From IMG/VR virus record IMGVR_UViG_3300008108_000011, positions 1 through 64,000 of that record: a DNA stretch of 64,000 nucleotides, one strand, 5' to 3'. Under the pieces are notes generated by a model that saw only the letters and a list, made by a program, of their open reading frames with translations, did not search any database and was not told the origin of the DNA. The translations under genes were made by a program, and so were the position numbers. Below are positions 1 to 64,000 of the stretch, piece by piece. The first letter of the stretch is position 1, and the number at the start of each line of letters is the position of its first letter. This DNA is from a virus.

Positions 1-12
1 CTTTGTCTGCCA

Positions 13-225
13 TTAGAAAGGAAACTTAATACTTCCTGTATTTAGTTTAGGAATAGGTAGTTTCTCAAATGCCTTGTTGACCTGCTTCTCTACGACAGCA
101 CCAACAAATTTTTCAGGATTATCGAGAATCTTTTGTGCTTTTTGATAAGTAATGAAAGCACCGACTCCAATAGCAACACTGAATCCTAGACTTGTGATTG
201 ATAATGCTAGTGATAAGTATTTCAT
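13..225 (-). CDS. hypothetical protein with N-terminal TM helix
   Basis: 70-aa ORF with a hydrophobic N-terminus; last of a run of overlapping minus-strand ORFs. Confidence 0.6.
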   Translation of the reverse strand: MKYLSLALSITSLGFSVAIGVGAFITYQKAQKILDNPEKFVGAVVEKQVNKAFEKLPIPKLNTGSIKFPF

Positions 226-428
226 TCTGATACCTCTATTGCTGTAATGGCATCTACATACACGCCAGTTCTATCTGACTTTGTTACTGCTTCGTCTGCA
301 GTTTCAAATCTCATTGCTTTTGAAATGTCTCCTGTCCACTTAGGAGAGTCATTTTCATTGTCTTGGAAGTAAAGACAATCTCCACCAAAGACTTCTCTTG
401 CTGCTATGTATTTCATTCGTTCCACCAT
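222..428 (-). CDS. hypothetical protein
   Basis: 68-aa ORF; its stop overlaps the next start. Confidence 0.55.
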   Translation of the reverse strand: MVERMKYIAAREVFGGDCLYFQDNENDSPKWTGDISKAMRFETADEAVTKSDRTGVYVDAITAIEVSE

Positions 429-613
429 CCTTCTTCTTTATGTATAAAAACTTTCAAATCTTTTACATACTTTCTTAATATTTGTGCTTGTTCTTCATGC
501 CACATATCACCTGTCTCCATACGAAGACGAGTGTGGTTGTCTATGGCTTTGAGTATTTGGTGGATTGGAGCATTCCAGCATTCCCTCTTAGGGGTGTTCC
601 ATTCTCTTGGCAT
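413..613 (-). CDS. hypothetical cyanophage protein
   Basis: 66-aa ORF in an operon-like run. Confidence 0.6.
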   Translation of the reverse strand: MPREWNTPKRECWNAPIHQILKAIDNHTRLRMETGDMWHEEQAQILRKYVKDLKVFIHKEEGWWNE

Positions 614-720
614 GGGATAACAAGTGAGTTTATATCATTATAACGAAGATATTCAAGTTGACATTGCCCAGGGCTAATCTCAACATAACCAACAATCATA
701 AAAGCAATAAATTCCATCAT
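541..720 (-). CDS. hypothetical protein (59 aa, MMEFIAFMIVGYVEISPGQC...)
   Basis: Translated by hand; ATG overlaps the TGA of the upstream 33-aa ORF; overlaps 413..613. Confidence 0.4.
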   Translation of the reverse strand: MMEFIAFMIVGYVEISPGQCQLEYLRYNDINSLVIPCQENGTPLRGNAGMLQSTKYSKP

Positions 721-818
721 TTCTTTTTGCCACCGTTCTTTGCTTTCTTCGCTGTAGCATTACCAGAGTTCTGCTTGGCATTAGCAGACTTGCCTTTTTT
801 ATTTTTTGGCTTGCCCAT
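717..818 (-). CDS. small Lys-rich basic peptide (33 aa, MGKPKNKKGKSANAKQNSGNATAKKAKNGGKKK)
   Basis: Translated by hand; below the ORF-track cutoff; coupled to both neighbours. Confidence 0.5.
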   Translation of the reverse strand: MGKPKNKKGKSANAKQNSGNATAKKAKNGGKKK

Positions 819-1392
819 TGTTCTGAGGAGCAGGTAACATATTATTTATCTGTGGATACTTCACAACTACATCTGAACATATCTTAGCGTAAGGGCTTTG
901 TGGGTGAAAGCTGACACCAGATTTTATTGCTTCTCCACACTTCAATAATCTTACTAATTCAAAATCTAAACGTGCTTTATCTGCCTCGGCACTTTGTCTT
1001 TCTATTTCCGTTCGTGCTCTCTCCTTACAAAGTTCCGTTAAACTTCCATCCAGAGGAAAATTAAATCCCATACTGACACCAGCATTGCCGCTATAGGATT
1101 TGAAAGTTTCTGGATCATCACTACCGTTTCCTGTTGTTAAAACAAAAGGAGCAAAACTCATAGTGGGCCCTTGACAACTAACCCCCGCTCCGTATGTATT
1201 AACAGCATACGGCCCTTGGAGAACTTGAACCGCTTGGTTTGTAACGTTTCCAGTAGCACTAGCACTAGGACCAGCAATGTTAGTATTACTAGGAGCTGTT
1301 TGAGCCAGCACAGGCGATACATACAAACCTACTGTGTAAATACAGATACCGAGTTTGTGGTGGATTGTGTTTCTGTTGTTCTGTCTATCCAT
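799..1392 (-). CDS. secreted-type hypothetical protein (beta-rich N-part, Cys-containing coiled-coil C-part)
   Basis: ...SPVLA/QT signal-peptide-like junction; third gene of a coupled operon. Confidence 0.7.
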   Translation of the reverse strand: MDRQNNRNTIHHKLGICIYTVGLYVSPVLAQTAPSNTNIAGPSASATGNVTNQAVQVLQGPYAVNTYGAGVSCQGPTMSFAPFVLTTGNGSDDPETFKSYSGNAGVSMGFNFPLDGSLTELCKERARTEIERQSAEADKARLDFELVRLLKCGEAIKSGVSFHPQSPYAKICSDVVVKYPQINNMLPAPQNNGQAKK

Positions 1393-1688
1393 GTTTCTTT
1401 TGCCACTCCAGGACCGAGATAAGTTTCTGAGAACTGGAATGGAGCACCTTGAGTCATGATACTATAGTTTGCTCCCTGTTGAGGAGTGCCAGGAATGTTT
1501 ATATTAGTTCCAGTCACAGTATATGATGTGCCAGTTGTATATTCAACTTGACGAATTGTTTCTATAACTTTTGTAGTTGATTCTGTGGTTGCAGTAATAG
1601 TTCCCCTTGTGAAATTAGGAACAACCTGTTCAGCTAGGGCAGGACAAGATGACCCTAGCAGGAGCAACCCTGCTAGGATACGTCTCAT
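1329..1688 (-). CDS. secreted Thr-rich beta-strand protein
   Basis: MRR-hydrophobic-ALA/E signal peptide; resembles 1685..2146. Confidence 0.75.
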   Translation of the reverse strand: MRRILAGLLLLGSSCPALAEQVVPNFTRGTITATTESTTKVIETIRQVEYTTGTSYTVTGTNINIPGTPQQGANYSIMTQGAPFQFSETYLGPGVAKETWIDRTTETQSTTNSVSVFTQ

Positions 1689-2146
1689 TTGAATACGCTC
1701 AACTCAATGCTACGTTGTGCAGTTGCTGTAGTTCCAGCACCACCAGCAGTTACGGTAGGAACACCAGTAGGTGACAATGTACCAGCGAGAGAACCTTTGT
1801 CTCCTGCTAACTGAGTAACACTATCCCCATAAAGGTTGGGAGAAGCAATAACTCCAGCACTAACTGACTGAGTGGTGACTGGTGTATCAGCAGCATTGAA
1901 ACTTTCTGAGAAAGAGAATGCTTGACCTGCTGTATTGATGTTATAAGTTCCAGCACCATTTACACCGCCAAATGATGTTGCTTGAATATTTGTTCCTGAG
2001 GCAGAATACGATGCCCCAATTCTTGTTGATTGAACCGCTGCGCCCTGTACACCCAATTGAACGGAATCAGTAATTCTTGATGTAATCTCAGCAGCACTTA
2101 CAGGAGTAATAAAGAATAACGAAGAGATTAGAAGTAATCTTTTCAT
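1685..2146 (-). CDS. secreted Gly/Thr/Ala-rich beta-strand protein
   Basis: MKR-hydrophobic-VSA/A signal peptide; start reassigned to ATG 2146. Confidence 0.75.
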   Translation of the reverse strand: MKRLLLISSLFFITPVSAAEITSRITDSVQLGVQGAAVQSTRIGASYSASGTNIQATSFGGVNGAGTYNINTAGQAFSFSESFNAADTPVTTQSVSAGVIASPNLYGDSVTQLAGDKGSLAGTLSPTGVPTVTAGGAGTTATAQRSIELSVFK

Positions 2147-2176
2147 TGTTCTTTTGGTATTTAAAACGACCATTTC

Positions 2177-2184
2177 TATTTATC
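2177..2184 (-). promoter_or_regulatory. T4-type late promoter variant (GATAAATA)
   Basis: One mismatch to TATAAATA, upstream of the secreted-protein operon. Confidence 0.55.
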
Positions 2185-2188
2185 AAAC

Positions 2189-2217
2189 TTGACACCCAAC
2201 TAAATATGTGATATTAT
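2189..2217 (+). promoter_or_regulatory. sigma70-type promoter
   Basis: TTGACA-17nt-TATTAT. Confidence 0.6.
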
Positions 2218-2349
2218 GTTCTGACCCGATACTTAAGTGTCGGGTTTCGCATTATGAGAAAGTGATGTGACAATTAGTGCCGTGGAAAGTGCCCTTTGAG
2301 AAAAGGGTGTACCCCCTTTCTATACGGATGTAGAGTTCTATTAAAATTA

Positions 2350-2979
2350 ATGCAACAATTCTTTACTGTAGCCCTGCCCCTTCTGGCATCGGTTACAACC
2401 AACGTGGCAACGATGCCGATCTTTCCTCCTTTGACGACGCCTCCAGCGCCGTTTTCTGTTATTAAGGAGTTTGAAACGACAGCGACCAAAGAGGTTGCTC
2501 CTGAAAAGCCAAAAGAGAAAAGGCTAATTTGTAAAGGGTGTTCAGAACATGAACAACTTGCCTTGGATTATTTCCAAGATCAAGGAATTAAAGACAGAAA
2601 CGCCCTTGCTACCATCATGGGCAATATTAAGCAAGAATCTATGTTCGTGCCTAATATTTGTGAAGGTGGTGGTAGAGTCAGTTACTCTAGTTGCTATGGT
2701 GGCTATGGTCTGATTCAATGGACATCTGCCAACCGTTATTATGGATTGGGTGATTTCGCTAAGAAGTTTGGTGGTTCTCCATCATCACTTCACACGCAAC
2801 TTCGTTATTTAACGAATGAAGTTCAGTGGAAAGAAATTGAACCGCTTATGAAAACCCCTGGTAAGTCGATTTCTCGATACATGAACTATGCGTATAGTTG
2901 GATTGGTTGGGGCATTCATGGTGCCCGCACTTCGTATGCTCATGAGTATGCTAACCGACTGATTACGGTAGAAGTTTGA
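2350..2979 (+). CDS. phage tail lysozyme-like (Phage_lysozyme2-type) cell-wall hydrolase with N-terminal signal-like segment
   Basis: ALATIMGNIKQES...GYGLIQWT motif; start placed at MQQFFTVALPLL. Confidence 0.75.
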   Translation: MQQFFTVALPLLASVTTNVATMPIFPPLTTPPAPFSVIKEFETTATKEVAPEKPKEKRLICKGCSEHEQLALDYFQDQGIKDRNALATIMGNIKQESMFVPNICEGGGRVSYSSCYGGYGLIQWTSANRYYGLGDFAKKFGGSPSSLHTQLRYLTNEVQWKEIEPLMKTPGKSISRYMNYAYSWIGWGIHGARTSYAHEYANRLITVEV

Positions 2980-3021
2980 ACAACTGAATAAATATGGGGG
3001 AGTGCTGCAGACCTCCCCTAT

Positions 3022-3435
3022 ATGCCTCAGTTTAATTTTCAATTTGGAAAAAAGAAACCAGATAAAAAACAAATTATAATAGTTAGTATTGTATTATCAT
3101 CTATTATTGCAGCACTCTCACAATGCACTGGAGTATCCGAAAATGGATTATGGGATTTACTGGATGAGATTCAAAGAAAATATTTCCCACAAACTATTCT
3201 TAACGAGATTTTTATACAAGATCCTGACAAAATAGATAGAAGAATAAAACGTGATATAGATAAAGTAGTAGATGATTACTGGAAACAAACAGGATATAGA
3301 AAAGCAGAAGTATATAAACCTCGCTATATAGAAGAGGAAAACGACGAAAAGTTATGCTACAGTGATGAGTGCAAAGCACTCGCCCCTCCAATGAGACTCT
3401 GTGCTCCATGGCTTGACAACTGCCGCAAGCAGTAG
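3022..3435 (+). CDS. hypothetical membrane-anchored protein
   Basis: 137-aa ORF with one TM segment. Confidence 0.65.
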   Translation: MPQFNFQFGKKKPDKKQIIIVSIVLSSIIAALSQCTGVSENGLWDLLDEIQRKYFPQTILNEIFIQDPDKIDRRIKRDIDKVVDDYWKQTGYRKAEVYKPRYIEEENDEKLCYSDECKALAPPMRLCAPWLDNCRKQ

Positions 3436-3441
3436 TATAAT
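3413..3441 (+). promoter_or_regulatory. sigma70-type promoter for tRNA-Arg/Val
   Basis: Perfect TTGACA-17nt-TATAAT. Confidence 0.8.
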
Positions 3442-3453
3442 ACTTACATACAT

Positions 3454-3530
<77 letters not shown>

Positions 3531-3602
3531 GGGAGATTAACTCAGCGGTAGAGTGGCTGCCTTACAAGCAGTAAGTCGTTGGTTCGAATCCGACATTTCC
3601 CA
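3531..3602 (+). tRNA. tRNA-Val(TAC)
   Basis: Cloverleaf, loop CT-TAC-AA. Confidence 0.93.
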
Positions 3603-3611
3603 TATAAGATT

Positions 3612-3842
3612 ATGAATACATACTATATCTCTTTAATAGTGCTCTGTGCGACGATATATATTATCTGGCAGGATCCAAATGTGCCAGAATATATCAACCT
3701 CAGAATAAAACTTCTTCACATCAACTTTATTCGGTGGAGAATGGCAAGAAATATGAAGCGAGAACTTGATAGAGAAGCAAAGAAAATGCAAAAAGAAATG
3801 GCAGCGTGGTTAAAAGAAAAAAATGGCAAAGATCAGATGTAA
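3612..3842 (+). CDS. hypothetical protein, N-terminal TM plus basic helix
   Basis: ATG 3612 in frame with the ORF track. Confidence 0.6.
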   Translation: MNTYYISLIVLCATIYIIWQDPNVPEYINLRIKLLHINFIRWRMARNMKRELDREAKKMQKEMAAWLKEKNGKDQM

Positions 3843-4080
3843 TGCTTGTGGAACTGAGTTAGAAGTATACCAAGCAAATAAAAGTAAAGCATGTGGTTGT
3901 GATAACCAAACCATGCTAAGATTAGATAGAAATGGATTGCCTATTATCACAGGTAATGATCTATCTTTGGTCACTGGTATCGAAGGTGTCAGCAAACCTA
4001 AAGAGAAAAAGCTTGACAACCCCACACCAATGGAGTATACTAAGCGCATTCCAAGAAAGATGGAGTTTGAAGTTCGCTAG
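3823..4080 (+). CDS. Zn-ribbon hypothetical protein
   Basis: CxxC...CxC motifs. Confidence 0.65.
   Translation: MAKIRCNACGTELEVYQANKSKACGCDNQTMLRLDRNGLPIITGNDLSLVTGIEGVSKPKEKKLDNPTPMEYTKRIPRKMEFEVR
4013..4041 (+). promoter_or_regulatory. sigma70-type promoter
   Basis: TTGACA-17nt-TATACT upstream of tRNA-Ser(GCT) and the OMP/permease pair. Confidence 0.75.
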
Positions 4081-4167
4081 GAAGATTGGCTGAGAGGTCT
4101 AAAGCAGCGGTTTGCTAAACCGCCGAAGGGGTTAACTCTTCCGATGGTTCGAATCCATCATCTTCCG
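4080..4167 (+). tRNA. tRNA-Ser(GCT)
   Basis: Cloverleaf with long variable arm, loop TT-GCT-AA. Confidence 0.95.
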
Positions 4168-4211
4168 TTGCCCTTAAGTGGGCATTTCGTAAACAGATTC
4201 ATTAAAAAAGT

Positions 4212-4574
4212 ATGAAACAATTTATTGCTCTTGCCGCTCTCCCTCTGATGGCAGCACCTGCTATGGCAGCTCCTTATGTAGAGTCGAAGACAACTACCGC
4301 TCTGGTTGATGGTGATTATACTGGTGCTCAAACTGAACTTCGTGTTGGTTATCAACAAGAAGTTGGAACTGGTGTAACCGTCTTTGGTGAAATCGGTCCT
4401 GGTTACGAGTGGCGTAATGGCGAAGATGGTCAAGGCGTTGCCGTTGGTGAAGTTGGTATCAACTTCCCTATTGCTAATCAACTCTCTGGTAAATTCAAAG
4501 TTGCTGGTGAGTATGGTTTCGATTCCGAAGTATTCGGTCTAGGTGGTGAACTGAAAGTTCGTTATAGCTTCTGA
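4212..4574 (+). CDS. small outer-membrane beta-barrel protein
   Basis: Sec signal (AMA/A), alternating amphipathic strands, C-terminal ...KVRYSF BAM-type signal. Confidence 0.7.
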   Translation: MKQFIALAALPLMAAPAMAAPYVESKTTTALVDGDYTGAQTELRVGYQQEVGTGVTVFGEIGPGYEWRNGEDGQGVAVGEVGINFPIANQLSGKFKVAGEYGFDSEVFGLGGELKVRYSF

Positions 4575-4580
4575 TAAGTT

Positions 4581-5621
4581 ATGGATCTATTAATGGGTAT
4601 CTGGGAGAAGCTTCTGTTTCTCCCTTACATCATCGGCATCATGATTGTCGGTGGTCTCGTAAAACAATACGGAGTGCTTAACGAAGTATTCGTAGCACTT
4701 CGTAAAATCTTTAAGTCAAACAGACTTGTTGTTGCTGCTACCGCTTTAGCTGGTGGTGTTCTACCCATTGAAGGGCGTGTCGTTATGTCGGCACCCCTTC
4801 TGGATTCCATCGCTTCAGACAAAGCACAATCTCGTTCCAAGTTTGGCATTGTAGATTATCTTTCTACTCACCACTATTACTGGTGGTCGCCACTAGAAAA
4901 GACTGTGGTTCTTCCGATGGCAGCATTGGGTCTATCCTATACTCAACTGTTGGGATACACTCTCGTTCCTCTACTGATTACTCTTGGTTTTGCTGGAGTA
5001 TTCATCTTCAAGTATGTGAAGGAAACTGATGTAGAGATTATCCAAGAGACTCGTTCCTTTAGTTGGAATCGTCTTCTGAAAGGTTGGGCACCTATTGTTG
5101 CTACGATGTGGTTCCTGGTTTGCTATGGCGACCCTGATATGCCTTACCTGTTCTCTGTTTGGTTTGGTGGTCTTGCTGCTTACTATTCATTCATCTGTAA
5201 TGATTGGAAGTGGGGTCGTTATATCAATTGGAAGTTTGCTGGTCTTGCAGCACTGGTTCTTACCCTTGCTGCTATCATGGGCGAGATTAAAGAACCTGTA
5301 ATGGATTACCTGAAACTGACTGCTGCTCAGGGGTCTGCTGCCCTCGTGACGGTCTCTGTGGTAGGATTCCTGGCATCGTTCGCCATGGGTTCCTCAGGTA
5401 AGTATGCTGGCATCGTCTCGCTGCTTGCCAAGGCATTTGGTCCTGGCTACTTGACATGGTTCCTCTGCGTGGAGTATGCTGGTTACATCATCTCACCGAT
5501 GCACAAGTGTCTGCTGATTGGTCAGCAATACTTTGGCACTCCTATCAAAACTTATTACAAAGTTCTTGGTATGCTAATTGCTGCATTGGTTGGTTATGGA
5601 GCACTGACTCTAGTGTTCTAG
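4581..5621 (+). CDS. multi-pass inner-membrane permease, ion-transporter superfamily (DUF401-like)
   Basis: About 9-10 hydrophobic segments; LPIEGRVVMSAPLL and THHYYWWSPL resemble DUF401 motifs. Confidence 0.6.
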   Translation: MDLLMGIWEKLLFLPYIIGIMIVGGLVKQYGVLNEVFVALRKIFKSNRLVVAATALAGGVLPIEGRVVMSAPLLDSIASDKAQSRSKFGIVDYLSTHHYYWWSPLEKTVVLPMAALGLSYTQLLGYTLVPLLITLGFAGVFIFKYVKETDVEIIQETRSFSWNRLLKGWAPIVATMWFLVCYGDPDMPYLFSVWFGGLAAYYSFICNDWKWGRYINWKFAGLAALVLTLAAIMGEIKEPVMDYLKLTAAQGSAALVTVSVVGFLASFAMGSSGKYAGIVSLLAKAFGPGYLTWFLCVEYAGYIISPMHKCLLIGQQYFGTPIKTYYKVLGMLIAALVGYGALTLVF

Positions 5622-5624
5622 GGA

Positions 5625-5653
5625 TTGACAGATCTTAGACTCTCATATATAAT
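5625..5653 (+). promoter_or_regulatory. sigma70-type promoter
   Basis: TTGACA-17nt-TATAAT. Confidence 0.8.
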
Positions 5654-5666
5654 ATGAGGGTCACTT

Positions 5667-5751
5667 GGAAAGGTGGTCGAGTGGTTGAAGGCTCTAGTCT
5701 TGAAAACTAGCGATGTGAAAGCATCCGTGGGTTCGAATCCCACCCTTTCCG
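5667..5751 (+). tRNA. tRNA-Ser(TGA)
   Basis: Cloverleaf, long variable arm, loop CT-TGA-AA. Confidence 0.95.
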
Positions 5752-5876
5752 CTTGGTAGTCGTTATGCAGATAGCATAGAAAGACGCCAACTTCTACTAC
5801 GGGTATCTTCCGTAGTGTCGTAGATAGAGGGTAAGCCTCTGTTATATCCTTGAGGTATATTACGCTTACTCCATCA

Positions 5877-5950
5877 CGGAATGTAGCTCAGTTTGGTAGA
5901 GCACTCGCTTTGGGAGCGAGATGTCGCAGGTTCGAATCCTGTCATTCCGA
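5877..5950 (+). tRNA. tRNA-Pro(TGG)
   Basis: Cloverleaf, loop TT-TGG-GA. Confidence 0.95.
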
Positions 5951-5970
5951 TTCTTCTTTTGGAGATATTA

Positions 5971-6243
5971 ATGATTTCACAACTTGTTATTTACACCAGA
6001 GATCAATGTGAATATTGTCGCAAACTCAAGGTTATCCTTGATAGTTTTAATGTGAAGTATACACAGTATAAACTAGATGTTGACTTTGATCGCAATCAGT
6101 TCTATAATGAGTTTGGAGAAGGTTCGACTTTTCCTCGTGTGACTCTTGATGGTCAACTGCTTGGTGGTTGCACTGAATCAATTGAATATCTAACCAGTAT
6201 TGGTTGTCTGCAAGAAGAAAAAGACATGGAGTGTATGGTATGA
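5971..6243 (+). CDS. nrdC: glutaredoxin
   Basis: CEYC active site, TFPRV, GGC motifs. Confidence 0.85.
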   Translation: MISQLVIYTRDQCEYCRKLKVILDSFNVKYTQYKLDVDFDRNQFYNEFGEGSTFPRVTLDGQLLGGCTESIEYLTSIGCLQEEKDMECMV

Positions 6244-6404
6244 AAACTATTACAGAAGAAACTTTTTGCCACGACTTTGATGAAATTATGGATAAGGTAA
6301 TGCTTAATAAAGAAAGTTTTATCATTTCTACATCAGATAGTAGTGATGTTCTTCTGATGCCATATGAGAATTATGAACGAATATTTAACGGGGAGTTAGC
6401 TTAG
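6240..6404 (+). CDS. Phd/YefM-like antitoxin-domain protein (orphan)
   Basis: MKTIT..F..IMDKV....E..II....VLLMP.E.YE pattern; 54 aa. Confidence 0.55.
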   Translation: MKTITEETFCHDFDEIMDKVMLNKESFIISTSDSSDVLLMPYENYERIFNGELA

Positions 6405-6462
6405 TTGGTAGAGCGCCTGCTTTGCAAGCAGGAGGTCAGGGGTTCAAATCCCCTACTCTCCA
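6390..6462 (+). tRNA. tRNA-Ala(TGC)
   Basis: Cloverleaf, G3:U70, loop TT-TGC-AA. Confidence 0.95.
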
Positions 6463-6474
6463 TTTAAAATTTAA

Positions 6475-6546
6475 GGGGGTATAGCTTAATGGTTAGAGCG
6501 GCCTGCTTATAACGGGTTAGTCTGGGTTCAACTCCCAGTATCCCTA
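6475..6546 (+). tRNA. tRNA-Ile(TAT)
   Basis: Cloverleaf, loop CT-TAT-AA; several G:U pairs. Confidence 0.8.
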
Positions 6547-6569
6547 TATAAAATAAACAAGGGGGTTAA

Positions 6570-6785
6570 ATGGCATATCAAAACCAAACAGATTTTGAGT
6601 ATCATCTATTTGACTTCGGAAAAAAAGTAGAGTATATTATTGCTGCTGAGATGGCAGGTAAAGAAGATGCTAATGAAGCATATAAAAAAATCAAACACTT
6701 GTTCGAAGATCTTAAAAAATTTCGTAAGCAAGAGAAGAAACAAGAACATCCATTAGACTACGATCAAATTCCTGAACGTTATTAA
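6570..6785 (+). CDS. hypothetical protein
   Basis: 71-aa ORF with GGGG SD-like sequence. Confidence 0.65.
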   Translation: MAYQNQTDFEYHLFDFGKKVEYIIAAEMAGKEDANEAYKKIKHLFEDLKKFRKQEKKQEHPLDYDQIPERY

Positions 6786-6787
6786 TT

Positions 6788-7360
6788 ATGATTTCACAAG
6801 GATTAGTTGAAACTGAAGATGAAGATCCTGGATTTGAGATTACTCATCTGTCATTCAGAAGACGAGAATCTTCCCAACTCTATGGTGGCCCTGTGCATTA
6901 CTATGTTGGTAATATTGTATTCCGTTTGACTAACGAGGATGCCAAAGGTCGCATGGAATACATTATGAGAGAGAATGAGAGAGTTCGTGTAGCACCAGAC
7001 GAGAAGTTACACAACAAATATTATGATGGTCTTCACTTCAAGTTTGATACAAAAGAAGAAAGGGATGAAGATGGAGAAAAATTTTATCCATTAGATATCA
7101 TCAACAAACATGGCATCAAAGATGAAGATGTGTTCATCTGGGGTTACCGTCGTAACATGGATCCTCTTCATGACTTCATTCAATACAATGAGAAGTTCGA
7201 TTGTTACCGAATGCACGAATACTTCCAAGACACCCCAGTAGTTCGTGGTATAATACAGTATCTTCAAGACATGAAAGATGGTAAACCTAATCCAAGCCGC
7301 ACGGTCTATCATGAGCAGTTCCTCAACACGCTCACAAACCTCTGCTGGTGGTGGGACTAG
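6788..7360 (+). CDS. hypothetical protein
   Basis: 190-aa ORF. Confidence 0.75.
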   Translation: MISQGLVETEDEDPGFEITHLSFRRRESSQLYGGPVHYYVGNIVFRLTNEDAKGRMEYIMRENERVRVAPDEKLHNKYYDGLHFKFDTKEERDEDGEKFYPLDIINKHGIKDEDVFIWGYRRNMDPLHDFIQYNEKFDCYRMHEYFQDTPVVRGIIQYLQDMKDGKPNPSRTVYHEQFLNTLTNLCWWWD

Positions 7361-7493
7361 AACCTGCGCCAAGTGCAAGACCGAGCACCCCCTTGACACA
7401 GACCACTACCAAGTGGTAAAATACTTTCGTTCTGGTTTCTCCTACTATTGTAATGACTGCAACAAACCAAAGCCGCGTGAAGACAATCCTTGA
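7278..7493 (+). CDS. small Zn-finger protein (CxxC...CxxC)
   Basis: CAKC and CNDC pairs; start uncertain, overlaps neighbours. Confidence 0.4.
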   Translation: MVNLIQAARSIMSSSSTRSQTSAGGGTRTCAKCKTEHPLDTDHYQVVKYFRSGFSYYCNDCNKPKPREDNP

Positions 7494-7722
7494 GCGTTTC
7501 CCTTATCGCTACGTTCAAGCAGGCACTCTTGAGATTAATGGTAAACCAGATTACCGTATTCAAAAAATGTGCTCATATACTGGTCGTTACCGTGACATGT
7601 ATCTCTGTGATAATGAAATGCAGTTCATGACAGCGATTGAAGATTTTGAGTATACCAAGTGGCTTGACCCAGACACCGTTCCATGCTATATTAAAGGAGA
7701 TGACAATGAAGAAGATGAATGA
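7453..7722 (+). CDS. conserved cyanophage hypothetical protein
   Basis: LERFPYRYV...PDYRIQK...YLCDN pattern recalled from cyanomyophages. Confidence 0.7.
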   Translation: MTATNQSRVKTILERFPYRYVQAGTLEINGKPDYRIQKMCSYTGRYRDMYLCDNEMQFMTAIEDFEYTKWLDPDTVPCYIKGDDNEEDE

Positions 7723-7999
7723 CCAAGTAAAATATCAATTGCAACGTGCAGAAGATGCACTACGTTCGGCACTTGTATTTTCTGGTGAGGAAAGTGTTTA
7801 TGTAATCTCTGCTATTTCTAAGGCATTGATTGAGATTGATAATACTATGTTTGCTGAGCGTATTGAAGATGCTGCTAAGAAAGGAGATCCTGTAGCGCAA
7901 GGTTTAATTTCTGTTGATAAGAAAGAACGAGAAGATGGTAAATTTGAATATAACTTCTACTATGGTGATACTAAAATAACTGGAAATGTAGATCTCTAA
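7706..7999 (+). CDS. hypothetical protein
   Basis: AAGGAG SD upstream. Confidence 0.65.
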   Translation: MKKMNDQVKYQLQRAEDALRSALVFSGEESVYVISAISKALIEIDNTMFAERIEDAAKKGDPVAQGLISVDKKEREDGKFEYNFYYGDTKITGNVDL

Positions 8000-8004
8000 A
8001 TAAT

Positions 8005-8200
8005 TCTGTCTCGGGATGACATTAAAAGCGCCCTGGTGGAGTCATCCCCAATATGCCCGTGATGGAGACACGTTAACAACCCTGGTCGGGAACCCCCTCG
8101 ATGAGTTTCCAATTTCTCTAAAGAATTGGTGGTGCGGATGGGACTCTCTCCCGCCTGGTTTCTTGCCTCCAGTCAAAGGGCAAGTGGCGAGCCTGGAATG
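8005..8200 (+). ncRNA. structured RNA, manA-motif-like
   Basis: GC-rich spacer with several stems (TGTCTC/GAGACA, GGGATGAC/GTCATCCC, CCAATT/AATTGG, GCGG/CCGC, CTTGCC/GGCAAG), next to tRNAs. Confidence 0.55.
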
Positions 8201-8204
8201 GGGG

Positions 8205-8234
8205 TTGACAACCCCCACCACCCTCATATATAAT
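8205..8234 (+). promoter_or_regulatory. sigma70-type promoter
   Basis: TTGACA-18nt-TATAAT upstream of tRNA-fMet. Confidence 0.7.
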
Positions 8235-8244
8235 ACAGGGGTAA

Positions 8245-8321
8245 CGCGGGATGGAACAGTCTGGTAGTTCAGCGGTCTCATAAGCCGCAGGTCGCAGGTT
8301 CAAATCCTGCTCCCGCCCCCA
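8245..8321 (+). tRNA. tRNA-Met(CAT), initiator-like
   Basis: C1:C72 mismatch, CGCGGG start, encoded CCA. Confidence 0.9.
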
Positions 8322-8322
8322 C

Positions 8323-8403
8323 GTCGCTGTGGCGGAATTGGTAGACGCGCTGGGTTTAGGTTCCAGTGTTTTTAACGTGGAGGTTCAAGTCCTCTCAGCG
8401 ATA
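8323..8403 (+). tRNA. tRNA-Leu(TAG)
   Basis: Cloverleaf with variable arm, loop TT-TAG-GT. Confidence 0.9.
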
Positions 8404-8656
8404 TTGGTAGTAAGAACTGCGATAACATCAAGAGACCCTGCTACCAACTATCTGGCCAGATAGTATAAAGTTAGCCTAGTCCGAGATTGGCACGGTCGTT
8501 ATGATATGCTCAAACAGACTGCTTACGTGGTCAAGCCTCTATCAGCAATCAAAAGCATGAAAAACTGGAGATTGTAACCTCCACATGTTTGTATCATGGG
8601 AGAACGCTCAAAACTACATAGTATCGTAGCAGATATATAAGTAGTGGAGAGCACCT

Positions 8657-8728
8657 GCGGAGTTAGTTCAGCGGTAGAACGCTATCCTTCCAAGTTAGAT
8701 GTCGTCGGTTCGATTCCGATACTCCGCT
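8657..8728 (+). tRNA. tRNA-Gly(TCC)
   Basis: GCGG acceptor, U73, loop CT-TCC-AA. Confidence 0.92.
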
Positions 8729-8751
8729 CTTTATCCTTGAGGATAAATAAC

Positions 8752-8922
8752 ATGTCACTTATTTCACAAAGAGACAGAGAAGTTGCCATAGCAGCTCTTG
8801 AAAAATATGTTGCCGATGCAGAGAATACTGAGTATTATCTGGGCACACCAAAACATACACCATCTGAAATCTATGCCCTTCTCAACTGGATACGATTGGA
8901 ATATTTCAAACATGAAAATTAA
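8752..8922 (+). CDS. conserved cyanophage hypothetical protein
   Basis: MSLISQRDREVAI...LLNWIRLE; GAGG SD. Confidence 0.65.
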   Translation: MSLISQRDREVAIAALEKYVADAENTEYYLGTPKHTPSEIYALLNWIRLEYFKHEN

Positions 8923-9082
8923 TCTGTGGTATTGCACCCACATGAATCAATGGCGTTGGTCTCTGACTGACGACCACAGACCAATCGTTAGACAAGAAAG
9001 TGGTCAACAACCACATCTACGTGATGCAATGAATGACATTGCAAACACAGTAGAATATATGATGGATTCTCAGCAATCCTGA
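8912..9082 (+). CDS. conserved cyanophage hypothetical protein
   Basis: MKINLWYC..MNQWRW...QESG; overlaps the upstream stop. Confidence 0.7.
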   Translation: MKINLWYCTHMNQWRWSLTDDHRPIVRQESGQQPHLRDAMNDIANTVEYMMDSQQS

Positions 9083-9088
9083 TTTTAT

Positions 9089-9161
9089 TGGGGTGTAGCT
9101 CAGCGGTAGTAGCGGGATGCTGTTAACATCTAGGTCGCAGGTTCGATCCCTGCCGCCCCAG
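9089..9161 (+). tRNA. tRNA-Asn(GTT)
   Basis: Cloverleaf, loop CT-GTT-AA. Confidence 0.92.
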
Positions 9162-9177
9162 TTTTCAAAAAAACTCT

Positions 9178-9185
9178 TATAAATA
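9178..9185 (+). promoter_or_regulatory. T4-type late promoter
   Basis: TATAAATA. Confidence 0.7.
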
Positions 9186-9207
9186 AACACATTAAAGGTC
9201 GAACATC

Positions 9208-9309
9208 ATGACTAACTTCAGCAAGCAAATTATTATTTTTATGGAAAGCGATTGCCGCTATTGGCATATTGCTCAGGCCCCCGTGCTTGCTCATAAGTGG
9301 AAACGATGA
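9208..9309 (+). CDS. 33-aa peptide (MTNFSKQIIIFMESDCRYWHIAQAPVLAHKWKR)
   Basis: Translated by hand; follows a late promoter and precedes a GC hairpin. Confidence 0.4.
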   Translation: MTNFSKQIIIFMESDCRYWHIAQAPVLAHKWKR

Positions 9310-9425
9310 CCGACATCTGACACATAAGCAAGATTTATCAGGGGGGCAGTTGACAAAACCGCCCCCCTATTTTATTGTAGATTCATCGGTGGGGGATCCA
9401 CCAGCACCTTGACAATTTAACCCTT

Positions 9426-9498
9426 GGGTCTGTAACTCAGTTGGTAGAGTAGCGGGCTTTTAACCTGTAAGTCGTCGGTTCGAGCCCGACCAGACCCA
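9426..9498 (+). tRNA. tRNA-Lys(TTT)
   Basis: Cloverleaf, loop CT-TTT-AA. Confidence 0.95.
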
Positions 9499-9538
9499 TC
9501 GACCGTCATAGTTCGGTCATTAAATATAAACTATTCTT

Positions 9539-9620
9539 GGGAGGATTTCCGAGTGGCTAAAGGAATCTGACTGTAAATCAGACGGCTCTGCCTTCGCAGG
9601 TTCGAATCCTGCTCCTCCCA
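9539..9620 (+). tRNA. tRNA-Tyr(GTA)
   Basis: Cloverleaf, long variable arm, loop CT-GTA-AA. Confidence 0.95.
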
Positions 9621-9624
9621 CCTT

Positions 9625-9697
9625 GACCCTATAGTGAAGTGGTCTATCACGCTACCCTGTCACGGTGGTATCACGGGTTCGAATCCCGTTAGGGTCG
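9625..9697 (+). tRNA. tRNA-Asp(GTC)
   Basis: Cloverleaf, loop CT-GTC-AC, G73. Confidence 0.93.
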
Positions 9698-9875
9698 TTG
9701 GGAGTCAGTATTCTAACTCCCACACATTTCTTAGAGTTTGCCAGTGTGTAGAGAAATGATGTAGCAACAACTGGAATTGGGGAGGGATTTCTAACCACCA
9801 TCGGATGATGGCAGGATTCATAAGGCTACGAAGCGTAATCCATAAGTGACTTCGTGTGGGATACCCCTCCCATCT

Positions 9876-9949
9876 GGTCCCATCGTCTAGTCGGCCTAGG
9901 ACAACACTCTTTCACAGTGTAGACACGGGTTCGAATCCCGTTGGGACTA
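9876..9949 (+). tRNA. tRNA-Glu(TTC)
   Basis: Cloverleaf, loop CT-TTC-AC. Confidence 0.93.
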
Positions 9950-9952
9950 TCT

Positions 9953-10028
9953 CGGGGAATAGCTCAGTTGGTAGAGCACATGTCTGAAGAACATGGTGTC
10001 GGTAGTTCAATTCTACCTTCCTCGGCCA
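9953..10028 (+). tRNA. tRNA-Phe(GAA)
   Basis: Cloverleaf, loop CT-GAA-GA, encoded CCA. Confidence 0.9.
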
Positions 10029-10100
10029 GGAATCGTAGCTCAGTGGTAGAGCACTCGGCTGATAACCGAGCGGTCACAAGTTCAAATCTTGTCGGTTCCA
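10029..10100 (+). tRNA. tRNA-Ile(GAT)
   Basis: Cloverleaf, loop CT-GAT-AA. Confidence 0.95.
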
Positions 10101-10104
10101 CTTT

Positions 10105-10176
10105 GGCAGTGTAGTTCAGTGATAGAACAGGAGATTCATACCCTCCATGTCGGTAGTTTGATTCTACCCACTGCCT
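10105..10176 (+). tRNA. atypical tRNA with CAT anticodon (Met?)
   Basis: Perfect acceptor GGCAGTG/CACTGCC; D-loop lacks GG; T-loop TTTGATT; A31:C39 mismatch. Confidence 0.6.
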
Positions 10177-10177
10177 T

Positions 10178-10248
10178 GTGATGTTAGCCTAGAGGTAAGG
10201 CAGTGGTTTGTGGAACCACCTAGATGGGTTCGATTCCCATACGTCACC
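10178..10248 (+). tRNA. tRNA-His(GTG)
   Basis: Cloverleaf, loop TT-GTG-GA, C73; the -1 base is T. Confidence 0.88.
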
Positions 10249-10250
10249 CC

Positions 10251-10322
10251 GCCCGATTAGCTCAGTGGTAGAGCAACTCACTAGTAATGAGTAGGTCGTC
10301 AGTTCGAGTCTGACATCGGGCT
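10251..10322 (+). tRNA. tRNA-Thr(AGT)
   Basis: GCC acceptor start, loop CT-AGT-AA, U73. Confidence 0.9.
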
Positions 10323-10397
10323 TCTGAGGTCGCCAAGCGGTAAGGCAGCGGGTTTTGGTCCCGCCATTCGTGGGTTCGAATCCTACCCTCAGAACCA
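10323..10397 (+). tRNA. tRNA-Gln(TTG)
   Basis: U1:A72, loop TT-TTG-GT, encoded CCA. Confidence 0.92.
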
Positions 10398-10472
10398 GTT
10401 GGGTTGGTGTAATTGGTAACATCTTGGTCTCCAAAACCAAAGTTCAGAGTTCAAGTCTCTGACCCTTCGCCA
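10398..10472 (+). tRNA. tRNA-Trp(CCA)
   Basis: Loop CT-CCA-AA, G73, encoded CCA; two U:U mismatches in the acceptor stem. Confidence 0.75.
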
Positions 10473-10473
10473 T

Positions 10474-10548
10474 GCTCTCTTAGCTCAGTGGATATAGAGC
10501 ACTTGACTACGGATCAAGGTGTCGTAGGTTCGAATCCTACAGAGAGCG
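10474..10548 (+). tRNA. tRNA-Arg(ACG)
   Basis: Cloverleaf, loop CT-ACG-GA. Confidence 0.95.
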
Positions 10549-10590
10549 TTTGGTAGTCTATGCTACCAAAAAAGATAAATATATACAATA

Positions 10591-10806
10591 CGTTCATCCC
10601 TATGGGACGGAAGTAAGCCGACTCGGAACGGATCGTTCATCTATGGAAGCAATCCTATTAACTTGCCTTCAAGCTAATTTTATTATCGGAAGAGTAGTTA
10701 CTCATCCAAAATTAGATGCTCAACAAAAAAATGATATTGTTTGGGAAGTGAAACAAGTTACAAAAAAAGGTTGTTTTATAGACGCAAAGGTTGACTGAAG
10801 GAACGC
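10591..10806 (+). promoter_or_regulatory. tandem glutamine riboswitch-like element (glnA / Downstream-peptide class)
   Basis: Two CGTTCA-[P2]-CG(G/C)AA...GGAACG units, downstream of GATAAATA (10574) and upstream of a DUF4278 gene. Confidence 0.65.
10643..10798 (+). CDS. 51-aa ORF nested in the second aptamer (MEAILLTCLQANFIIGRV...)
   Basis: ATG 10643 in frame with the ORF-track stop at 10798. Confidence 0.5.
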   Translation: MEAILLTCLQANFIIGRVVTHPKLDAQQKNDIVWEVKQVTKKGCFIDAKVD

Positions 10807-10837
10807 TCTTTAACCTAAAAAACTAAGGAGAACCCTA

Positions 10838-10975
10838 ATGTCTAAAGTAGTATATCGCGGCGTTGAATACGATACGCAAAAGCGTTTAGAGTATCAACAG
10901 CAGATGATGCAACAACCCCAACAATACAACGAAACCTATCGTGGTGTTAAGTTTGTAAAGGAGGGTCACAAATGA
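10838..10975 (+). CDS. DUF4278-family peptide (45 aa, two YRGV motifs)
   Basis: MSKVVYRGVEYDT...ETYRGVKFVK; AAGGAG SD. Confidence 0.8.
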   Translation: MSKVVYRGVEYDTQKRLEYQQQMMQQPQQYNETYRGVKFVKEGHK

Positions 10976-11058
10976 ACTGGCTCAATCTAATCCGCAAGCA
11001 AATTGAAAAGCAAAGAAAACTAGAGATTGCTCAATATCATATGGCAACTCTTGGATAA
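10972..11058 (+). CDS. 28-aa peptide (MNWLNLIRKQIEKQRKLEIAQYHMATLG)
   Basis: ATGA overlap with the DUF4278 gene; GGAGG SD. Confidence 0.6.
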   Translation: MNWLNLIRKQIEKQRKLEIAQYHMATLG

Positions 11059-11061
11059 AGC

Positions 11062-11085
11062 AAAGGGGCATATGCCCCCTTTTTT
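11062..11085. terminator. intrinsic terminator between convergent units
   Basis: AAAGGGGCA-TA-TGCCCCC-T6. Confidence 0.75.
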
Positions 11086-11269
11086 AATGCCTTCTTAATG
11101 TCTGTAAGTAATCAAGCATTGCTGTTCGTATGTGCATTAGTTCATTATAACATTTCTGGTTGTGAGCACACTGTCGCAGTTCGTTGTCTGGCTTATGCAC
11201 ACTTTCAATGAATAGGTCTAAACCTCTATTCCATTTGTCGTTGTCTTCAATCACGTTGCCTCCAGTCAT
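11084..11269 (-). CDS. conserved cyanophage hypothetical protein
   Basis: WNRGLDLFIESVHKPD..LRQCAHNQKCYNELM. Confidence 0.65.
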   Translation of the reverse strand: MTGGNVIEDNDKWNRGLDLFIESVHKPDNELRQCAHNQKCYNELMHIRTAMLDYLQTLRRH

Positions 11270-11573
11270 CGGGTTTGTCTCTTCCTTCAGAAAAGAAATC
11301 TACAATATCATCAACACTATCAAACCTTCTGATACCTTTTGCTTCGTGACCGATGCCACCGATATCAAGTTGGTTTAAAAAATCGTCTAGGTCTCCTTCT
11401 TGCATGTCTGGGTTAGCAGCAGTTCGTCTTGCCTGTCTGAGCATTGTGCCAGCGGTTCTGTTTGCTGCTGCTAGTTTCTCTGCCCAAATCATTTCAGATA
11501 GTTCTACAGCTTCTCCTTTTACAATCTTGTCACAAATAGCCTGTAATCTCAGGCGATACTGAGTAGAGAGCAT
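11247..11573 (-). CDS. conserved cyanophage hypothetical protein
   Basis: MLSTQYRLRLQAIC..I..GE.V.L.EMIWA.KL. Confidence 0.75.
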   Translation of the reverse strand: MLSTQYRLRLQAICDKIVKGEAVELSEMIWAEKLAAANRTAGTMLRQARRTAANPDMQEGDLDDFLNQLDIGGIGHEAKGIRRFDSVDDIVDFFSEGRDKPDDWRQRD

Positions 11574-11598
11574 ACTATGTATAGCAGTAATACTATAT

Positions 11599-11688
11599 TT
11601 AGTGTGGGTATGCGTTGTTCAATCCCCAGTAAATAAAAAGTGCAATAGAACTAAACAAACAAAAAGTGCTAAGAATAAGATTATTCAT
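11599..11688 (-). CDS. 29-aa single-TM peptide (MNNLILSTFCLFSSIALFIYWGLNNAYPH)
   Basis: Translated by hand; coupled to the upstream ORF. Confidence 0.5.
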   Translation of the reverse strand: MNNLILSTFCLFSSIALFIYWGLNNAYPH

Positions 11689-11918
11689 AGTTGGTTCTCG
11701 ACGTATTCGATATACATTTTTTTGATATCTCTATCAACATCAACCAGACTATTCAAAGGAGGTTGATATCCTTGACTGATGATATAGTCTATAAACTCAT
11801 AAACATTTGCTTTGATTGGTAGACTTAATCTAACAAAAGATGACAAGAAAAAATTTCTTGCTTGCCATCTATCATTCTTTTCCCTCCAATCATATGGGCT
11901 AGTGCTTAGGTGGTTCAT
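11685..11918 (-). CDS. hypothetical protein
   Basis: 77-aa ORF. Confidence 0.55.
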   Translation of the reverse strand: MNHLSTSPYDWREKNDRWQARNFFLSSFVRLSLPIKANVYEFIDYIISQGYQPPLNSLVDVDRDIKKMYIEYVENQL

Positions 11919-12024
11919 CTTTCATTTCCTCGTTTGCTAATCTTAGAATGTAATAGATGACATATAGAGTAAATAACAATCCACACGATAATAAAATGAT
12001 TACTCCCCAAGGCAAGTTACTCAT
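11899..12024 (-). CDS. 41-aa single-TM peptide (MSNLPWGVIILLSCGLLFTLYVIYYILRLANEE...)
   Basis: Translated by hand. Confidence 0.5.
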   Translation of the reverse strand: MSNLPWGVIILLSCGLLFTLYVIYYILRLANEEMKDEPPKH

Positions 12025-12127
12025 TTTCGTCTTCGTAAGTAGATGGTTCTTCGAAAAGTTCTTCCATTTTTTGTTGAAGAACTCTTTCTTGTAGTTCTTT
12101 TAAATCTTCTTCTGTTAAAACTATCAT
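12017..12127 (-). CDS. 36-aa acidic peptide (MIVLTEEDLKELQERV...ELFEEPSTYED)
   Basis: Translated by hand; overlapping start/stop. Confidence 0.55.
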   Translation of the reverse strand: MIVLTEEDLKELQERVLQQKMEELFEEPSTYEDENE

Positions 12128-12303
12128 TTATCTTTGAGTAGTTCTTCTATTCTTTTACGCATGTTTGTGCTATCTTGTTTGAGATAATCTCTTAAAGAAT
12201 ACCCACGCTGCCCTTTCATAATACATGTCCCCTGATAGAACATGGTGGCGGCGAATACTAAAAGGAATGCTATTCCTATTATTTCAGGGTAATGTTGAGC
12301 CAT
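12124..12303 (-). CDS. 59-aa TM protein (MAQHYPEIIGIAFLLVFAATMFYQG...)
   Basis: Translated by hand. Confidence 0.5.
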   Translation of the reverse strand: MAQHYPEIIGIAFLLVFAATMFYQGTCIMKGQRGYSLRDYLKQDSTNMRKRIEELLKDK

Positions 12304-12467
12304 GGTAGTAGTGGGGGAATTACTCCAATGAGTCGAAGCAAACCTTCAGCAAAAAGAGACAAAACAACCCAGCCAACACACATTGAGATAATTGAAGCAT
12401 TACGATTATGTTGTCGTATTGCATCATCGATCATCTCCTTCACTTCTTCTTTCGTTACTTGTGTCAT
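12279..12467 (-). CDS. TM hypothetical protein
   Basis: MTQVTKEEV...IDDAIRQHNRNA...GWVVL. Confidence 0.6.
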   Translation of the reverse strand: MTQVTKEEVKEMIDDAIRQHNRNASIISMCVGWVVLSLFAEGLLRLIGVIPPLLPWLNITLK

Positions 12468-12567
12468 GGATTTTAGCGATTCCGATAATGGGAAACATAA
12501 CAAGGGCAAAGCAAAGGATGCCCAAACTGATGGGATTATTTAAGATTTCAACTATCAGATGAGTCAT
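12424..12567 (-). CDS. 47-aa single-TM peptide (MTHLIVEILNNPISLGILCFALVMFPIIGI...)
   Basis: Translated by hand. Confidence 0.45.
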   Translation of the reverse strand: MTHLIVEILNNPISLGILCFALVMFPIIGIAKIHDTSNERRSEGDDR

Positions 12568-12760
12568 TTTTCTTTACATGGATGTAACATTCAAGTGGTT
12601 TCTGTGTCTCACTGTCGAAGTTTTGATCTAGGTAGACACAAAGTTTCTCGATAATTTTTATATACTCATCATGCATCCACTCACTACCAGTTTCATGGTA
12701 TGCATAATGCTTACATGCTGTGATGATGCGATTGACATCTCTGCTTGATAGGTTATACAT
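12548..12760 (-). CDS. hypothetical protein
   Basis: 70-aa ORF. Confidence 0.6.
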   Translation of the reverse strand: MYNLSSRDVNRIITACKHYAYHETGSEWMHDEYIKIIEKLCVYLDQNFDSETQKPLECYIHVKKNDSSDS

Positions 12761-12764
12761 AAGT

Positions 12765-12935
12765 TTACTCTTTATACATTATTATGTCGCCATGTTGTCT
12801 GTGAAAATCAAGGTGCTTTTTACCCCAAGGTATCACTCTCCATTCAGTTTTTCCATTCCAAAGTAAAAGGCATATATGGATGTATCTCATACATCTGTAG
12901 TATAACGACCTATTTAGATGGGTGCAAATACTCAT
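12765..12935 (-). CDS. hypothetical protein
   Basis: C-terminal part of the ORF-track entry; ATG 12935. Confidence 0.4.
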   Translation of the reverse strand: MSICTHLNRSLYYRCMRYIHICLLLWNGKTEWRVIPWGKKHLDFHRQHGDIIMYKE

Positions 12936-12958
12936 CAGAGTTCCCTGACAAAAGGGGC

Positions 12959-12987
12959 TTGACAAGGATGCTAAAATGCTATATACT
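12959..12987 (+). promoter_or_regulatory. sigma70-type promoter of the hli-petF operon
   Basis: TTGACA-17nt-TATACT. Confidence 0.75.
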
Positions 12988-13014
12988 ATGTAAAGATTTA
13001 CAACAGAATGTAAC

Positions 13015-13218
13015 ATGACTGTAACAAGCAATGAGTTTGGTCAACAGAATATGTGGGCCAAAGAACCTGAAATGGTTTACCAAGAATACAATCGTAAAGG
13101 TCTTCTGACCCCTATGCAAATGACGGAGATGTATAATGGACGCTGGGCTATGGTCGGTATTGTTGCTGGGGCTCTTTCTTATGCTCTCACTGGCAAACTC
13201 TTCTTCGGCATCTTCTGA
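13015..13218 (+). CDS. hli: high-light-inducible protein
   Basis: ExxNGRxAMxG motif and TGKLFFGIF tail. Confidence 0.9.
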   Translation: MTVTSNEFGQQNMWAKEPEMVYQEYNRKGLLTPMQMTEMYNGRWAMVGIVAGALSYALTGKLFFGIF

Positions 13219-13231
13219 CAATTGATTGACA

Positions 13232-13318
13232 ATGACTGAAATTTTGTTTACAATGACTTCCGTTGCCTTCTTTATTTTACTGGCAGCATCCGTAGAAAAA
13301 CTTTGTGAAACTTACTAA
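13232..13318 (+). CDS. 28-aa single-TM peptide ([28 protein letters not shown])
   Basis: Translated by hand; TAATG overlap with petF. Confidence 0.55.
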
Positions 13319-13608
13319 TGGCATATAACATTACCCTTCGCTCCCCTGATGGCACCGAGCAAACTATTCAGTGCCCTGACGATCAATACATTCTTGAAGC
13401 TGCTGAAGAGGCAGGTGTTGATCTTCCCTCGTCATGCAAAGCTGGTGCCTGCTCTGCATGTGCTGGTAAACTGATCAGCGGCACCGTTGATAACGAGGAG
13501 CAATCGTTCCTTGATGATGATCAACTTGCTGAAGGTTGGGTGCTAACTTGTGTAGCATATCCCACCAGCGATTGTGTGATTCTTACCGAACAGGAAGAAA
13601 ACTTGTGA
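13318..13608 (+). CDS. petF: plant-type [2Fe-2S] ferredoxin
   Basis: [10 protein letters not shown]...LTC cysteine pattern. Confidence 0.97.
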
Positions 13609-13817
13609 GTGCTGGAATGCTTGGGCAATTCAATCTTGCCCTTCAAGAGTTAGTTGATAGTGGTGCCTGGGATCGTCACGTCGAATTGGAAGTTAAGATT
13701 GCTGGCACTTTAAAGAACGACAAGTTTATTGTTATTAAACCTGTGAAAGAAAAACTGGTTTGTAATCCAAATCCAGATCTTAAACAAAAACACATTTATC
13801 AAGGAGAACAAAAATGA
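13605..13817 (+). CDS. hypothetical protein
   Basis: GTG start overlapping the petF stop. Confidence 0.55.
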
Positions 13818-13933
13818 AATTCGGTTTTACCCCTGAGGCAGAGATCCTCAATGCACGTTTGGCAATGCTTGGTTTTGTCATTGCCGTTGGAACTTATCTC
13901 ACTACTGGGCAGATTATTCCTGGGGTGCTTTGA
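13814..13933 (+). CDS. hli: high-light-inducible protein (39 aa)
   Basis: [22 protein letters not shown]...TGQIIPG, translated by hand. Confidence 0.9.
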   Translation: MKFGFTPEAEILNARLAMLGFVIAVGTYLTTGQIIPGVL

Positions 13934-13939
13934 TACTTT

Positions 13940-13965
13940 AAAGGGGGTCTAGACCCCCTTTTTTA
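13940..13965. terminator. intrinsic terminator
   Basis: AAGGGGGTC-TA-GACCCCCTT followed by a T-run. Confidence 0.75.
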
Positions 13966-14220
13966 TTATTCAGTTGCTTCTGGTTGAGGCAGAGAGGCTT
14001 GATAAGCAGCAACAACTTCTTCCGTCCAAGTAGCAGCAGCGATAGCAGCAACTCTTGGATCTTCGTTGCTTACATCATCACCAGGATTGACTACATGACG
14101 ATGATAAGTAGCAGCAACTTCTACACCATCTTTGAGGATTTGATCTCTTCTTCTTACTTGAATAGATCCGTTGAGTAGAACTTCAACTTTATCTACTACT
14201 GATACTTCTTCTAATGCCAT
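13966..14220 (-). CDS. small tail-fibre-associated protein
   Basis: DKVEVL..G.IQVRR...I.KDG.E....YHRHV type often found after cyanophage fibre genes. Confidence 0.65.
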   Translation of the reverse strand: MALEEVSVVDKVEVLLNGSIQVRRRDQILKDGVEVAATYHRHVVNPGDDVSNEDPRVAAIAAATWTEEVVAAYQASLPQPEATE

Positions 14221-14264
14221 TAGGGTTATTCTCCGAATAAGACAGGTTTAGGCAGAGTTATTTA

Positions 14265-17200
14265 TCAATCAACGTAATACTGACCAGAAACAATTTGCTG
14301 AGCACTATTTGTGAAGTCAGCATCTGTTATACCATTTCCACCATTTTCAATTAATGTTATTGAAGTATTACCACCAACAATTCTATATGTAATAATGTTG
14401 TCGAATGTAATGCCACCAATATCAGCTCCAACAGCTGCTCCATATCCTTGATTTCCAGCTCCTGGGGTAAATGGTAATCCAGCGATTGTAGCAATACCAG
14501 TAGCAGTTCCTTTATTACTTATATTTAAAAGTATATTAAATAAAACTCTGTTGCCAATTTTTGTATATCTTCCCACTCTTACCGAATAAACTACTCCTAG
14601 ATCACTTCCACCAAAAGCTATTGAAGGTGTAAATGATCCCTCTTCATAATCATTCAACAACTCAGAAGTCATGCCAGCATTATTAGAATTAGCAGAGAAG
14701 TCAATACCTTTGCCAGATGTTCCGATGATTAGGTTGCCTCTATTGACAGTAACATCACCGAGATGTGAGATAGTTAGACCTTGCTGAGGACCAGTGGTGT
14801 AGTTATCGGTCGTAGCAAGTGTCATTGCTGTTCCGATGGTATTGTTGTTTACTACATAGATACCTGCTTGTGCTTCGTCTGTTGCGTTACCACGGAATGT
14901 AATAGCAACTTGTCTAGCAGCACCACCAGTTCCAGCAGCATTACCAAAGTGAATGCCACCTTTAACTGTCTTAGCAATACTGAATGTGTTGTTAGCGAGA
15001 GATGTGGCAGCATCGTTTGTAAGAGTTAATGCTGCTGAACCTACAGTAGAGAACGAAGATGAAATAGCACCAGAAGTGCTTAAACTTGTAAGTGTTCCAA
15101 CTTGTGTCAAACTGGAAGTAGTAACACCCGCACCCAAACTGAATGAACCAGTTGAAGGACCAATTTGACTGCCACTAGCAATCAATACGTTACCGATTCT
15201 ATATTGCTTACCAGTAGCAAGGTCAAAGTTTTCTGTAGATGTGAATGCTGTTGTGGCATTTACATAAGTTATAGACTTATCGGTGGTTCCTTTAACACGG
15301 AAACCTCCACCATCAGCTGTGGTATCTGTAGCACCAGTTGACACAAACGTAGCAGTGCCAGAAGAACCAGTAACTGGATTTGATAACGTAGCAGTATTAT
15401 TAGTAATCGAAACAATCGTTGTGCCAGCAGGAACACTTAAACCAGCAGTAGAAATGCTAACTGCCATACCAGCAATCAATCCTGTAACAGGTGAAATTGC
15501 AGTAATATTAGCACTATTGCTTACGATAGTTGCTGTAAATGTTCTTGCAGAAACGTCAGCAAGATCAATCAGTTTATCATCAATACTTAATACATTAGTA
15601 TTAATTGTTGTTGTGGTTCCATTCACAGTCAAATTACCGCTGACAATTAAGTTGCCGCCAACGTTTGCGTTTTGTGGAAGAGTAACATCGAAGTTTGCAT
15701 CTCCACGAATCCAAGTAGCAGTGCCAGAACCAATAACTAACTGGTTGTCACCTGATGGTGATGGTGGAGTGTGAGTTACGTTAGTATTGTTGCCGTCAGG
15801 TGCTGGTCCGATTAATACATTACCGTTACCAGTAGCACCAGCACCAGCATAATAACCAATCGCTACGTTATCTGTTCCAGTTGTATTTCCTTCTAAAGTA
15901 TTGGATCCAACGCCAACATTTCTTTCGCCAGTTAGTAACCCCGTGAGAGCACTTCTACCAATACCAATATTATTTTGACCCGTGCTTAGATTGGTCAGTG
16001 CTTGATAACCAACAGCAACAGTAGCAGCACCAGAGTTGACTGTCTTAGCAGCTTCATAACCAATAGCAGTGTTCTGACTACCTGAAGTGTTTGAGTTCAA
16101 GCAGTTGAAACCCATTCTGGTGTTGGTAGCAATCGCGTTACCACCTCTACCGATTGCGATTGGGTTTGCTCCACCTCCGCGAATGGTGAAGTCAGCATTA
16201 ACAAAGTCTACAGTTCCATTCAGGTTGACAACATCACCAACAACGTCACCTAAGTTTGTTGTTCCATTTACAGTTAACCCATTTCTTATGGTTGTCGTTC
16301 CAGTTGTAGCACCGATGTTAACCGCAGTGGCAGCACCGAAAGCATTGATTGTTGTTGCTGTGGTGTTGAAGACAGCAAACGTAGTGCTACCAGTAAGAAC
16401 GCTGGTGGTAAATGTGGGTGATGTTCCGAATACAGCAACGCCAGTTCCAGTTTCATCACTCAAAACACCACGAAGTTGTGCCGAAGTTGTTGAACCAAAT
16501 ACTGATAGGTTGTTGGTTGTGTAAACAACCGTTCCACCAGTTCCAAATCCAACTGTTGAACCATCAGTTCCACTGAAAGTTAGAGTGTTGTTTGCAGTGA
16601 GTGTTTTGTTGTTAGCAATCGTTAGAGTTCCACTAACTGTCTGTGAGATTGCTAGACCGTTGATTGTTGTAGCTGTAGCAGCACCAAGAGTTGGTGTAGT
16701 AAATGTTGGGTTGGTAAGTGTTTTGTTTGTGAGTGTTTGTGTCTCCCCTTCAGTTACCAATCGGTTGGCAACTGAACCATCATAAACTCTCCAGTAACCA
16801 CCAGATTCAAACCACTGCATCACGCTGTAGGATGAAACAACACCCAAAGCATTGGTGGTTCTATTGACCTGAACACCAGCATCAACACCAGTTAGGTTTA
16901 ATCCTTTTCTAAGTTCAATCTGTGCGTCAGCAATAACAAGTGTTTGTGATTCGATTGTTGAAGTTGTTCCTGTAACTGTTAAGTTACCAGCGATGGTGAT
17001 AGTTGAACCATCATCAGAAATAATACTGTTTGTTATCTGTGAGTTACCACTATCCCATTTAAGTAATCTGTTGCCAGTCAGGTTAGCATTATTTTTGAGT
17101 GAGAATGTAGTGCCTGTTAATGTAATTGCAGTTCCAGCTGAATATGTGGTATCGTTATCTGTTGAACTGATAGTAAAAGTATTTGCTGCAGCGCCAGATC

Positions 17201-18263
17201 CTCTAGTAACAGTCGTAAAACCACCACCAGTAATATTAATTATTCCAGTTCTGGCATTTCCATCTGATTCACCATTTACTTTTAAACTAGTTACAGTGTT
17301 TACATATTGCGAATCAATTGTAATAGTATTACCAACCTGAGATATAGATGCAGCACCAGTAGTTGTATTAACACCATTTGCTCCTGCTGTAGTTGATCCA
17401 GTCGCCGTGGCAAATGTAAAATCACCAGATCCTAATGTTCCTCCAGTTGCTCTCAACCTAGTTACAGTATCTTGAGAAGAAATAGTAATATCTGTAGGTG
17501 TGCCTACAGACTGATTGATTGTTACATTACTTCCAGCAAGAAGCTGCAAATCACCAGAGGTATAAATTCCAGCTGCTGTTCCTCTTAGTCTTGTAACAGT
17601 ATTGACGTAGTTTGCATCAATGGTAATTGTATTTCCAACTTGCGAAATAGCGGCTGCATTACCACTAACTGCAAAAGTAACATCACCAGAGACTAAATTA
17701 CCTCCACTTGCTGCAACACGAGTAACAGTATTTGTATCAATGTAACTAGAATTAATTGTAATGGCATCACCAGTTCTTGTTAATGTAACGTTTGTTCCTG
17801 CTACTAAATTTACATCATCATCAACACCAGCTCCAGAGTTACCACCAGAAGTTAAACGAATAACTTTAGTTGCTGCGTTACCTCCATCTTGTGCTGAGAT
17901 AGAATATGTTGTGTTGTTATCTGGAGTTGTTACTGTTCCCCCCAAAGAAATTGCTGTTCCATTGACAGTAATTGAAGAGTTAACTAGAGCACTATTTGGA
18001 ATGAAAGTAAATGTATTTGTTGTGCCAGAAATGAAAGAAGATTCAATCGTTTTGTTTGTTAAAGTTTGATTGGCAGTTAAGTATACATCACCAGGATTAT
18101 CCCAGATAACAGTTGTTCCATTGGTCTTTAGGTATTGACCAGTAGTTCCTAAGGTATTATTCGCAACTAAGCCACTACTTGTTAGATCTAAATTGTCACC
18201 AGCAACAAGCTCTTCAATTTTTTTTGTTGTTGCATTGACTATTAACGGAAAGCGATTTGCCAT
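14265..18263 (-). CDS. tail fibre protein (1332 aa)
   Basis: MANRFPLIV N-terminus, Gly/Thr/Asn-rich, 14-residue NxA(I/V)GxxA repeats, DYEEGSFTP C-terminal module; late promoter at 18301-18308 on the minus strand. Confidence 0.85.
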   Translation of the reverse strand: MANRFPLIVNATTKKIEELVAGDNLDLTSSGLVANNTLGTTGQYLKTNGTTVIWDNPGDVYLTANQTLTNKTIESSFISGTTNTFTFIPNSALVNSSITVNGTAISLGGTVTTPDNNTTYSISAQDGGNAATKVIRLTSGGNSGAGVDDDVNLVAGTNVTLTRTGDAITINSSYIDTNTVTRVAASGGNLVSGDVTFAVSGNAAAISQVGNTITIDANYVNTVTRLRGTAAGIYTSGDLQLLAGSNVTINQSVGTPTDITISSQDTVTRLRATGGTLGSGDFTFATATGSTTAGANGVNTTTGAASISQVGNTITIDSQYVNTVTSLKVNGESDGNARTGIINITGGGFTTVTRGSGAAANTFTISSTDNDTTYSAGTAITLTGTTFSLKNNANLTGNRLLKWDSGNSQITNSIISDDGSTITIAGNLTVTGTTSTIESQTLVIADAQIELRKGLNLTGVDAGVQVNRTTNALGVVSSYSVMQWFESGGYWRVYDGSVANRLVTEGETQTLTNKTLTNPTFTTPTLGAATATTINGLAISQTVSGTLTIANNKTLTANNTLTFSGTDGSTVGFGTGGTVVYTTNNLSVFGSTTSAQLRGVLSDETGTGVAVFGTSPTFTTSVLTGSTTFAVFNTTATTINAFGAATAVNIGATTGTTTIRNGLTVNGTTNLGDVVGDVVNLNGTVDFVNADFTIRGGGANPIAIGRGGNAIATNTRMGFNCLNSNTSGSQNTAIGYEAAKTVNSGAATVAVGYQALTNLSTGQNNIGIGRSALTGLLTGERNVGVGSNTLEGNTTGTDNVAIGYYAGAGATGNGNVLIGPAPDGNNTNVTHTPPSPSGDNQLVIGSGTATWIRGDANFDVTLPQNANVGGNLIVSGNLTVNGTTTTINTNVLSIDDKLIDLADVSARTFTATIVSNSANITAISPVTGLIAGMAVSISTAGLSVPAGTTIVSITNNTATLSNPVTGSSGTATFVSTGATDTTADGGGFRVKGTTDKSITYVNATTAFTSTENFDLATGKQYRIGNVLIASGSQIGPSTGSFSLGAGVTTSSLTQVGTLTSLSTSGAISSSFSTVGSAALTLTNDAATSLANNTFSIAKTVKGGIHFGNAAGTGGAARQVAITFRGNATDEAQAGIYVVNNNTIGTAMTLATTDNYTTGPQQGLTISHLGDVTVNRGNLIIGTSGKGIDFSANSNNAGMTSELLNDYEEGSFTPSIAFGGSDLGVVYSVRVGRYTKIGNRVLFNILLNISNKGTATGIATIAGLPFTPGAGNQGYGAAVGADIGGITFDNIITYRIVGGNTSITLIENGGNGITDADFTNSAQQIVSGQYYVD

Positions 18264-18327
18264 TACACGACGCCCGTAGGAAAATGAGTTCTATTTATGT
18301 TATTTATAAATGGTTCTGTCAAGGGGC

Positions 18328-18361
18328 TTGACAGGTGCGGGGAACCGTGCTACTATAAATA
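18328..18361 (+). promoter_or_regulatory. overlapping sigma70 and late promoters of psbA
   Basis: TTGACA...TACTAT and TATAAATA (18354-18361). Confidence 0.7.
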
Positions 18362-18421
18362 AATGTTAAGGAACGTTACGTTTCTTAATAATACTTACCT
18401 CAACTACTCGGAGTATTTTCA

Positions 18422-19504
18422 ATGACTGCAACTATCGCACAACAACGCGGTGGTGAAAACATTTGGGAAAGCTTCTGCGAGTGGGTTACCTCTACCAACA
18501 ATCGTCTTTATGTTGGGTGGTTCGGAACTCTCATGATTCCTACCCTTCTTGCAGCAACCATCTGTTTCATCGTCGCTTTCATCGCTGCCCCTCCCGTCGA
18601 TATCGACGGCATTCGTGAACCTGTTGCTGGTTCACTCATGTATGGAAACAACATCATCTCTGGTGCCGTTGTTCCTTCTTCAAATGCTATTGGTCTGCAT
18701 TTTTATCCTATCTGGAATGCAATGTCACTCGATGAGTGGCTATATAATGGTGGTCCTTATCAACTGGTGGTCTTCCACTTCCTTATCGGTGTCTTCTCTT
18801 ACATGGGTCGTGAATGGGAACTCTCTTACCGACTGGGTATGCGTCCTTGGATTTGTGTTGCCTACAGCGCACCCGTTGCTGCTGCTACTGCAGTTTTCCT
18901 CGTCTATCCCTTTGGGCAAGGTTCCTTCTCTGATGGTATGCCGCTCGGCATTAGTGGAACATTTAACTACATGCTTGTTTTTCAGGCGGAGCATAACATC
19001 CTCATGCACCCCTTCCATATGCTTGGGGTGGCTGGTGTATTTGGCGGTTCTCTTTTCTCTGCTATGCATGGATCTCTGGTCACTAGTTCCCTCGTTCGTG
19101 AAACCACGGAAGTAGAGTCTCAGAACTATGGTTACAAGTTCGGTCAAGAAGAAGAGACCTACAACATTGTTGCTGCACACGGTTACTTTGGTCGTCTCAT
19201 CTTCCAATACGCTTCGTTCAACAACTCTCGTTCACTGCACTTCTTCCTTGCTGCTTGGCCTGTAGTTGGTATCTGGTTTGCTGCTCTCGGTGTTAGCACC
19301 ATGGCATTCAACCTCAACGGTTTCAACTTCAACCAGTCTCTGCTTGATAACAAGGGTCATGTAATCAACACTTGGGCAGACATCCTCAACCGCGCCAACC
19401 TTGGATTTGAGGTAATGCACGAGCGTAATGCTCACAACTTCCCTCTTGACCTTGCTGCTGCTGAGATGACTCCTGTTGCTCTCACTGCACCTGCTATCGG
19501 TTGA
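18422..19504 (+). CDS. psbA: photosystem II D1 protein (E130 high-light-type form)
   Basis: Full-length D1; D61, D170, E189, H332, E333, D342, A344 intact; no intron. Confidence 0.99.
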
Positions 19505-19529
19505 CACTTAAGTTAAAATCAGGTAAACT

Positions 19530-19552
19530 AGGAGGGGAAACCCTCCTTTTTT
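19530..19552 (+). terminator. intrinsic terminator after psbA
   Basis: AGGAGGG-GAAA-CCCTCCT-T5. Confidence 0.85.
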
Positions 19553-19558
19553 ATTGGC

Positions 19559-20233
19559 ATGGAAGAAATTTTAAAATACGTTTTGGATGGAGGATCCGCC
19601 AAATATTTTAAAAATGCTTATAAAGAAGACCTAGTAACTATAGAGGATGTTAATAATTATATCAACAAAACAAATGCCAATGAATATGAACTTGCTATCA
19701 TAAAAAATCATTCTAGAATAACCACTCCCATAAAAAAATATGGTTGGAGAAATTCTTGGAATACTAAAATGCTTCAAAAATATTGGAATGAAGGATGTGC
19801 ATTCGTTTTGCATACTATACATCTCAATGAAAAATTAAAAAAATTAATTAAATCATTAGAAGAATATTCAGGTATGCAATTTGATTCTCACATCTATTGT
19901 GGAAAAGCAGGAAGCACATCGTATAACTATCATTGTGATGTAAGTCATAATCTAATCATACAGTGTCAGGGTGTTACTAGATGGAGAGTATATCCATTGA
20001 TAACTAAACAATCTATGACTTTTTCAGAAATGAAATTGGATCCAATCATAGATGTTACAATGAATCCTGGAGATGTAATCTGGATTCCAATGTTTCAAGT
20101 TCATTATGCTGAACCTATTACAGATAGATTAAGTGTTAGTCTTCCATTTTCTTCGCCATGTAAGGAAAGAACTACTATACAACCACCAGTTAATTTTACA
20201 ATAAATACTCAACGATATTTGGAGAACCATTAA
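19559..20233 (+). CDS. JmjC/cupin 2-oxoglutarate-Fe(II) oxygenase
   Basis: HxD (YHCD) ... PGDVIWIP...H facial triad. Confidence 0.8.
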   Translation: MEEILKYVLDGGSAKYFKNAYKEDLVTIEDVNNYINKTNANEYELAIIKNHSRITTPIKKYGWRNSWNTKMLQKYWNEGCAFVLHTIHLNEKLKKLIKSLEEYSGMQFDSHIYCGKAGSTSYNYHCDVSHNLIIQCQGVTRWRVYPLITKQSMTFSEMKLDPIIDVTMNPGDVIWIPMFQVHYAEPITDRLSVSLPFSSPCKERTTIQPPVNFTINTQRYLENH

Positions 20234-20583
20234 TGATTGACGAAGTGCTAGGTGTGCATCACATTGCGGAGCTGTGTGAATGCAATCCCGATCTATTAAA
20301 TGACTCAGAGTTTATTAGCACTTCCCTCAGGCAAGCAGTAGAACATGCTAACGCAACGTTACTAGAAGAAGTTAAATACGAATTCACGCCACAGGGAATC
20401 ACTGCTGTTTGCTTGCTATCAGAAAGTCATATTAGTATTCATACGTGGCCCGAGAAAGGATATGCTGCTGTGGATATCTTTACTTGTGGTGATCACACTA
20501 TGCCAGGCAAAGCTTGCGAATACATGGTGCAGGTGCTAGAATGTATGAAACCAAACATTCAAGTATATACAAGAGGTATCTGA
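20233..20583 (+). CDS. speD: S-adenosylmethionine decarboxylase
   Basis: LLSESHISIHTWPE...AVDIFTCG. Confidence 0.95.
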   Translation: MIDEVLGVHHIAELCECNPDLLNDSEFISTSLRQAVEHANATLLEEVKYEFTPQGITAVCLLSESHISIHTWPEKGYAAVDIFTCGDHTMPGKACEYMVQVLECMKPNIQVYTRGI

Positions 20584-20837
20584 TGGAAATAGTAGCTTAT
20601 ACATTGTCAGGATGCAATCACTGCACAAGTCTTAAAGAATTATTTCGCAGAGCACAAACAGACTATACTGAGGTTATGGTCAAGAGGGATATGCTTTTAG
20701 AAGATTTTCAGAAAGAATATCCAGGTATTACCCATTTTCCATATGTGGTAATTGATAAAGAACCTATTGGTGGATTGGTTGATGTTGTAAAAAGATTTGT
20801 TGCGAAAGGATTGGTGACTAGTTCTAGGAGGGAATAG
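20583..20837 (+). CDS. glutaredoxin-like protein
   Basis: CNHC, HFPYV, GG motifs. Confidence 0.8.
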   Translation: MEIVAYTLSGCNHCTSLKELFRRAQTDYTEVMVKRDMLLEDFQKEYPGITHFPYVVIDKEPIGGLVDVVKRFVAKGLVTSSRRE

Positions 20838-20838
20838 A

Positions 20839-21195
20839 GTGGCGTCGCTCAATGAGATTTACGATCTAATAAACACTGCTATTGATACTGCATTTATGAA
20901 GGAAAAGTATCAATTGAATTTTTATGAGTATCTTGAATCAGAAAAAGTAAAGAAAGATTACATACAATCTTTTATATCTTCTTCTTTGGGAGTTGCGATT
21001 ATACATCAGATAGAAGAATTGGATTTGTATCTAGATGGTGGGAGTCAAGCTGCTTTTGTTAGAGAATCATATGGATGGATGGGGAAACCTAGAGCAAGGA
21101 GAATGAAAGAATATCTTGAAAAGATTATGAGTGATGCAAAAAAGTATGAGCAATCCAAAAGACCAGGAAGGAAATCAAAAACTTCAAATAAATAA
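20839..21195 (+). CDS. conserved cyanophage hypothetical protein
   Basis: LNFYEYL...REAY-like...KPRAR pattern; GTG start. Confidence 0.7.
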   Translation: MASLNEIYDLINTAIDTAFMKEKYQLNFYEYLESEKVKKDYIQSFISSSLGVAIIHQIEELDLYLDGGSQAAFVRESYGWMGKPRARRMKEYLEKIMSDAKKYEQSKRPGRKSKTSNK

Positions 21196-21343
21196 GGGTA
21201 TAGAATTCATGTTGCGTAGGAGGGTTGATAAAGTCAAACCTAGACATGGATTAACACTGAGTAAATCATTCAACCTCCTACGCAGAACATACCATTTTAA
21301 TTTGGAGTTCTCTTGGGAGGTTGACAAACCAACAAGGGAGTAG
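21131..21343 (+). CDS. hypothetical protein (true start likely downstream)
   Basis: INKGIEFMLRRR pattern recalled from cyanophages. Confidence 0.4.
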   Translation: MMQKSMSNPKDQEGNQKLQINKGIEFMLRRRVDKVKPRHGLTLSKSFNLLRRTYHFNLEFSWEVDKPTRE

Positions 21344-21347
21344 TAAG

Positions 21348-21590
21348 ATGGAGTCAGCAACACCATACATCCTGTTCTTTAGTGGAATAGGTATCGTAGG
21401 ATCTTTTATGATCGGTCTAATGATTGGATGGTTCGGAAACGATATCGTCTATGCATTTTTAAACAAGAATAGGATTCAACCAATGCATCCTGAAATGTTT
21501 GATGAGAACGGTCAACTGATTCCCGACGAGATTGTAGCAGTTCGCTTTGAGAATTCTGAAGATTTTGAGGATTACGACGACGAGGATTAA
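21348..21590 (+). CDS. conserved TM hypothetical protein
   Basis: TM helix then HPEMFDENG.LIPDEIVAVRFEN; sigma70 promoter 21321-21349. Confidence 0.7.
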   Translation: MESATPYILFFSGIGIVGSFMIGLMIGWFGNDIVYAFLNKNRIQPMHPEMFDENGQLIPDEIVAVRFENSEDFEDYDDED

Positions 21591-22481
21591 ATGATTCTTA
21601 TTGATATGAATCAGATTATGATTAGTAATCTGATGATGCAACTGAAGGGCGATGCTCTAAATGAAAATCTTGTTCGTCATATGGTGCTTACTGCCCTTCG
21701 AGCATTTGAAAGACAATACTCCCCTAAGTTCGGTGAGATTGTTTTAGCTTATGACAGTAAGCACTACTGGCGAAAAGAAGCATTCCCTTATTACAAACAG
21801 AATAGAAAGAAAGATCGAGAAGCATCCGATCTAGATTGGAATGCAATCTTTGAAGTTCTGAATAAGATACGCGATGAGATTAAAACCTTTTTTCCATACA
21901 AGGTGGTGGAAGTTTATGGCGCTGAGGCAGATGATGTTATCAGCACACTCACTACTTACCAAGCTTATCGCAATATCAAACTTCAAAAAGAAGGTAAAGA
22001 TGCTGAGGAAGTATTAATTCTTTCGGGAGACAAAGACTTTATTCAGCTACAGAAGTATCCATTTGTGAAGCAATACAATCCGATTCTTAAGAAGGAGATT
22101 AAACATGATGACCCTAAAGCATACGCTAGAGAGCATATCATTAAGGGAGATAAGTCAGATGGCATACCTAACTTCTTATCTGATGCTGATACATTTGTGG
22201 TAGGCAAGAGACAGAAACCTATAAGTAAGAAAAACTTAGAAAAGTGGGTGAACCAAGACCCATCTGTATTCTGTTTAACGCAAGAAGCTGCTCAAAATTA
22301 TGAGCGTAATCGGAAATTAATCGATCTTACTTGCATTCCTGAGCATCTTGCTACTGAGATTGTATCTTGTTACAAGTCACTAAATAGCAACGAAAGGAAA
22401 GTTCCACTAGAATACTTTCAACAACATCAACTTACGAAGTTGATGGAAGAATATGTATTTCGTAACACACAACCATTTTGA
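21591..22481 (+). CDS. rnh: T4-type RNase H (5'-3' exonuclease)
   Basis: LIDMNQ, EADDVI, SGDKDFIQL, KGDKSDGIPN motifs. Confidence 0.93.
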   Translation: MILIDMNQIMISNLMMQLKGDALNENLVRHMVLTALRAFERQYSPKFGEIVLAYDSKHYWRKEAFPYYKQNRKKDREASDLDWNAIFEVLNKIRDEIKTFFPYKVVEVYGAEADDVISTLTTYQAYRNIKLQKEGKDAEEVLILSGDKDFIQLQKYPFVKQYNPILKKEIKHDDPKAYAREHIIKGDKSDGIPNFLSDADTFVVGKRQKPISKKNLEKWVNQDPSVFCLTQEAAQNYERNRKLIDLTCIPEHLATEIVSCYKSLNSNERKVPLEYFQQHQLTKLMEEYVFRNTQPF

Positions 22482-22487
22482 ATTGAC

Positions 22488-22937
22488 ATGGCACCTAAAA
22501 CATATCGCCCTCTAATTTCAGAGGTGCTGCGTAAAGCTAACAACGCAAAGACTAAAGAAGAAAAGAAAAGAATTTTATTGGAGAACAACACACAAGTTCT
22601 TCGTTCTCTTTTTATCTGGAACTTTGATGAGAGCGTAGTGTCTATGCTACCAGAAGGAGAAGTTCCTTTTACTACTAATCCAGCACCAGAAGGAACAGAT
22701 CATCTATTGCTGGAGAATGAAGGTAAGAAAATGTTCCACTTCGTTAAGGGTGGATCTAACATCACTCAGAGTAAGCGTGAACAAATCTTTTTAGCAATGC
22801 TTGAGCAACTCCATCCAGATGAAGCAGAGATTCTTTGTCTCGTAAAGGATAAAAATCTTCAAAAGAAGTATACTCGTATTTCAAAAGCACTTATCCAAGA
22901 GACATTCCCACAAATTCAGTGGGGGGGTCGTAGCTAA
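22488..22937 (+). CDS. conserved T4-like hypothetical protein
   Basis: LPEGEVPF...REQIF..MLE.LHPDEA pattern. Confidence 0.8.
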   Translation: MAPKTYRPLISEVLRKANNAKTKEEKKRILLENNTQVLRSLFIWNFDESVVSMLPEGEVPFTTNPAPEGTDHLLLENEGKKMFHFVKGGSNITQSKREQIFLAMLEQLHPDEAEILCLVKDKNLQKKYTRISKALIQETFPQIQWGGRS

Positions 22938-23194
22938 TGAGAATTCTCCATCAAAACTGTGATCCTGAACTAGCAAAAGATAGATCTTTGCCCTATACAG
23001 CATATATTGTTGAGTATGAGATTGATGGAGCACTTGCACATGATATTGTCATTGCAAATAAACGCACCGATATCTTTGATCATTATTGGGATAAATATCG
23101 TGAGGGATTAAAAGGATTTAAACAAACCGAAGGTCGTGTAAATCCTAAACTTTGGGGATCTCAACCAAAAGAAACTAAAAAAGGTAAACGATAA
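22937..23194 (+). CDS. conserved cyanophage hypothetical protein
   Basis: CDPELAKDRSLP...IFDHYWDKY...QTEGR.NPKLWG. Confidence 0.75.
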   Translation: MRILHQNCDPELAKDRSLPYTAYIVEYEIDGALAHDIVIANKRTDIFDHYWDKYREGLKGFKQTEGRVNPKLWGSQPKETKKGKR

Positions 23195-23589
23195 TGGCAT
23201 TAGTTATACCAAATGTAGGAAAATCATTAGCACTGAATTACTTGGTAAATAAAACCTCTTCTACTGAGCAATTAGTTCTTAAGTTATTTTCTAATGATGT
23301 AACTCCCGCATCAACTACTATTAATTCTAATTTTGTGTATACTACTGCACAAAACGGATATGCTCCGATTACATTGAATGCAGCATCATGGACAATTTCT
23401 GATGGAACAGCATCATATCCAGAACAAACGTGGACATTGACGGGGCCTATTGGAAATGTGTATGGGTATGCTGTAGTTACCAGCACTACAAATACTGTTC
23501 TTATGGCAGAAAGATTTTCATCTGCTCCATATAATGTCGTATCTGTGGATGATAGAATTAGAGTAACTCTTAACATTAATTTAACATGA
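23194..23589 (+). CDS. beta-sandwich, structural-like hypothetical protein
   Basis: 131 aa; LKLFSND.TP...GYA.ITL...W...YPEQTWT pattern. Confidence 0.6.
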   Translation: MALVIPNVGKSLALNYLVNKTSSTEQLVLKLFSNDVTPASTTINSNFVYTTAQNGYAPITLNAASWTISDGTASYPEQTWTLTGPIGNVYGYAVVTSTTNTVLMAERFSSAPYNVVSVDDRIRVTLNINLT

Positions 23590-23840
23590 CACTCACTAAT
23601 CCAACAAAGAACTGGGTAGTTCGCTACCATCTTTCAGGCAAACCAGCGACACAATATAACTTTGCTGGTTGGAAAGAAAGTGGTAAACCTAGCTATACCG
23701 CCAAGTTTGATAAGATTGAAAAGTTCGAGAAAGCTGATGATGCATTTCGTATAGCAGTTCAACTTAATGAAACTGGAGATTATGTAGCAGAAGTAAAACG
23801 TATTTGTATTGCCCTAGGCGAAGATTATTATTTTATCTAA
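23586..23840 (+). CDS. hypothetical protein
   Basis: 84-aa coupled ORF. Confidence 0.6.
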   Translation: MTLTNPTKNWVVRYHLSGKPATQYNFAGWKESGKPSYTAKFDKIEKFEKADDAFRIAVQLNETGDYVAEVKRICIALGEDYYFI

Positions 23841-23844
23841 AACT

Positions 23845-24045
23845 ATGACTGAACAAACTATTGACATTGAAGCCCAAGAGGTGATAGAATCACCAGAGAT
23901 AGATCCACAAACTCCTTTTTTGAATGCCCAAATTAATCAAAAGGAATTAAAAAAAGTTATCAAGCAGTATAACCGCTATCGTAAATCTATTTTTGCTGAA
24001 ATTCGTCGTCTCGATGGTGCTCCCCAATATGACAATCCATTCTAA
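23845..24045 (+). CDS. hypothetical protein
   Basis: 66-aa ORF. Confidence 0.55.
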   Translation: MTEQTIDIEAQEVIESPEIDPQTPFLNAQINQKELKKVIKQYNRYRKSIFAEIRRLDGAPQYDNPF

Positions 24046-24673
24046 AGTTCAACTTATCTCGGTTACACCTGATGCAGAAAAGACAATGGCATATGTTGCT
24101 AGAGTCTCTAATCCTAGTAACCAAGATAATGAAAACTACGCAGGGTTACTGCGTTATTGTATTAAGCATAATCATTGGTCTGTGTTTGAACAATCTCATA
24201 TGACACTTGAGATTGAAACAACTCGTGGTATTGCAGCACAAGTGCTTCGTCATAGGAGCTTCACATTCCAAGAGTTTTCCCAGCGTTATGCTGATACCAA
24301 TCTGATTACTCAGAATATTCCCATCCCAGATCTTCGTAAACTAGATACTAAGAACCGTCAGAACTCTACAGATGACCTTGGAGACTATGTGAAACTCAAG
24401 TTTCAGGCAGAGATCGCTGAGCATTTCACCGCCGCCAACAACCTCTACAAGCGCCTGCTAGAGGCGGGAGTCGCTAAGGAGTGTGCAAGGTTCGTGCTGC
24501 CCCTGGCAACGCCCACAAGGATCTACATGACGGGATCGTGCAGGTCATGGATCCATTACATTGATCTTCGCTCTGCCCACGGCACTCAGAAGGAACACAT
24601 GATCATCGCTGAGCAATGCAGAGAAATCTTTAAGGAACAGTTTCCAGCGGTTGCAGAAGCAATGGAATGGTGA
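24029..24673 (+). CDS. thyX: flavin-dependent thymidylate synthase
   Basis: RHRSFTFQEFSQRY motif. Confidence 0.95.
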   Translation: MTIHSKVQLISVTPDAEKTMAYVARVSNPSNQDNENYAGLLRYCIKHNHWSVFEQSHMTLEIETTRGIAAQVLRHRSFTFQEFSQRYADTNLITQNIPIPDLRKLDTKNRQNSTDDLGDYVKLKFQAEIAEHFTAANNLYKRLLEAGVAKECARFVLPLATPTRIYMTGSCRSWIHYIDLRSAHGTQKEHMIIAEQCREIFKEQFPAVAEAMEW

Positions 24674-24700
24674 TATAATAGGGTCAACCACACAGACCCA

Positions 24701-25264
24701 ATGAATATTTTCTATCTCAGCTACGATCCTCGAACGTGTGCCGCCGAGCATTGCGATAAACATGTGGTTAAAATGATTGTTGAGTATGCTCAGCTTCTCT
24801 CCACTGCTCATCGTGTGCTTGACGGCATTCCTTATACTTCCAAGACTGCTAACAATCGTAATATCAAACGCTGGCGACTAGACAAACCACGCGAAGATAT
24901 TCTTTATAAAGCATCGCATATCAATCATCCATCTGCTGTATGGGTGCGGCAATCCCGTTCGCACTATCGTTGGTTGTTTGATTTGTTTCAGCATTGCTGC
25001 TTAGAATATACACGACGATACAAAAAGTATCACAGCACTGAGAGTTTGATTAGTTATCTTTGGGTTCCTCCATTTAACATTCCTGATGCTGGATGGATCG
25101 ATCCGCCGCCTGCAATGCCCGATAAATACAAAGTGATTGGAGACAGTATCCAATCATACCGCAACTATTACGTCGGAGACAAAGTTGCTTTTGCTACTTG
25201 GAAGTCTCCAGCAACTCCCCCATTATGGTTTATTGAAGATGCCAACTTACAGATTCAAGGATAA
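24701..25264 (+). CDS. denV: pyrimidine-dimer DNA glycosylase-like protein
   Basis: MNIFYL...HCDKHVVKM..E.AQLLSTAH...NHP..W.R. Confidence 0.8.
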   Translation: MNIFYLSYDPRTCAAEHCDKHVVKMIVEYAQLLSTAHRVLDGIPYTSKTANNRNIKRWRLDKPREDILYKASHINHPSAVWVRQSRSHYRWLFDLFQHCCLEYTRRYKKYHSTESLISYLWVPPFNIPDAGWIDPPPAMPDKYKVIGDSIQSYRNYYVGDKVAFATWKSPATPPLWFIEDANLQIQG

Positions 25265-25469
25265 TAACACAGGTGAAGAGTTTGAAAAGTGGATGTATAT
25301 GGCAGAGAGAGAACCATATCTCGAAGCTAATCCTCACATCACTCAGATGCCTACCATACTACATGCAGTCTCTGAAGTAGGAAACTGGCAGAATAAAACT
25401 GATAGTGATTGGAAACACATTATCAATCGCGCTGCCGACACACCTGGATCCACTGTTAATCGTATTTAA
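25239..25469 (+). CDS. conserved T4-like small protein (MPTY.F family)
   Basis: MPTYRFKDNNTGEEFE...YL..NP. Confidence 0.7.
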   Translation: MPTYRFKDNNTGEEFEKWMYMAEREPYLEANPHITQMPTILHAVSEVGNWQNKTDSDWKHIINRAADTPGSTVNRI

Positions 25470-25470
25470 T

Positions 25471-26229
25471 ATGCCCGTAAGAAATCGTAAAACCAAGCAA
25501 GCTGTTCCAAATGGAATGAGCGTGAAGCAGATGAAGCGCAAGAAGCCTCTCAACGAAGAATATTTTGCCAAAGACATTGAACCTCTTACGGATGCACAAC
25601 GTAAGATGTTTGATGAGTGGAACAATGATAAGCATCTATTTGCTTATGGTGCCGCTGGAACTGGTAAAACATTTGTGGCATTGTATCTTGCACTGAAGGA
25701 TGTTCTGAATGAGAACACCCCATACGAAAAGGTATATATTGTTCGCTCACTTGTGGCAACTCGTGAGATTGGTTTCCTTCCTGGAGATCATGAAGACAAG
25801 TCAAGTCTTTATCAGATTCCTTATAAGAATATGGTAAAGTATATGTTTGAACTGTCAACGGATGAAGAGTTTGAGATGCTGTATGGTAATCTAAAAAATC
25901 AGGGAACGATTAGTTTCTGGTCTACATCATTCCTTCGTGGAACTACCATGGATAACTGCATCATCATCGTCGATGAAATGCAGAACCTAAATTTCCATGA
26001 ACTTGATTCAATCATCACTCGCGTGGGTCAAGATTGTAAGATCATCTTCTCGGGTGATGTTCAACAAACTGACCTGATCAAAACTAATGAACGTAATGGC
26101 ATTCTTGACTTCCAACGTATCATCAATACAATGGAAGAGTTTGCATCTGTTGAGTTTGGTGTTCAGGATATTGTTCGCTCTGGTTTAGTTCGTAGTTACA
26201 TCATCAGTAAAATTAATTTGGGATTCTAA
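25471..26229 (+). CDS. phoH: PhoH-family ATPase
   Basis: GAAGTGKT Walker A, SFLRGTT, VDEMQN, GDVQQTD. Confidence 0.95.
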   Translation: MPVRNRKTKQAVPNGMSVKQMKRKKPLNEEYFAKDIEPLTDAQRKMFDEWNNDKHLFAYGAAGTGKTFVALYLALKDVLNENTPYEKVYIVRSLVATREIGFLPGDHEDKSSLYQIPYKNMVKYMFELSTDEEFEMLYGNLKNQGTISFWSTSFLRGTTMDNCIIIVDEMQNLNFHELDSIITRVGQDCKIIFSGDVQQTDLIKTNERNGILDFQRIINTMEEFASVEFGVQDIVRSGLVRSYIISKINLGF

Positions 26230-26904
26230 ATGTTTATTCATTCTTCGTCATTCGCACCTATTGAACTGGAAGCTATCATGGTAGATGGTCGTAGGCTCTA
26301 TCCAACACCTTCGGGTGGAAAGTATCCTTCGATCACCACAGTTCTAGGTGTGTGCCCGAAGAAGAAAAAGAAACTGAACGAATGGAAACAACGTGTTGGT
26401 CATGATAAAGCACAAGCAATCTCAACTCGTGCCGCCACTCGTGGCACAGACTTTCACAAAATGGTTGAAGATTTGCTGAATAACTGCTATAATGAAGAGA
26501 ACTTCAAAGGGAAGTTCCTCCCCCTTATGATGTTTAAAAATGCTGTTCCGACTCTCAATAGAATCACCAAAGTCTATTTACAAGAAGCAGCATTATACTC
26601 AGATCACCTGGAAGTAGCTGGGCGCGTCGATTGTATCGGTGAGTTTGATGGTATTCCATCCATCATTGACTTCAAAACCTCAAAGGAAGAGAAGAAAGAA
26701 GAATGGATGGAAGACTATTACATTCAAGAGACTGCGTATGGGTGTATGTTCTATGAACTATATAATACACGCATTAAACAACTTGTGACTATCGTTGCCT
26801 GTGAAGATGGTAACACACAAGTAGTGATTAAGCAACCTAAAAAAGAATATCTAGAAAGATTAATCGAACTACGCTCTCTCTACCAGGAAATCTATGGAGG
26901 ATAA
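26230..26904 (+). CDS. PD-(D/E)XK exonuclease (T4-like exonuclease A / Cas4-like)
   Basis: YPSITTVL, RGTDFH, GRVDC, IIDFKTS, QETAY. Confidence 0.9.
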   Translation: MFIHSSSFAPIELEAIMVDGRRLYPTPSGGKYPSITTVLGVCPKKKKKLNEWKQRVGHDKAQAISTRAATRGTDFHKMVEDLLNNCYNEENFKGKFLPLMMFKNAVPTLNRITKVYLQEAALYSDHLEVAGRVDCIGEFDGIPSIIDFKTSKEEKKEEWMEDYYIQETAYGCMFYELYNTRIKQLVTIVACEDGNTQVVIKQPKKEYLERLIELRSLYQEIYGG

Positions 26905-27142
26905 TATATTACAGGAAAAATTTATGACCGTTGCGAGATTCTCTTCTGAAGTTGAGACGCTTGTGAACAGTGATTCAATGAGTTATATTGATGCTATCAT
27001 TCATTATTGTGATACCAACGATATTGAGTTGGAGACTGTGCCCAAGTTGATTTCAAAACCACTAAAAGAAAAACTAAGACATGAAGCTCAACAACTGAAC
27101 TTCATCAAGAAAACATCCCGTGCAAAACTAATGTTAGTATGA
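26894..27142 (+). CDS. 33: late transcription coactivator gp33
   Basis: F...VE......SYIDAI..YC....IE.E.V.KLISKPLKEKL..EA. Confidence 0.85.
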   Translation: MEDNILQEKFMTVARFSSEVETLVNSDSMSYIDAIIHYCDTNDIELETVPKLISKPLKEKLRHEAQQLNFIKKTSRAKLMLV

Positions 27143-27483
27143 CAGACTTCTTTGATTCTGATATTGTTAGAGAAGAAGCAAGAGAAATGGAACGCCTTCA
27201 AATGAAGGCAATGGAACTGACTCTTGCTTCTCCTATGAAAGGCGACAAAGAAGATCAACTTGAATATATTCGAGTTGTTCGTTCTCTTGTTGAAAAACAA
27301 CAGATCTTTTATATGCGTCTGAAACTATCTGATGACCCTCGCGCAGTAGAAATGTGTGAGCAAATCGAACAGGGTGCTAAGATGCTGTATGGGTGGTGGG
27401 AAACGCAAGACGTTCAGACCCTCATGCGTAACATGCTCGACAAGCTCGACGAGTTTGAGCAGGAGATCGAGGCAGAGGGTTGA
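27139..27483 (+). CDS. conserved cyanophage protein (DUF1825-like)
   Basis: FFDSDIVREE...L.EKQQIFY.RL.LSDDP.A. Confidence 0.7.
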   Translation: MTDFFDSDIVREEAREMERLQMKAMELTLASPMKGDKEDQLEYIRVVRSLVEKQQIFYMRLKLSDDPRAVEMCEQIEQGAKMLYGWWETQDVQTLMRNMLDKLDEFEQEIEAEG

Positions 27484-27563
27484 CGCCGACCTCTGCCCGT
27501 GGTATGATGACTAAGTGATCGGGCGTCACACAGACCAAATCTAAAACAATCCGAGGTAATCCT

Positions 27564-28484
27564 ATGTCTTTCGCTGACCTTAAGCGCAAATCTCAAAACT
27601 CCTTTGCTTCTCTGACTAAGGAACTTGAGAAAGCAAACTCTTCTTCTAGTGGCGATGATCGCTTCTGGAAACCTAGCGTTGACGCCGCTGGTAACGGGTT
27701 CGCTGTTATTCGTTTCCTCCCTGCACCTGATGGTGAGGAAATCCCTTTTGTGAAACTCTATTCCCATGCCTTCCAAGGTGATGGTGGTTGGTATATCGAG
27801 AACTCTCTCACCACTCTGGGTCAGAAAGATCCTGTGGGTGAGGTGAATCGCCGCCTGTGGAATAGTGGTCGTGATGCTGATAAAGAAACTGCTCGCAAGC
27901 AGAAGCGCAAACTGACTTACTACTCTAACATCTATGTGGTGAGTGATAAAGCCAATCCCGAGAATGAGGGTAAGGTGTTCCTGTATAAGTATGGCAAGAA
28001 GATCTATGACAAGATCTGTGCTGCTATGCAACCTGAATTTGAAGATGAGTCTCCTGTGAATCCTTTCGATCTGTGGGAAGGTGCTAACTTCAAACTGAAG
28101 ATCACCAACGTTGCTGGTTATTGGAACTATGATAAGTCTGAGTTCGCCGCCCCGTCTGCACTCTCAGCGGATGATACTGCGCTTGAAAAAATCTGGCGTC
28201 AAGCATACTCTCTCCAAGAGTTTGTCGCGCCGTCTAACTTCAAGACCTATGAAGAACTGGAAGAGCGTCTGAATCTGGTGTTGGGTATCACTCAAACTCC
28301 TTCCCAAGCTCGTGCTGCTCAAGCAACTCGTGTGATGGATGAGGAAGAGGATGAAGAGTTCTCTGCTCCCGCTCCCGTCGCTCGCCGCGAACCTGCACTC
28401 CCTAAAGTTGCAGTTGCTGCTGGCGTAGATGAAGATGAAGACGATGCTTTGAGTTACTTTGCTCGTCTTGCTGAGGAAGACTGA
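27564..28484 (+). CDS. 32: single-stranded DNA-binding protein gp32
   Basis: DDRFWKP..D.AGNG.AVIRFLP, acidic C-terminal tail; promoter TTGACG-17-TATGAT at 27480. Confidence 0.97.
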   Translation: MSFADLKRKSQNSFASLTKELEKANSSSSGDDRFWKPSVDAAGNGFAVIRFLPAPDGEEIPFVKLYSHAFQGDGGWYIENSLTTLGQKDPVGEVNRRLWNSGRDADKETARKQKRKLTYYSNIYVVSDKANPENEGKVFLYKYGKKIYDKICAAMQPEFEDESPVNPFDLWEGANFKLKITNVAGYWNYDKSEFAAPSALSADDTALEKIWRQAYSLQEFVAPSNFKTYEELEERLNLVLGITQTPSQARAAQATRVMDEEEDEEFSAPAPVARREPALPKVAVAAGVDEDEDDALSYFARLAEED

Positions 28485-28491
28485 TAATAGT

Positions 28492-28518
28492 AAAGGGGGC
28501 ATTATGCCCCCTTTTTTT
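28492..28518. terminator. bidirectional intrinsic terminator
   Basis: AAAGGGGGC-ATTAT-GCCCCCTTT followed by T-run. Confidence 0.85.
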
Positions 28519-29167
28519 ATATACCAGCTTTCTTGGTTGTTCGATTTATGTAAGAACTAGACTTAGAATACTCCATCCCTAAATCAAATTGATCAATAAA
28601 TTCTTGAACATATTCTGGTCTTAGGATATAAATTTTTCTTTTCTCATCATTCAATTTTAATTCATATTCATAATTAGTGATAGGTTTTGATATGGTATTT
28701 CCATTTACTGATACTACACTTCCATTATTATAGTATTTGTATACACTATTATAGAAAGATTGTTCTACTCTTAATCCAGATTTAAGCACAACTAACCCAG
28801 AACTATTCTTCACTTCGTATGTTTCATAGTGGTGAATACCTTCTGGGTTTCCGTATGTTTTTTGAACTATCTCATACAAATCAGATTCTCTGATTGGTAG
28901 ATCAAAATAAGAATTGATAATATTATTTGTAATTAATATCACCCAATCAAAATCAGATTTTCCGTAAAATTTATATGACAGATAATCAATTCTGTCTGTG
29001 TCTGTCATGTTATATTCATTAAAAAAGTTCTGAAAGTTGTAAGAGCTTTCAGTTACTTTGTATCTTCTGAAGAAATTTTTAGCAAGAACATATTCTCTTT
29101 CCGAGAATGGAAAGGTCAATGGTTTCTTGTCGTATTCTATGTTTGGTAAACGTTTGAAGTATGACAT
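28517..29167 (-). CDS. 53: baseplate wedge subunit gp53
   Basis: MSYF..LP.I.Y...R.D..S..FYG..D.DW.I...N.I...HHYET. Confidence 0.88.
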   Translation of the reverse strand: MSYFKRLPNIEYDKKPLTFPFSEREYVLAKNFFRRYKVTESSYNFQNFFNEYNMTDTDRIDYLSYKFYGKSDFDWVILITNNIINSYFDLPIRESDLYEIVQKTYGNPEGIHHYETYEVKNSSGLVVLKSGLRVEQSFYNSVYKYYNNGSVVSVNGNTISKPITNYEYELKLNDEKRKIYILRPEYVQEFIDQFDLGMEYSKSSSYINRTTKKAGI

Positions 29168-30030
29168 TATCGTGCTCTACCTGATTCTAAATCATCTCTG
29201 AATACAAGTTTGGTTTCTTTAAATCCAACTGTTAGTTGAATTCCTATTGGTTTACCATCTTCAAATGACATATAACTTCCTTCCGTAACGTAACTTATAT
29301 TTACTGAAGTTATACCCGAAACTTTATACTTGGGTAAGTATTCGTTTTCACCACCGCCAGCTTTAAAGAATTTCACTTCACATAATTTAGGTAGGTTTAT
29401 AAAATTTTTACCTTCTGTTCCGAATATACTATTTGCTGTTGATGGAACACATGCTTCTCTAAAAGTCTTTACGATATCTAATATCGCTTGCGCTTCGCCA
29501 GATGACTGAGGAATCATTTTAAAACTATATCCATGAGACCTCAATCCAAATCCACTATAAAGAAGTTCTGTATTTGGATTTAATATAGTTCCTGATGTTA
29601 ATGCTAAAACATCATTATAATTTAAATTCGCTCCCAGTCCAGGAAGATTGGAAAAACTAGTTGCGAGATATTTTACTGCATCATCTCCAGCTGCTTTTGC
29701 AAAGTTTGTGAATTTTTCTCCAGGATTTTTAAAGACAGAATCAATAGCGCCTTGCAAATTTCCTTTTGTTACTGCTTGAGATATTGGTTCTGCTACAGCA
29801 CCCAAGGCAAATTGCGCTAGAGAAGTTGTATCTTTTCCTTGCCAATTACCAGAAAAGGAAGTTCCCACATCACTAGGCATATTCATTGCAATTGTGCTAC
29901 CACTAGCAGTGTATCCTTGCGTCTGACTATATGCACTACTTCCACCTGAAACTGGTGGCTTATAATCACCAAATGAAAATTGGATCCAGTCACTACTACC
30001 ATCAATATCTGCTGGATATTTTAATGTCAT
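29167..30030 (-). CDS. 48: baseplate tail-tube cap gp48
   Basis: LKYP, NPNTELLY, YSFKMIPQS..EA, L.V.F.E. Confidence 0.8.
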   Translation of the reverse strand: MTLKYPADIDGSSDWIQFSFGDYKPPVSGGSSAYSQTQGYTASGSTIAMNMPSDVGTSFSGNWQGKDTTSLAQFALGAVAEPISQAVTKGNLQGAIDSVFKNPGEKFTNFAKAAGDDAVKYLATSFSNLPGLGANLNYNDVLALTSGTILNPNTELLYSGFGLRSHGYSFKMIPQSSGEAQAILDIVKTFREACVPSTANSIFGTEGKNFINLPKLCEVKFFKAGGGENEYLPKYKVSGITSVNISYVTEGSYMSFEDGKPIGIQLTVGFKETKLVFRDDLESGRAR

Positions 30031-30707
30031 TGACTTACTACCTCGATGTCTTCTGGTCTACCATAACCTTTGATGATTCTTTTTGCTTTGATTCTATCAT
30101 TATATTTTTCGTTGGTTTCTTTCCATACATCAGATGACTTGTATGGAACTAAAACGTTTCCTCTTTCTCTAACAAAATGTTCTATCGGCAAAGCAATAGC
30201 AGTATCCCATTCATCAATCGCAAGATCTAAAAGGAATCCATCTACATGGTCTAAAATATATTTATGGAAACATGCACGAGGTAAATCAATACGATCATTT
30301 TTTAATTTTTCTATAGCAAGCACTCTTTTTCTCGGATCCATGTAGTGTAAATTAGCACCAAAGAAATGATCTGAGTTTGCTTTGATGACATATACTAATG
30401 GAAATGTATCATAGTATGGTAGATACTTCATCTTAGCTTTATATTCAAAAAGAAATAGTCTACCTACTCTTGCGTATCTTCTGAGTTGGTTTTGGTCTTT
30501 ATTTTCTTCTGTGTCTGCTCTATCTCTACGTTCATCACGTATTGTTTTATCTGGTTGTTGTTTGTATTCTAAAGCCATGGTGCGAACAGTCTTTCTATAC
30601 CACTGCCAAGATTGTTCTTCGCTCCCTGCTTTTTCTTTAACTCTTTCAAATAAAGTATTATATCCTTTTCTAGTTTTAGATGTTTCTTTTTTAAATCCTT
30701 GTGCCAT
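30027..30707 (-). CDS. 2: DNA end protector gp2
   Basis: Y.AK....LPYYD.FPLV....FFGANLHY. Confidence 0.85.
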   Translation of the reverse strand: MAQGFKKETSKTRKGYNTLFERVKEKAGSEEQSWQWYRKTVRTMALEYKQQPDKTIRDERRDRADTEENKDQNQLRRYARVGRLFLFEYKAKMKYLPYYDTFPLVYVIKANSDHFFGANLHYMDPRKRVLAIEKLKNDRIDLPRACFHKYILDHVDGFLLDLAIDEWDTAIALPIEHFVRERGNVLVPYKSSDVWKETNEKYNDRIKAKRIIKGYGRPEDIEVVSQ

Positions 30708-30710
30708 CTG

Positions 30711-31145
30711 CTACACCCCCAAGTGATCTTCGGTGAGAATAAGGAATTGCATTTGTCTATCCTCACACCAGTCACTTGCGGCTTCCCATTTCGCTTGGTT
30801 TTTTAGAAACGTTAGAACCTTGTCTTTGTATACTTTAGTTTGTTTCTTTGCTGGAGGTGGAGGAGTTGTCTGTTTCTTTGGTTTAATTTCAACAAGATAT
30901 TTTTTAATTTCATTTGATTTTGTACGAACTTTGATATAGAAGTCTACATAATAACGATGAACCCTTCCATCAATAGGTGAACGATAAGGTATCACAACTT
31001 CCTCACTGCCCCACTCAATGACACTGCTGTTTCTGTCACAGAATATCATAAACTTTCTTTCCCATAACGAACGATAGATTATATTCATAGGGTTACCCCT
31101 ATACTTCGTGGGATTTATGGGGCGATAAAATCCCGAGTATGCCAT
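30711..31145 (-). CDS. 4: head completion nuclease gp4
   Basis: NP.KY.G....I.YRS.WE...W.SEE..IPY...HRY..DF...EIKP. Confidence 0.93.
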   Translation of the reverse strand: MAYSGFYRPINPTKYRGNPMNIIYRSLWERKFMIFCDRNSSVIEWGSEEVVIPYRSPIDGRVHRYYVDFYIKVRTKSNEIKKYLVEIKPKKQTTPPPPAKKQTKVYKDKVLTFLKNQAKWEAASDWCEDRQMQFLILTEDHLGV

Positions 31146-31179
31146 AAATATAAATATAACTTCTCAAGGTATTTATTAA

Positions 31180-31794
31180 ATGGGCGTTCAAACCTATTTA
31201 ACAGCAATCTCAAATGGAAGAGGGATGGCAAAAAGCAATCTCTATTCTGTTTATTTTTCTGGAGGTGTTATCAACGAACTGATAGGAGATTTTGGCGGCA
31301 TTGACAGAAAAGCTGGAACGCAACCTTCTCTAGTTGGAGAACGAGTTAATATCATGTGTGATGAAGTATCCTTACCAGGAGTTCAATCCTCGACAGGTAG
31401 TGTGGTTAGACATCCTGGAGCAAATCCAATTTACTATCCAACCAATCCAATATATAATGACCTTCAATTATCTTTTATGTGTGACGCAGAGATGCAAGCA
31501 CTGAATTTCTTAACAGATTGGCACGCTAAAATTTACAAGAAAGTTGGTAATTCATATCAAATTAATTACCCAGAAAAATATAAATGCACTACATTAACTA
31601 TCGAAAAAAACGAAAAGGATTCTAAATCTGAAGTTGGTTTGACCCCTGTTAAATATGAACTTAAAGATGCATGGGTTTATTCAGTTGATGCTATTCCTCT
31701 CTCGTATGGATCTAGTCAAATAGTTAAGGTGACTGCTAACTTCTACTACACTAATTGGAATGCAACTTTCAACCGTCTCAACACTATAACCTAA
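31180..31794 (+). CDS. tail-tube-like / baseplate-tube junction protein (gp19/gp54 family)
   Basis: GMAKSNLY.V...C....LPG...L.D.W...P..L.YG; late promoter TATAAATA 31149-31156. Confidence 0.7.
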   Translation: MGVQTYLTAISNGRGMAKSNLYSVYFSGGVINELIGDFGGIDRKAGTQPSLVGERVNIMCDEVSLPGVQSSTGSVVRHPGANPIYYPTNPIYNDLQLSFMCDAEMQALNFLTDWHAKIYKKVGNSYQINYPEKYKCTTLTIEKNEKDSKSEVGLTPVKYELKDAWVYSVDAIPLSYGSSQIVKVTANFYYTNWNATFNRLNTIT

Positions 31795-31831
31795 ATATTT
31801 TTACGAACATATTATCTTCTTTGGAGTAATC

Positions 31832-32548
31832 ATGACTTTACCAAAACCACCAGTGCCAACATATGAGTTGGAATTGCCATCATCAGGAAAGACAATTAAG
31901 TATAGACCATTTCTAGTTAGTGAAGAAAAGATTCTTCTTATGGCTATGGAATCTGAAGATGAAAAACAAATCACACAAGCAGTAAAAGATATTGTGAAAG
32001 CTTGTGTTCTTACGAAGGGTGTGAAGATTGAAGACCTAGCATCATTTGATATCGAATACATCTTTCTCAACATACGTGGCAAATCTGTTGGTGAAGAAGT
32101 TAAAATGAAAATCATCTGTAATGATGACAATGAAACAGAGGTAGAATATACTTTAGATTTAAGTAAAGTAGAAGTTCAAAAAAATCCAGATCATGATGCT
32201 AAAATATTATTAGATGATACTACAGGTATTGTGATGAAGTATCCTGGTGTTGATCAGTTTATTCAAACACAAATCATGATGAAGTCATTGAACGCAGAAG
32301 AAGTATTTGATATTATTATTGATTCTGTTCATCAGATCTTTTCTGGAGAAGAAGTGTTCGAGGCTAAAACAACATCAAGAAAAGAAATTGAAGATTGGAT
32401 GGGTGGATTAACTTCCAAACAATTCGAGAAAGTTAAAGATTTTTTTGCTACCATGCCCAAGTTAGCGCATACATTTAAAGTTACTAATCCTAACACTGGA
32501 GTTGAATCTGAATACACAATTGAGGGTCTGGTAAATTTTTTCGGGTGA
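31832..32548 (+). CDS. 26: baseplate hub assembly protein gp26
   Basis: LPSSG..IKYRPFLV.EEKILL...FDIEYIFL.IR.KSVGE. Confidence 0.9.
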   Translation: MTLPKPPVPTYELELPSSGKTIKYRPFLVSEEKILLMAMESEDEKQITQAVKDIVKACVLTKGVKIEDLASFDIEYIFLNIRGKSVGEEVKMKIICNDDNETEVEYTLDLSKVEVQKNPDHDAKILLDDTTGIVMKYPGVDQFIQTQIMMKSLNAEEVFDIIIDSVHQIFSGEEVFEAKTTSRKEIEDWMGGLTSKQFEKVKDFFATMPKLAHTFKVTNPNTGVESEYTIEGLVNFFG

Positions 32549-32550
32549 GC

Positions 32551-32715
32551 ATGTTCCATGAGAGCCTTGCTAATTATTATCAGTCAAATTTTAATCTCAT
32601 GTATATTCATAAGTTTAGTTTGACTGAATTGGATAACATGCTCCCCTGGGAAAGAATGGTTTATATTACTATGTTGAATGCTTATATTGAAGAGCAGAAC
32701 AGTAAGAATAAATGA
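32551..32715 (+). CDS. 51: baseplate hub assembly catalyst gp51
   Basis: Translated by hand: MFHESLANYYQSNFNLM..HKFSLTELDNMLPWER. Confidence 0.85.
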   Translation: MFHESLANYYQSNFNLMYIHKFSLTELDNMLPWERMVYITMLNAYIEEQNSKNK

Positions 32716-35435
32716 ACTACGATTACTTACCCCAACCACCTGAAGGTGTATTAGATCCAAAGATACCTTGGAGTAGGATTAATCCTAACTCTAGGTTGTG
32801 GTTGGTTTTAAAATCAAAATTAACTGGCAGAAGACAGGGAGATGAATTCTATAGTTCATATGTAAATCTTTCTGATGCTGATGCTGATAAACTGATTGCA
32901 AACATGAAGAAGGATCCTCGTGGGTATCCTTCTTTAGATCAGACTAGTGGCACTCCTGTTCAGTGGATGGAAAGACAGAGATTATATCAAGAGTGGTTGG
33001 TAGAAGCATACCTCGAAAATCCTTTTCGTGAAGATGTAAATAAAAAAATTGAAGCAGCTGAACAAGAAAGAAGATTACTAGAAATACAGGAACAAAGAAA
33101 AAAAGAAAAAGAAGAGAAGGAAGAGAGAGAAAAAAGAAAGAAAGAGCGCGAGCAGATCAAACCCCCAGAGACATCCGTTCCTGCTCCTGTAGCACCTGCT
33201 CCTGTTGAACCTGCTTCTGTGCCAGCAGCACCTGCTCCTGCTGCTCCAGAAGCACGCAAACCCAAGCCAGCGCCTTTGAGAGATGAGGATCTGGTTGCCC
33301 CATATCGAATGCCATCGAATGTTTCTAAAGCGATGGCGAGTTATGGTGATGCTTTAGATGCTATTGGTAATCAATTATCAAAACAGAATTCTATTCTCAC
33401 TAGAAACCTAGGTTACTTAAGAAGGATAAATGAAGATCTTGGTGATGTAGAATTCTTACTCGGTCAGATGACTGAGAATTATCAAGAAGCACTTGATGAT
33501 TTTGAAACCGAAGAAAGAAAAAAAGCATTACGAAAAAAGATTGTTGGTAAAATATTTTCTCCATTTGGTAGTGGAAAAGAACCACCTTCGAAGGTAAAAC
33601 CAAAACAAGAGAAGAAACAAAATTGGTTTGATGGGATCACCTCGTTCTTTAATCCAAGTAAAAGACCAGAAAAAAAATTAGCATCAGGTGGAATTGCATT
33701 AGGTCAAACGGGAGGAGATAAAGTAATACCTCCAGGTGTGTATGATAATCCTATCAGAGGTAGACTAGCGCCAGGAACTGTAGTCGTTCCTCATAACAGA
33801 AACGACGGGAAGAGAATACTAAACCAATATGATCAGCAATCTTATATACAATCTTTCGGTGATGTATTAGCAAAATCATCAAATGCTTTACTTGGTTCTG
33901 CTGTTGTTGTATATGGATCTGTTCTTCGTAGTTTAGGTCCTCTTGCTGGATATTTTAATACTAGTATTTCTGGATTAATACCTACAGTATCTTCAATACT
34001 CAGCATATCTCGCAGTGCTGTTATTGATATGTTTGGTGGTCCTGCGTATGCAGGAACTACAGAAAATACACAAGATCTGAAATCATTCTATAAATCCTGG
34101 CGTGTTTATATGAATGATAATGATTTATATTTTCCAGGTGCTACTGGTGTTTTTGGTGGAGCTCCATTACCTTCAGGAGAGATTGCAGAAGATATAGGTA
34201 TCATTTCTTCTGCTGCCGATCTTAGATACGTTGGTGGAACTAATGTAAATAAATTACCTGCATGGATACCTTTTTCAAAAGAAGATACAAAGAAGATTGG
34301 ATATGTATCTGGGTTTGGATATAGGTGGGGAAGGCAGCATAGTGGTATTGATTTAGATGGCGATCCTGGCATCAAAATTATTTCACCTTTTGCTGGAACT
34401 GTATATGACATTAATAAAAACTGGCCAGCTGATGGTGGTGGTGGGTATGGTAATTTGGTTGGCATCGCCCACGATCAACCAAAAATATTTACATTTTATG
34501 GTCACTTAAAAGATGTTGCTACCAATTTGGAGATGGGATCTAAAGTAAAAGCAGGTGAAGTAATAGGAACAGTGGGTAACACTGGTCGTTCTTTTGGTCC
34601 CCACCTGCACTGGGAAGTTAGAACACAGGCTAGCGGAGGGCAAATAGATCCCGTTGAATGGACGCATCAAAACAAACCAAGTTTTGCTGTTGGTGGATGG
34701 TTCAAACCATTGGTTAATTTAGTTAGGAATGTCACTAGACCAAAAGGACTTAGTATCAGAGGAGTTCAAGCTGGTTTTACTGGCATGGCGAGAGAAGGAT
34801 TTGAGGCTATTATGAAAGGTGACAAATTTAGATTGGGTAAATGGAAACCACAGATACTTGGCAGGGGAGCATACTCTGCTCCAACACTAAAAGGTGCTCA
34901 AAGATATGCTGGTGCTCAAGGATCTTTAGGAGGCAAGCAAACTCCTGGTGGTGTTGTGAAGAGTATTGTTCCAGGAACTGCTAGGAGGATTGATATATTA
35001 GAACCACAAGCAGCAGTGAAACCAGCAACATTTGATAAGGGTAAACTGTTAGCAGATAAGTTACTACAAGGTGCATATGCAAACAGCCCATTAGCAAACA
35101 ATCTTCGTTTACAACTTATAACTGGCAGTGCTCAAAATGTTGGTGTTGGAATGGGAAAACTTTTCAGTAAAGCAATTGGTATTTTAAATGCTCCTGTAAT
35201 TGGAGACATGTTATTCCCAGAACCAACTGCTGCTGGAACATTAGATTATGCTAGATCTCAAGGGTGGGTCACACCGCAATCATCAAAACCACCAGTAAAA
35301 CAAACTACCATTCAGATGCCACCATCTTCTGCAAATGTATCTCCTGCACCCAGAGCATCTTCAAAACCTCAGTTTGTAAATATTGATATACCAACTGGTG
35401 AAGTATTAACCACTACACAAATGAGGCGCATGTAA
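32712..35435 (+). CDS. tape-measure/hub-like virion protein with M23 peptidase and putative ADP-ribosyltransferase domain
   Basis: H.G.D (HSGID) and HLH M23 motifs; FTGM...GRGAYSA...AQRYA...EP ART-like motif. Confidence 0.75.
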   Translation: MNYDYLPQPPEGVLDPKIPWSRINPNSRLWLVLKSKLTGRRQGDEFYSSYVNLSDADADKLIANMKKDPRGYPSLDQTSGTPVQWMERQRLYQEWLVEAYLENPFREDVNKKIEAAEQERRLLEIQEQRKKEKEEKEEREKRKKEREQIKPPETSVPAPVAPAPVEPASVPAAPAPAAPEARKPKPAPLRDEDLVAPYRMPSNVSKAMASYGDALDAIGNQLSKQNSILTRNLGYLRRINEDLGDVEFLLGQMTENYQEALDDFETEERKKALRKKIVGKIFSPFGSGKEPPSKVKPKQEKKQNWFDGITSFFNPSKRPEKKLASGGIALGQTGGDKVIPPGVYDNPIRGRLAPGTVVVPHNRNDGKRILNQYDQQSYIQSFGDVLAKSSNALLGSAVVVYGSVLRSLGPLAGYFNTSISGLIPTVSSILSISRSAVIDMFGGPAYAGTTENTQDLKSFYKSWRVYMNDNDLYFPGATGVFGGAPLPSGEIAEDIGIISSAADLRYVGGTNVNKLPAWIPFSKEDTKKIGYVSGFGYRWGRQHSGIDLDGDPGIKIISPFAGTVYDINKNWPADGGGGYGNLVGIAHDQPKIFTFYGHLKDVATNLEMGSKVKAGEVIGTVGNTGRSFGPHLHWEVRTQASGGQIDPVEWTHQNKPSFAVGGWFKPLVNLVRNVTRPKGLSIRGVQAGFTGMAREGFEAIMKGDKFRLGKWKPQILGRGAYSAPTLKGAQRYAGAQGSLGGKQTPGGVVKSIVPGTARRIDILEPQAAVKPATFDKGKLLADKLLQGAYANSPLANNLRLQLITGSAQNVGVGMGKLFSKAIGILNAPVIGDMLFPEPTAAGTLDYARSQGWVTPQSSKPPVKQTTIQMPPSSANVSPAPRASSKPQFVNIDIPTGEVLTTTQMRRM

Positions 35436-35436
35436 T

Positions 35437-37593
35437 ATGTTACTCAACAATCTTATTCCACAAAAAGCAAAGCAAACTAGACAGGAAGCAGTAAGTTTTG
35501 AAAGCTCACTTGCTTCAGAATTTAGATCATTAACATCAAAGAGTGGTGAGAATGTAAGGAAGGTTAATCAGCAATTAGATATTTTAATAGAGCAAGCAGA
35601 ATTAGAAAACGAAATTGCTAATCGTGTTGCTAAACTAGCAGCAATGTTTTCTAAAAATTCTTTGCTGGAAACTTTATCTTACTCTAAGATAGAGGAAAGA
35701 TTATCAGTATTTCCTAAAAAGACAGAAGAAGATATTATATTAGAAAAAAAGAATACAAAAAAGTCTAAGGTTTCAGAACCTAAAAAACAACCTAAAGTAA
35801 ATCCCCCCAAAAAATTGGCATCGGGTGGTGTTACTCCTCCAGCTTCTGGTTTGAATAAAGACAAACTTCAATCAAATAAAGGGGAGCAGATTGCTTATAG
35901 TGAAGTATTACAGCTCTCGATGAGAGCATCTGGTATTTTTGCAATCACTACTCTAGGAGAATTCATACAAGGAACAGGGGCTCTCGGGGCATTTTTTAAA
36001 CCTTATTTGAAATCAGTCGTAACACCATTTGCATTATCATTAGGGGTTGAGCAGAATTTAATTAACAGTTTATTAAATTCTCCAATTGAATCTGCATCTT
36101 TGGAATTAAAAAATCAACAAAAAGAGTTTGGTAAAACTTGGGCTAAATTTTTAAATGATCCTGATTTTGTTAAGATTTATATTGATAGAGAAGCAACTCT
36201 CGATGCTCAAGGAAAACCAAAAGGATTTGTTCCTGCTGATTGGAAGGAAGATCCTGAGTTTGTTGCTTTAGTTAATGCGTTTGCAGAAGAATGGGAATTG
36301 AATGCAAATGGATTGCTTGCGTTAATGGCAAGTGAAAGTGGATTGAAACCAGATGCAGAAAATGATGGTGGTTGTGTTGGATTAATTCAGTTTTGCCCTG
36401 GTGGTGGTTTACCTGGAACAGGAAAATCAGCGGCAGAACTCAAAGCAATGAGTCGAAGTGAGCAGTGGCCTTATGTAGTAAAATATTGGGTTGGTGTTGG
36501 ATTGAAAAAAGGAATGACAGCTGGTGATATCTATGGATTGACTCACGTTCCTGCTTGGTATGGAAAAGCAGTGAACGGATTAGCAGTAGGATCTCCAGAG
36601 AGAATGAATGCTGTAGTTGCTACTTCTGCTGATGGTCCTGCGTATTCTCAAAATGCTAGACTTGATTTTAATGGAGATGGGAAGATAACAGTTCAAGATT
36701 ACGACGATGAGGTTAGAAGAGTTGGTAAAAATTTCGGAATAAAATATGAGACTGGAGGTTACTATACTCCAGAAGAATTAGATATGGTAACACCAATGAC
36801 GCCATATCTATTATCCGGACCCGATTCTGGTTATGATGTAGTGATTCAAAATACTCCTATCATAATGCACGGTGATGAGATTGTTGAAGAGACACCAGAA
36901 GGAGTTAAAATTTATCCAGTAAAAAATAGACTGTATGATATCACAAAAGATCCAGTTGATGTTATAAAAAGATGGCAACAAATTTCTTTGCAATCTAATA
37001 CTCAACGTGTGGAATCATTTGCAAGAGGTGGAGTAACACAACGCCCCTGGTGGGATAAAATGGGTTGGTTCGGTGGCGCGGCGGCGGAAAGAAAAAGAAC
37101 ACAAAAAAATCGCAAGAGAAATTACGGTGATGATTACAAAAGACAAGAATTAATTCTTGCGGCAAAAGCATCTGGTGGTAGTGGTCTTGCTGACATTAGG
37201 GGTAGTCAAAGACTAAAGCAAGTATTTGATGATCAGAGAACTACAACGAACAAACTATCTCCAAGTAAATCAGAATCTCTAGTCATTTCTAAGTTAGATC
37301 CTTCTCTAACACCGATGCAAAATTGGGCTAAATTATTTCCAGATCTTGCCAGAAAAGTTAAACCAGGGCAATCTGGATACGATGAAATACAAAAAGTCTT
37401 ATCATCTTCAGGAACCAGAGAAGTAGCATCACAAACAAAATCAACTGGCACAGTAATTGTAAATAGAATCCCAATAGAATCCTCACCTAATGTGTCTCAA
37501 TCTGTTCAAAGTTCTACGCCCACACAAATTACTACAGTTACTTTCAATCCTCATCGATTGAGATCAGAACTTAATATGAGACGCGCTCGATAA
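35437..37593 (+). CDS. tape-measure/hub-like virion protein with lysozyme-like (transglycosylase) domain
   Basis: LLALMASESGL...CVGLIQF...LDFNGDG.IT. Confidence 0.7.
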   Translation: MLLNNLIPQKAKQTRQEAVSFESSLASEFRSLTSKSGENVRKVNQQLDILIEQAELENEIANRVAKLAAMFSKNSLLETLSYSKIEERLSVFPKKTEEDIILEKKNTKKSKVSEPKKQPKVNPPKKLASGGVTPPASGLNKDKLQSNKGEQIAYSEVLQLSMRASGIFAITTLGEFIQGTGALGAFFKPYLKSVVTPFALSLGVEQNLINSLLNSPIESASLELKNQQKEFGKTWAKFLNDPDFVKIYIDREATLDAQGKPKGFVPADWKEDPEFVALVNAFAEEWELNANGLLALMASESGLKPDAENDGGCVGLIQFCPGGGLPGTGKSAAELKAMSRSEQWPYVVKYWVGVGLKKGMTAGDIYGLTHVPAWYGKAVNGLAVGSPERMNAVVATSADGPAYSQNARLDFNGDGKITVQDYDDEVRRVGKNFGIKYETGGYYTPEELDMVTPMTPYLLSGPDSGYDVVIQNTPIIMHGDEIVEETPEGVKIYPVKNRLYDITKDPVDVIKRWQQISLQSNTQRVESFARGGVTQRPWWDKMGWFGGAAAERKRTQKNRKRNYGDDYKRQELILAAKASGGSGLADIRGSQRLKQVFDDQRTTTNKLSPSKSESLVISKLDPSLTPMQNWAKLFPDLARKVKPGQSGYDEIQKVLSSSGTREVASQTKSTGTVIVNRIPIESSPNVSQSVQSSTPTQITTVTFNPHRLRSELNMRRAR

Positions 37594-37619
37594 ATACTTT
37601 TACTAGGAGAGATAAATAG

Positions 37620-40331
37620 ATGTCTTTTGGAACCGAAAGCTCAGCATCAGTAGGAGGTCAATCCCTCGCAGGTTTCATAGTATCTAAAGCAACTCAGTCT
37701 CGTAAGGATGCGAGAAAAGAGGATAGAAAACAATCGCGCAGAAAAAAGAAAGAAGAACAAACAAAAAAAGAAAACAAACAACAAGAGAAGAAACAAAAAA
37801 TAGGAACTAAGTTACTTGGGAGTCTTCCTTCTTTAGGTAATCTTTTTTCATTTAAGAAACCAGAAACTAAAACTTCATCTCAGTCATCACAACCCAGATC
37901 TTCTGGTGGGGCAACTGGATTAGCAAAAATTCTTACGCAAGGATTTGGTTCTCTCACGGCTGATACGATGGGAGTTGCTTCTGGTCTCGCATCAGTTACG
38001 CAAGTTCTCAATAGTTCTTTAAGAGCACAATCTTTTACTGCAACTGGTGTTCAAACTATTGCTAGTATTCTTTCAGATCAAGTAGAGAATCAAGGATCTA
38101 TATTATCAACTGTTAAATCATTGAAAACTGGTGGTAGATCTTCAGGAACTGGATCAAGTATGTTTGGATCCAGTAGATCATCAGGTGTAAAATCTGATAC
38201 TCTAACTGGATTTGTTTGGGAAAAAGTTAAAGATAAAGTTTTAGGGTTTTTATCTGGAGCTGCTGCTACTCAATTAGGAAAACTAAAAAATTTATTTAAA
38301 CCTAAAGGTGCTACATCAACTGCAAAACCTTCTCCTTCTCCAGGTGCATCTGCATTAAAACCAAAACCATTGGGAAGAATGACAGGTTCTTATGATAGAT
38401 TTTTACAAGGATCATCTAATTTTGGTGATAGATTAAGATTACTTCGTAGAGGTCAAATAGGTCCTGGTCAATTATTTACTAAAGGTGGTGTAGATTCCCT
38501 GGCAAAACCAACTGGGGGTGGGTTATTAAAATCTTTTAAATCTTTTGCAACACCGAAAAATTTGTTAACGGGAGTTAAAGGATTAGGTGTTGGATTGCTG
38601 GGTGATATGGCAGTAAATAAAATTGGAGAGGCAGTAGGCAATAAAGTAACAGAAGATTCTATCAGAAGAATTAGTTCCTTACCTCCAGAGAAAAAAGAAA
38701 AAGCGATCAAAGGTTTGCGTTCTGAATTAGAAAAAGAAAAATCATGGCAATCTGGATTTGGGGGAGCTTTTGATAACATCATTAACCTTGGTGGTATTTT
38801 AGGGGAAAGTTCCAGTCAAACAAAATCAGGTGGAATTGAGCGAATATTATCTGGATTAGGTGAAGAGAAAATGGCATCAGGTGGAGTGATGCTTGGTGAA
38901 GCAGGTAAAGAATCTGTCGTTGATTTAAATTCAAAAACTGGAAAAGATTTAGTTGGTAAACAGGGTGAAGATCCAGGCATGAAAGCATCAGCTGCCTCCA
39001 CTCTTGCTGTAGTTGATCAATTCATTAAAGGCATGGGTTCTTTAGGTGCTCCAGTAGCACAAGCACTCGGACCAGAAATTCAAAACCTTGCTAGAACTTT
39101 TGGTATGTCACAGGCATTACCAAACTTAAAAGTTGGTGGTGGTAAGTTTAAAGAAGATGGCGGTGCAAAAAAGACTAGAGAAGATTTCTTAAAAAATTTA
39201 ATAGCAGGTTCACTAGAATCACTCGATGCCAAGAAGAAAGAAGAGAAGAAGCAAGGGCAGGATAACAAACCTCAAACTACTAACGAACAACAGAATCAAT
39301 CAAACCCTTCTAATCCAGATACAGGATCAGGAACACAAAGAAATGTTGGTGCTGATGGAAAACCAATGGATGTTCATGATCCTAAGTCTTATGGTGCTGG
39401 TCGTCAGTCTGTTACCAAAGGAACTAACGAAGGTGTTGGTGTTTCGGATGTGGATACCAACCGCCAGACTGGGCAACTAGAAGCAAATCATGTGAACTTT
39501 AATCATGATGGAAAAGATTACAAAGTAAGAATCAATCCCAACAATGGAGATTATGAAGTCTTCCAATCTCGTGGGTATCTTGGAATGGTAGATAAAAAAA
39601 TAGATGTTGGCGGACCTCAAGGACCAAAGCCAGGTCAAGCGAACGAAGCACTGTTGAGAAAAGCACATGGTCAAGTTAGAGCATTCTTTATGAAGAACGC
39701 CCCACAGAAAGGATTGTCATTGAAGTACTTGAGTGAAGCGGAAGTTGATAAGAGCTCCACGGGTAATCAAAAACGAGGTGGAACAGTTAAGTCATATAAT
39801 AAAGGCGGCGTAGTTCAAAAACCTTGGTGGGATTTCATAGGAAATTTCATAGATACTCATCGCAATACCAAGTCAACTGATTATAAGAATCAAAATAATA
39901 ATCCTCTTGCCTCGATGGCAAAGCAAAGAGAGATGATGAAAGAGTTGGGTTATGAAGAAGGAGGAACGGTAAAAAGACCAACAATCAGAGAAGATGTAGA
40001 TGATATCAGAAGAATGATTGCTGCTTCAATGATGAGGCAACAGGATAGATATCTTCCTGGAGATAAAATACCAGTTGGAAATGATCTGATAACTAAATCA
40101 GTAACACCAAAGGTATCACCAGCATCCCCACCAACAAGTGCCACATCTAAAGAGGGTGAAGGTTTAAATTCTGCTGCGATTATTAATATAGTTGGTGCTG
40201 GGGGTGCGGGTATGACTATCCCATCATCGGCAGATGAGATGAATGAACAATCTACAGCAGAGTTTGTTTCAGATCCATGGCCAGGTGGTTTAGCATCTGT
40301 TCTTTGTGTATCATCACCTTGGGGGAATTAA
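37620..40331 (+). CDS. tape-measure-like virion protein
   Basis: MASGG...GEAGKESVV motif typical of tape-measure C-regions; Gly/Ser/Lys-rich. Confidence 0.6.
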   Translation: MSFGTESSASVGGQSLAGFIVSKATQSRKDARKEDRKQSRRKKKEEQTKKENKQQEKKQKIGTKLLGSLPSLGNLFSFKKPETKTSSQSSQPRSSGGATGLAKILTQGFGSLTADTMGVASGLASVTQVLNSSLRAQSFTATGVQTIASILSDQVENQGSILSTVKSLKTGGRSSGTGSSMFGSSRSSGVKSDTLTGFVWEKVKDKVLGFLSGAAATQLGKLKNLFKPKGATSTAKPSPSPGASALKPKPLGRMTGSYDRFLQGSSNFGDRLRLLRRGQIGPGQLFTKGGVDSLAKPTGGGLLKSFKSFATPKNLLTGVKGLGVGLLGDMAVNKIGEAVGNKVTEDSIRRISSLPPEKKEKAIKGLRSELEKEKSWQSGFGGAFDNIINLGGILGESSSQTKSGGIERILSGLGEEKMASGGVMLGEAGKESVVDLNSKTGKDLVGKQGEDPGMKASAASTLAVVDQFIKGMGSLGAPVAQALGPEIQNLARTFGMSQALPNLKVGGGKFKEDGGAKKTREDFLKNLIAGSLESLDAKKKEEKKQGQDNKPQTTNEQQNQSNPSNPDTGSGTQRNVGADGKPMDVHDPKSYGAGRQSVTKGTNEGVGVSDVDTNRQTGQLEANHVNFNHDGKDYKVRINPNNGDYEVFQSRGYLGMVDKKIDVGGPQGPKPGQANEALLRKAHGQVRAFFMKNAPQKGLSLKYLSEAEVDKSSTGNQKRGGTVKSYNKGGVVQKPWWDFIGNFIDTHRNTKSTDYKNQNNNPLASMAKQREMMKELGYEEGGTVKRPTIREDVDDIRRMIAASMMRQQDRYLPGDKIPVGNDLITKSVTPKVSPASPPTSATSKEGEGLNSAAIINIVGAGGAGMTIPSSADEMNEQSTAEFVSDPWPGGLASVLCVSSPWGN

Positions 40332-40334
40332 TAA

Positions 40335-41750
40335 ATGTCAGTAGATCTTAATGCTCACGTAAAGAACGTTGTTATTATTGATACAAACGGAGTCAAGCAT
40401 CCTTTAACTGGTAAGAATCCAGAAGCGCAATTAAATGCTATTAAAATATACGAGAGTATAGAATTGAATACTGTAGTTGCTGAATTAATGGTTGTTGACA
40501 CAGGAATTAACTTGATTGCTAGCGCACCTATCGTAGGCACAGAAACAGTTGAGATAGAACTAATAGCGCCTAATATTTCTGAAGAATCTTATAAGTGGAA
40601 GTTTGTAGTTTATGGGATTAGAAATAGAATAGTTTCTAAAAATATGCAAGTCTACATATTAGATTTGTTTTCTCCAGAAGCATTGAGAAATGAAACTTTA
40701 CGAATTGGAAAAGCTATATCAGGCACGGGCGACTCCATCGTTAGTCAAATCTTAAAGGATTACTTAGACACCGATAAAGATATATCATCGGAATCTTGTA
40801 AGTATAAAATGAAACAGATACCATCATTGAAAAGACCATTCGATGTTGTCTCATCAATGCTTCCTGAATGTGTATCTTCATCCGCTACAACTCCACTAGC
40901 CCCTCAACCATCTGCAACATCTTCTAAAGGTGGATCCACTAGTGCTTCTGGTGGTCAGACACAAGCTGCTACTAAAGAAACTGCAACTGTTGTTTCTGGT
41001 TCTGCTGGATACATGTTCTTTGAAACATATGATGGTTATGTTTTCAAATCTATAGATGCTTTAATACAAGAAAATCAAAACAAACACCCAGAATATGTTT
41101 ATGGTATGGCGCAAGATGATAATTCAAATGCACAAAAGAACTCTTATCTTATTTTGAATTATTCTTTTGGCAGTCAAGAAAATATTTTGAAAAAGATGCG
41201 TTATGGTGTTTACTCATCGATGATATCATTTTTCAATCCATCTAACTTAGAGTATGAAGAATACTTTTTTGATCTCAGTAAAGAATATCCTAGGATGGTT
41301 CACTTAGGAACTGATGAAGATATCCCAGAGACAATTAAAACTTTGGCAAAGTATCCTTCTAGAGTTATGTTACAATTTTTTGATCATGAAACATTCCATG
41401 ACGCAGATACAATTGCTGATCCACAGAAGGCTGGTGCTAGTGGAGGAACACAATACCCAGACTTCAGGAAGCAATGGATGGCTCAATCGATGAGCAGGCA
41501 TATGATTTTGAATAACCAGATACTAAATATCACTATACCTATTAATTTCGGAATTAGAGCTGGCGATAAACTGAACGTTAAGTTACCTAACCAATCAGTC
41601 TCCTCTAAAAGAGAAGAAGAAAAATATGATTTAGTGAACAGTGGTTTGTATCTAGTTAAGAAAATTTCTTATGATATAACTAGAGACTCTTCTAAGGGAT
41701 TGATCGCAGTTTGTAATTTGGAACTTATTAGAGATAATTTAGGGAGTTAG
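40335..41750 (+). CDS. baseplate hub protein (gp27/gpD-like)
   Basis: IYESI...D...G.E.V.I; FFET.DGY.FKSID.L; SG.YLV..I. Confidence 0.7.
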   Translation: MSVDLNAHVKNVVIIDTNGVKHPLTGKNPEAQLNAIKIYESIELNTVVAELMVVDTGINLIASAPIVGTETVEIELIAPNISEESYKWKFVVYGIRNRIVSKNMQVYILDLFSPEALRNETLRIGKAISGTGDSIVSQILKDYLDTDKDISSESCKYKMKQIPSLKRPFDVVSSMLPECVSSSATTPLAPQPSATSSKGGSTSASGGQTQAATKETATVVSGSAGYMFFETYDGYVFKSIDALIQENQNKHPEYVYGMAQDDNSNAQKNSYLILNYSFGSQENILKKMRYGVYSSMISFFNPSNLEYEEYFFDLSKEYPRMVHLGTDEDIPETIKTLAKYPSRVMLQFFDHETFHDADTIADPQKAGASGGTQYPDFRKQWMAQSMSRHMILNNQILNITIPINFGIRAGDKLNVKLPNQSVSSKREEEKYDLVNSGLYLVKKISYDITRDSSKGLIAVCNLELIRDNLGS

Positions 41751-41752
41751 TA

Positions 41753-41965
41753 ATGGAAAACATTCAAAAACATATAGAACACGATAAGAGAATCTTAGAT
41801 GATCCTCTATCTTCTTCTCAATCAAGAAGACATGCTGAAGAAGAACTGGAATCTTTGGAAGCATATCATTCTCGTCACCCAGAAGATGATCATGATCCAT
41901 CGCCATTGGAATTATACTGTGACGAAAATCCAAATGCTTTAGAGTGTAGAATTTACGACAACTAA
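41753..41965 (+). CDS. cp12: CP12 Calvin-cycle inhibitor (phage type, C-terminal Cys pair only)
   Basis: LELYCDENPNALECRIYDN C-terminal CP12 motif. Confidence 0.85.
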   Translation: MENIQKHIEHDKRILDDPLSSSQSRRHAEEELESLEAYHSRHPEDDHDPSPLELYCDENPNALECRIYDN

Positions 41966-41967
41966 TT

Positions 41968-44622
41968 ATGTTGCTACCCGAATTAAATTTACCAGTAGGT
42001 TTTGCTGGCAAAGATGGTTTCTATTGGTGGATAGGTCAGATCGAAACAGATGTAGACAAAAAGTTCTCCAATAGATATAAAGTAAGAATTGTTGGGCAGC
42101 ATGTTAAGAGTTGCACTGCTGTTTCCGTTGAGGATTTACCTTGGGCGGTAGTTATGCTGCCTGTAACTGCTCCTTCATCGGAAGGTAATAGTTCATATCA
42201 TCCAGCAAGATTACAGAAAGGAGATTGGGTAGTAGGTTTCTTTTTAGATGGTGCTGAAGGTCAACACCCTGTTATCATGGGTAGTTTCCAGAAGGTAACC
42301 AAGTCAACAACTAATACATCATTATCAAATAATAATTCTACTGCAGAGTGTCTGGCATTCACAAGATATGTTCCAGATACTAATCCTAAAATGACTGTTC
42401 CAGAAGGCAGTCAGGATGCAACTGCTAGACCAGGAATTAAAAACGGAGAAGGATCTGGATCATCAACCATTTTAAATGCTACAAATGATCAGCAATCTGG
42501 AACTAATCCACATGGAAGATATGCATGTGTTTTGATTGCAGATCCTACATGTGAAGATACATCATCATCTCAATCTAAATTTGAGCAAACCCTATCAGAA
42601 TTTTTTGGAGCAGTTTCTAAAAATGGTGGGCAGTTAGGAACTCAGATGTTGAGCAGTGTCACTGGAAAACTCTACGATTATACTGGTGCTGCTGGTGGAT
42701 ATATTAGAAGAGTATTTGGATTAGCGAGAACTTATATTAAAGCTGGAAAGTTTCAACTGCTTGCTTTGATAAAGAAGGGAGTGCAAACTTTAATATCATT
42801 CTGTTTAGGAATACCTATCCCAACATCAAATCCTAAAGATGGCAAAGCAGTTAAATTAAAAAATCAAGGTATATTAAGTAAACTATTCCAGTGGTTGAAT
42901 GAACAACTCGGATTGATTAATTGTGCCATTGCAGGATTAGAAGATAGACTTCTAGATTTTTTAACAAACTTAATTTATGGTTTACTTACGGAAGTTGTAT
43001 CTGCTGCAACTTGTAAGATAGAACAGATTGTATCTCAAATTATTAATGAGATTGAAAGTTTTCTTACCGACGCAATAAGTGCAATTCTAGGACCTCTACA
43101 AGCTATCTTAGGAATTATTGCTAGCCCACTTAATATCTTGGGAGCAATTCTACAATACATATTCACACTGTTTGGTATCTCCTGCACAGGACCAGATAAA
43201 AAATGTAAGAAACCAGAACAGTCTCAGTTTTGCACTGGAGCTGCTAATAATAAGAAACCAGGGGAAGATGATTTCGCAGCACTAGATAAATTAATTGCTG
43301 ATGTTGCTGCAGGTGGTCAAGCAGATTTACAAACAAGTTGCACAGATTACACTACATTGCCTTGCCCAGCAGTCACAACAGCAAATGTATACGGCGGAGA
43401 ACCAGGAGACGGTTCTGGTGATCCAGAAACACCACCGCCAGATGTAGAAGATCCTTTCGATAATTTCTTTGATTCATTTAATCCGCCAACTGATGACGGT
43501 AATAGAGATGGATCAGATGATATTGACGAAGAGGTTGATGCGATACCAGTTAATGCGGCAGTTAATAGCACAGTTGGTTTAAGATTAACTAGCAACTCAA
43601 GGTATAGAATTGCATTAGCACAAAGAAGTGATTATACATGGAGGGGAACTTTAAACATCAACTTATCATCTACTTCTTCTGAAGTTAGAACGCAAGATAG
43701 ATACGAAGTTGATGTCGTTTCAGTTATACCACAGACAGAGACTAATATTATAACATATTCATTGACTGCTGACAAGACAAGAGTTAGACAAAGTGAAACA
43801 ATTTCATTTACATTAAGATTATTAAGTGGATCTGTTCCAGATGGAACAGTATTTAATTATTTTATGTTTGGTTTTATTCAAGCATCTGATTTTGCTAATG
43901 GAATAAACACAGGAAGAATGACAATGATTGACGGTGTTGCTACTGCAAACATAACAATCTCTTCACAAATAAGTATAGCAGATGAAGAAGAAGTGCTATT
44001 CAGTGTGACAGAAGCTGGTTTGTCTAGGCAGTTTATCATCTACAATCAGAATCCCGTAGTAACTACACCAACAGAACCACCTAGATCATTTGTTCCTCCC
44101 ACTTTAGGAATACCTGAAGTTGATGGGGAGGGTAGGATCATATACATACCTATCGTTGACCCAGGAGATCCATATGTAAGACCTCCATTTATTAATATAG
44201 CAGGAACTGGTAGTGGTGCTTCTGCTACTGCACTTTTAGATGATAGTGGTAGGTTGACGAAGATAAAGATAGAAAGACCTGGAAGGAATTATGTTCCAAA
44301 CAAATCTAACAAAACTAGTTGTGTAATAGATGGGTTTGTTGTCATTAGACCTGGATCTGGATACACATCAGAACCAACTGTAACTGTAAATGGAGAGCAA
44401 GGAATTGCCAGAGCAATTATAAGAGATGGATTTGTAGTTGATCTTGAAGTAATAAATAAGACGAAAACCTATGAAGATTTCCCTGCTGTCAGAGTGTTTG
44501 GTGGTGGTGGATCAGGAACCAGAGTTATTTCGTCGCTCTCTTGTTTAGAAAGAGAAACATACGAAGAGTTTGCATTATCTGTTGCTCCATCTGGAGAAGC
44601 ACAAGTAATCGATTGCCCATAA
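41968..44622 (+). CDS. 5: gp5-like baseplate hub N-terminal (OB-fold) protein with accessory domains
   Basis: FYWWIGQ.E...YKVRI.G.H...LPWA...GDWVVGFFLDG...P.IMG; no T4-lysozyme domain seen. Confidence 0.8.
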   Translation: MLLPELNLPVGFAGKDGFYWWIGQIETDVDKKFSNRYKVRIVGQHVKSCTAVSVEDLPWAVVMLPVTAPSSEGNSSYHPARLQKGDWVVGFFLDGAEGQHPVIMGSFQKVTKSTTNTSLSNNNSTAECLAFTRYVPDTNPKMTVPEGSQDATARPGIKNGEGSGSSTILNATNDQQSGTNPHGRYACVLIADPTCEDTSSSQSKFEQTLSEFFGAVSKNGGQLGTQMLSSVTGKLYDYTGAAGGYIRRVFGLARTYIKAGKFQLLALIKKGVQTLISFCLGIPIPTSNPKDGKAVKLKNQGILSKLFQWLNEQLGLINCAIAGLEDRLLDFLTNLIYGLLTEVVSAATCKIEQIVSQIINEIESFLTDAISAILGPLQAILGIIASPLNILGAILQYIFTLFGISCTGPDKKCKKPEQSQFCTGAANNKKPGEDDFAALDKLIADVAAGGQADLQTSCTDYTTLPCPAVTTANVYGGEPGDGSGDPETPPPDVEDPFDNFFDSFNPPTDDGNRDGSDDIDEEVDAIPVNAAVNSTVGLRLTSNSRYRIALAQRSDYTWRGTLNINLSSTSSEVRTQDRYEVDVVSVIPQTETNIITYSLTADKTRVRQSETISFTLRLLSGSVPDGTVFNYFMFGFIQASDFANGINTGRMTMIDGVATANITISSQISIADEEEVLFSVTEAGLSRQFIIYNQNPVVTTPTEPPRSFVPPTLGIPEVDGEGRIIYIPIVDPGDPYVRPPFINIAGTGSGASATALLDDSGRLTKIKIERPGRNYVPNKSNKTSCVIDGFVVIRPGSGYTSEPTVTVNGEQGIARAIIRDGFVVDLEVINKTKTYEDFPAVRVFGGGGSGTRVISSLSCLERETYEEFALSVAPSGEAQVIDCP

Positions 44623-44628
44623 AAAATC

Positions 44629-46158
44629 ATGGCAAAAAGTTGGCTAGAACTACAAGAGAATTTAAGAACTGGAGCGGCAAAACTACCTAACCCAGTTCCT
44701 AATAGTAGTTGTGGGGTATCTGAAAATCAAACAGCACAAACAGATATACTTGGATTGCCTAATCTAGGTGAACTTACCCAACCAGTTAATGATTTCCTTT
44801 CTGGTGTTCAGGGTGAGATAGATCAGTTCGGTGCTGATGTCATGGGAGTGCTTCAAGATATTGGAGCATTTATTCCACCCGAATTACAGGGATCTGGTGG
44901 CAGCAACTCGACAACAGAAGACGGAAAATCTAAAGTTGCGGCTGTATCAAGTTTAAATCATACCATTCTAGCAAATGGCGAAGTAACAGTAACTGATGGT
45001 AGTGATTCTGATACTGGTGATAGTTTTTATTCTATAGTAACTAGTTCTGGTGGTGGAATAACATTAGATACTGATGGCAGTGTTATTTTAACAGCTGGAA
45101 AAAATCCATCTTCAGATCCAAAAACAGGAAGAGTAGATATAATTGCACAGGGAGCTGGCGTGCAAAAGTATGGTGAGTTTCTTGCCATAGAAGTTAATAA
45201 TGATAATGAGGCATTGTCAGCGGAAAATCCTTCAGTTAAAGGAGCTGCATTTTCTATTGTAGTTCATGGAAACGTTGAAATTCAATCAACATCTGGTGAT
45301 GTTAAAGTAGGTGGAAAAAATATTGTATTTTCTGCATCTGATTCTATCGAATTAAATGGAGCAGATATTAAATTATATGCTGGATCATCCAGCACAACTA
45401 CTGGTGGATCTTCTGGTAAAGCGAAAGAAGAACAAGGTGGAATCATAGAACTGAAGTGTGGATTATTAAAGAATTCTAGTGCCGCTCAACAAAATATTGA
45501 AGGTGGAACATATAACAAGGTAGATGGTGAGAAGTTTATCACCACTACTAATTCACAGGGTAACGTGACTATCGAATCCACAGGAACTCTTAATATTAAG
45601 AGTGGTGGAGACATGATAGAAGAAATTGGAGGAAGGAAACTTACTACCGTATTTGCTGCTCTCCCTGGAGTTAGCTTGGGTGGGGGGTTGATACCACCTA
45701 GACCACAAGTATTGGGAGTTTCCGCTGGATATTATATCACAAATAAGTATCCTATCATTCCTGCAGGAGGAACCTCAGCAGAAATTCCTCCTCTAGTTCA
45801 CATTGATTCAAATGTCAGTGCAGGTGGTCATGGATTCACTGTGGAAGCACCTATGGGCAACATAGGATTATACAGTAGATTTGGTAGCGTTGGTATGGCA
45901 ACCGATTTTTCTGCTTTTGCTGATATAACTCCACCTGGATTTGTTGGGGCAACTGTTCCTAAACCATTACTTCAATTAAAATCTCCTGGTGCATACATAA
46001 CAGCACTCGATAATTTAAGTATGGGTGCAAAAATTAACACCAGTCTATTCGCTGGTCCTATTCCTACAGGAGGAACACCACCTATCGATGACTCTATCAA
46101 TATTACTCCTGGAACTATCAGAGTATCTGCATTAAAGGGTGGTATTTTCTTAAACTAA
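44629..46158 (+). CDS. gp5 C-terminal-like beta-helix spike protein
   Basis: Follows the gp5 N-part; repeated I.V.G...I strands. Confidence 0.55.
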   Translation: MAKSWLELQENLRTGAAKLPNPVPNSSCGVSENQTAQTDILGLPNLGELTQPVNDFLSGVQGEIDQFGADVMGVLQDIGAFIPPELQGSGGSNSTTEDGKSKVAAVSSLNHTILANGEVTVTDGSDSDTGDSFYSIVTSSGGGITLDTDGSVILTAGKNPSSDPKTGRVDIIAQGAGVQKYGEFLAIEVNNDNEALSAENPSVKGAAFSIVVHGNVEIQSTSGDVKVGGKNIVFSASDSIELNGADIKLYAGSSSTTTGGSSGKAKEEQGGIIELKCGLLKNSSAAQQNIEGGTYNKVDGEKFITTTNSQGNVTIESTGTLNIKSGGDMIEEIGGRKLTTVFAALPGVSLGGGLIPPRPQVLGVSAGYYITNKYPIIPAGGTSAEIPPLVHIDSNVSAGGHGFTVEAPMGNIGLYSRFGSVGMATDFSAFADITPPGFVGATVPKPLLQLKSPGAYITALDNLSMGAKINTSLFAGPIPTGGTPPIDDSINITPGTIRVSALKGGIFLN

Positions 46159-46297
46159 TAGTCATTTCAAAATTGACCTCCAATTACCAAAAGGTCGCAA
46201 AAAAAATCTCGGCAAATTTTTGGTCAAAAAAGTCGAGCTTGACAAAACCCCTAAATACCGCTAAACTAGCAATGTGGCGCTTTGAGAATCGAATTTT

Positions 46298-46486
46298 ATG
46301 AATCTCCAAAATCCTTCTGAACCAGCTCTTGACAAGATTACGGTTGACCTCTATAATAAGAAGGTAATCATCCGAGGTGAACATGGAACGACTCTTACCT
46401 TTCGATGTGCCACAATTAACGAGTTAGTTGAATTAAAGGAAAAATGTGGTAAACTGTTGAAGACAGATAACTTCATTTATCGCTGA
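46298..46486 (+). CDS. hypothetical protein
   Basis: 62-aa ORF after sigma70 promoter TTGACA-17-TAAACT at 46239. Confidence 0.55.
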   Translation: MNLQNPSEPALDKITVDLYNKKVIIRGEHGTTLTFRCATINELVELKEKCGKLLKTDNFIYR

Positions 46487-46559
46487 GCTCCTTTAGCAAT
46501 CTGGCGAATGCACCGAACTCATAATTCGGCTAAGGTGGGTTCGATCCCCTCAAGGAGCA
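46487..46559 (+). tRNA. tRNA-Ile2(CAT) (lysidine type) or Met
   Basis: Cloverleaf, CCGAA-CTCATAA-TTCGG, A73; resembles cyanobacterial/plastid Ile-CAU. Confidence 0.8.
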
Positions 46560-46560
46560 C

Positions 46561-46589
46561 TTGACAGTCATTACGGCACCTGCTATAAT
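46561..46589 (+). promoter_or_regulatory. sigma70-type promoter (tRNA-Leu / cpeT unit)
   Basis: TTGACA-17nt-TATAAT. Confidence 0.8.
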
Positions 46590-46603
46590 ACTGTCATCAT
46601 CAC

Positions 46604-46687
46604 GGGGCGGTGGTGGAATCGGTAGACACACCAGACTTAAAATCTGTTGGGGGCAACCCCGTGGGAGTTCAAGTCTCCCTCGCCCTA
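46604..46687 (+). tRNA. tRNA-Leu(TAA), intron-less
   Basis: Cloverleaf with variable arm, loop CT-TAA-AA. Confidence 0.9.
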
Positions 46688-46719
46688 TTTCCCACTAAAT
46701 AATTTGTAGTGGGAATGTT

Positions 46720-46986
46720 ATGAAATACACATTATCACAAGCATATGTCTTCTACATGGGAGAAGTTGTGCGAATGTATTTCATACAAAATCTTCCATAT
46801 ACGTTTGATGAGTTACCTCAAATAATCCAAGATCATCCTTCTGTTCAAACAGAAGCACTTAGTCATCGTGATTATGATGATGAAGATCTTTACAGAGTTT
46901 CAAATTATCTTATAATGGAAGAAATGCATCCTTTGATGTTTGACTTAGAAATCGAAAATCCTGAATTGTTACCTAAAGATGATTGA
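46720..46986 (+). CDS. conserved cyanophage hypothetical protein coupled to cpeT
   Basis: VRMYFIQ..PYTFDELP; overlaps the cpeT start. Confidence 0.75.
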   Translation: MKYTLSQAYVFYMGEVVRMYFIQNLPYTFDELPQIIQDHPSVQTEALSHRDYDDEDLYRVSNYLIMEEMHPLMFDLEIENPELLPKDD

Positions 46987-47452
46987 CAAATTTTGTGAAT
47001 ATTTTGAAGGAACATTTGAGAATAAATTGCAAGCAATGTCTTATCCGACACAGTTTGCTATGATTGAACTGATTCACGAAAAAATCGATGAAAATCGTTT
47101 TCGTTGTATTCAACGTTATTATGTTGATAAAAACGAATATCGTAGAACAGTTATTGAGGTCATTCCGCAAGAAACTTCAATTCTAGTCAAAAATTATAAA
47201 GAAAAAGATGAGTTGACTTATCTTTCTGGGTGTGATATAATGTTCGAGCAGATAGGTGATGAATTTCACGGCAAAAATCTTTGTAAAACCTGCTTTGTCT
47301 CCTGGTCGGGAAAAGAAACCTATCTACAAACACAAAGTATTCTCGGAAACGGTTACTATCATGTAATTGATAAGGGATACGATATAAATACCGACGAACA
47401 TATTTGGGGTAGCTTTCACGGGCAATTCCAGTTCGTCAAATCGCCCTTGTAG
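46979..47452 (+). CDS. cpeT: T-type phycobiliprotein lyase (CpeT/CpcT)
   Basis: F.G.F.N..QA...P..FA.I...YR...GCD..F...F.G....C...YL....YHVID.GY......WGS..G.F.F. Confidence 0.88.
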   Translation: MIDKFCEYFEGTFENKLQAMSYPTQFAMIELIHEKIDENRFRCIQRYYVDKNEYRRTVIEVIPQETSILVKNYKEKDELTYLSGCDIMFEQIGDEFHGKNLCKTCFVSWSGKETYLQTQSILGNGYYHVIDKGYDINTDEHIWGSFHGQFQFVKSPL

Positions 47453-47514
47453 CTCAGTGGTAGAGCAGCGGTTTTGTAAACCGCTGGTCGTCTGTTCGAA
47501 TCAGATCGGGGGCT
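47443..47514 (+). tRNA. tRNA-Thr(TGT)
   Basis: Cloverleaf, loop TT-TGT-AA; overlaps the cpeT stop. Confidence 0.93.
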
Positions 47515-47535
47515 CTCCGTGTGAAGGAAGTGATA

Positions 47536-47559
47536 CCTGAGGTTCGCCTCAGGTTTTTT
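47536..47559 (+). terminator. intrinsic terminator
   Basis: CCTGAG-GTTCGC-CTCAGG-T6. Confidence 0.8.
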
Positions 47560-47561
47560 CT

Positions 47562-47569
47562 TATAAATA
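47562..47569 (+). promoter_or_regulatory. T4-type late promoter of the giant structural gene
   Basis: TATAAATA, about 40 nt before ATG 47608. Confidence 0.8.
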
Positions 47570-47607
47570 ACTCAGAAGAAATCTCCATACTACGGGTTAC
47601 TGAGAAG

Positions 47608-50600
47608 ATGCCATTAACAAGATTAGATAATCTTATTTCTAGTAAGACTGGTAAATATCTTTATGTTTCACCTGACGACTTTAATGCTACAGATGCCTTA
47701 GATAACAGAGGTAATTCTCCTCTAAGACCATTTGTTAGTATTCAAAGAGCATTTTTAGAAGCGGCAAGATTCTCGTATCTACCTAATGTAGATAATGACA
47801 GGTTTGACCAGTTTACAATCATGCTGTCGCCTGGCAATCACTATATTGATAACCGCCCTGGTGTGGAAGATGTTTCTACTCTTCCAATTTTTCAATTTAA
47901 TCAGGCAACACAAGAGTGGGAAGCAAATACTAATGTAAGCTTCGATCTCTCAGACCCAGATAATATTCTCTACAAGTTCAATGGTCGTGATGGTGGCGCA
48001 ACCATTCCTAGAGGAACTTCTCTTGTTGGAACAGATCTTCGCAGAACACAAGTTCGTGCTTTATATGTTCCAGATCCTGCTGATCCAGATGTTCCTCGCA
48101 CAGCTCTCTTTAATGTAACGGGTGGATGCTATTTCTGGCAGTTTACCATTCTAGATGGTGATTTAGAAGCAAGTTCGCCATTATATAATGTTGGATCTCC
48201 TGTTGGTGTTGGTAAAGTATACACGCAACCTGGCAGCACTACGAATTTAGCAATTCCTGAATTCTCTCACCACAAAATGACAAACTTTGTGTTTGCCGAC
48301 AGAGAGGATCTAGGTTTACTTTACAGAAAGATTGCTCGTGTATTCAGTGATTATCAACCAGCAATTGATGACGTATATGTAGAAGGTTCAAATACTCCTG
48401 TTACCGATTCTTGGTTTAGCACCACAACCTACCAGATTGGTGATAGGGTTCTTTATGATGGAAATGCTTATATAGCTAGTGCTGTATCCACAAATATTGC
48501 TCCTGATGCAGATGAAACAAAGTGGTCTCGTCTTGTAATTCGTGGTCGTGAATTTGATTTCAGGGTTCAAGAAAATAGAATCGTTGGTCCTCTTTCTGAC
48601 GCTGTTAGATTAGATGAGGTAACAATTTTAGATTCTAACCCCGCAGGAACAGTTACTGTTAAAGTAAGAACAAAAATTAATCATGGTTTCTTCCCTGGTC
48701 AATACGTTGCAATTTCCAATAATGGATTGAATACTACACTCAATGGTGTATTCAAAGTAACTGCTATCAGTCAAACTGATCCAAAAGAATTCGAATATAA
48801 AGTTGCAACCACAGCAACTGGTTTAGGATTGATTAGCGGAACTACTTACACTGCAGTATCTTCTCCATCACTTGACACTAACGCTACCGTACAGGCGGAG
48901 GTAGATAGCGTAGAATCAGCATCTCCATACGTCTTCAACGTTTCGATTCGTTCGACATGGGGTATTTGCGGTATTTGGGCTGATGGTCGCAAGGCGACTG
49001 GTTTCAAATCCATGGTTATCGCCCAGTATACTGGTGTTTCGCTACAGAAAGACGACAGAGCATTCATTCGTTACGACGAATTCAGCAACACATGGAACCA
49101 GGCACCACTAACTGATGCGTTTGCTACAACTCCTTATCACATCAAGGGAGATGCATATTGGAAGGATGATTGGAGAAACTTCCACGTTCGTGCTTCAGAT
49201 GACTCCTTCATTCAGAACGTTTCGATCTTCGCGGTAGGTTTTGCTGATCACTTCCTGCTTGAGTCAGGTGGTGACATGTCTATCACCAACTCGAACTCAA
49301 ACTTTGGTAACACTTCGATGCACTCGAAGGGATACAAAGGTTTTGCATTCTCGCAAGATAAAGGCGGATACATCACTCATATTGTTCCACCAAAATCTCT
49401 TTCTACTCTAAAAAATATTAAGCAACAGTATTATGTTCTGGATGCTCAATTAACTAGAGCTACTTCTAATCAAAATAGATTATATTTTGGATCTGATGAT
49501 GCTCGTAGCGCAGAAGATCGCCCAGCAGCATCGATTGGTGGGTATAGAATTGGTGCAAGAAGAAATGAAAAATTATTTGTAAAACTAGATACTTCTGCTG
49601 CTAAGCAAGCAGAACTTTCTCCATCTGGGTTTAAGAGATGGGTTTCTTCTCTATCCACAATTTCTCCAACTGGTTCTAGATCTGTAGAAGATATAAGTCG
49701 TTTGTATGTAACTAGCACTGTTGGATTTGCTTCAAATGATTTTGTTAAAGTTGATAACGAATTTTTCAGAATTACTGCAGTTAATCCTTCTAGTTTAAAT
49801 GTAGTAAGAGCACAATTGTCATCTGCAGCATCTGATCATGTTAATGCATCTATTGTTACAAAATATATTCAAAACGCTGTAGCGACTACTGTTCTTAATG
49901 AAGAAGTTGATGCTACTGAGACAGTATTTGACGTTCAGAGCACTACTGGTCTTGCTCCAAATATGTTTGCTAGTATTACTAATAGTCAAACATCTATTAA
50001 TGAAACAGTTAGAATTGTAACTATTGAGGGTGCTAGTCAAATTACAGTTCAGAGGGGTCAGTTAGGAACTATTGCTGTTGCTCAACCACAGACATCTTTA
50101 GTTACTCTAACAACACTTTCAAATACATATTCTCCTGCTTCTCCTAGTGTAACAACAACTCTCACTGAGAGATATCCAAGAATTACTCCTGCATCAAATG
50201 CATCAGAAAGAGATTATAATCTTGCACAAGATGCTGCGAATCTAATTGATTCAAATAAAACATTCATTCAAGCAGAAGCATTTGGATATGTTTTACAGAA
50301 ATATCCATATCTTCAAAATATTTCTTATGTAAACCCAAATATCACTGCGGAAACTGGTAGATATCGTGATGCCAGCAATTTGATTAAAGCAAATCGCCAA
50401 GAAATTATTGATTATGCTTTCACTCAAATGCAAGTTGCATTCCCTTCATTCGTTGTTCCAAACAATGAAAATGATAAGTGTAAGCGTGATATTGGATATA
50501 TTGTAGATGCAATCGCAAACGATTTATATGATGGTGGAAATGCAAGCATCATTGAGGCAACCAAAGCATATTTTGACAATAACGGATCTTTAATTACAAA

Positions 50601-53600
50601 TGGTGTTTTGGGTGAGCAAACTCAATCGGTATTTGCTTTCAATAGAGCAAGAGATTGGGCTAAGAAAGCAATTTCAAACCTTCTAGGAAATACTTCTCTA
50701 CTTGATGTAATTAGTATCACTTCATCTGGAACAACTGTCACCGTAACGACAGGAAATCCACATAATTTAGAAGCAGGTAATAAAGTAACAGTTGGCGGTG
50801 CAACTCAAACTGCATATAATGGAAAAGTAACTGTTCTTGCTTCTGGATTAACTGCTACCCAATTTAGATACACTGCATTATCTGCTCCTTCTGCGTCACC
50901 AGCTACTGGTGCATATTATGTTTCGACTGTAACTATTGATCCATCTAATGATTCTATTGTTGCTGGTAGATATAAGGATGCGAGCAACTTAGTTAAATCA
51001 AATCGTCAAGAAATTATTGATAGAGCTGCAGCTAAAGTTGCTATTGATTTTCCTGATTTTTATTATCCAGGTGATAGTCAATCAAATGCAACTTCTCGTT
51101 TTAAGGATTCGTATCGTCTAATTCAACAAAACAGACAAGAAATTATTGATAGAGCAGCTGCCGAAATCGCTGTTCAGCATCCAGATTTTTATTATCCAAA
51201 TGATGCTCAAACTACAAGCACATCGAGATATAAAGATGCTTATCGTTTGATCCAATTAAATAGACAAGAAATTATTAATGGAGCTTATGCTCAAATTGCT
51301 ATTGATTATCCTGGATTTACAAATCCAAATCCAACAAAGTGTCAAAGAGACATTGGATATTTTATTGATGCAATTTCTCTTGATATTTCAATTGGATCTG
51401 GTAATGTTTATTCGCGCAAGTTCACTCAGCAGTATTTTACTGTTAGTGGAGCTCCAATTAGTGATGGATTACTAGGAGAAGAAACACAATCGATTGCTGC
51501 ATTTAATAAAGCTCGTGATTTGATGAAATCGGCAATCACAAATCAATTAACGGTAAAAGATTTAACTGTTACTGTAGATCCTATTACTGGTTCTAATACA
51601 AATGTAAATTCTTGTTCTAATGTTCAACTTGCAATTACTAACTTAAGCGCAATTGTTACAAATGCTATTGGTGCTGGTAGTATTTCTGGTTTACCACCTG
51701 AAAATGTAGGAACTGTTCCTGCTGGAGAAACAAAATGCAAGAGAGATATTGGCATGTTTATTGATGCTATTTCTCTTGATATTGTTCAGGGAGGTGGTAA
51801 TGTTTATGCGCGTAAATTCATTCAACAGTATTTTAATCAGGCAGGAACTGCTTGGATAACTGGCGGATTACAAGGTGAAGAAGCTCAGTCTGTAACTGCA
51901 TTTAACAAAGCAAGAGATATAATGAAACTTGCTGTAGCAAACCAGTTATATGTAAAAGATCTTTCTATTACTGCTGATCCTGCTCCTGGTTCTAATTATG
52001 GAACTTCTGGATCTAATACTGATAATAATTTAAATCCTGCTCTATGTTCAGATGTTCAAAATGCAATTACAACTTTAACTTCTATTGTTACTGCTAGAGT
52101 AACTGCTGGAAATCTTACTGGATTACCTGCAGAAACACAAGCAACCATTCCAAATGGAGAAGCTAAGTGTAAGCGCGACATTGGTTATATTGTAGATTCT
52201 ATTGCCCAAGATTTATTCTGGGGTGGAAATGAATTTACTGTTGGTGCAGTAAGAGAATATTTTACTCTAGCAGGTGTTCCTATTTCTAATGGATTAGTTA
52301 ATGAAGAGAGTCAAACAGTAGTTGCTTTTAATGCTGCAAAAGATGTTGTTAAAAAAGCAGTTACAAATCAACTTTATTCTAAAAATTTAAATCTTTCTTA
52401 TGGTCCAGCAAATGCTGGTGGATCGGGTGGAAATGTAACATACAATGCATCTGGTAATGGTGCTACTTGCGTAGATGTTCAGACCACAGTAGAAAACTTA
52501 TTTGCAATTGCTACTAGTGTTGTAGCGTCTGGAACTTTAGCAAATCTTCCTCCAGTAACTAATGGATCTTACGATTGTGCTAATGTTAGAAATAGTATAG
52601 ATACATTAACTGCAATTTTAACAACTGCGTTAGCATCAGGAAATCTATCTTCTTTACCTGAAGAGAATCCAGGATCATGGAGCACAGTTAGTGAGAGTAG
52701 TAAGTGTAAGCGTGATATTGGATATATTGTAGAGGCAGTTACTTCTGATCTACGTTTGGGTGGAAATGAAAATACTATCAACGCAGCAGAAGCATACTAT
52801 ACAGCTGTTCCTCTCAACACTGACACTGTAGACGGAAGACAAGATGGATTTACTCTAGATTATATTGAAAATGAGAGACCAGAAACTCTAGATGCATACA
52901 ACTATGTAAGAAATTTGGCTATCTCAGCAATGAGAAACCACAATACTTATATCAATAATGCTTCCACTACTTTAAATTCTCCAATCGTTACAGTTCCAAG
53001 CACAATTGGTCTTGCTATTGGAATGCGTGTTAGAAGTGTCAATGCTATTCCAACAGGTCCTTCTGATACAGTATCATTTACTTCTACTATTCCAGATACA
53101 GCATACATCAAAAAAATTGGTGATGGTCAAAATGGATTGGCATCGAATCAAATAGAATTAGGAAGACTAGGAAGCAGATTTGATGATGGAGAAACTGTAA
53201 GTGCTCAGGGAACATCGTCTACTGTAAAATTATACGTTGAATTAAATCAAGGATCTTGGGCAACAACAATTGCTCCTTCAACCGATAGCGCAGTTATTCA
53301 AGATTATAATTACACGGCTGCTGGCGATCCTTCAACTGGATCTCCAGGAGGAGAGTGCGCTACTGTTGCTAATTCAATTGTTAATTATTTCAATATTATT
53401 TCAACAATTATCAACAATGGTGTTGGTGTTGTTCCTAGAGTTGCTTCTTCTCTTAACACAGCATCCCTCGCTCAAAGAGGATCTCTATTCACTTTAACTG
53501 AATATGATAGCAATGGAAATCCAACATCAAACCCCCACCAGTTAGAAACTGGAACTCCAGTAAGACTTGTTCCATCTCCTAGACCAGGAACTAATCCAGA

Positions 53601-56600
53601 CAAGAGACTGGTTAGACTTCCAAAAGGATTTGATACAAATACTATTTACTATGTAATTGCTCCTGGCAGAAGAACAGATCCTTTTGATTATTCTAATTCT
53701 ATCGGATTTAATGGCGCAAATCAGCAAACATTGATGCTTGCTACTAGTGAAGAGAATGCTGCCGCAGGTATTTACATTTATTCTTCCGAGACTGATAGTG
53801 TAGATCCAGATGTAAATATTGATGTTTATCAGTATGTTCTAGATCTTAAGTATGATCTACATCAATATGAAACTAAAATTGCTAATAATAGCAGCACCGA
53901 ATTTGAAACCACTAGACCACATATTTTTGACAAACCAGCTGATGGAGTTGAACCTCAGTTAGTGTTCTTTAGAGTTGGAAGTGATATTATTGGATCATCG
54001 TTGCCTACTCTATCTTCTAATTTTGGTGGAACTGTTATTTCAGAAAAGCAACAGTATTATGTTCGTTATGTAAGTTCCAGAAGATTTACGATTCACCAAA
54101 CATTTACTGATGCTAGAGATAATATTAATCCTGTAACTTTCCAACCAGGAAGCACCGCAGTATTCTACGCATTTGCTAGCAAGAGAAGATCTCCTCTCAA
54201 ATATGATCCTGTTGTAGGTGGTGCAAATGATGGTTGCTGGTATTTAAACACCTTAACTGCAGGAAATGAAATTGTTCCTAGATTGAAGTTTAGTGATTAT
54301 GCAGGAAGAATCAGAACAACTGATACTTACTTTGAACGTATTGAAGATAATAGAACGGAAGATGATCGTGTATATAGATTCCGTTATGTAATTCCTAAGA
54401 ATCTTAAAACCGTTCGTGATCCTCTACGTGGATTTGTGTTTAAGATTAGAACAGATGAAAAGAGAAGATTGCTCCCCCAGAAAATATTACTGAAACCAAC
54501 TGCATCTGGTTCTTCACTTGCCACAATTAATGCTCCTGTCACTGGTGAAAGACTAGGTTTAACTGTATCTGAACTATACAGTCAAACTGGTAAAGATTCT
54601 ACTTACGATCCAGGTCCTCAGGGTAATCCTAAGAGAATCGAAACAGATTCTAAGATTTCTTTCACAGTTCAATCTGCCAGAAAGAGAACTATTCAAAATA
54701 GAGATTATTTAGAATTAACTGTATTTGATATTGGTGTAGATGCCGAAGCATATAAGACTAAACTCTTCACAACGGTTAAAATTTCTGCTCCTGAGGGTGG
54801 AGATGGATCCTTTATTGAAAGTATTCCAAATTCTAATAACACAAATAAAATTACTTGGGATGGTAATAGCAAGGGAACTGCATATGTTCACGCATATTTT
54901 TCTTATGAAAACGATTACTACATGATTCTTAAGGATCTCACTGGTAATTCTGAAATTAAGTATGATAGTAATACAGTTACTACCTTTACTCAAGGATCTG
55001 TAACTGCTACTTTACTTGATCAACCAAATGGCGGAAGATCTGACATTTCTAATTTCCTTTATGTTGTGGAAGGAGCAAACGTTTACACTATGACTCCTGG
55101 CGACACTTTAAATGATGATCAAGGAGTGTCGTATACAATTGCTGAAGTAGAAGATTCTTCTGAACTTGAAAGCACTTTCTACATTTTTGATATTGATACT
55201 ATCCGTAGAAGAATTGCTGGTCAACAAGATGGTGTGTATTATCTCACATGTTTACGTGGAGATATTAGACCTTTCCCAACTGGTTCTGGTGTTGGTGAAA
55301 ACTTCAGAAACTTCAGATTCTCTCAACCAGTATCTAAGTTATATCCAGAATTCTATAAGAACGACCCAGAATGGTATAAGGGAATAAGTGCAGCAACTGC
55401 CACGTTACTTGATCCACCACCAACAATTTCTGCGGCAGACAACTATATCCATGGTTTAGTTACGGTTAATGATTCCAAAGGATCTGTAACTAGAGAAACC
55501 GTTCTTGATTTTGTTGCTGATCCTGGAACAGGAAATTATACATATTCTGGAAATAATACAATTCAAGCTCAACCAGGATCAGCTTCTGCTGGATCTGAAG
55601 GCAGATTGATTCCTATTTCTGGCGATTCTCCATATCCAACAGAAGGAAAACTTTATATAGAACTTCGTAGACCATCTATTGCGCGTTCTGGCAACCATAC
55701 CTTTGAATACCTTGGTTTCGGTCCTGGTAACTACTCAACTGGTTTCCCTGCGCGTCAGGAAGTGGTCTTAACTGATGTTCAAGACTTCTATGCTCAAGCT
55801 AAGCGTGAAGACGCTGGTATCGTCTTCTACACGGGTCTGAACTCCAATGGTGACCTCTACATTGGTAATCGCAAGATCAATGCTATTACTGGTGAAGAAA
55901 CATTCCTAGAAAGAGCGGCATTAGTTGAATCTGAGGATGAAGGAGATAGTATTGGCAATCTTGTAACTACTTTTGATACTCCAGTTACATTTAATCAAAT
56001 CATCACAATTAATGGTGGTGATGGATCTGATGAAAGTTTCTTCAATTCTCCAGTTGTAATTAATAATGCAACTTCTTTCGGAACGGTAGAAAATTATCCT
56101 TCACTTAAGATTGTTACTGGAGAAGGAACTCCTGTTGGATTTGATCAGTATTTAGAATATAATACTGTTGGTCAAAGAACAGGTGATATCGTCATTCATC
56201 AAAACAGAATTACTGCAGCTGTATTTGATTTCAATCCAAGAGGAACACAAGATTATACTATTAGAACTTCCATATCAAATATCACTCCAGATTTTAACAA
56301 TACATTTGGGCAAACTACAGGATTTACTTCTCAAATTTTAGCAACTAATTTTGGAACTAGAGATCCGTTGAAGTCAGGTGATATGCTATTGAAGGGAGAT
56401 CAAACTTCCTTTACTGGATCGTTAGGTTGGATATATGCTAATGATTACATTGCTATAACTAACAGATCTGATGGTCAAACAACACCTCAAGTTGTAGGTA
56501 TTCAGGGTAATGCTACTGGAACATTTGCTAGAATTAACTGGAATACTGGTATTAATAATGGTTCTCTAAGTATTAATAGTTCTACTCAAATTAGAATTAC

Positions 56601-59600
56601 TAATGCTACTGGAACATTAGCAGTTACAAATGGTGTTTGGAATATTGTTCCAGGAAGTTTTAACGCTTCTAACAATTATATTGATGTTATTCTGAACTCT
56701 AATCTTTCTGTGTATCCAGTTAATCTTAATAATGGTAAAGGATACCCAGTTGATCAAGTAGCACAACCAAATATTGCAATCGCTCGTTCGTCTTCTCAAT
56801 TTAAGGAGTGGGGTGTTCTAGGTGCAGAAGCAATTAGAACAGAAACTTCTTCGATTGGAAATTACAAGTTAGGTATTAATACCGTTGCTCGTTCTCCACA
56901 TTCTGCATATCTGACAGCATTTGTTTCTCCAGAAACAACGCCAAGAGCAAATCTTGATGTTGTCGGTAATGCATTTATCAGTGGTAAGGCAATTAATTCT
57001 TATTTAACTGAGCAAACATCTACGAAGACAGAAACTAATTTAGACAATGCTTTGGTTGTTGGTGGCAATAGTTTGAGTCTAAATGGTCCTGCTACATTCC
57101 GTGTTCAGACAACGAATAATGGTAGAGTAGGAATTAATACTTCTCTAGTTGATGTCGTAAATCCATCCAACGTTCTTGATAGAAATTTTGTAGTTGTAGG
57201 TAATGCTAGAATTACTTCAGATTTTGAATTAACAGGTGACCTTCAAGTTAATGGTGGTGATTTAACTACAACTTCTCCATCTTTCAATTTATTAAATACT
57301 TCTTCTCCAGACATTTTAAACTTTGCTGGTGGTGCAGAAATATTTAATATTGGTCACACGACAACTGGAGCTCAAACAATTAATGTCGGCAATGCTGCTT
57401 CATCTAGTTATATTCAAGTTGGTAACGTTGCTACAGAATCTGTTTTCAGAATTCATAGAAATTCATTAAACGCAATTGTTGATATTGCTTCCGTTGCTGA
57501 TACTGTTGGTAATAGTTGTGAAGTTCAAATTGGCGGAGCATGGAACAATACTGCTAGCTTCACTGAAATACGCACCAGACAAACATTAATTGCTGGAGAA
57601 TTAGAATTTGGAACTAGGTATGCTTCTGGAACTAGTCAGTCTAGAATTTTCACTCAGACTAGAGTTCTGAATGCATTTGATGGTGATCAAACCAATACAG
57701 TTAATCTTGCTACTAATGCAACTACCTTCAACCTCGGATCTCTTGGTGGTAATACTACCATTAGAAATACTCTTAATGTTCTTGCAAGTGAAAACGTTAA
57801 TGGTAATATTAGACTGAATGGTGGATTAAATGCAGGTATTGTTGAAATTGTAAGAGGAAGATTCTCTACAACACCAGTCGCACACAACGTAGGAAATCTC
57901 GCAAACACCAACATTGATTATTATCAGTATAATACAACTGGTAGAATAATTGATACTCAAGGTGTTGCACAATGGGGAGGAACTTCGTTCTTGGTTGCTG
58001 GTGGTCAAATTGCTGGTATTGATACTATTACAAATACTGGCGGAACAAATAGAAATCCTGGAACATATAGTTTCATTCCAGCAACAGGTGGAACTGGAAC
58101 GGGTGCTACATTTACTATTAGCATTGCTAACGATAAAACTCTTAATATTGATATTGTTAGCCCTGGATCTGGATATACTGATAATGACCTATTAATAATT
58201 ACTGCTGCACAAATTGGTGGTGGAACTGGTGCTGGCAATCTTACATTCCAAGTAAATGGTGTAAATGCTGGTGGATCTAGCTATTATCTACCAATTTCTA
58301 CTCCTGGTGTGTTTGATTTCAGAGTTGGTGATCTTATTCTCATAGATCGTGGTGATGCAGCAACACCAGATAGTGTTGTTGTTTCTGGTGGTGGAAGCAT
58401 TACTGGATTAAGAAATCAAGCAAACAGTGAGATTGTTCGTGTTACTGGATTAACAAACTTAAGTAATCCAAATGATCCAGAAGGTTTCCGAGTTCAAGTT
58501 ATTCGTGGTCAGGAAGGAACACAGGTAAGAACAGATCACCCACAAGGTTGTGTGCTTGCTAAATTAATTAAACAAACAAATGCAAGTTATATTACAGGAT
58601 CTGATCTTAATAATGATGGAGTTTTAGATACACCTGTGACGGGTATTTCAAATTCCTCTGTCAATGTTAATATTGGTGTTGCTGAATTTGGTGGAGTTCT
58701 TACTACCAGAGACTTCTTGAGATTATCTGGTTCAGAAATCGTTGGTATTGCTAGAACGGTATCCACTGATATTCAAGTTCTTGAAGTTAACGATGGATCT
58801 TTAACACCCGCTACAGTATTCAAAGTAGAATCTACTACTGGTAATACAATTATTGGTGGTAATCTTGGGGTTGGAACTGGATTTAATAAATTTACAGTTA
58901 CTGGATCATCTGGAAACACTAATATTGCTGGAACATTAACAACAGAGAACACATTAACTATTAATGGATCTACTATTCCTAATACTCAATTCTTTACTAT
59001 TACTAACGGTGGTGCTACAGGAACTCCATTGAGAACTACATTCCAGATTGATACTGCGAATGGTAATGTTAGAATGAATGGTGGAAACATCAACATCTAT
59101 GGAACTGATGGAACAACACCTAGACTAACGTTTGTCAATTCTTCGGGTGACTTTACCACATATGGTTCTTTCTCTGCTCTTGGAACGGGTGCTAGCACTT
59201 TTGGTGGTGATATTGTTGCTGCAGGTGATTTAACAATTAATGGTGGTGATATCACTGTTAATTCTGGAGGTAATCCTATTTTTGAGGTAAATAGTAATGG
59301 TTCTATGCGTATTGCTGGAATCAATAATTACTTTACTCAAACGGGTGGTAGAAGATGGGAGTATGCCGATGGATTTGTCATTAATGCTTTGGCAAACGTT
59401 AATTATTTTGTTAATGCTACACAAAATACGCTATTTAAACTTCCTCAAAATGCTCTAATTGGTGATATGATTCGTATTATAGATATTGGTGGAAACTTAA
59501 ATTATAATTTAAGTTTGATTGTAAGAGCTCCTGACAACGTAAAAGTTCAGAACGCATCTGATAATACTGCAAGAAATATTGCTTCTGGTATTCCAGTTTC

Positions 59601-59745
59601 TGATTTTGTTGGATATAATGGTGGTGAAATGGTTGTTCAAACTCCATACGCTGCATTTGCACTAGTTTTTGCAGGATCTACAACTCCAGATGGCAACACT
59701 GCTGTTCCATCATCTATCGCTGGTTGGTATTTAATCGAAGTCTAA
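47608..59745 (+). CDS. giant virion structural / fibre-like protein (~4045 aa) containing five nested phycobiliprotein-like domains
   Basis: Late promoter; MPLTRLDNLIS...LYV N-terminus; beta-helix-like region; five KCxRDIG and five Cxx(V)xx(A/S/T)(I/V) repeats; C-terminal ...GDMIRIID...LIVRAP...GWYLIEV module seen on T4-like baseplate/fibre proteins. Confidence 0.85.
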   Translation: MPLTRLDNLISSKTGKYLYVSPDDFNATDALDNRGNSPLRPFVSIQRAFLEAARFSYLPNVDNDRFDQFTIMLSPGNHYIDNRPGVEDVSTLPIFQFNQATQEWEANTNVSFDLSDPDNILYKFNGRDGGATIPRGTSLVGTDLRRTQVRALYVPDPADPDVPRTALFNVTGGCYFWQFTILDGDLEASSPLYNVGSPVGVGKVYTQPGSTTNLAIPEFSHHKMTNFVFADREDLGLLYRKIARVFSDYQPAIDDVYVEGSNTPVTDSWFSTTTYQIGDRVLYDGNAYIASAVSTNIAPDADETKWSRLVIRGREFDFRVQENRIVGPLSDAVRLDEVTILDSNPAGTVTVKVRTKINHGFFPGQYVAISNNGLNTTLNGVFKVTAISQTDPKEFEYKVATTATGLGLISGTTYTAVSSPSLDTNATVQAEVDSVESASPYVFNVSIRSTWGICGIWADGRKATGFKSMVIAQYTGVSLQKDDRAFIRYDEFSNTWNQAPLTDAFATTPYHIKGDAYWKDDWRNFHVRASDDSFIQNVSIFAVGFADHFLLESGGDMSITNSNSNFGNTSMHSKGYKGFAFSQDKGGYITHIVPPKSLSTLKNIKQQYYVLDAQLTRATSNQNRLYFGSDDARSAEDRPAASIGGYRIGARRNEKLFVKLDTSAAKQAELSPSGFKRWVSSLSTISPTGSRSVEDISRLYVTSTVGFASNDFVKVDNEFFRITAVNPSSLNVVRAQLSSAASDHVNASIVTKYIQNAVATTVLNEEVDATETVFDVQSTTGLAPNMFASITNSQTSINETVRIVTIEGASQITVQRGQLGTIAVAQPQTSLVTLTTLSNTYSPASPSVTTTLTERYPRITPASNASERDYNLAQDAANLIDSNKTFIQAEAFGYVLQKYPYLQNISYVNPNITAETGRYRDASNLIKANRQEIIDYAFTQMQVAFPSFVVPNNENDKCKRDIGYIVDAIANDLYDGGNASIIEATKAYFDNNGSLITNGVLGEQTQSVFAFNRARDWAKKAISNLLGNTSLLDVISITSSGTTVTVTTGNPHNLEAGNKVTVGGATQTAYNGKVTVLASGLTATQFRYTALSAPSASPATGAYYVSTVTIDPSNDSIVAGRYKDASNLVKSNRQEIIDRAAAKVAIDFPDFYYPGDSQSNATSRFKDSYRLIQQNRQEIIDRAAAEIAVQHPDFYYPNDAQTTSTSRYKDAYRLIQLNRQEIINGAYAQIAIDYPGFTNPNPTKCQRDIGYFIDAISLDISIGSGNVYSRKFTQQYFTVSGAPISDGLLGEETQSIAAFNKARDLMKSAITNQLTVKDLTVTVDPITGSNTNVNSCSNVQLAITNLSAIVTNAIGAGSISGLPPENVGTVPAGETKCKRDIGMFIDAISLDIVQGGGNVYARKFIQQYFNQAGTAWITGGLQGEEAQSVTAFNKARDIMKLAVANQLYVKDLSITADPAPGSNYGTSGSNTDNNLNPALCSDVQNAITTLTSIVTARVTAGNLTGLPAETQATIPNGEAKCKRDIGYIVDSIAQDLFWGGNEFTVGAVREYFTLAGVPISNGLVNEESQTVVAFNAAKDVVKKAVTNQLYSKNLNLSYGPANAGGSGGNVTYNASGNGATCVDVQTTVENLFAIATSVVASGTLANLPPVTNGSYDCANVRNSIDTLTAILTTALASGNLSSLPEENPGSWSTVSESSKCKRDIGYIVEAVTSDLRLGGNENTINAAEAYYTAVPLNTDTVDGRQDGFTLDYIENERPETLDAYNYVRNLAISAMRNHNTYINNASTTLNSPIVTVPSTIGLAIGMRVRSVNAIPTGPSDTVSFTSTIPDTAYIKKIGDGQNGLASNQIELGRLGSRFDDGETVSAQGTSSTVKLYVELNQGSWATTIAPSTDSAVIQDYNYTAAGDPSTGSPGGECATVANSIVNYFNIISTIINNGVGVVPRVASSLNTASLAQRGSLFTLTEYDSNGNPTSNPHQLETGTPVRLVPSPRPGTNPDKRLVRLPKGFDTNTIYYVIAPGRRTDPFDYSNSIGFNGANQQTLMLATSEENAAAGIYIYSSETDSVDPDVNIDVYQYVLDLKYDLHQYETKIANNSSTEFETTRPHIFDKPADGVEPQLVFFRVGSDIIGSSLPTLSSNFGGTVISEKQQYYVRYVSSRRFTIHQTFTDARDNINPVTFQPGSTAVFYAFASKRRSPLKYDPVVGGANDGCWYLNTLTAGNEIVPRLKFSDYAGRIRTTDTYFERIEDNRTEDDRVYRFRYVIPKNLKTVRDPLRGFVFKIRTDEKRRLLPQKILLKPTASGSSLATINAPVTGERLGLTVSELYSQTGKDSTYDPGPQGNPKRIETDSKISFTVQSARKRTIQNRDYLELTVFDIGVDAEAYKTKLFTTVKISAPEGGDGSFIESIPNSNNTNKITWDGNSKGTAYVHAYFSYENDYYMILKDLTGNSEIKYDSNTVTTFTQGSVTATLLDQPNGGRSDISNFLYVVEGANVYTMTPGDTLNDDQGVSYTIAEVEDSSELESTFYIFDIDTIRRRIAGQQDGVYYLTCLRGDIRPFPTGSGVGENFRNFRFSQPVSKLYPEFYKNDPEWYKGISAATATLLDPPPTISAADNYIHGLVTVNDSKGSVTRETVLDFVADPGTGNYTYSGNNTIQAQPGSASAGSEGRLIPISGDSPYPTEGKLYIELRRPSIARSGNHTFEYLGFGPGNYSTGFPARQEVVLTDVQDFYAQAKREDAGIVFYTGLNSNGDLYIGNRKINAITGEETFLERAALVESEDEGDSIGNLVTTFDTPVTFNQIITINGGDGSDESFFNSPVVINNATSFGTVENYPSLKIVTGEGTPVGFDQYLEYNTVGQRTGDIVIHQNRITAAVFDFNPRGTQDYTIRTSISNITPDFNNTFGQTTGFTSQILATNFGTRDPLKSGDMLLKGDQTSFTGSLGWIYANDYIAITNRSDGQTTPQVVGIQGNATGTFARINWNTGINNGSLSINSSTQIRITNATGTLAVTNGVWNIVPGSFNASNNYIDVILNSNLSVYPVNLNNGKGYPVDQVAQPNIAIARSSSQFKEWGVLGAEAIRTETSSIGNYKLGINTVARSPHSAYLTAFVSPETTPRANLDVVGNAFISGKAINSYLTEQTSTKTETNLDNALVVGGNSLSLNGPATFRVQTTNNGRVGINTSLVDVVNPSNVLDRNFVVVGNARITSDFELTGDLQVNGGDLTTTSPSFNLLNTSSPDILNFAGGAEIFNIGHTTTGAQTINVGNAASSSYIQVGNVATESVFRIHRNSLNAIVDIASVADTVGNSCEVQIGGAWNNTASFTEIRTRQTLIAGELEFGTRYASGTSQSRIFTQTRVLNAFDGDQTNTVNLATNATTFNLGSLGGNTTIRNTLNVLASENVNGNIRLNGGLNAGIVEIVRGRFSTTPVAHNVGNLANTNIDYYQYNTTGRIIDTQGVAQWGGTSFLVAGGQIAGIDTITNTGGTNRNPGTYSFIPATGGTGTGATFTISIANDKTLNIDIVSPGSGYTDNDLLIITAAQIGGGTGAGNLTFQVNGVNAGGSSYYLPISTPGVFDFRVGDLILIDRGDAATPDSVVVSGGGSITGLRNQANSEIVRVTGLTNLSNPNDPEGFRVQVIRGQEGTQVRTDHPQGCVLAKLIKQTNASYITGSDLNNDGVLDTPVTGISNSSVNVNIGVAEFGGVLTTRDFLRLSGSEIVGIARTVSTDIQVLEVNDGSLTPATVFKVESTTGNTIIGGNLGVGTGFNKFTVTGSSGNTNIAGTLTTENTLTINGSTIPNTQFFTITNGGATGTPLRTTFQIDTANGNVRMNGGNINIYGTDGTTPRLTFVNSSGDFTTYGSFSALGTGASTFGGDIVAAGDLTINGGDITVNSGGNPIFEVNSNGSMRIAGINNYFTQTGGRRWEYADGFVINALANVNYFVNATQNTLFKLPQNALIGDMIRIIDIGGNLNYNLSLIVRAPDNVKVQNASDNTARNIASGIPVSDFVGYNGGEMVVQTPYAAFALVFAGSTTPDGNTAVPSSIAGWYLIEV
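50221..53421 (+). repeat. five interleaved phycobiliprotein/globin-like repeats
   Basis: 5x (R)Y.DA..LI..N(R/K)..I...A...P; 5x KC.RDIG..(V/I)(D/E)(A/S)(I/V)..D...G.N; 5x C..V...(I/V)..(L/Y). Confidence 0.8.
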
Positions 59746-59746
59746 T

Positions 59747-60976
59747 ATGTTTTACCAAGAAGTAAAATCCGCAAGGGCAGCTGCAATAGGCACCATCATG
59801 CCCTGGACAGGACCAATTAGTGACGTTCCTAAGGGATGGGTATTCTGTAATGGTCAAACTGTTACAGCAAGTGAGTATCCATTATTAGTTCAGGCAATAG
59901 GTGATACCTATAATGCAGGAACTTCAGATCTTGGTGGGTCTTTTCCTAATTATAGTGGAAGTATAGTTCTTCCTAGTTTAAATGGAAAAGCATTGATGGA
60001 TTTGGAAGAATCATATTTTGCTAGTAGAGCAAGTGGTGGCACTGGAAGAGCAGCGGATACAAATACAGAGGCAAGAACTATTATTTCTCCGTATATTGGA
60101 ACTAACTCTGATAATTCTATTCCAGTTATTTTTAATGATGTCTATACTGATGTTATTTTTACATTAAATGATAGAAGTGGATATGGTGGTAGGATCAGAG
60201 GATCTAGTATTCAAAGAGGTGAGGCTTCTAGAACAGTTTATATTGCTCCAAGAAAATTAGGTAGAAATCATCTTAGGGGTCATAGACATTCTGGTAGTTA
60301 CGACACCATATCTAGAACTCCAGATTCATCTCCTGGTGATGGGGTAATTCCTTGGGATAATATGGAATTCAAATTTGGTCTTGGTATTCAAGACGTTGAA
60401 CCAGGACCTCAGGGTGATGTTTATGGTTTGAACTTTCAAATGACGAGAGGTGATACGTGGTCGGATATAGAAAGCAGAAGTGGTTTTGGTAGTGGTCAGG
60501 CAGGAAGAACTGTTGCTGCTGTTTGGTCTGAAAATCCTCCCATAAACTTATTTCCTCAATCTGTTCGTAGAACTCCTATTTCTGGTGCATTGCAAGATGC
60601 AAGATTAACTTCTGGCAGAACTGTTTCTTATGGTATAGGTGGAGGAACTGTTACTGTTCCTAGTGGGTATACAAATTATTATGCTGATCTTGGAACATCT
60701 ACAAATTATGGAACATTAAATAGTCATCCAGCATATGATTTCAATCAAAACTCAGGAGCAATTGGATTTAATCCAGTTATAGAACCACATAATCATGACG
60801 AAATAGATGTAACTTTTGATACTGGAAATCTTAGACCACAAAGTTCTTTGACGGCTAGTGCAAACATACCAGTAACTACTACATTAGATAATACTCAAAA
60901 TAGATCGGTATTGCAAGTTAATTTTAATACTTCGCAACCAGGATTAAATTGCATTTATATCATCAGAGCATACTAG
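59747..60976 (+). CDS. tail collar-domain fibre protein
   Basis: IGTIMPWTG...P.GW..CNGQ....YP.L...IG. Confidence 0.85.
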   Translation: MFYQEVKSARAAAIGTIMPWTGPISDVPKGWVFCNGQTVTASEYPLLVQAIGDTYNAGTSDLGGSFPNYSGSIVLPSLNGKALMDLEESYFASRASGGTGRAADTNTEARTIISPYIGTNSDNSIPVIFNDVYTDVIFTLNDRSGYGGRIRGSSIQRGEASRTVYIAPRKLGRNHLRGHRHSGSYDTISRTPDSSPGDGVIPWDNMEFKFGLGIQDVEPGPQGDVYGLNFQMTRGDTWSDIESRSGFGSGQAGRTVAAVWSENPPINLFPQSVRRTPISGALQDARLTSGRTVSYGIGGGTVTVPSGYTNYYADLGTSTNYGTLNSHPAYDFNQNSGAIGFNPVIEPHNHDEIDVTFDTGNLRPQSSLTASANIPVTTTLDNTQNRSVLQVNFNTSQPGLNCIYIIRAY

Positions 60977-60985
60977 GATAAAAAA

Positions 60986-61897
60986 ATGGCAGTTAGATAC
61001 GCTAATTACGCAAGAGAAAAATCTAGATTTGGTGGGTATTGTGGTGCTATTATTATGCATTCAACTCCTGGAGTTGGAGTTAACAATGACCCTACTTCTG
61101 CAGTATTTAAAAATAATTTACCAGCTGGTTATTTAAAATGTGATGGCACGGTAAAGAGTGTTAGAGATTTTTATGCTTTGGCTCAAATTCTTGGTGTTGG
61201 TGACGATTGTAGATTTAAAAAAGATGGAACTCAATTAAGAAATGCTGATCCCACGACAGGAGATTTGGGTCAATTTCAACTTCCAGATTTAGGATCTAAA
61301 GTTATTCTCCCAAACAGATCAACAGGAACATACGTTAATGATAGAGTAGAAACGGATGGTGGAACAACATCCACAAATATTGTTAATAGAGTGGGACCTC
61401 AAATTGAGGTCGCTAGTAATGTGGGAAATCGTATAGAAGTAAATTATTCTGGAAATCTACAAGTAACTGCTGCAAGTGGAATTAATTTTAGTGGAAATGC
61501 AAAATACAATATGGTAAGCACTTTATCCACTACAACATTAGGAATTGAAAATTTCCAAGGTCATGCTCACAATTCATCGCAAAGTTATTTAAATTTTTCT
61601 GCTACCCATAGAGTTGGATCAACAGGTGGTAAAGATGGTGGTAACTTAAGTGGAAATAGTGGATCTGGTAATGTGTTTGGAGAAACTCAGACAAATACTT
61701 CATCTCCATCAACACATAGTCATGGTATAATACGACCAACAACATATAATCCTAATCCATTTACTTATTCTTATTCTCAATTTAACGCTCCACTAGATAA
61801 TGTAGTTTCATATGTTGATATTGATATTCAAAATCAAGATAAATTAGATCAGGTTGTAACTCCTTTTATTCTAATTGAATATTTAATTAAGTTCTAA
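60986..61897 (+). CDS. tail collar-domain fibre protein
   Basis: LPAGYLKCDG...Y.LAQILG...FQLPDLGSK; C-terminal PFILIEYLIKF. Confidence 0.85.
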   Translation: MAVRYANYAREKSRFGGYCGAIIMHSTPGVGVNNDPTSAVFKNNLPAGYLKCDGTVKSVRDFYALAQILGVGDDCRFKKDGTQLRNADPTTGDLGQFQLPDLGSKVILPNRSTGTYVNDRVETDGGTTSTNIVNRVGPQIEVASNVGNRIEVNYSGNLQVTAASGINFSGNAKYNMVSTLSTTTLGIENFQGHAHNSSQSYLNFSATHRVGSTGGKDGGNLSGNSGSGNVFGETQTNTSSPSTHSHGIIRPTTYNPNPFTYSYSQFNAPLDNVVSYVDIDIQNQDKLDQVVTPFILIEYLIKF

Positions 61898-63603
61898 TGC
61901 CACAGTTAGCATCTATCACCAACACTCAAAATTATACTATACCACAAGATGTTTATAGTATGCGTATACGCATCTATGGAGCAGGAGGTGGTGGAGAATT
62001 TATTAATAATAATGTTGCACTAACATCCACTGCTGGAACTTCTGGTGGATCTTCGTCTTTTCTTGGATTAATTGCTGGTGGGGGAACTGGGGGTGGAATT
62101 GGTGGTAAAAATTCTGGTGGAAATGGGGGAGGAACTTCATTTACTTACAATTGGTCTAATTTAGGAGCTACTATTTCTACAGTTTCTGGTTCTAGTGGTG
62201 GAATTAGCACAGGTGGAACTGGTGGAAATATTGCGGGGGTTACAAAAAATGGAGGAAACGGTACACCAGGGCAAGTTAGCTATACATCTAATGTATATCA
62301 TGAATTTAATAATGAGACTAATGTTACTCTTTTTACTAGCAATAGCCCTGATTTGACAGTTTCAATTAATAACACTGGATCTCCTGACGGAACTCCATGT
62401 GGATTACCTCCTAGTGGAAAAAATTATGGAGTTTATTTTAATGTTCCTTTTGTTGATTCTAGTTATAGTGTAAGTGTATTTGGAGTATGTCAGCAAGCAG
62501 CTGCGGGTGGAACAGCTGGTGCTCCATATTCTTTGGATGGAATTGGTGCTAAAAGTGCAAATGGATTTCAAATATGGTTTACTACGGGAGCTTGTAAAAA
62601 TACTTACATTAGATGTTTTAGTTTTACTGCTACAGGATTGAAGGTAGGAGCGCGTGGGAGAGGAGGTGGTGGTGGAGCCCTAGAAACTACTCTTACTAGA
62701 GAAATGTTATTGGGATCTGGGGGGACATATTCACCAGGAACTACGCATACTGCTACAGTTGGGGGTGGTGGATCTAGAGGAGGGAATACTGCATTTGATG
62801 GTGCAAGTGGGTTGATTGATTTATATCTTTTGATTATTCCTAGGATTAGTTTAAGTGCTACTAGAACACAAATTGCAGTTGGGGAATCTACTACATTAAA
62901 TTGGTCAACCACTGGCGATGCTAGTAGTATTTCTTGGTCATCTGGAGGATTAACGAATGGAAATTTAGCTAGTAGCGCAACAGTTTCGCCAACAGTTACT
63001 ACTACATATACTGCTACCGCGAGTGGATTGGGTGGAACTTCCCCACCAGCAAGTGTTACTATAGTAGTTTATCAGAGACCTACGGCTTCAATTACAGTTC
63101 CTTCTACTTTATTGTATGGTCAACAGGGAACAATTAGTTACGATACAAATTACGCTAATACTAGTATCACAATAACGCCAACATATAGTTATGATAATGG
63201 CACTGTAACTGGAACCGTAGTTAATATCACTCCAGCTGCTTCTGCTGAAAATGGCTCAGCAGGAACTCAAGTTGCTGGTAGTTTCACATCATCAATACCC
63301 TACAATAATTATGGACCTAGAACAGTTCAATATACTTTAAATGCAGTTGGATCTGGTGGTAATACTACAGCACCTGTTACTAATACTACAATTATTATTG
63401 ACGAAACTCCAGAAAATGTTAATATTCCTGAAACGGAAGATGCGTTTAAAAACCAAGATCCAGTTTTCTCTCCTGATTATGATGTTACTTCGAGTTATTT
63501 GCAAGTATTAGATATTGATATTCCAGTAGAAATTAAAGCTAGTGCCCCAATTAAAGTAGATAAAAATTTACAAGAAAACTGGCAGGATGTAAGGAGATTA
63601 TAA
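61897..63603 (+). CDS. Gly-rich tail fibre protein with Ig/PKD-like domains
   Basis: GAGGGG repeats; I..GESTTL.WS...YT.TA Ig-like strand. Confidence 0.75.
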   Translation: MPQLASITNTQNYTIPQDVYSMRIRIYGAGGGGEFINNNVALTSTAGTSGGSSSFLGLIAGGGTGGGIGGKNSGGNGGGTSFTYNWSNLGATISTVSGSSGGISTGGTGGNIAGVTKNGGNGTPGQVSYTSNVYHEFNNETNVTLFTSNSPDLTVSINNTGSPDGTPCGLPPSGKNYGVYFNVPFVDSSYSVSVFGVCQQAAAGGTAGAPYSLDGIGAKSANGFQIWFTTGACKNTYIRCFSFTATGLKVGARGRGGGGGALETTLTREMLLGSGGTYSPGTTHTATVGGGGSRGGNTAFDGASGLIDLYLLIIPRISLSATRTQIAVGESTTLNWSTTGDASSISWSSGGLTNGNLASSATVSPTVTTTYTATASGLGGTSPPASVTIVVYQRPTASITVPSTLLYGQQGTISYDTNYANTSITITPTYSYDNGTVTGTVVNITPAASAENGSAGTQVAGSFTSSIPYNNYGPRTVQYTLNAVGSGGNTTAPVTNTTIIIDETPENVNIPETEDAFKNQDPVFSPDYDVTSSYLQVLDIDIPVEIKASAPIKVDKNLQENWQDVRRL

Positions 63604-63604
63604 A

Positions 63605-64000
63605 ATGCCAATATATTCAACTAGTAGAGATGTAGGGTGGAATGCATGTAGTAACTCTAATTGGAGTTCATTCATGAATAGTTATGCATCAACTCCTTAT
63701 AATCCAAGTCAAACTACTGGGTTGAGGGGAGTTGTAATAACTGGAGGTTGGAATATTAATGCTCCTTATTCTGGCAACTATACATTGACAGTTGCTACAG
63801 ATGATTATGGAACTATAAATTATAGTGGAACTACATTTAGTTCTGGTGGATTCACTACAAGTGGAAATAGTTCTACTAAGTATTTTTCTCAAGGGCAAAA
63901 TATTGCGTGGTCTTGGAGTGTGCAGAATAGCACTAGTTCTGATAGTTTTATATTTAATCCTGTTGCTATCGCTTTTACTTTAGATGGTCCTTCTAGACCA
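63605..64000 (+). CDS. tail-associated protein, partial (PA14-like sugar-binding strand YTLTVATDDYG)
   Basis: Translated by hand from ATG 63605; open to the window end. Confidence 0.6.
   Translation, partial: MPIYSTSRDVGWNACSNSNWSSFMNSYASTPYNPSQTTGLRGVVITGGWNINAPYSGNYTLTVATDDYGTINYSGTTFSSGGFTTSGNSSTKYFSQGQNIAWSWSVQNSTSSDSFIFNPVAIAFTLDGPSRP

Follow-up and report, generated by a model that had tools for sequence, protein, structure and literature searches.

Phycobiliprotein-like domains, probably nested, in a giant tail-fibre protein encoded beside cpeT in a T4-like cyanophage

The window, a stretch of 64,000 nucleotides, belongs to the complete 193-kb genome of a T4-like cyanophage, a virus of marine cyanobacteria. 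An open reading frame on the plus strand (47521..59745) encodes a giant tail-fibre or virion protein of 4074 aa, counted from GTG in the translated ORF list. The protein matched the PHROG families phrog_4527 'short tail fiber' (E 0) and phrog_529 'tail fiber' (E 5e-294). These alignments start only at aa 30, and translation therefore probably begins at the ATG at 47608. A T4-type late-promoter-like box, TATAAATA, is located 39 nt 5' of this ATG on the same strand (47562..47569). Six such boxes were observed in the window and 5.3 were expected, a count not above chance, so that the box at 47562 is suggestive by position alone. The giant protein contains 16 cysteines, ten of which fall inside a phycobiliprotein-like stretch of about 1 kb of amino acids.

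Directly upstream of the fibre gene, on the same strand, is a cpeT gene (46979..47452) for a 157-aa homologue of T-type phycobilin lyases. A tRNA-Thr gene predicted by ARAGORN (47443..47515, plus strand) is positioned between the two genes and overlaps the last cpeT codons; tRNA genes flank cpeT in this genome, as in a mobile island. The cpeT product scored 64.8 bits against PF06206 (cut-off 21) and matched phrog_488 'CpeT-like antenna protein' with E 5e-39. In the PDB it resembles 5hi8, the phage CpeT of P-HM1 (E 1.1e-13), and CpcT (4o4o, E 2.5e-12), with which it shares aligned Y-R and D...W-G-S segments. In 2017, Gasper et al. reportedly found that phage CpeT binds bilin but shows no lyase activity towards the host phycoerythrin that they assayed. 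Genes for a bilin reductase, a haem oxygenase or an S-type lyase are absent from this genome, and the host would therefore have to supply everything but CpeT.

The ten cysteines and five opening helices described in the sequence-only reading were all recovered in the translation of the 4074-aa ORF. First-site cysteines, in the context C-(K/Q)-R-D-I-G, are found at aa 987, 1274, 1406, 1550 and 1729 (nt 50479, 51340, 51736, 52168 and 52705), and second cysteines, in the context C-[SAV]-[NDT]-V, at aa 1365, 1509, 1650, 1686 and 1946 (nt 51613, 52045, 52468, 52576 and 53356). All elements are on the plus strand. The first opening helix, O0 (50221..50328), is an A/B-helix equivalent with its DAxxLIxxN motif at aa 904 and a weak A1-profile match at 50197–50319. 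It is followed by O1 (50359..50466; motif at aa 950), where PF00502 positions 33–85 match 50368–50508, and by core 1 with helices E, F' and G (50476..50706; K-C-K-R-D, Cys987). Opening helices O2, O3 and O4 come in succession (50968..51330; motifs at aa 1153, 1196 and 1239), each matching PF00502 at positions 33–69, 33–72 or 33–99. Core 2 (51337..51570; K-C-Q-R-D, Cys1274) forms the modelled copy together with O4. Next are a closing helix that opens with Cys1365 (51613..51696), taken as a helix H equivalent by analogy with the modelled closing helix, and core 3 (51733..51969; K-C-K-R-D, Cys1406), which is part of the second AlphaFold model. The closing helix that opens with Cys1509 (52045..52131) makes up residues 151–174 of that model, on helix H. 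Core 4 (52165..52395; K-C-K-R-D, Cys1550), aligned by phmmer to CpcA 66–114, precedes two closing helices, one opening with Cys1650 (52468..52554) and one with Cys1686 (52576..52662), the latter assigned from a bracket parse of the element order. Core 5 (52702..52956; K-C-K-R-D, Cys1729) and the last closing helix (53356..53445; G-E-C-A-T-V...I-V-N-Y-F, Cys1946) complete the series, and by eye the Cys1946 helix most resembles the G-D-C-S...Y-F segment at beta-155.

The element order and the second model fit nesting, and a nested reading is preferred for this reason; a tandem reading, with the five copies side by side, was dropped. These data fit an arrangement in which residues ~900–1975 hold five complete domains of the beta-subunit type, inserted one inside another. 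In each domain, an A/B helix opens the fold, an E-F'-G core follows and an H helix closes it; the N-terminal X helix is missing. Read in this way, the outermost domain has O0 as its N-terminal part, and the Cys1686 helix closes domain 1 (O1 and core 1).

A megablast search of the region against the phage collection gave no match, and a search at the protein level was therefore needed. The whole giant protein matched PF00502 with E 1.2e-11 and 45.2 bits (cut-off 22.2), the match spanning only profile positions 33–99 of 155. Taken singly, the copy composed of O4 and core 2 scored 25.9 bits, and the other copies were below the cut-off or undetected. Profiles from 142 and 54 phage copies were compared with all PDB sequences, where the best 60 matches were all phycobiliproteins, with best E-values of 2e-5 and 1.3e-5; identity to the solved chains is only 10–19%. 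In these matches, the phage Cys, Arg and Asp align with Cys82/84-Arg-Asp, in agreement with the proposal made from the sequence that the first cysteine is of the bilin-binding Cys84/Arg86/Asp87 type. All five copies in the window read C-(K/Q)-R-D, which lines up with the C-x-R-D motif in CpcA and CpcB. The same domain unit occurs 339 times in 80 related viral contigs, and this recurrence, together with the PF00502 E-value, shows that the pattern is not due to chance. Like the phycobiliproteins, the phage domain occurs only in the cyanobacterial world. A domain-profile search of a very large database for free-standing relatives of 83–343 aa (E ≤ 10) returned 25 phage-like fragments and no true phycobiliprotein.

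Structure prediction pointed in the same direction. The AlphaFold model of the O4 and core 2 copy has a pLDDT of 87.9, and the top 49 Foldseek matches of this model were all phycobiliproteins, with TM up to 0.73. Both Foldseek and VIA-align matched it to beta phycobiliproteins, consistent with the globin/phycobilin fold anticipated for the domains: VIA-align superposed model residues 1–128 on beta residues 19/32–156 with Z 13.0 and an rmsd of 2.2–3.5 Å over 115–123 residues. In the second model, of core 3 and its closing helix, residues 43–173 aligned to residues 74–172/177 of beta subunits (Z 9.7), and the predicted Cys1509 helix superposed on helix H. The PF00502 score, the PDB profile matches and the globin-like models thus sustain the claimed relationship to phycobiliproteins, and the domains are almost certainly true, distant homologues of these light-harvesting proteins, with their fold.

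The position of the second cysteine comes from the models and is not seen in the sequence profiles. By offset, read from the ends of the aligned ranges, Cys1509 would correspond to beta-153 of phycocyanin or beta-158 of phycoerythrin. Neither of two sequence profiles compared with solved phycobiliproteins placed the second cysteine on beta-155: the profile from C-x-R-D to the next Cys helix aligned only helix E, and the full-domain profile matched the cysteine to a different residue towards the C terminus of R-phycoerythrin beta, in a tail of low confidence. We relied on the structural ranges because the sequence profiles had failed to place this residue. The earlier assignment of the second cysteine to the beta-155 type is accordingly backed by the modelled closing helix and its offset, and the sequence profiles disagree with it. 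On the model, the second cysteine probably opens the helix H equivalent, a site served by T-type lyases in beta subunits.

The predicted domain is similar to the phycobiliprotein beta subunits (CpcB, CpeB/MpeB and the cryptophyte beta chains) in its globin-like fold from residue ~19–32 to helix H, in its K/x-C-x-R-D at the 82/84 site and, as read from the aligned ranges, in a second cysteine that probably opens helix H. It differs in being nested and embedded in a 4074-aa fibre, whereas free subunits have 160–180 aa, and in its longer G-H loop. The model alignment starts at chain residue 19–32, and no sequence before the opening helix is able to form helix X, so that the alpha-beta contact known from the heterodimers would not be expected to form. 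In the profile alignments, the phage domain is also about eight residues shorter in the loop preceding the first cysteine. In beta subunits, this loop holds propionate-binding arginines.

Across 237 distinct copies with a mean column identity of 25%, the Cys is present in 98.7%, the Arg in 93% and the Asp in 99.6%. Of 174 intervals between motifs, 152 contain exactly one Cys, mostly 41–43 residues ahead of the following motif, a regularity that speaks for the conservation of the second cysteine. The C-x-R-D triad in phycobiliproteins serves the bilin, not the fold. Three copies inspected in P-SSM4, a phage that still has cpeT, contain no Cys, and several copies in P-HM2, Syn9, P-RSM4, P-SSM7 and S-ShM2 read C-x-D-D or C-K-T-D. 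The fold has therefore been retained in some family members that lack the canonical site.

The location of cpeT directly upstream of the fibre gene is new here and was absent from the sequence-only reading; it is the strongest circumstantial clue to pigment attachment. The sequence-only reading also did not include the missing X helix or the copies in other phages without the Cys or Arg. A cpeT gene is found just upstream on the same strand in 31 of about 38 related contigs showing at least 2 kb upstream, and it also adjoins the fibre gene in S-PM2, Syn1 and S-RSM4. In Syn9-like and P-HM phages, the two genes are 35–60 kb apart. Among 20 cyanophage genomes, 13 contain both the domain and cpeT, two the domain only, none cpeT only and five neither (one-sided Fisher p 0.0014, uncorrected for relatedness, in a small sample whose five 'neither' genomes may derive from no more than two or three independent lineages). 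Prediction of a complex between CpeT and a fibre domain gave a median ipSAE of 0.40 (best control 0.00), with at least 67% contact agreement between runs and a partner pLDDT of at least 83. Of 80 solved complexes, 58 came up to this mark, as did 2 of 110 mismatches, and scores of 0.60 or lower are more often wrong unless the guess is already likely, so the predicted complex lends weak support to the pairing. We propose the fibre domains as a substrate of the phage CpeT.

Adsorption of S-PM2, P-HM1 and P-HM2 needs light, whereas P-SSM2 adsorbs in the dark (PMC6628666). The domain is present in the former three phages and absent from P-SSM2, a bilin maker that yet has neither domain nor cpeT. 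Light-dependent adsorption has been attributed only to "host receptors and/or tail fibers" (PMC6628666), and the phage bilin genes pebS, pcyA, ho1 and cpeT have been taken to enhance or alter light harvesting by the host (PMC10452541, PMC2984593). Prochlorococcus has no phycobilisomes, yet its phages carry bilin genes (PMC2984593, PMC1079782). The main text of the P-HM2 transcriptome paper does not mention cpeT. Compared with bilin genes as auxiliary metabolic genes, the present case concerns the same organisms and the same pigment pathway, but cpeT may here serve a virion component, in a genome that has cpeT without synthesis genes.

Since both attachment sites seem to be kept and a lyase gene adjoins the fibre gene, the virus particle may carry pigment. 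The best explanation, which we hold tentatively and at somewhat less than even weight, is that the nested phycobiliprotein domains are loaded with bilin via CpeT and host lyases. Late in infection, the fibre domains would receive host-made bilin. The phage CpeT would act on the helix-H cysteine, and the cysteine that resembles beta-84 would acquire its bilin through a host S/U-type lyase or unaided. On a released virion, each chain of the fibre would in that case bear as many as ten bilins in thioether linkage. Whether at least one bilin is covalently bound to the virion protein we consider close to, and slightly short of, an even question. In the most speculative step, light would act on the pigment and change the fibre, and adsorption would be gated. 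Such light-gated adsorption through a fibre pigment seems unlikely to us, and the complete reading of the fibre as a bilin-bearing photoreceptor, loaded by CpeT and host lyases in a phage that adsorbs only in light, slightly more so.

Alternatively, the host fold may have been reused without any bilin, as a compact helical module that lends itself to insertion in fibres and baseplate proteins, which we regard as a real if rather doubtful possibility. The conserved Cys, Arg, Asp, Asn and Tyr would then maintain the fold or the packing of nested domains against one another, and cpeT would act on host phycobiliproteins or regulate bilin pools, as currently assumed. The domain is spread over 356 phage records and 1439 protein clusters, with up to 36 copies per protein among the cluster representatives, which has the look of a generic building block. 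The retention of Cys-less and C-x-D-D copies, the missing X helix, the shortened loop before the cysteine and the remoteness of cpeT from the fibre gene in many phages are in line with this, and the literature searched yielded no mention of cyanophage particles that are coloured or fluoresce. However, C-x-R-D is the best-conserved feature of the 237 copies, a second conserved cysteine is placed by the model at the other canonical site, and cpeT never occurred without the domain in the 20 genomes.

It is improbable that the paired cysteines are instead joined as disulfides, which would fasten the nested domains once they are released into oxidising seawater, with the resemblance to bilin sites being an ancestral leftover. 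A fibre protein does work outside the cell, and each unit has two conserved cysteines at a fixed spacing, as seen in the 152 intervals with a single Cys. If the model of the fold is right, however, the sites correspond to beta-84 and beta-155, which are tens of ångströms apart in phycobiliproteins, and the equally conserved Arg and Asp beside the first cysteine would be left unexplained. Least probable of all is a different ligand, such as a non-covalent bilin, another tetrapyrrole or a host surface component bound by a receptor-binding or docking module, which would suit the fibre context and the conserved pocket residues (but with a pre-Cys loop that differs from true phycobiliproteins) and hardly accounts for a near-invariant cysteine without covalent chemistry.

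An antenna fold with both sites apparently intact, in the adsorption apparatus and beside a lyase gene, provides one hypothesis for two puzzles and makes them testable with cultured phages: the light-only adsorption of some cyanomyoviruses, independent of host photosynthesis, and the purpose of phage cpeT and bilin genes, especially in Prochlorococcus phages. If the photoreceptor reading were true, it would account for the need of S-PM2, P-HM1 and P-HM2 for light in adsorption; phage cpeT, perhaps along with the pebS and ho1 of Prochlorococcus phages, would build the particle rather than boost host photosynthesis; and this would be the first pigmented, light-sensing virus particle. Even without pigment, a host photosynthetic antenna protein has been captured and multiplied as a nested virion building block. 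In the literature covered, which lay mostly outside the subscription journals, we found no account of a phage structural protein with a phycobiliprotein domain. The Pfam match itself is already in the databases, on proteins named "hypothetical".

Gene content indicates that the virus, whose record is complete (192,732 bp with direct terminal repeats), is one of the T4-like cyanomyoviruses. The giant fibre gene was located in the ORF list as an open frame of 4074 aa on the plus strand (47521..59745). A baseplate hub gene (41968-44622) lies upstream, and short-tail-fibre, tail-collar and structural protein genes follow on the 3' side. The translation matches PHROG tail fibre and short tail fibre families over its whole length. 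The ATG at 47608 is probably the real start, since these alignments only set in at residue 30 and 47562-47569 holds a TATAAATA box. Towards the N-terminus, a weak match to the carbohydrate-binding module CBM_5_12 (E 0.0079, below the cut-off) was seen at 48412-48480 (aa 298-320), and several homologues carry a precomputed PF02839 match.

The sequence-only reading had proposed a pigmented, phycobiliprotein-like virion fibre, and its claims of homology and of a globin-like fold were borne out by Pfam, by PDB profile searches and by predicted models. PF00502 matched the whole fibre protein with an E-value of 1.2e-11 (45.2 bits; cut-off 22.2). When single copies were searched, one scored above the cut-off (25.9 bits) and the others were weaker or undetected. 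Related loci were collected from viral contigs (n=80) and contained 339 copies of the domain unit. Profile A1, built from 142 diverse phage copies, was searched against all PDB sequences and had only phycobiliproteins among its best 60 matches (best E 2e-5). Profile A4, built from 54 contiguous complete domains, had 114 matches in the PDB at E ≤ 0.1, and all 60 listed were phycobiliproteins (best E 1.3e-5). Both profile and sequence alignments place the Cys of the phage copies on Cys82/84 of CpcA and CpcB, and their Arg and Asp on the corresponding Arg and Asp. One copy, modelled with AlphaFold (pLDDT 87.9, pTM 0.80), retrieved phycobiliproteins as all of the top 49 Foldseek hits, with TM up to 0.73. 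VIA-align superposed 115-123 of 134 residues (Z 13.0, rmsd 2.2-3.5 Å), matching model residues 1-128 to beta-subunit residues 19/32-156. In contrast to phycobiliproteins, the phage domain is without helix X and is missing approximately eight residues before the Cys. Based on these analyses, we consider it nearly certain that the domains are relatives of phycobiliproteins in homology and fold.

Re-location of the cysteines and opening helices in the fibre translation confirmed all of the coordinates previously assigned to them. Residues 987, 1274, 1406, 1550 and 1729 of the fibre ORF are the five C-(K/Q)-R-D-I-G cysteines, residues 1365, 1509, 1650, 1686 and 1946 are the five second cysteines, and the five DAxxLIxxN helices lie at aa 904, 950, 1153, 1196 and 1239. 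With O for the opening helix (A/B equivalent), EG for the core (helices E, F' and G) and H for the closing helix, the order along the fibre is O O EG O O O EG H EG H EG H H EG H. These elements, five of each kind, can be parsed as balanced brackets: O904[O950 EG987 {O1153(O1196<O1239 EG1274 H1365> EG1406 H1509) EG1550 H1650} H1686] EG1729 H1946. The parse, which uses element order alone, suggests that five complete domains are inserted into one another to a maximum depth of four, with either the B-E or the G-H loop as the point of insertion. One complete domain, with Cys1274 and Cys1365, is contiguous at 51190-51702. Two models fit the nested reading: O1239 plus EG1274 corresponds to beta 19-156 in one, and EG1406 plus H1509 to beta 74-177 in the other, where the Cys-helix ahead of core 3 stays unaligned. 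Small beta-rich modules of approximately 50-60 aa are also repeated in the fibre, at 48655-48801 (aa 379-427) and 50707-50967 (aa ~1063-1149). One such module, whose sole Pfam match is a weak one to E1_FCCH (E 0.0098), occupies part of the domain 1 G-H loop, before the nested domains.

The second model (preceding Cys-helix, core 3 and following Cys-helix; pLDDT 81.5) aligns through residues 43-173 on beta 74-172 of phycocyanin and 74-177 of phycoerythrin (Z 9.7), suggesting that the following Cys-helix is the equivalent of helix H. Judged from C-terminal range offsets rather than residue-by-residue alignment, Cys aa 1509 would correspond to phycocyanin beta-153 and phycoerythrin beta-158, the sites served by T-type lyases. 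The earlier placement of the second Cys at a beta-155-type site agrees with the structural range ends, but was not reproduced by sequence profiles of phage copies against solved phycobiliproteins.

Across 237 distinct copies the mean column identity is about 25%, and despite this the Cys is kept in 98.7%, the Arg in 93% and the Asp in 99.6%; conservation also exceeds 93% at five other positions (Asp, Asn, Tyr, Glu, Asn). Exactly one cysteine was found in 152 of 174 intervals between consecutive C-x-R-D motifs, mostly 41-43 residues ahead of the next motif and in the context C-A-N/D-V. All three copies read in P-SSM4 lack any cysteine, and several copies of P-HM2, Syn9, P-RSM4, P-SSM7 and S-ShM2 have C-x-D-D or C-K-T-D. 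The degenerate copies sit in giant proteins (~6000-7300 aa) of Syn9-like and Prochlorococcus phages. The domain family therefore has members both with and without the canonical site.

Upstream of the fibre gene, cpeT (46979..47452, plus strand) encodes a homologue of the T-type phycobilin lyase CpeT (PF06206, 64.8 bits, cut-off 21; PDB 5hi8, E 1e-13; CpcT 4o4o, E 2.5e-12) and ends 155 nt before the likely fibre start. The gene is found just upstream on the same strand in 37 of the 80 related contigs, and in 31 of the approximately 38 showing at least 2 kb upstream. We scanned 19 named complete cyanophage genomes and this genome with the domain profile and PF06206. Both were present in 13 (S-PM2, S-RSM4, Syn1, Syn9, Syn19, Syn33, S-SM1, S-SSM5, P-RSM4, P-SSM4, P-HM1, P-HM2 and this genome), the domain without cpeT in two (S-ShM2, P-SSM7), cpeT without the domain in none of the 20, and neither in five (P-SSM2, S-SM2, S-SSM7, S-CRM01, S-TIM5). 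The association has a one-sided Fisher p of 0.0014 (0.0018 after dropping one P-HM phage), uncorrected for shared ancestry. In S-PM2, Syn1 and S-RSM4, as here, cpeT adjoins a giant gene that carries the domain; the distance is 35-60 kb in Syn9-like and P-HM phages. Complex prediction for CpeT with one complete domain gave a median ipSAE of 0.40 (best control 0.00), contacts agreeing by at least 67% between runs and partner pLDDT of at least 83. Of 80 solved complexes, 58 reach the mark applied, as do 2 of 110 mismatched pairs, but a pass that scores no higher than 0.60 is wrong more often than not unless the pairing was likely beforehand; the prediction thus lends weak support to CpeT binding the fibre domain. 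S-type lyases act at the Cys-84-type site. In cluster C T4-like cyanophages, an S-type lyase (cpcV) is found in place of cpeT (PMC10665884).

That the fibre is pigmented is a sound, testable hypothesis, strengthened because the lyase gene adjoins the fibre gene, and we rate its chances at slightly below even. Against pigment are the lack of bilin reductase, haem oxygenase and S-type lyase genes in this genome, the degenerate copies elsewhere, the missing helix X and pre-Cys residues, and the pattern in P-SSM2, which carries bilin synthesis genes (PMC1079782) but in which the genome scan found no domain and no cpeT. Light is required, independently of host photosynthesis, for S-PM2, P-HM1 and P-HM2 to adsorb, whereas P-SSM2 adsorbs in the dark (PMC6628666). 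The genome scan found 13, 5, 5 and 0 domain copies, respectively. A sample of four phages is too small to establish a link between the domain and light-dependent adsorption, but the pattern can be tested. Light-gated adsorption via the fibre is speculative and, in our estimate, unlikely.

The domain was identified in 356 phage records, all from cyanophages. In a library of 1.84 billion proteins, 1439 cluster representatives contain it, with as many as 36 copies in a single protein. A literature check, made by full-text searches, found no paper describing the domain in a phage structural protein. PF00502 annotation is already in databases as a precomputed match on most public homologues, which despite this are named "hypothetical protein", "tail protein" or "putative short tail fibre". 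Outside the window, at 127258-128388 of the whole record, another large ORF (open frame of 2723 aa) holds two or three more copies.

In the interval that separates the baseplate genes from the fibre gene, cpeT is flanked by three tRNA genes: tRNA-Met (CAT) and tRNA-Leu (TAA) upstream at 46487-46687, and tRNA-Thr (TGT) between cpeT and the fibre gene at 47443-47515, overlapping the last codons of cpeT. An 88-aa ORF of no known function at 46720-46986 matches phrog_4134 (E 3e-42); it shares 8 nt with the beginning of cpeT, and this overlap suggests possible translational coupling. By eye, a frame of about 60 codons that begins with ATG can be read at 46299-46487, within the 560-nt gap preceding the tRNAs.

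What the first reader, a model, noticed from the sequence alone, without database searches (positions are those of the whole stretch)
50221..53421. The five domains are nested Russian-doll style rather than tandem
Seen: segment order is N1 N2 M1 [beta insert] N3 N4 N5 M2 Ca M3 Cb M4 Cc Cd M5 [beta insert] Ce, where N is the N-terminal helices, M the Cys84 core and C the Cys155 helix. This parses exactly as five complete domains inserted inside each other: N5-M2-Ca within N4..M3-Cb, within N3..M4-Cc, within N2-M1..Cd, within N1..M5-Ce. N3-N5 are near-identical ~130-nt DNA repeats (51001-51290). Inference: repeated self-insertion builds a rigid out-and-back stalk of stacked chromophore domains whose length can vary between phages. 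Such splitting would also hide the domains from linear HMM searches.
Basis: partly seen in the sequence, partly recalled or inferred. Interest (0 to 1): 0.75.

Follow-up and report, generated by a model that had tools for sequence, protein, structure and literature searches.

The report
Nested phycobiliprotein domains in cyanophage fibre
A giant tail-fibre protein of a virus of marine cyanobacteria contains five copies of the host's light-harvesting pigment-protein fold, each inserted inside the next like Russian dolls; relatives carry 3 to 15 such copies, always in matched sets, an unusual way to build a protein stalk of adjustable length.

Summary
Residues 866-1946 of the 4045-aa fibre protein (gene 47608-59745, +) contain five N segments, five M segments and five C segments. 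N is helices A-B, M is helices E-F-G with a C-x-R-D motif, and C is a Cys plus helix H. Their order is NNM[beta]NNNMCMCMCCM[beta]C.

1. In 121 full-length relatives and 80 related loci, copy number runs from 3 to 15 and nesting depth reaches 10. N equals M almost everywhere, and 148 of 201 strings (19 architectures) parse exactly as nested N-M-C. The failures are truncated ORFs, missed weak C segments or split M segments, plus one unresolved count mismatch.
2. Two AlphaFold2 models place all five domains as predicted. Structural alignments to phycobiliproteins or globins run from N1 to Ce, N2 to Cd, N3 to Cc, N4 to Cb and N5 to Ca. The three-domain core model has pLDDT 88 and pTM 0.89.

Paralog similarity also fits the nested pairing and not the linear one.

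Three points are not established. Self-insertion as the origin is unproven, because the N array behaves like a recombining tandem array. The N3-N5 DNA repeats are only 67-72% identical. Pigment binding is untested, although the Cys84-type and Cys155-type residues are conserved and cpeT lies next door.

This scan has noted similar nested domains in other cyanophage genomes. I found no paper describing them.

The parts
47608..59745 (+). Giant virion fibre gene (4045 aa from ATG 47608; the open frame begins at GTG 47521)
   Evidence: ORF list, translation. PHROG phrog_4527 'short tail fiber' and phrog_529 'tail fiber'. Pfam PF00502, 45.3 bits, E 1.2e-11.
50203..50316 (+). N1 (aa 866-903), helices A-B of the outermost domain D1
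   Evidence: Alignment. Several globin alignments span model 8/12..1082-1087, i.e. N1 to Ce.
50353..50463 (+). N2 (aa 916-952), helices A-B of domain D2
   Evidence: Phycobiliprotein alignments span model 27/58..819, Z 14.8-16.8.
50470..50685 (+). M1 (aa 955-1026), helices E-F-G of D2 with the KCKRD motif
   Evidence: (Pfam hit across N2-M1).
50686..50961 (+). Beta insert 1 (aa 1027-1118), a small beta-barrel in the G-H loop of D2
   Evidence: Strands in model 1. VIA: phage phi92 endosialidase 4hiz_A Z 9.2, rmsd 2.2, and ubiquitin E1 FCCH domain Z 8.3-8.8, at model 170-252.
50962..51075 (+). N3 (aa 1119-1156), helices A-B of D3
   Evidence: Globin 4b4y_A aligns to model-2 residues 2..522, i.e. 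N3 to Cc.
51091..51204 (+). N4 (aa 1162-1199), helices A-B of D4; a mosaic of an N5-like first half and an N3-like second half
   Evidence: Globin 3wct_C aligns to model-2 residues 45..384, i.e. N4 to Cb.
51220..51330 (+). N5 (aa 1205-1241), helices A-B of the innermost, contiguous domain D5
   Evidence: Phycobiliprotein beta chains Z 16-17.7, rmsd about 2.1 A, over model-2 residues 87..239.
51331..51549 (+). M2 (aa 1242-1314), helices E-F-G of D5 (KCQRD)
51604..51705 (+). Ca (aa 1333-1366), Cys plus helix H of D5
51727..51945 (+). M3 (aa 1374-1446), helices E-F-G of D4 (KCKRD)
52039..52137 (+). Cb (aa 1478-1510), Cys plus helix H of D4
   Evidence: the alignment ends at model-2 residue 384, the end of this helix.
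52159..52377 (+). M4 (aa 1518-1590), helices E-F-G of D3 (KCKRD)
52462..52557 (+). Cc (aa 1619-1650), Cys plus helix H of D3
   Evidence: the alignment ends at model-2 residue 522.
52570..52671 (+). Cd (aa 1655-1688), Cys plus helix H of D2, about 630 residues after M1
   Evidence: alignments end at model-1 residue 819-825, inside this helix.
52696..52965 (+). M5 (aa 1697-1786), helices E-F-G of D1 (KCKRD), the most divergent M
52966..53349 (+). Beta insert 2 (aa 1787-1914), a beta domain in the G-H loop of D1
   Evidence: VIA: phage Bridgette 8eci_2 Z 7.4 and phage tail-tube chain 9n71_B Z 6.8, at model 920-1024. No Pfam hit.
53350..53445 (+). Ce (aa 1915-1946), Cys plus helix H of D1
46979..47452 (+). 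cpeT, a T-type bilin lyase gene directly upstream (context, not part of the nest)
   Evidence: PF06206, 64.8 bits, E 1.1e-18. Synteny in related loci and in S-RSM4.
47443..47515 (+). tRNA-Thr between cpeT and the fibre gene
   Evidence: ARAGORN.

Best explanation
Residues about 866-1946 of the giant virion fibre protein form five phycobiliprotein-type globin-fold domains nested inside one another.

Each domain is built from three pieces. N is an A-B helical hairpin. M holds helices E, F and G and starts with the Cys84-type C-x-R-D motif. C is a conserved Cys followed by helix H.

The chain lays down N hairpins on the way out and closes a contiguous domain (N5-M2-Ca) at the tip. It then returns through M-C units, each completing the domain whose N hairpin was laid down earlier. 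The pairings are N4+M3-Cb, N3+M4-Cc, N2-M1+Cd and N1+M5-Ce. Insertions sit in two loops, B-E (between N and M) and G-H (between M and C). The G-H loops of D2 and D1 also carry small beta domains.

Because every domain needs one N, one M and one C, copy number can change only in matched sets, and relatives have 3 to 15 domains.

Shown here: the segment homology, the bracket grammar across relatives, the predicted pairing, and the phycobiliprotein relationship.

Inferred: the stack is an elongated, fairly rigid hairpin stalk that sets fibre length or reach. Copy number changes by paired unequal recombination in the N array and the M-C array, possibly with tip self-insertion.
For: - Homology of segments: five N, five M and five C segments align within each class. 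Pfam PF00502 scores 45.3 bits against a cut-off of 22.2. phmmer aligns the KC-x-RDIGY stretch of M2 with the Cys84 region of CpcA.
- Grammar, full-length relatives: among 121 proteins, N equals M in nearly all. 62 parse exactly at strict thresholds and 92 with a relaxed C threshold.
- Grammar, with loci added: 148 of 201 strings parse, giving 19 architectures, 3-15 copies and depth up to 10.
- Forbidden neighbours: N followed directly by C appears in only one of the 201 strings, an unparsed one (NNMNNNMCMCMNCCMC). The M-M cases I inspected were single M segments split by insertions.
- Indels: in the MAFFT alignment, 4-copy orthologs lack N4 together with Ca-M3. The 3-copy ortholog lacks N4-N5 together with M2 through Cb, leaving N3 with M4-Cc.
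- AlphaFold2 model 2 (aa 1117-1652, 32-sequence alignment) has pLDDT 88.0 and pTM 0.89.
- VIA on model 2: phycobiliprotein beta chains align at Z 16-17.7, rmsd about 2.1 A, on residues 87..239, which is N5-M2-Ca. Globin 3wct_C aligns to 45..384 (N4 to Cb) and globin 4b4y_A to 2..522 (N3 to Cc).
- VIA on model 1 (aa 858-1954, pLDDT 66): phycobiliproteins align at Z 14.8-16.8 on 27/58..819 (N2-M1 to Cd). Five globins at Z 6.4-8.1, plus a colicin A pore domain at Z 7.1, align to about 6/12..1076-1087 (N1 to Ce).
- Paralog congruence in this protein: N1, M5 and Ce are each the most divergent of their class. N4-N5, M2-M3 and Ca-Cb are each the most similar pair.
- Paralog congruence across 142 proteins: the correlation between N-N and M-M identity matrices is 0.66 under nested pairing, 0.13 under linear pairing and 0.00 for random pairing.
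- Mutual information between N and M columns is highest for nested partners: top-20 APC sum 4.38, against 1.51 for linear pairing and 0.81 for random. Against spatial neighbours it is 4.1-4.4 versus 2.5-2.8.
- Splicing raises the phycobiliprotein HMM score: N3-M4-Cc 24.0 bits versus 12.4 for M4-Cc alone, and N4-M3-Cb 19.7 versus 10.2.
Against: - No coordinates were available, so pairing is read from the first and last aligned residues of structural alignments, not from a contact map.
- The alignments that reveal D1, D3 and D4 are to distant globins at Z 5.8-8.1. That level would be unremarkable for helical proteins if the ranges did not coincide with the predicted borders.
- Model 1 is only moderately confident (pLDDT 66, pTM 0.48).
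- A monomer prediction cannot exclude complementation between subunits of an oligomeric fibre.
- 53 of 201 strings do not parse exactly. One protein (P0052: 9 N, 10 M, 10 C) looks truly unbalanced or mis-assembled.
- The mutual-information and similarity tests are confounded by shared duplication history, so they show co-duplication or co-evolution, not contact.
Confidence: 0.85

Rival explanations
1. Two separate tandem arrays. The N hairpins form their own helical-repeat rod and the M-C units form a second array of incomplete four-helix modules. They lie side by side, in parallel (first-in-first-out) register or in no fixed register, without completing phycobiliprotein folds.
For: N^k(MC)^k runs look like two tandem arrays at the DNA level: TRF finds a 129-nt period in the N array, and N4 is a recombinant-looking mosaic. 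In two of 17 architectures the linear pairing gave clearly higher paralog congruence than the nested one, and in a third marginally higher.
Against: N5-M2 and N2-M1 are contiguous and match Pfam PF00502 across the junction, so N does belong to the fold. The structural alignments run N4 to Cb, N3 to Cc, N2 to Cd and N1 to Ce. Linkers between units are only about 5-15 residues, too short for a chain to return to the start of the array, as parallel register would require. Paralog congruence is 0.66 nested against 0.13 linear overall. Branched architectures such as N10(MC)7NN(MC)5 still satisfy the stricter nested grammar.
Confidence: 0.05
2. Complementation in trans. The same N:M:C bookkeeping holds, but in the assembled oligomeric fibre the outer N hairpins complete M-C units of a neighbouring chain (three-dimensional domain swapping), so the stalk is an intertwined bundle rather than a single-chain hairpin.
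For: Phage fibres are usually oligomers, and phycobiliproteins pair through their N-terminal helices (general knowledge). In the models the preceding N hairpin occupies the place of the phycobiliprotein X-Y helices on the next inner domain (chain residues 1-30 align to model-2 residues 59-87). Only monomers were modelled.
Against: The monomer model of the three-domain core is self-consistent and confident (pTM 0.89). The tip domain is necessarily formed in cis. The short linkers favour the nearest partner in the same chain.
Confidence: 0.08
3. Prediction artefact. AlphaFold2 and the HMM parse impose a familiar globin fold on a low-complexity helical region, and the balanced counts reflect how the segments were defined.
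For: Segment HMMs were seeded from this protein. The C model is short and needed a relaxed threshold. Helical proteins give middling structural Z-scores by chance (tool notes).
Against: The independent Pfam model PF00502 exceeds its gathering score. Z reaches 16-17.7 at rmsd about 2 A over 132-156 residues, well above the background quoted for helical models. Balanced counts hold across 19 architectures down to 35% identity, found with thresholds set before parsing.
Confidence: 0.02

Closest known systems
Phycobiliprotein beta subunits (CpcB, CpeB, cryptophyte beta chains; Pfam PF00502)
   Same: They share the globin-like core of helices A, B, E, F, G and H: Z 16-17.7, rmsd about 2.1 A over 132-156 residues. 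Pfam scores above its cut-off. The Cys84-Arg86-Asp87 motif is kept in all five copies here and in at least 90% of 867 distinct M copies. A second conserved Cys precedes helix H and aligns with beta Cys153/155 in a profile-profile alignment (probability only 45%).
   Different: These are domains inside a 4045-aa virion protein, not free 160-180-aa antenna subunits. They have no X-Y hairpin of their own. Four of the five are discontinuous in sequence. Pigment attachment and alpha-beta or hexamer assembly are unknown.
Bilin-binding domain of the phycobilisome core-membrane linker ApcE
   Same: It is a phycobiliprotein-fold domain embedded in a large multidomain protein. It is a close structural match: 4xxi_A Z 14.8-14.9, rmsd 1.9-2.0. 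ApcE carries an insertion (the PB-loop) between helices B and E, the site used most often for nesting here (ApcE loop position from general knowledge; 591 B-E insertions counted).
   Different: ApcE has one such domain, and its insertion is a loop rather than another complete domain. There is no recursion and no variable copy number.
Discontinuous domains formed by domain insertion ('Russian-doll' proteins described in structural surveys)
   Same: A parent domain is interrupted by a complete inserted domain whose ends lie close together. Two-level nesting has been described (general knowledge, not checked in a paper here).
   Different: Here the same fold is inserted into itself repeatedly, to depth 4 in this protein and 10 in relatives, with branching. 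Copy number varies between close relatives while staying balanced. I found no description of such an array.
Giant 'short tail fibre' proteins of cultured cyanomyoviruses (e.g. S-RSM4 SRSM4_214; S-PM2 p091)
   Same: They are orthologs. The S-RSM4 protein (P0073) is 45% identical over this region, reads NNMNNNNMCMCMCMNMCCMC with one C missed, and is also preceded by cpeT. By tblastn, 265 cyanophage records contain the module.
   Different: Copy number and branching differ. Database annotation says only tail fibre or structural protein. The papers I read mention neither the phycobiliprotein domains nor their nesting.

Membership tests
Phycobiliprotein family (Pfam PF00502) | Sequence match to the family profile above the curated threshold | tested here: met
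   45.3 bits against a cut-off of 22.2, E 1.2e-11, for the whole protein. The N2-M1 fragment alone scores 24.0 bits. Profile-profile comparison of the spliced family with CpcA-type sequences gives probability 94%, E 1.3e-7.
Phycobiliprotein family (Pfam PF00502) | Globin-like fold with helices A, B, E, F, G, H | tested here: met
   This is a predicted model, not an experimental structure. VIA Z 16-17.7, rmsd about 2.1 A, 132-156 residues aligned to beta chains. Foldseek probability 1.0 to phycocyanin chains.
Phycobiliprotein family (Pfam PF00502) | Bilin-attachment Cys84 with Arg86 and Asp87 | tested here: met
   All five M segments carry C-x-R-D. It aligns to the Cys84 region of CpcA. Each of the three residues is kept in at least 90% of 867 distinct M copies.
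Phycobiliprotein family (Pfam PF00502) | N-terminal X-Y hairpin and alpha-beta monomer or (alpha-beta)3 assembly | tested here: inconclusive
   Core alignments start near chain residue 32. When chain residues 1-30 are aligned, they fall on the preceding N hairpin. Oligomeric state was not modelled.
Phycobiliprotein family (Pfam PF00502) | Covalently bound bilin chromophore | not testable with these tools
   Only indirect support: conserved Cys84-type and Cys155-type residues and cpeT directly upstream.
Nested (discontinuous) domain insertion | The parent domain is completed by sequence on both sides of a complete inserted domain | tested here: met
   Structural alignments span N1 to Ce, N2 to Cd (model 1), and N3 to Cc, N4 to Cb, N5 to Ca (model 2). 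The evidence is alignment ranges on predicted models.
Nested (discontinuous) domain insertion | Piece counts stay balanced and bracketed when copy number changes | tested here: met
   148 of 201 strings parse exactly, with 19 architectures and 3-15 copies. Indels in 3-, 4- and 5-copy orthologs remove matched N and M-C pieces. One unresolved exception is P0052.
T4 gp12-type short tail fibre (the database name of the orthologs) | Homology to T4 gp12 or its receptor-binding domain | tested here: inconclusive
   The name comes from PHROG phrog_4527 and GenBank records. No gp12-type Pfam family appeared in the whole-protein scan. Some relatives of the module are annotated as baseplate wedge gp7.

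The most novel reading that the evidence does not exclude
The nested stalk is a pigmented part of the virion. Host- or phage-made bilins would be attached to the Cys84-type and Cys155-type sites, the latter by the T-type lyase CpeT encoded directly upstream. That would give a stack of up to 15 chromophore domains acting as a light sensor or antenna on the fibre or baseplate. It would give phage cpeT, pebS, pcyA and ho1 a phage-encoded substrate, and it could underlie the light-dependent adsorption reported for some cyanophages (bioRxiv 10.1101/167650).
Probability: 0.3. Interest if true: 0.93.

Novelty: new variant of a known kind. Interest (0 to 1): 0.8.

Why it matters
Domain insertion is well known, but usually as one domain placed in another. 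Here one fold is inserted into itself again and again. This gives a stalk whose length changes in whole-domain steps, and only when two distant parts of the gene change together. That makes it a natural test case for how discontinuous domains fold and how repeat proteins evolve under a bookkeeping constraint.

It is also a warning for annotation. Linear profile searches see only two of the five domains, so such architectures are probably under-counted.

The nested fold is the host's pigment-binding fold, with both attachment cysteines conserved and a bilin lyase gene next door. The structure therefore defines exactly which fragments to express to test whether cyanophage particles carry pigment. 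That question bears on the long-unexplained phage bilin genes and on light-dependent adsorption.

Tried and rejected
- Model coordinates are not exposed, so I could not compute a contact map, Cys-Cys distances or the rod shape. Pairing had to be read from alignment ranges.
- Foldseek on the 1097-residue model gave no hit at E <= 0.001 and reports no ranges. It was useful only as input to the second-look aligner.
- The first VIA run on each model listed only the best-scoring domain: D2 in model 1 and D5 in model 2. The outer domains appeared only in the wide searches.
- Mutual information between N and C columns did not discriminate nested partners from neighbours.
I obtained phycobiliprotein sequences by a DNA-pattern scan instead.
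- Pfam gave nothing credible for either beta insert.
- Seven literature searches found no description of phycobiliprotein-like domains in phage fibres or of recursive self-nesting. The key CpeT paper (Gasper et al. 2017) is not held.
- I rejected linear (first-in-first-out) pairing and the prediction-artefact reading, for the reasons given under the rival explanations.

Full report
**What the window is.** The window is the first 64 kb of a complete 192.7-kb virus genome with terminal repeats. Its relatives are T4-like cyanomyoviruses of Synechococcus. The finding lies inside one very long gene, 47608-59745 on the + strand, encoding 4045 aa; the open frame starts at GTG 47521. PHROG profiles name it a tail fibre or short tail fibre (phrog_4527, phrog_529). 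Pfam reports the phycobilisome-protein family PF00502 at 45.3 bits, E 1.2e-11.

**The observation.** Five C-x-R-D motifs lie at aa 958, 1245, 1377, 1521 and 1700. Homology within each class is clear.
- N is about 37 aa and forms two helices.
- M is about 72 aa and forms three helices, starting K-C-K-R-D-I-G-Y.
- C is about 32 aa: a Cys followed by one helix.

Of the 756,756 orderings of five N, five M and five C, only 273 parse as properly nested N-M-C units. The DNA repeat in the N array is real (51007-51284, period 129 nt, 2.2 copies). It is only 75% matching, however, and N3, N4 and N5 are 67-72% identical at the DNA level, so 'near-identical' is too strong.

**Relationship to phycobiliproteins.**
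- phmmer aligns the end of N5 and the start of M2 with helix B and the Cys84 region of CpcA.
- The second AlphaFold2 model (described below) places N5-M2-Ca on phycobiliprotein beta chains with Z 16-17.7. The rmsd is about 2.1 A over 132-156 residues, covering chain residues 32-172.
- On that mapping N is helices A-B, M is helices E-F-G and C is helix H.
- I built a profile of the spliced units from 952 instances. It matches a CpcA alignment with probability 94% (E 1.3e-7).
- Against CpcB the probability is only 45%. In that alignment the M cysteine falls on Cys82/84 and the C-segment cysteine falls on beta Cys153/155.
- Across relatives, the Cys, Arg and Asp of the M motif and the Cys of the C segment are each kept in at least 90% of more than 800 distinct copies.

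**Test 1: counts and order in relatives.**
- A database search with aa 870-1940 found 487 relatives of 2483-6823 aa. A scan of viral contigs returned 80 loci.
- I built HMMs for N, M and C and wrote each protein as a string of letters.
- Among 121 full-length proteins, N equals M in nearly all. 62 strings parse exactly at strict thresholds and 92 with a relaxed threshold for the short C model.
- With the loci added, 148 of 201 strings parse. They fall into 19 architectures with 3, 4, 5, 6, 7, 8, 9, 10, 12, 13 or 15 domains, and nesting depth reaches 10.
- Examples are NNMNMCCMC, NNMNNMCMCCMC, this protein's NNMNNNMCMCMCCMC, NNMNNNNMCMCMCMNMCCCMC, and N10(MC)7NN(MC)5.
- The failures are ORFs cut by contig ends, one missed C, or an M split by an insertion: a 40-aa insertion in P0054 and a 400-aa insertion in P0016.
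- One protein, P0052, has 9 N, 10 M and 10 C. It is either mis-assembled or a true exception.
- Insertions sit between N and M 591 times and between M and C 140 times. 257 domains are contiguous.
- In a MAFFT alignment, 4-copy orthologs lack N4 together with Ca-M3. The 3-copy ortholog lacks N4-N5 together with M2 through Cb, which leaves N3 with M4-Cc as the nested model requires.

**Test 2: predicted structure.**
- Model 1 covers aa 858-1954 with a 17-sequence alignment. It reached pLDDT 66 and pTM 0.48, with the inner units poorly defined.
- Model 2 covers aa 1117-1652 (N3 through Cc). Its alignment holds 32 closed three-deep nests taken from diverse loci. It reached pLDDT 88.0 and pTM 0.89.
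- Coordinates are not exposed, so I read the pairing from the first and last aligned residues of structural alignments. These are sequential, so the first aligned model residue supplies helix A and the last supplies helix H.

| Domain | Model | Aligned range | Segments spanned | Best matches |
|---|---|---|---|---|
| D2 | 1 | 27/58..819 | N2-M1 to Cd, across about 630 inserted residues | phycobiliproteins, Z 14.8-16.8 |
| D1 | 1 | about 6/12..1076-1087 | N1 to Ce | five globins Z 6.4-8.1, colicin A pore domain Z 7.1 |
| D5 | 2 | 87..239 | N5-M2-Ca | phycobiliproteins, Z 16-17.7 |
| D4 | 2 | 45..384 | N4 helix start to Cb helix end | globin 3wct_C, Z 5.8, 128 aligned |
| D3 | 2 | 2..522 | N3 to Cc | globin 4b4y_A, Z 5.9, 138 aligned |

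The Z-scores for D1, D3 and D4 are modest. Ordinary globins score similarly (Z 6-10) against the contiguous domain D5. What carries weight is that the ranges coincide with the predicted borders. All five N-to-C pairings are therefore last-in-first-out.

**Independent sequence evidence.**
- Within this protein, N1, M5 and Ce are each the most divergent member of their class. N4-N5, M2-M3 and Ca-Cb are each the most similar pair. That is congruent under nested pairing and incongruent under linear pairing.
- Over 142 proteins with four or more domains, the correlation between the N-N and M-M identity matrices averages 0.66 for nested pairing, 0.13 for linear pairing and 0.00 for random pairing.
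- Mutual information between N and M columns is highest for nested partners: top-20 corrected sum 4.38, against 1.51 linear and 0.81 random. Against spatial neighbours it is 4.1-4.4 versus 2.5-2.8.
- These tests show shared history or co-evolution, not contact. The N-to-C comparison did not discriminate.

**Hidden from linear searches.** Pfam matches only the two places where N is contiguous with M. It gives nothing for the fragments starting at M3 and M5 or for the M4-to-Cd fragment. I built a phycobiliprotein HMM from 141 cpcA/cpcB genes of cyanobacterial genomes. Against it, splicing raises the scores as follows:

| Spliced unit | Score (bits) | M-C alone (bits) |
|---|---|---|
| N3-M4-Cc | 24.0 | 12.4 |
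| N4-M3-Cb | 19.7 | 10.2 |
| N1-M5-Ce | 15.4 | 10.4 |

**How it probably arose.** Self-insertion is not demonstrated. N4 is a mosaic: its first 13 residues resemble N5 and its second half resembles N3. The 129-nt repeat phase is offset from the domain borders. Both fit unequal recombination within a tandem N array. On the other hand, N4-N5, M2-M3 and Ca-Cb are about equally diverged at the DNA level (68-70%). That fits a single event at the tip, or two events in quick succession. The constraint is clear, since only matched changes persist. The mutational route is open.

**What it is for.** The region most likely forms a hairpin stalk of stacked globin-fold domains, carrying two small beta domains in G-H loops. 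Insert 1 resembles the ubiquitin E1 FCCH barrel and a domain of phage phi92 endosialidase (Z 8.3-9.2). Insert 2 resembles small phage beta domains (Z 6.8-7.4). Stalk length and branching differ between phages. Whether the stack is straight, and whether it is formed within one chain or between chains of an oligomer, could not be tested.

**Pigment.** This belongs to sibling findings, but it bears on the word 'chromophore' in this one.
- cpeT (PF06206, 64.8 bits) ends 155 nt before the fibre ATG, with a tRNA-Thr between them.
- About 36 related loci also have cpeT within 75-1600 nt upstream, down to 30-39% identity. About 24 loci with enough upstream sequence do not.
- S-RSM4 has cpeT, then tRNAs, then an HNH gene, then the fibre gene. 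S-PM2 does not have this arrangement.
- T-type lyases serve the beta Cys153/155 site (review PMC10452541), which is the site the C-segment cysteine aligns with.
- No bilin reductase gene was found in this genome.
- Some cyanophages adsorb only in the light, and tail-fibre changes have been suggested as a cause (bioRxiv 10.1101/167650).
- The module occurs in 265 cyanophage records and no others. One is P-HM1, where it lies in a protein annotated gp7.
- Pigment binding remains an inference.

**Novelty.** None of the papers I searched or read describes phycobiliprotein-like domains in phage fibres, or recursive self-nesting. Earlier notes of this scan report the same kind of domains, some called nested, in other cyanophage genomes. 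I treat those as unchecked leads. Domain insertion and the phycobiliprotein fold are both known. The recursive, balanced, variable-depth self-nesting is a new variant.

Noticed in passing
window 46979-47452 (+), and loci L003-L076: cpeT (T-type bilin lyase) sits directly upstream of the fibre gene. The arrangement recurs in about 36 related loci down to 30-39% protein identity and in phage S-RSM4. It is absent from about 24 loci with enough upstream sequence and from S-PM2.
   Followed up: partly
window 50686-50961 (aa 1027-1118): Beta insert 1 is predicted as a small beta-barrel. It resembles the ubiquitin E1 FCCH domain and a domain of phage phi92 endosialidase (Z 8.3-9.2, rmsd about 2.3 A). 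A weak Pfam E1_FCCH hit also occurs at aa 350-398 of the same protein.
   Followed up: partly
window 52966-53349 (aa 1787-1914): Beta insert 2 has no Pfam hit. Part of it resembles small beta domains of phage Bridgette and of a phage tail tube (Z 6.8-7.4).
   Followed up: no
window 51091-51204 (N4): N4 is a mosaic. Its first 13 residues match N5 (10 of 13) and its second half matches N3 (13 of 19), as expected from unequal recombination within the tandem N array.
   Followed up: partly
proteins P0016 and P0054 (relatives, not the window): There is a third insertion site, inside M. In P0054-type proteins M1 is split by about 40 aa. In P0016-type proteins one M is split by about 400 aa (aa 1282-1689).
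   Followed up: no
protein P0052 (relative, 2483 aa): This is the one apparent violation of the balance rule, with 9 N, 10 M and 10 C. It could be a collapsed repeat in a metagenome assembly or a real unbalanced variant.
   Followed up: no
phage records, e.g. NC_015280.1 54418-54996 (P-HM1): By tblastn, the module occurs in 265 phage records, all cyanophages. In some it lies in proteins annotated as baseplate wedge gp7 or 'baseplate wedge initiator' rather than tail fibre.
   Followed up: partly
window 46604-46687 and 47443-47515: tRNA-Leu(taa) and tRNA-Thr(tgt) flank the cpeT region. S-RSM4 has a cluster of five tRNAs at the same place.
   Followed up: no
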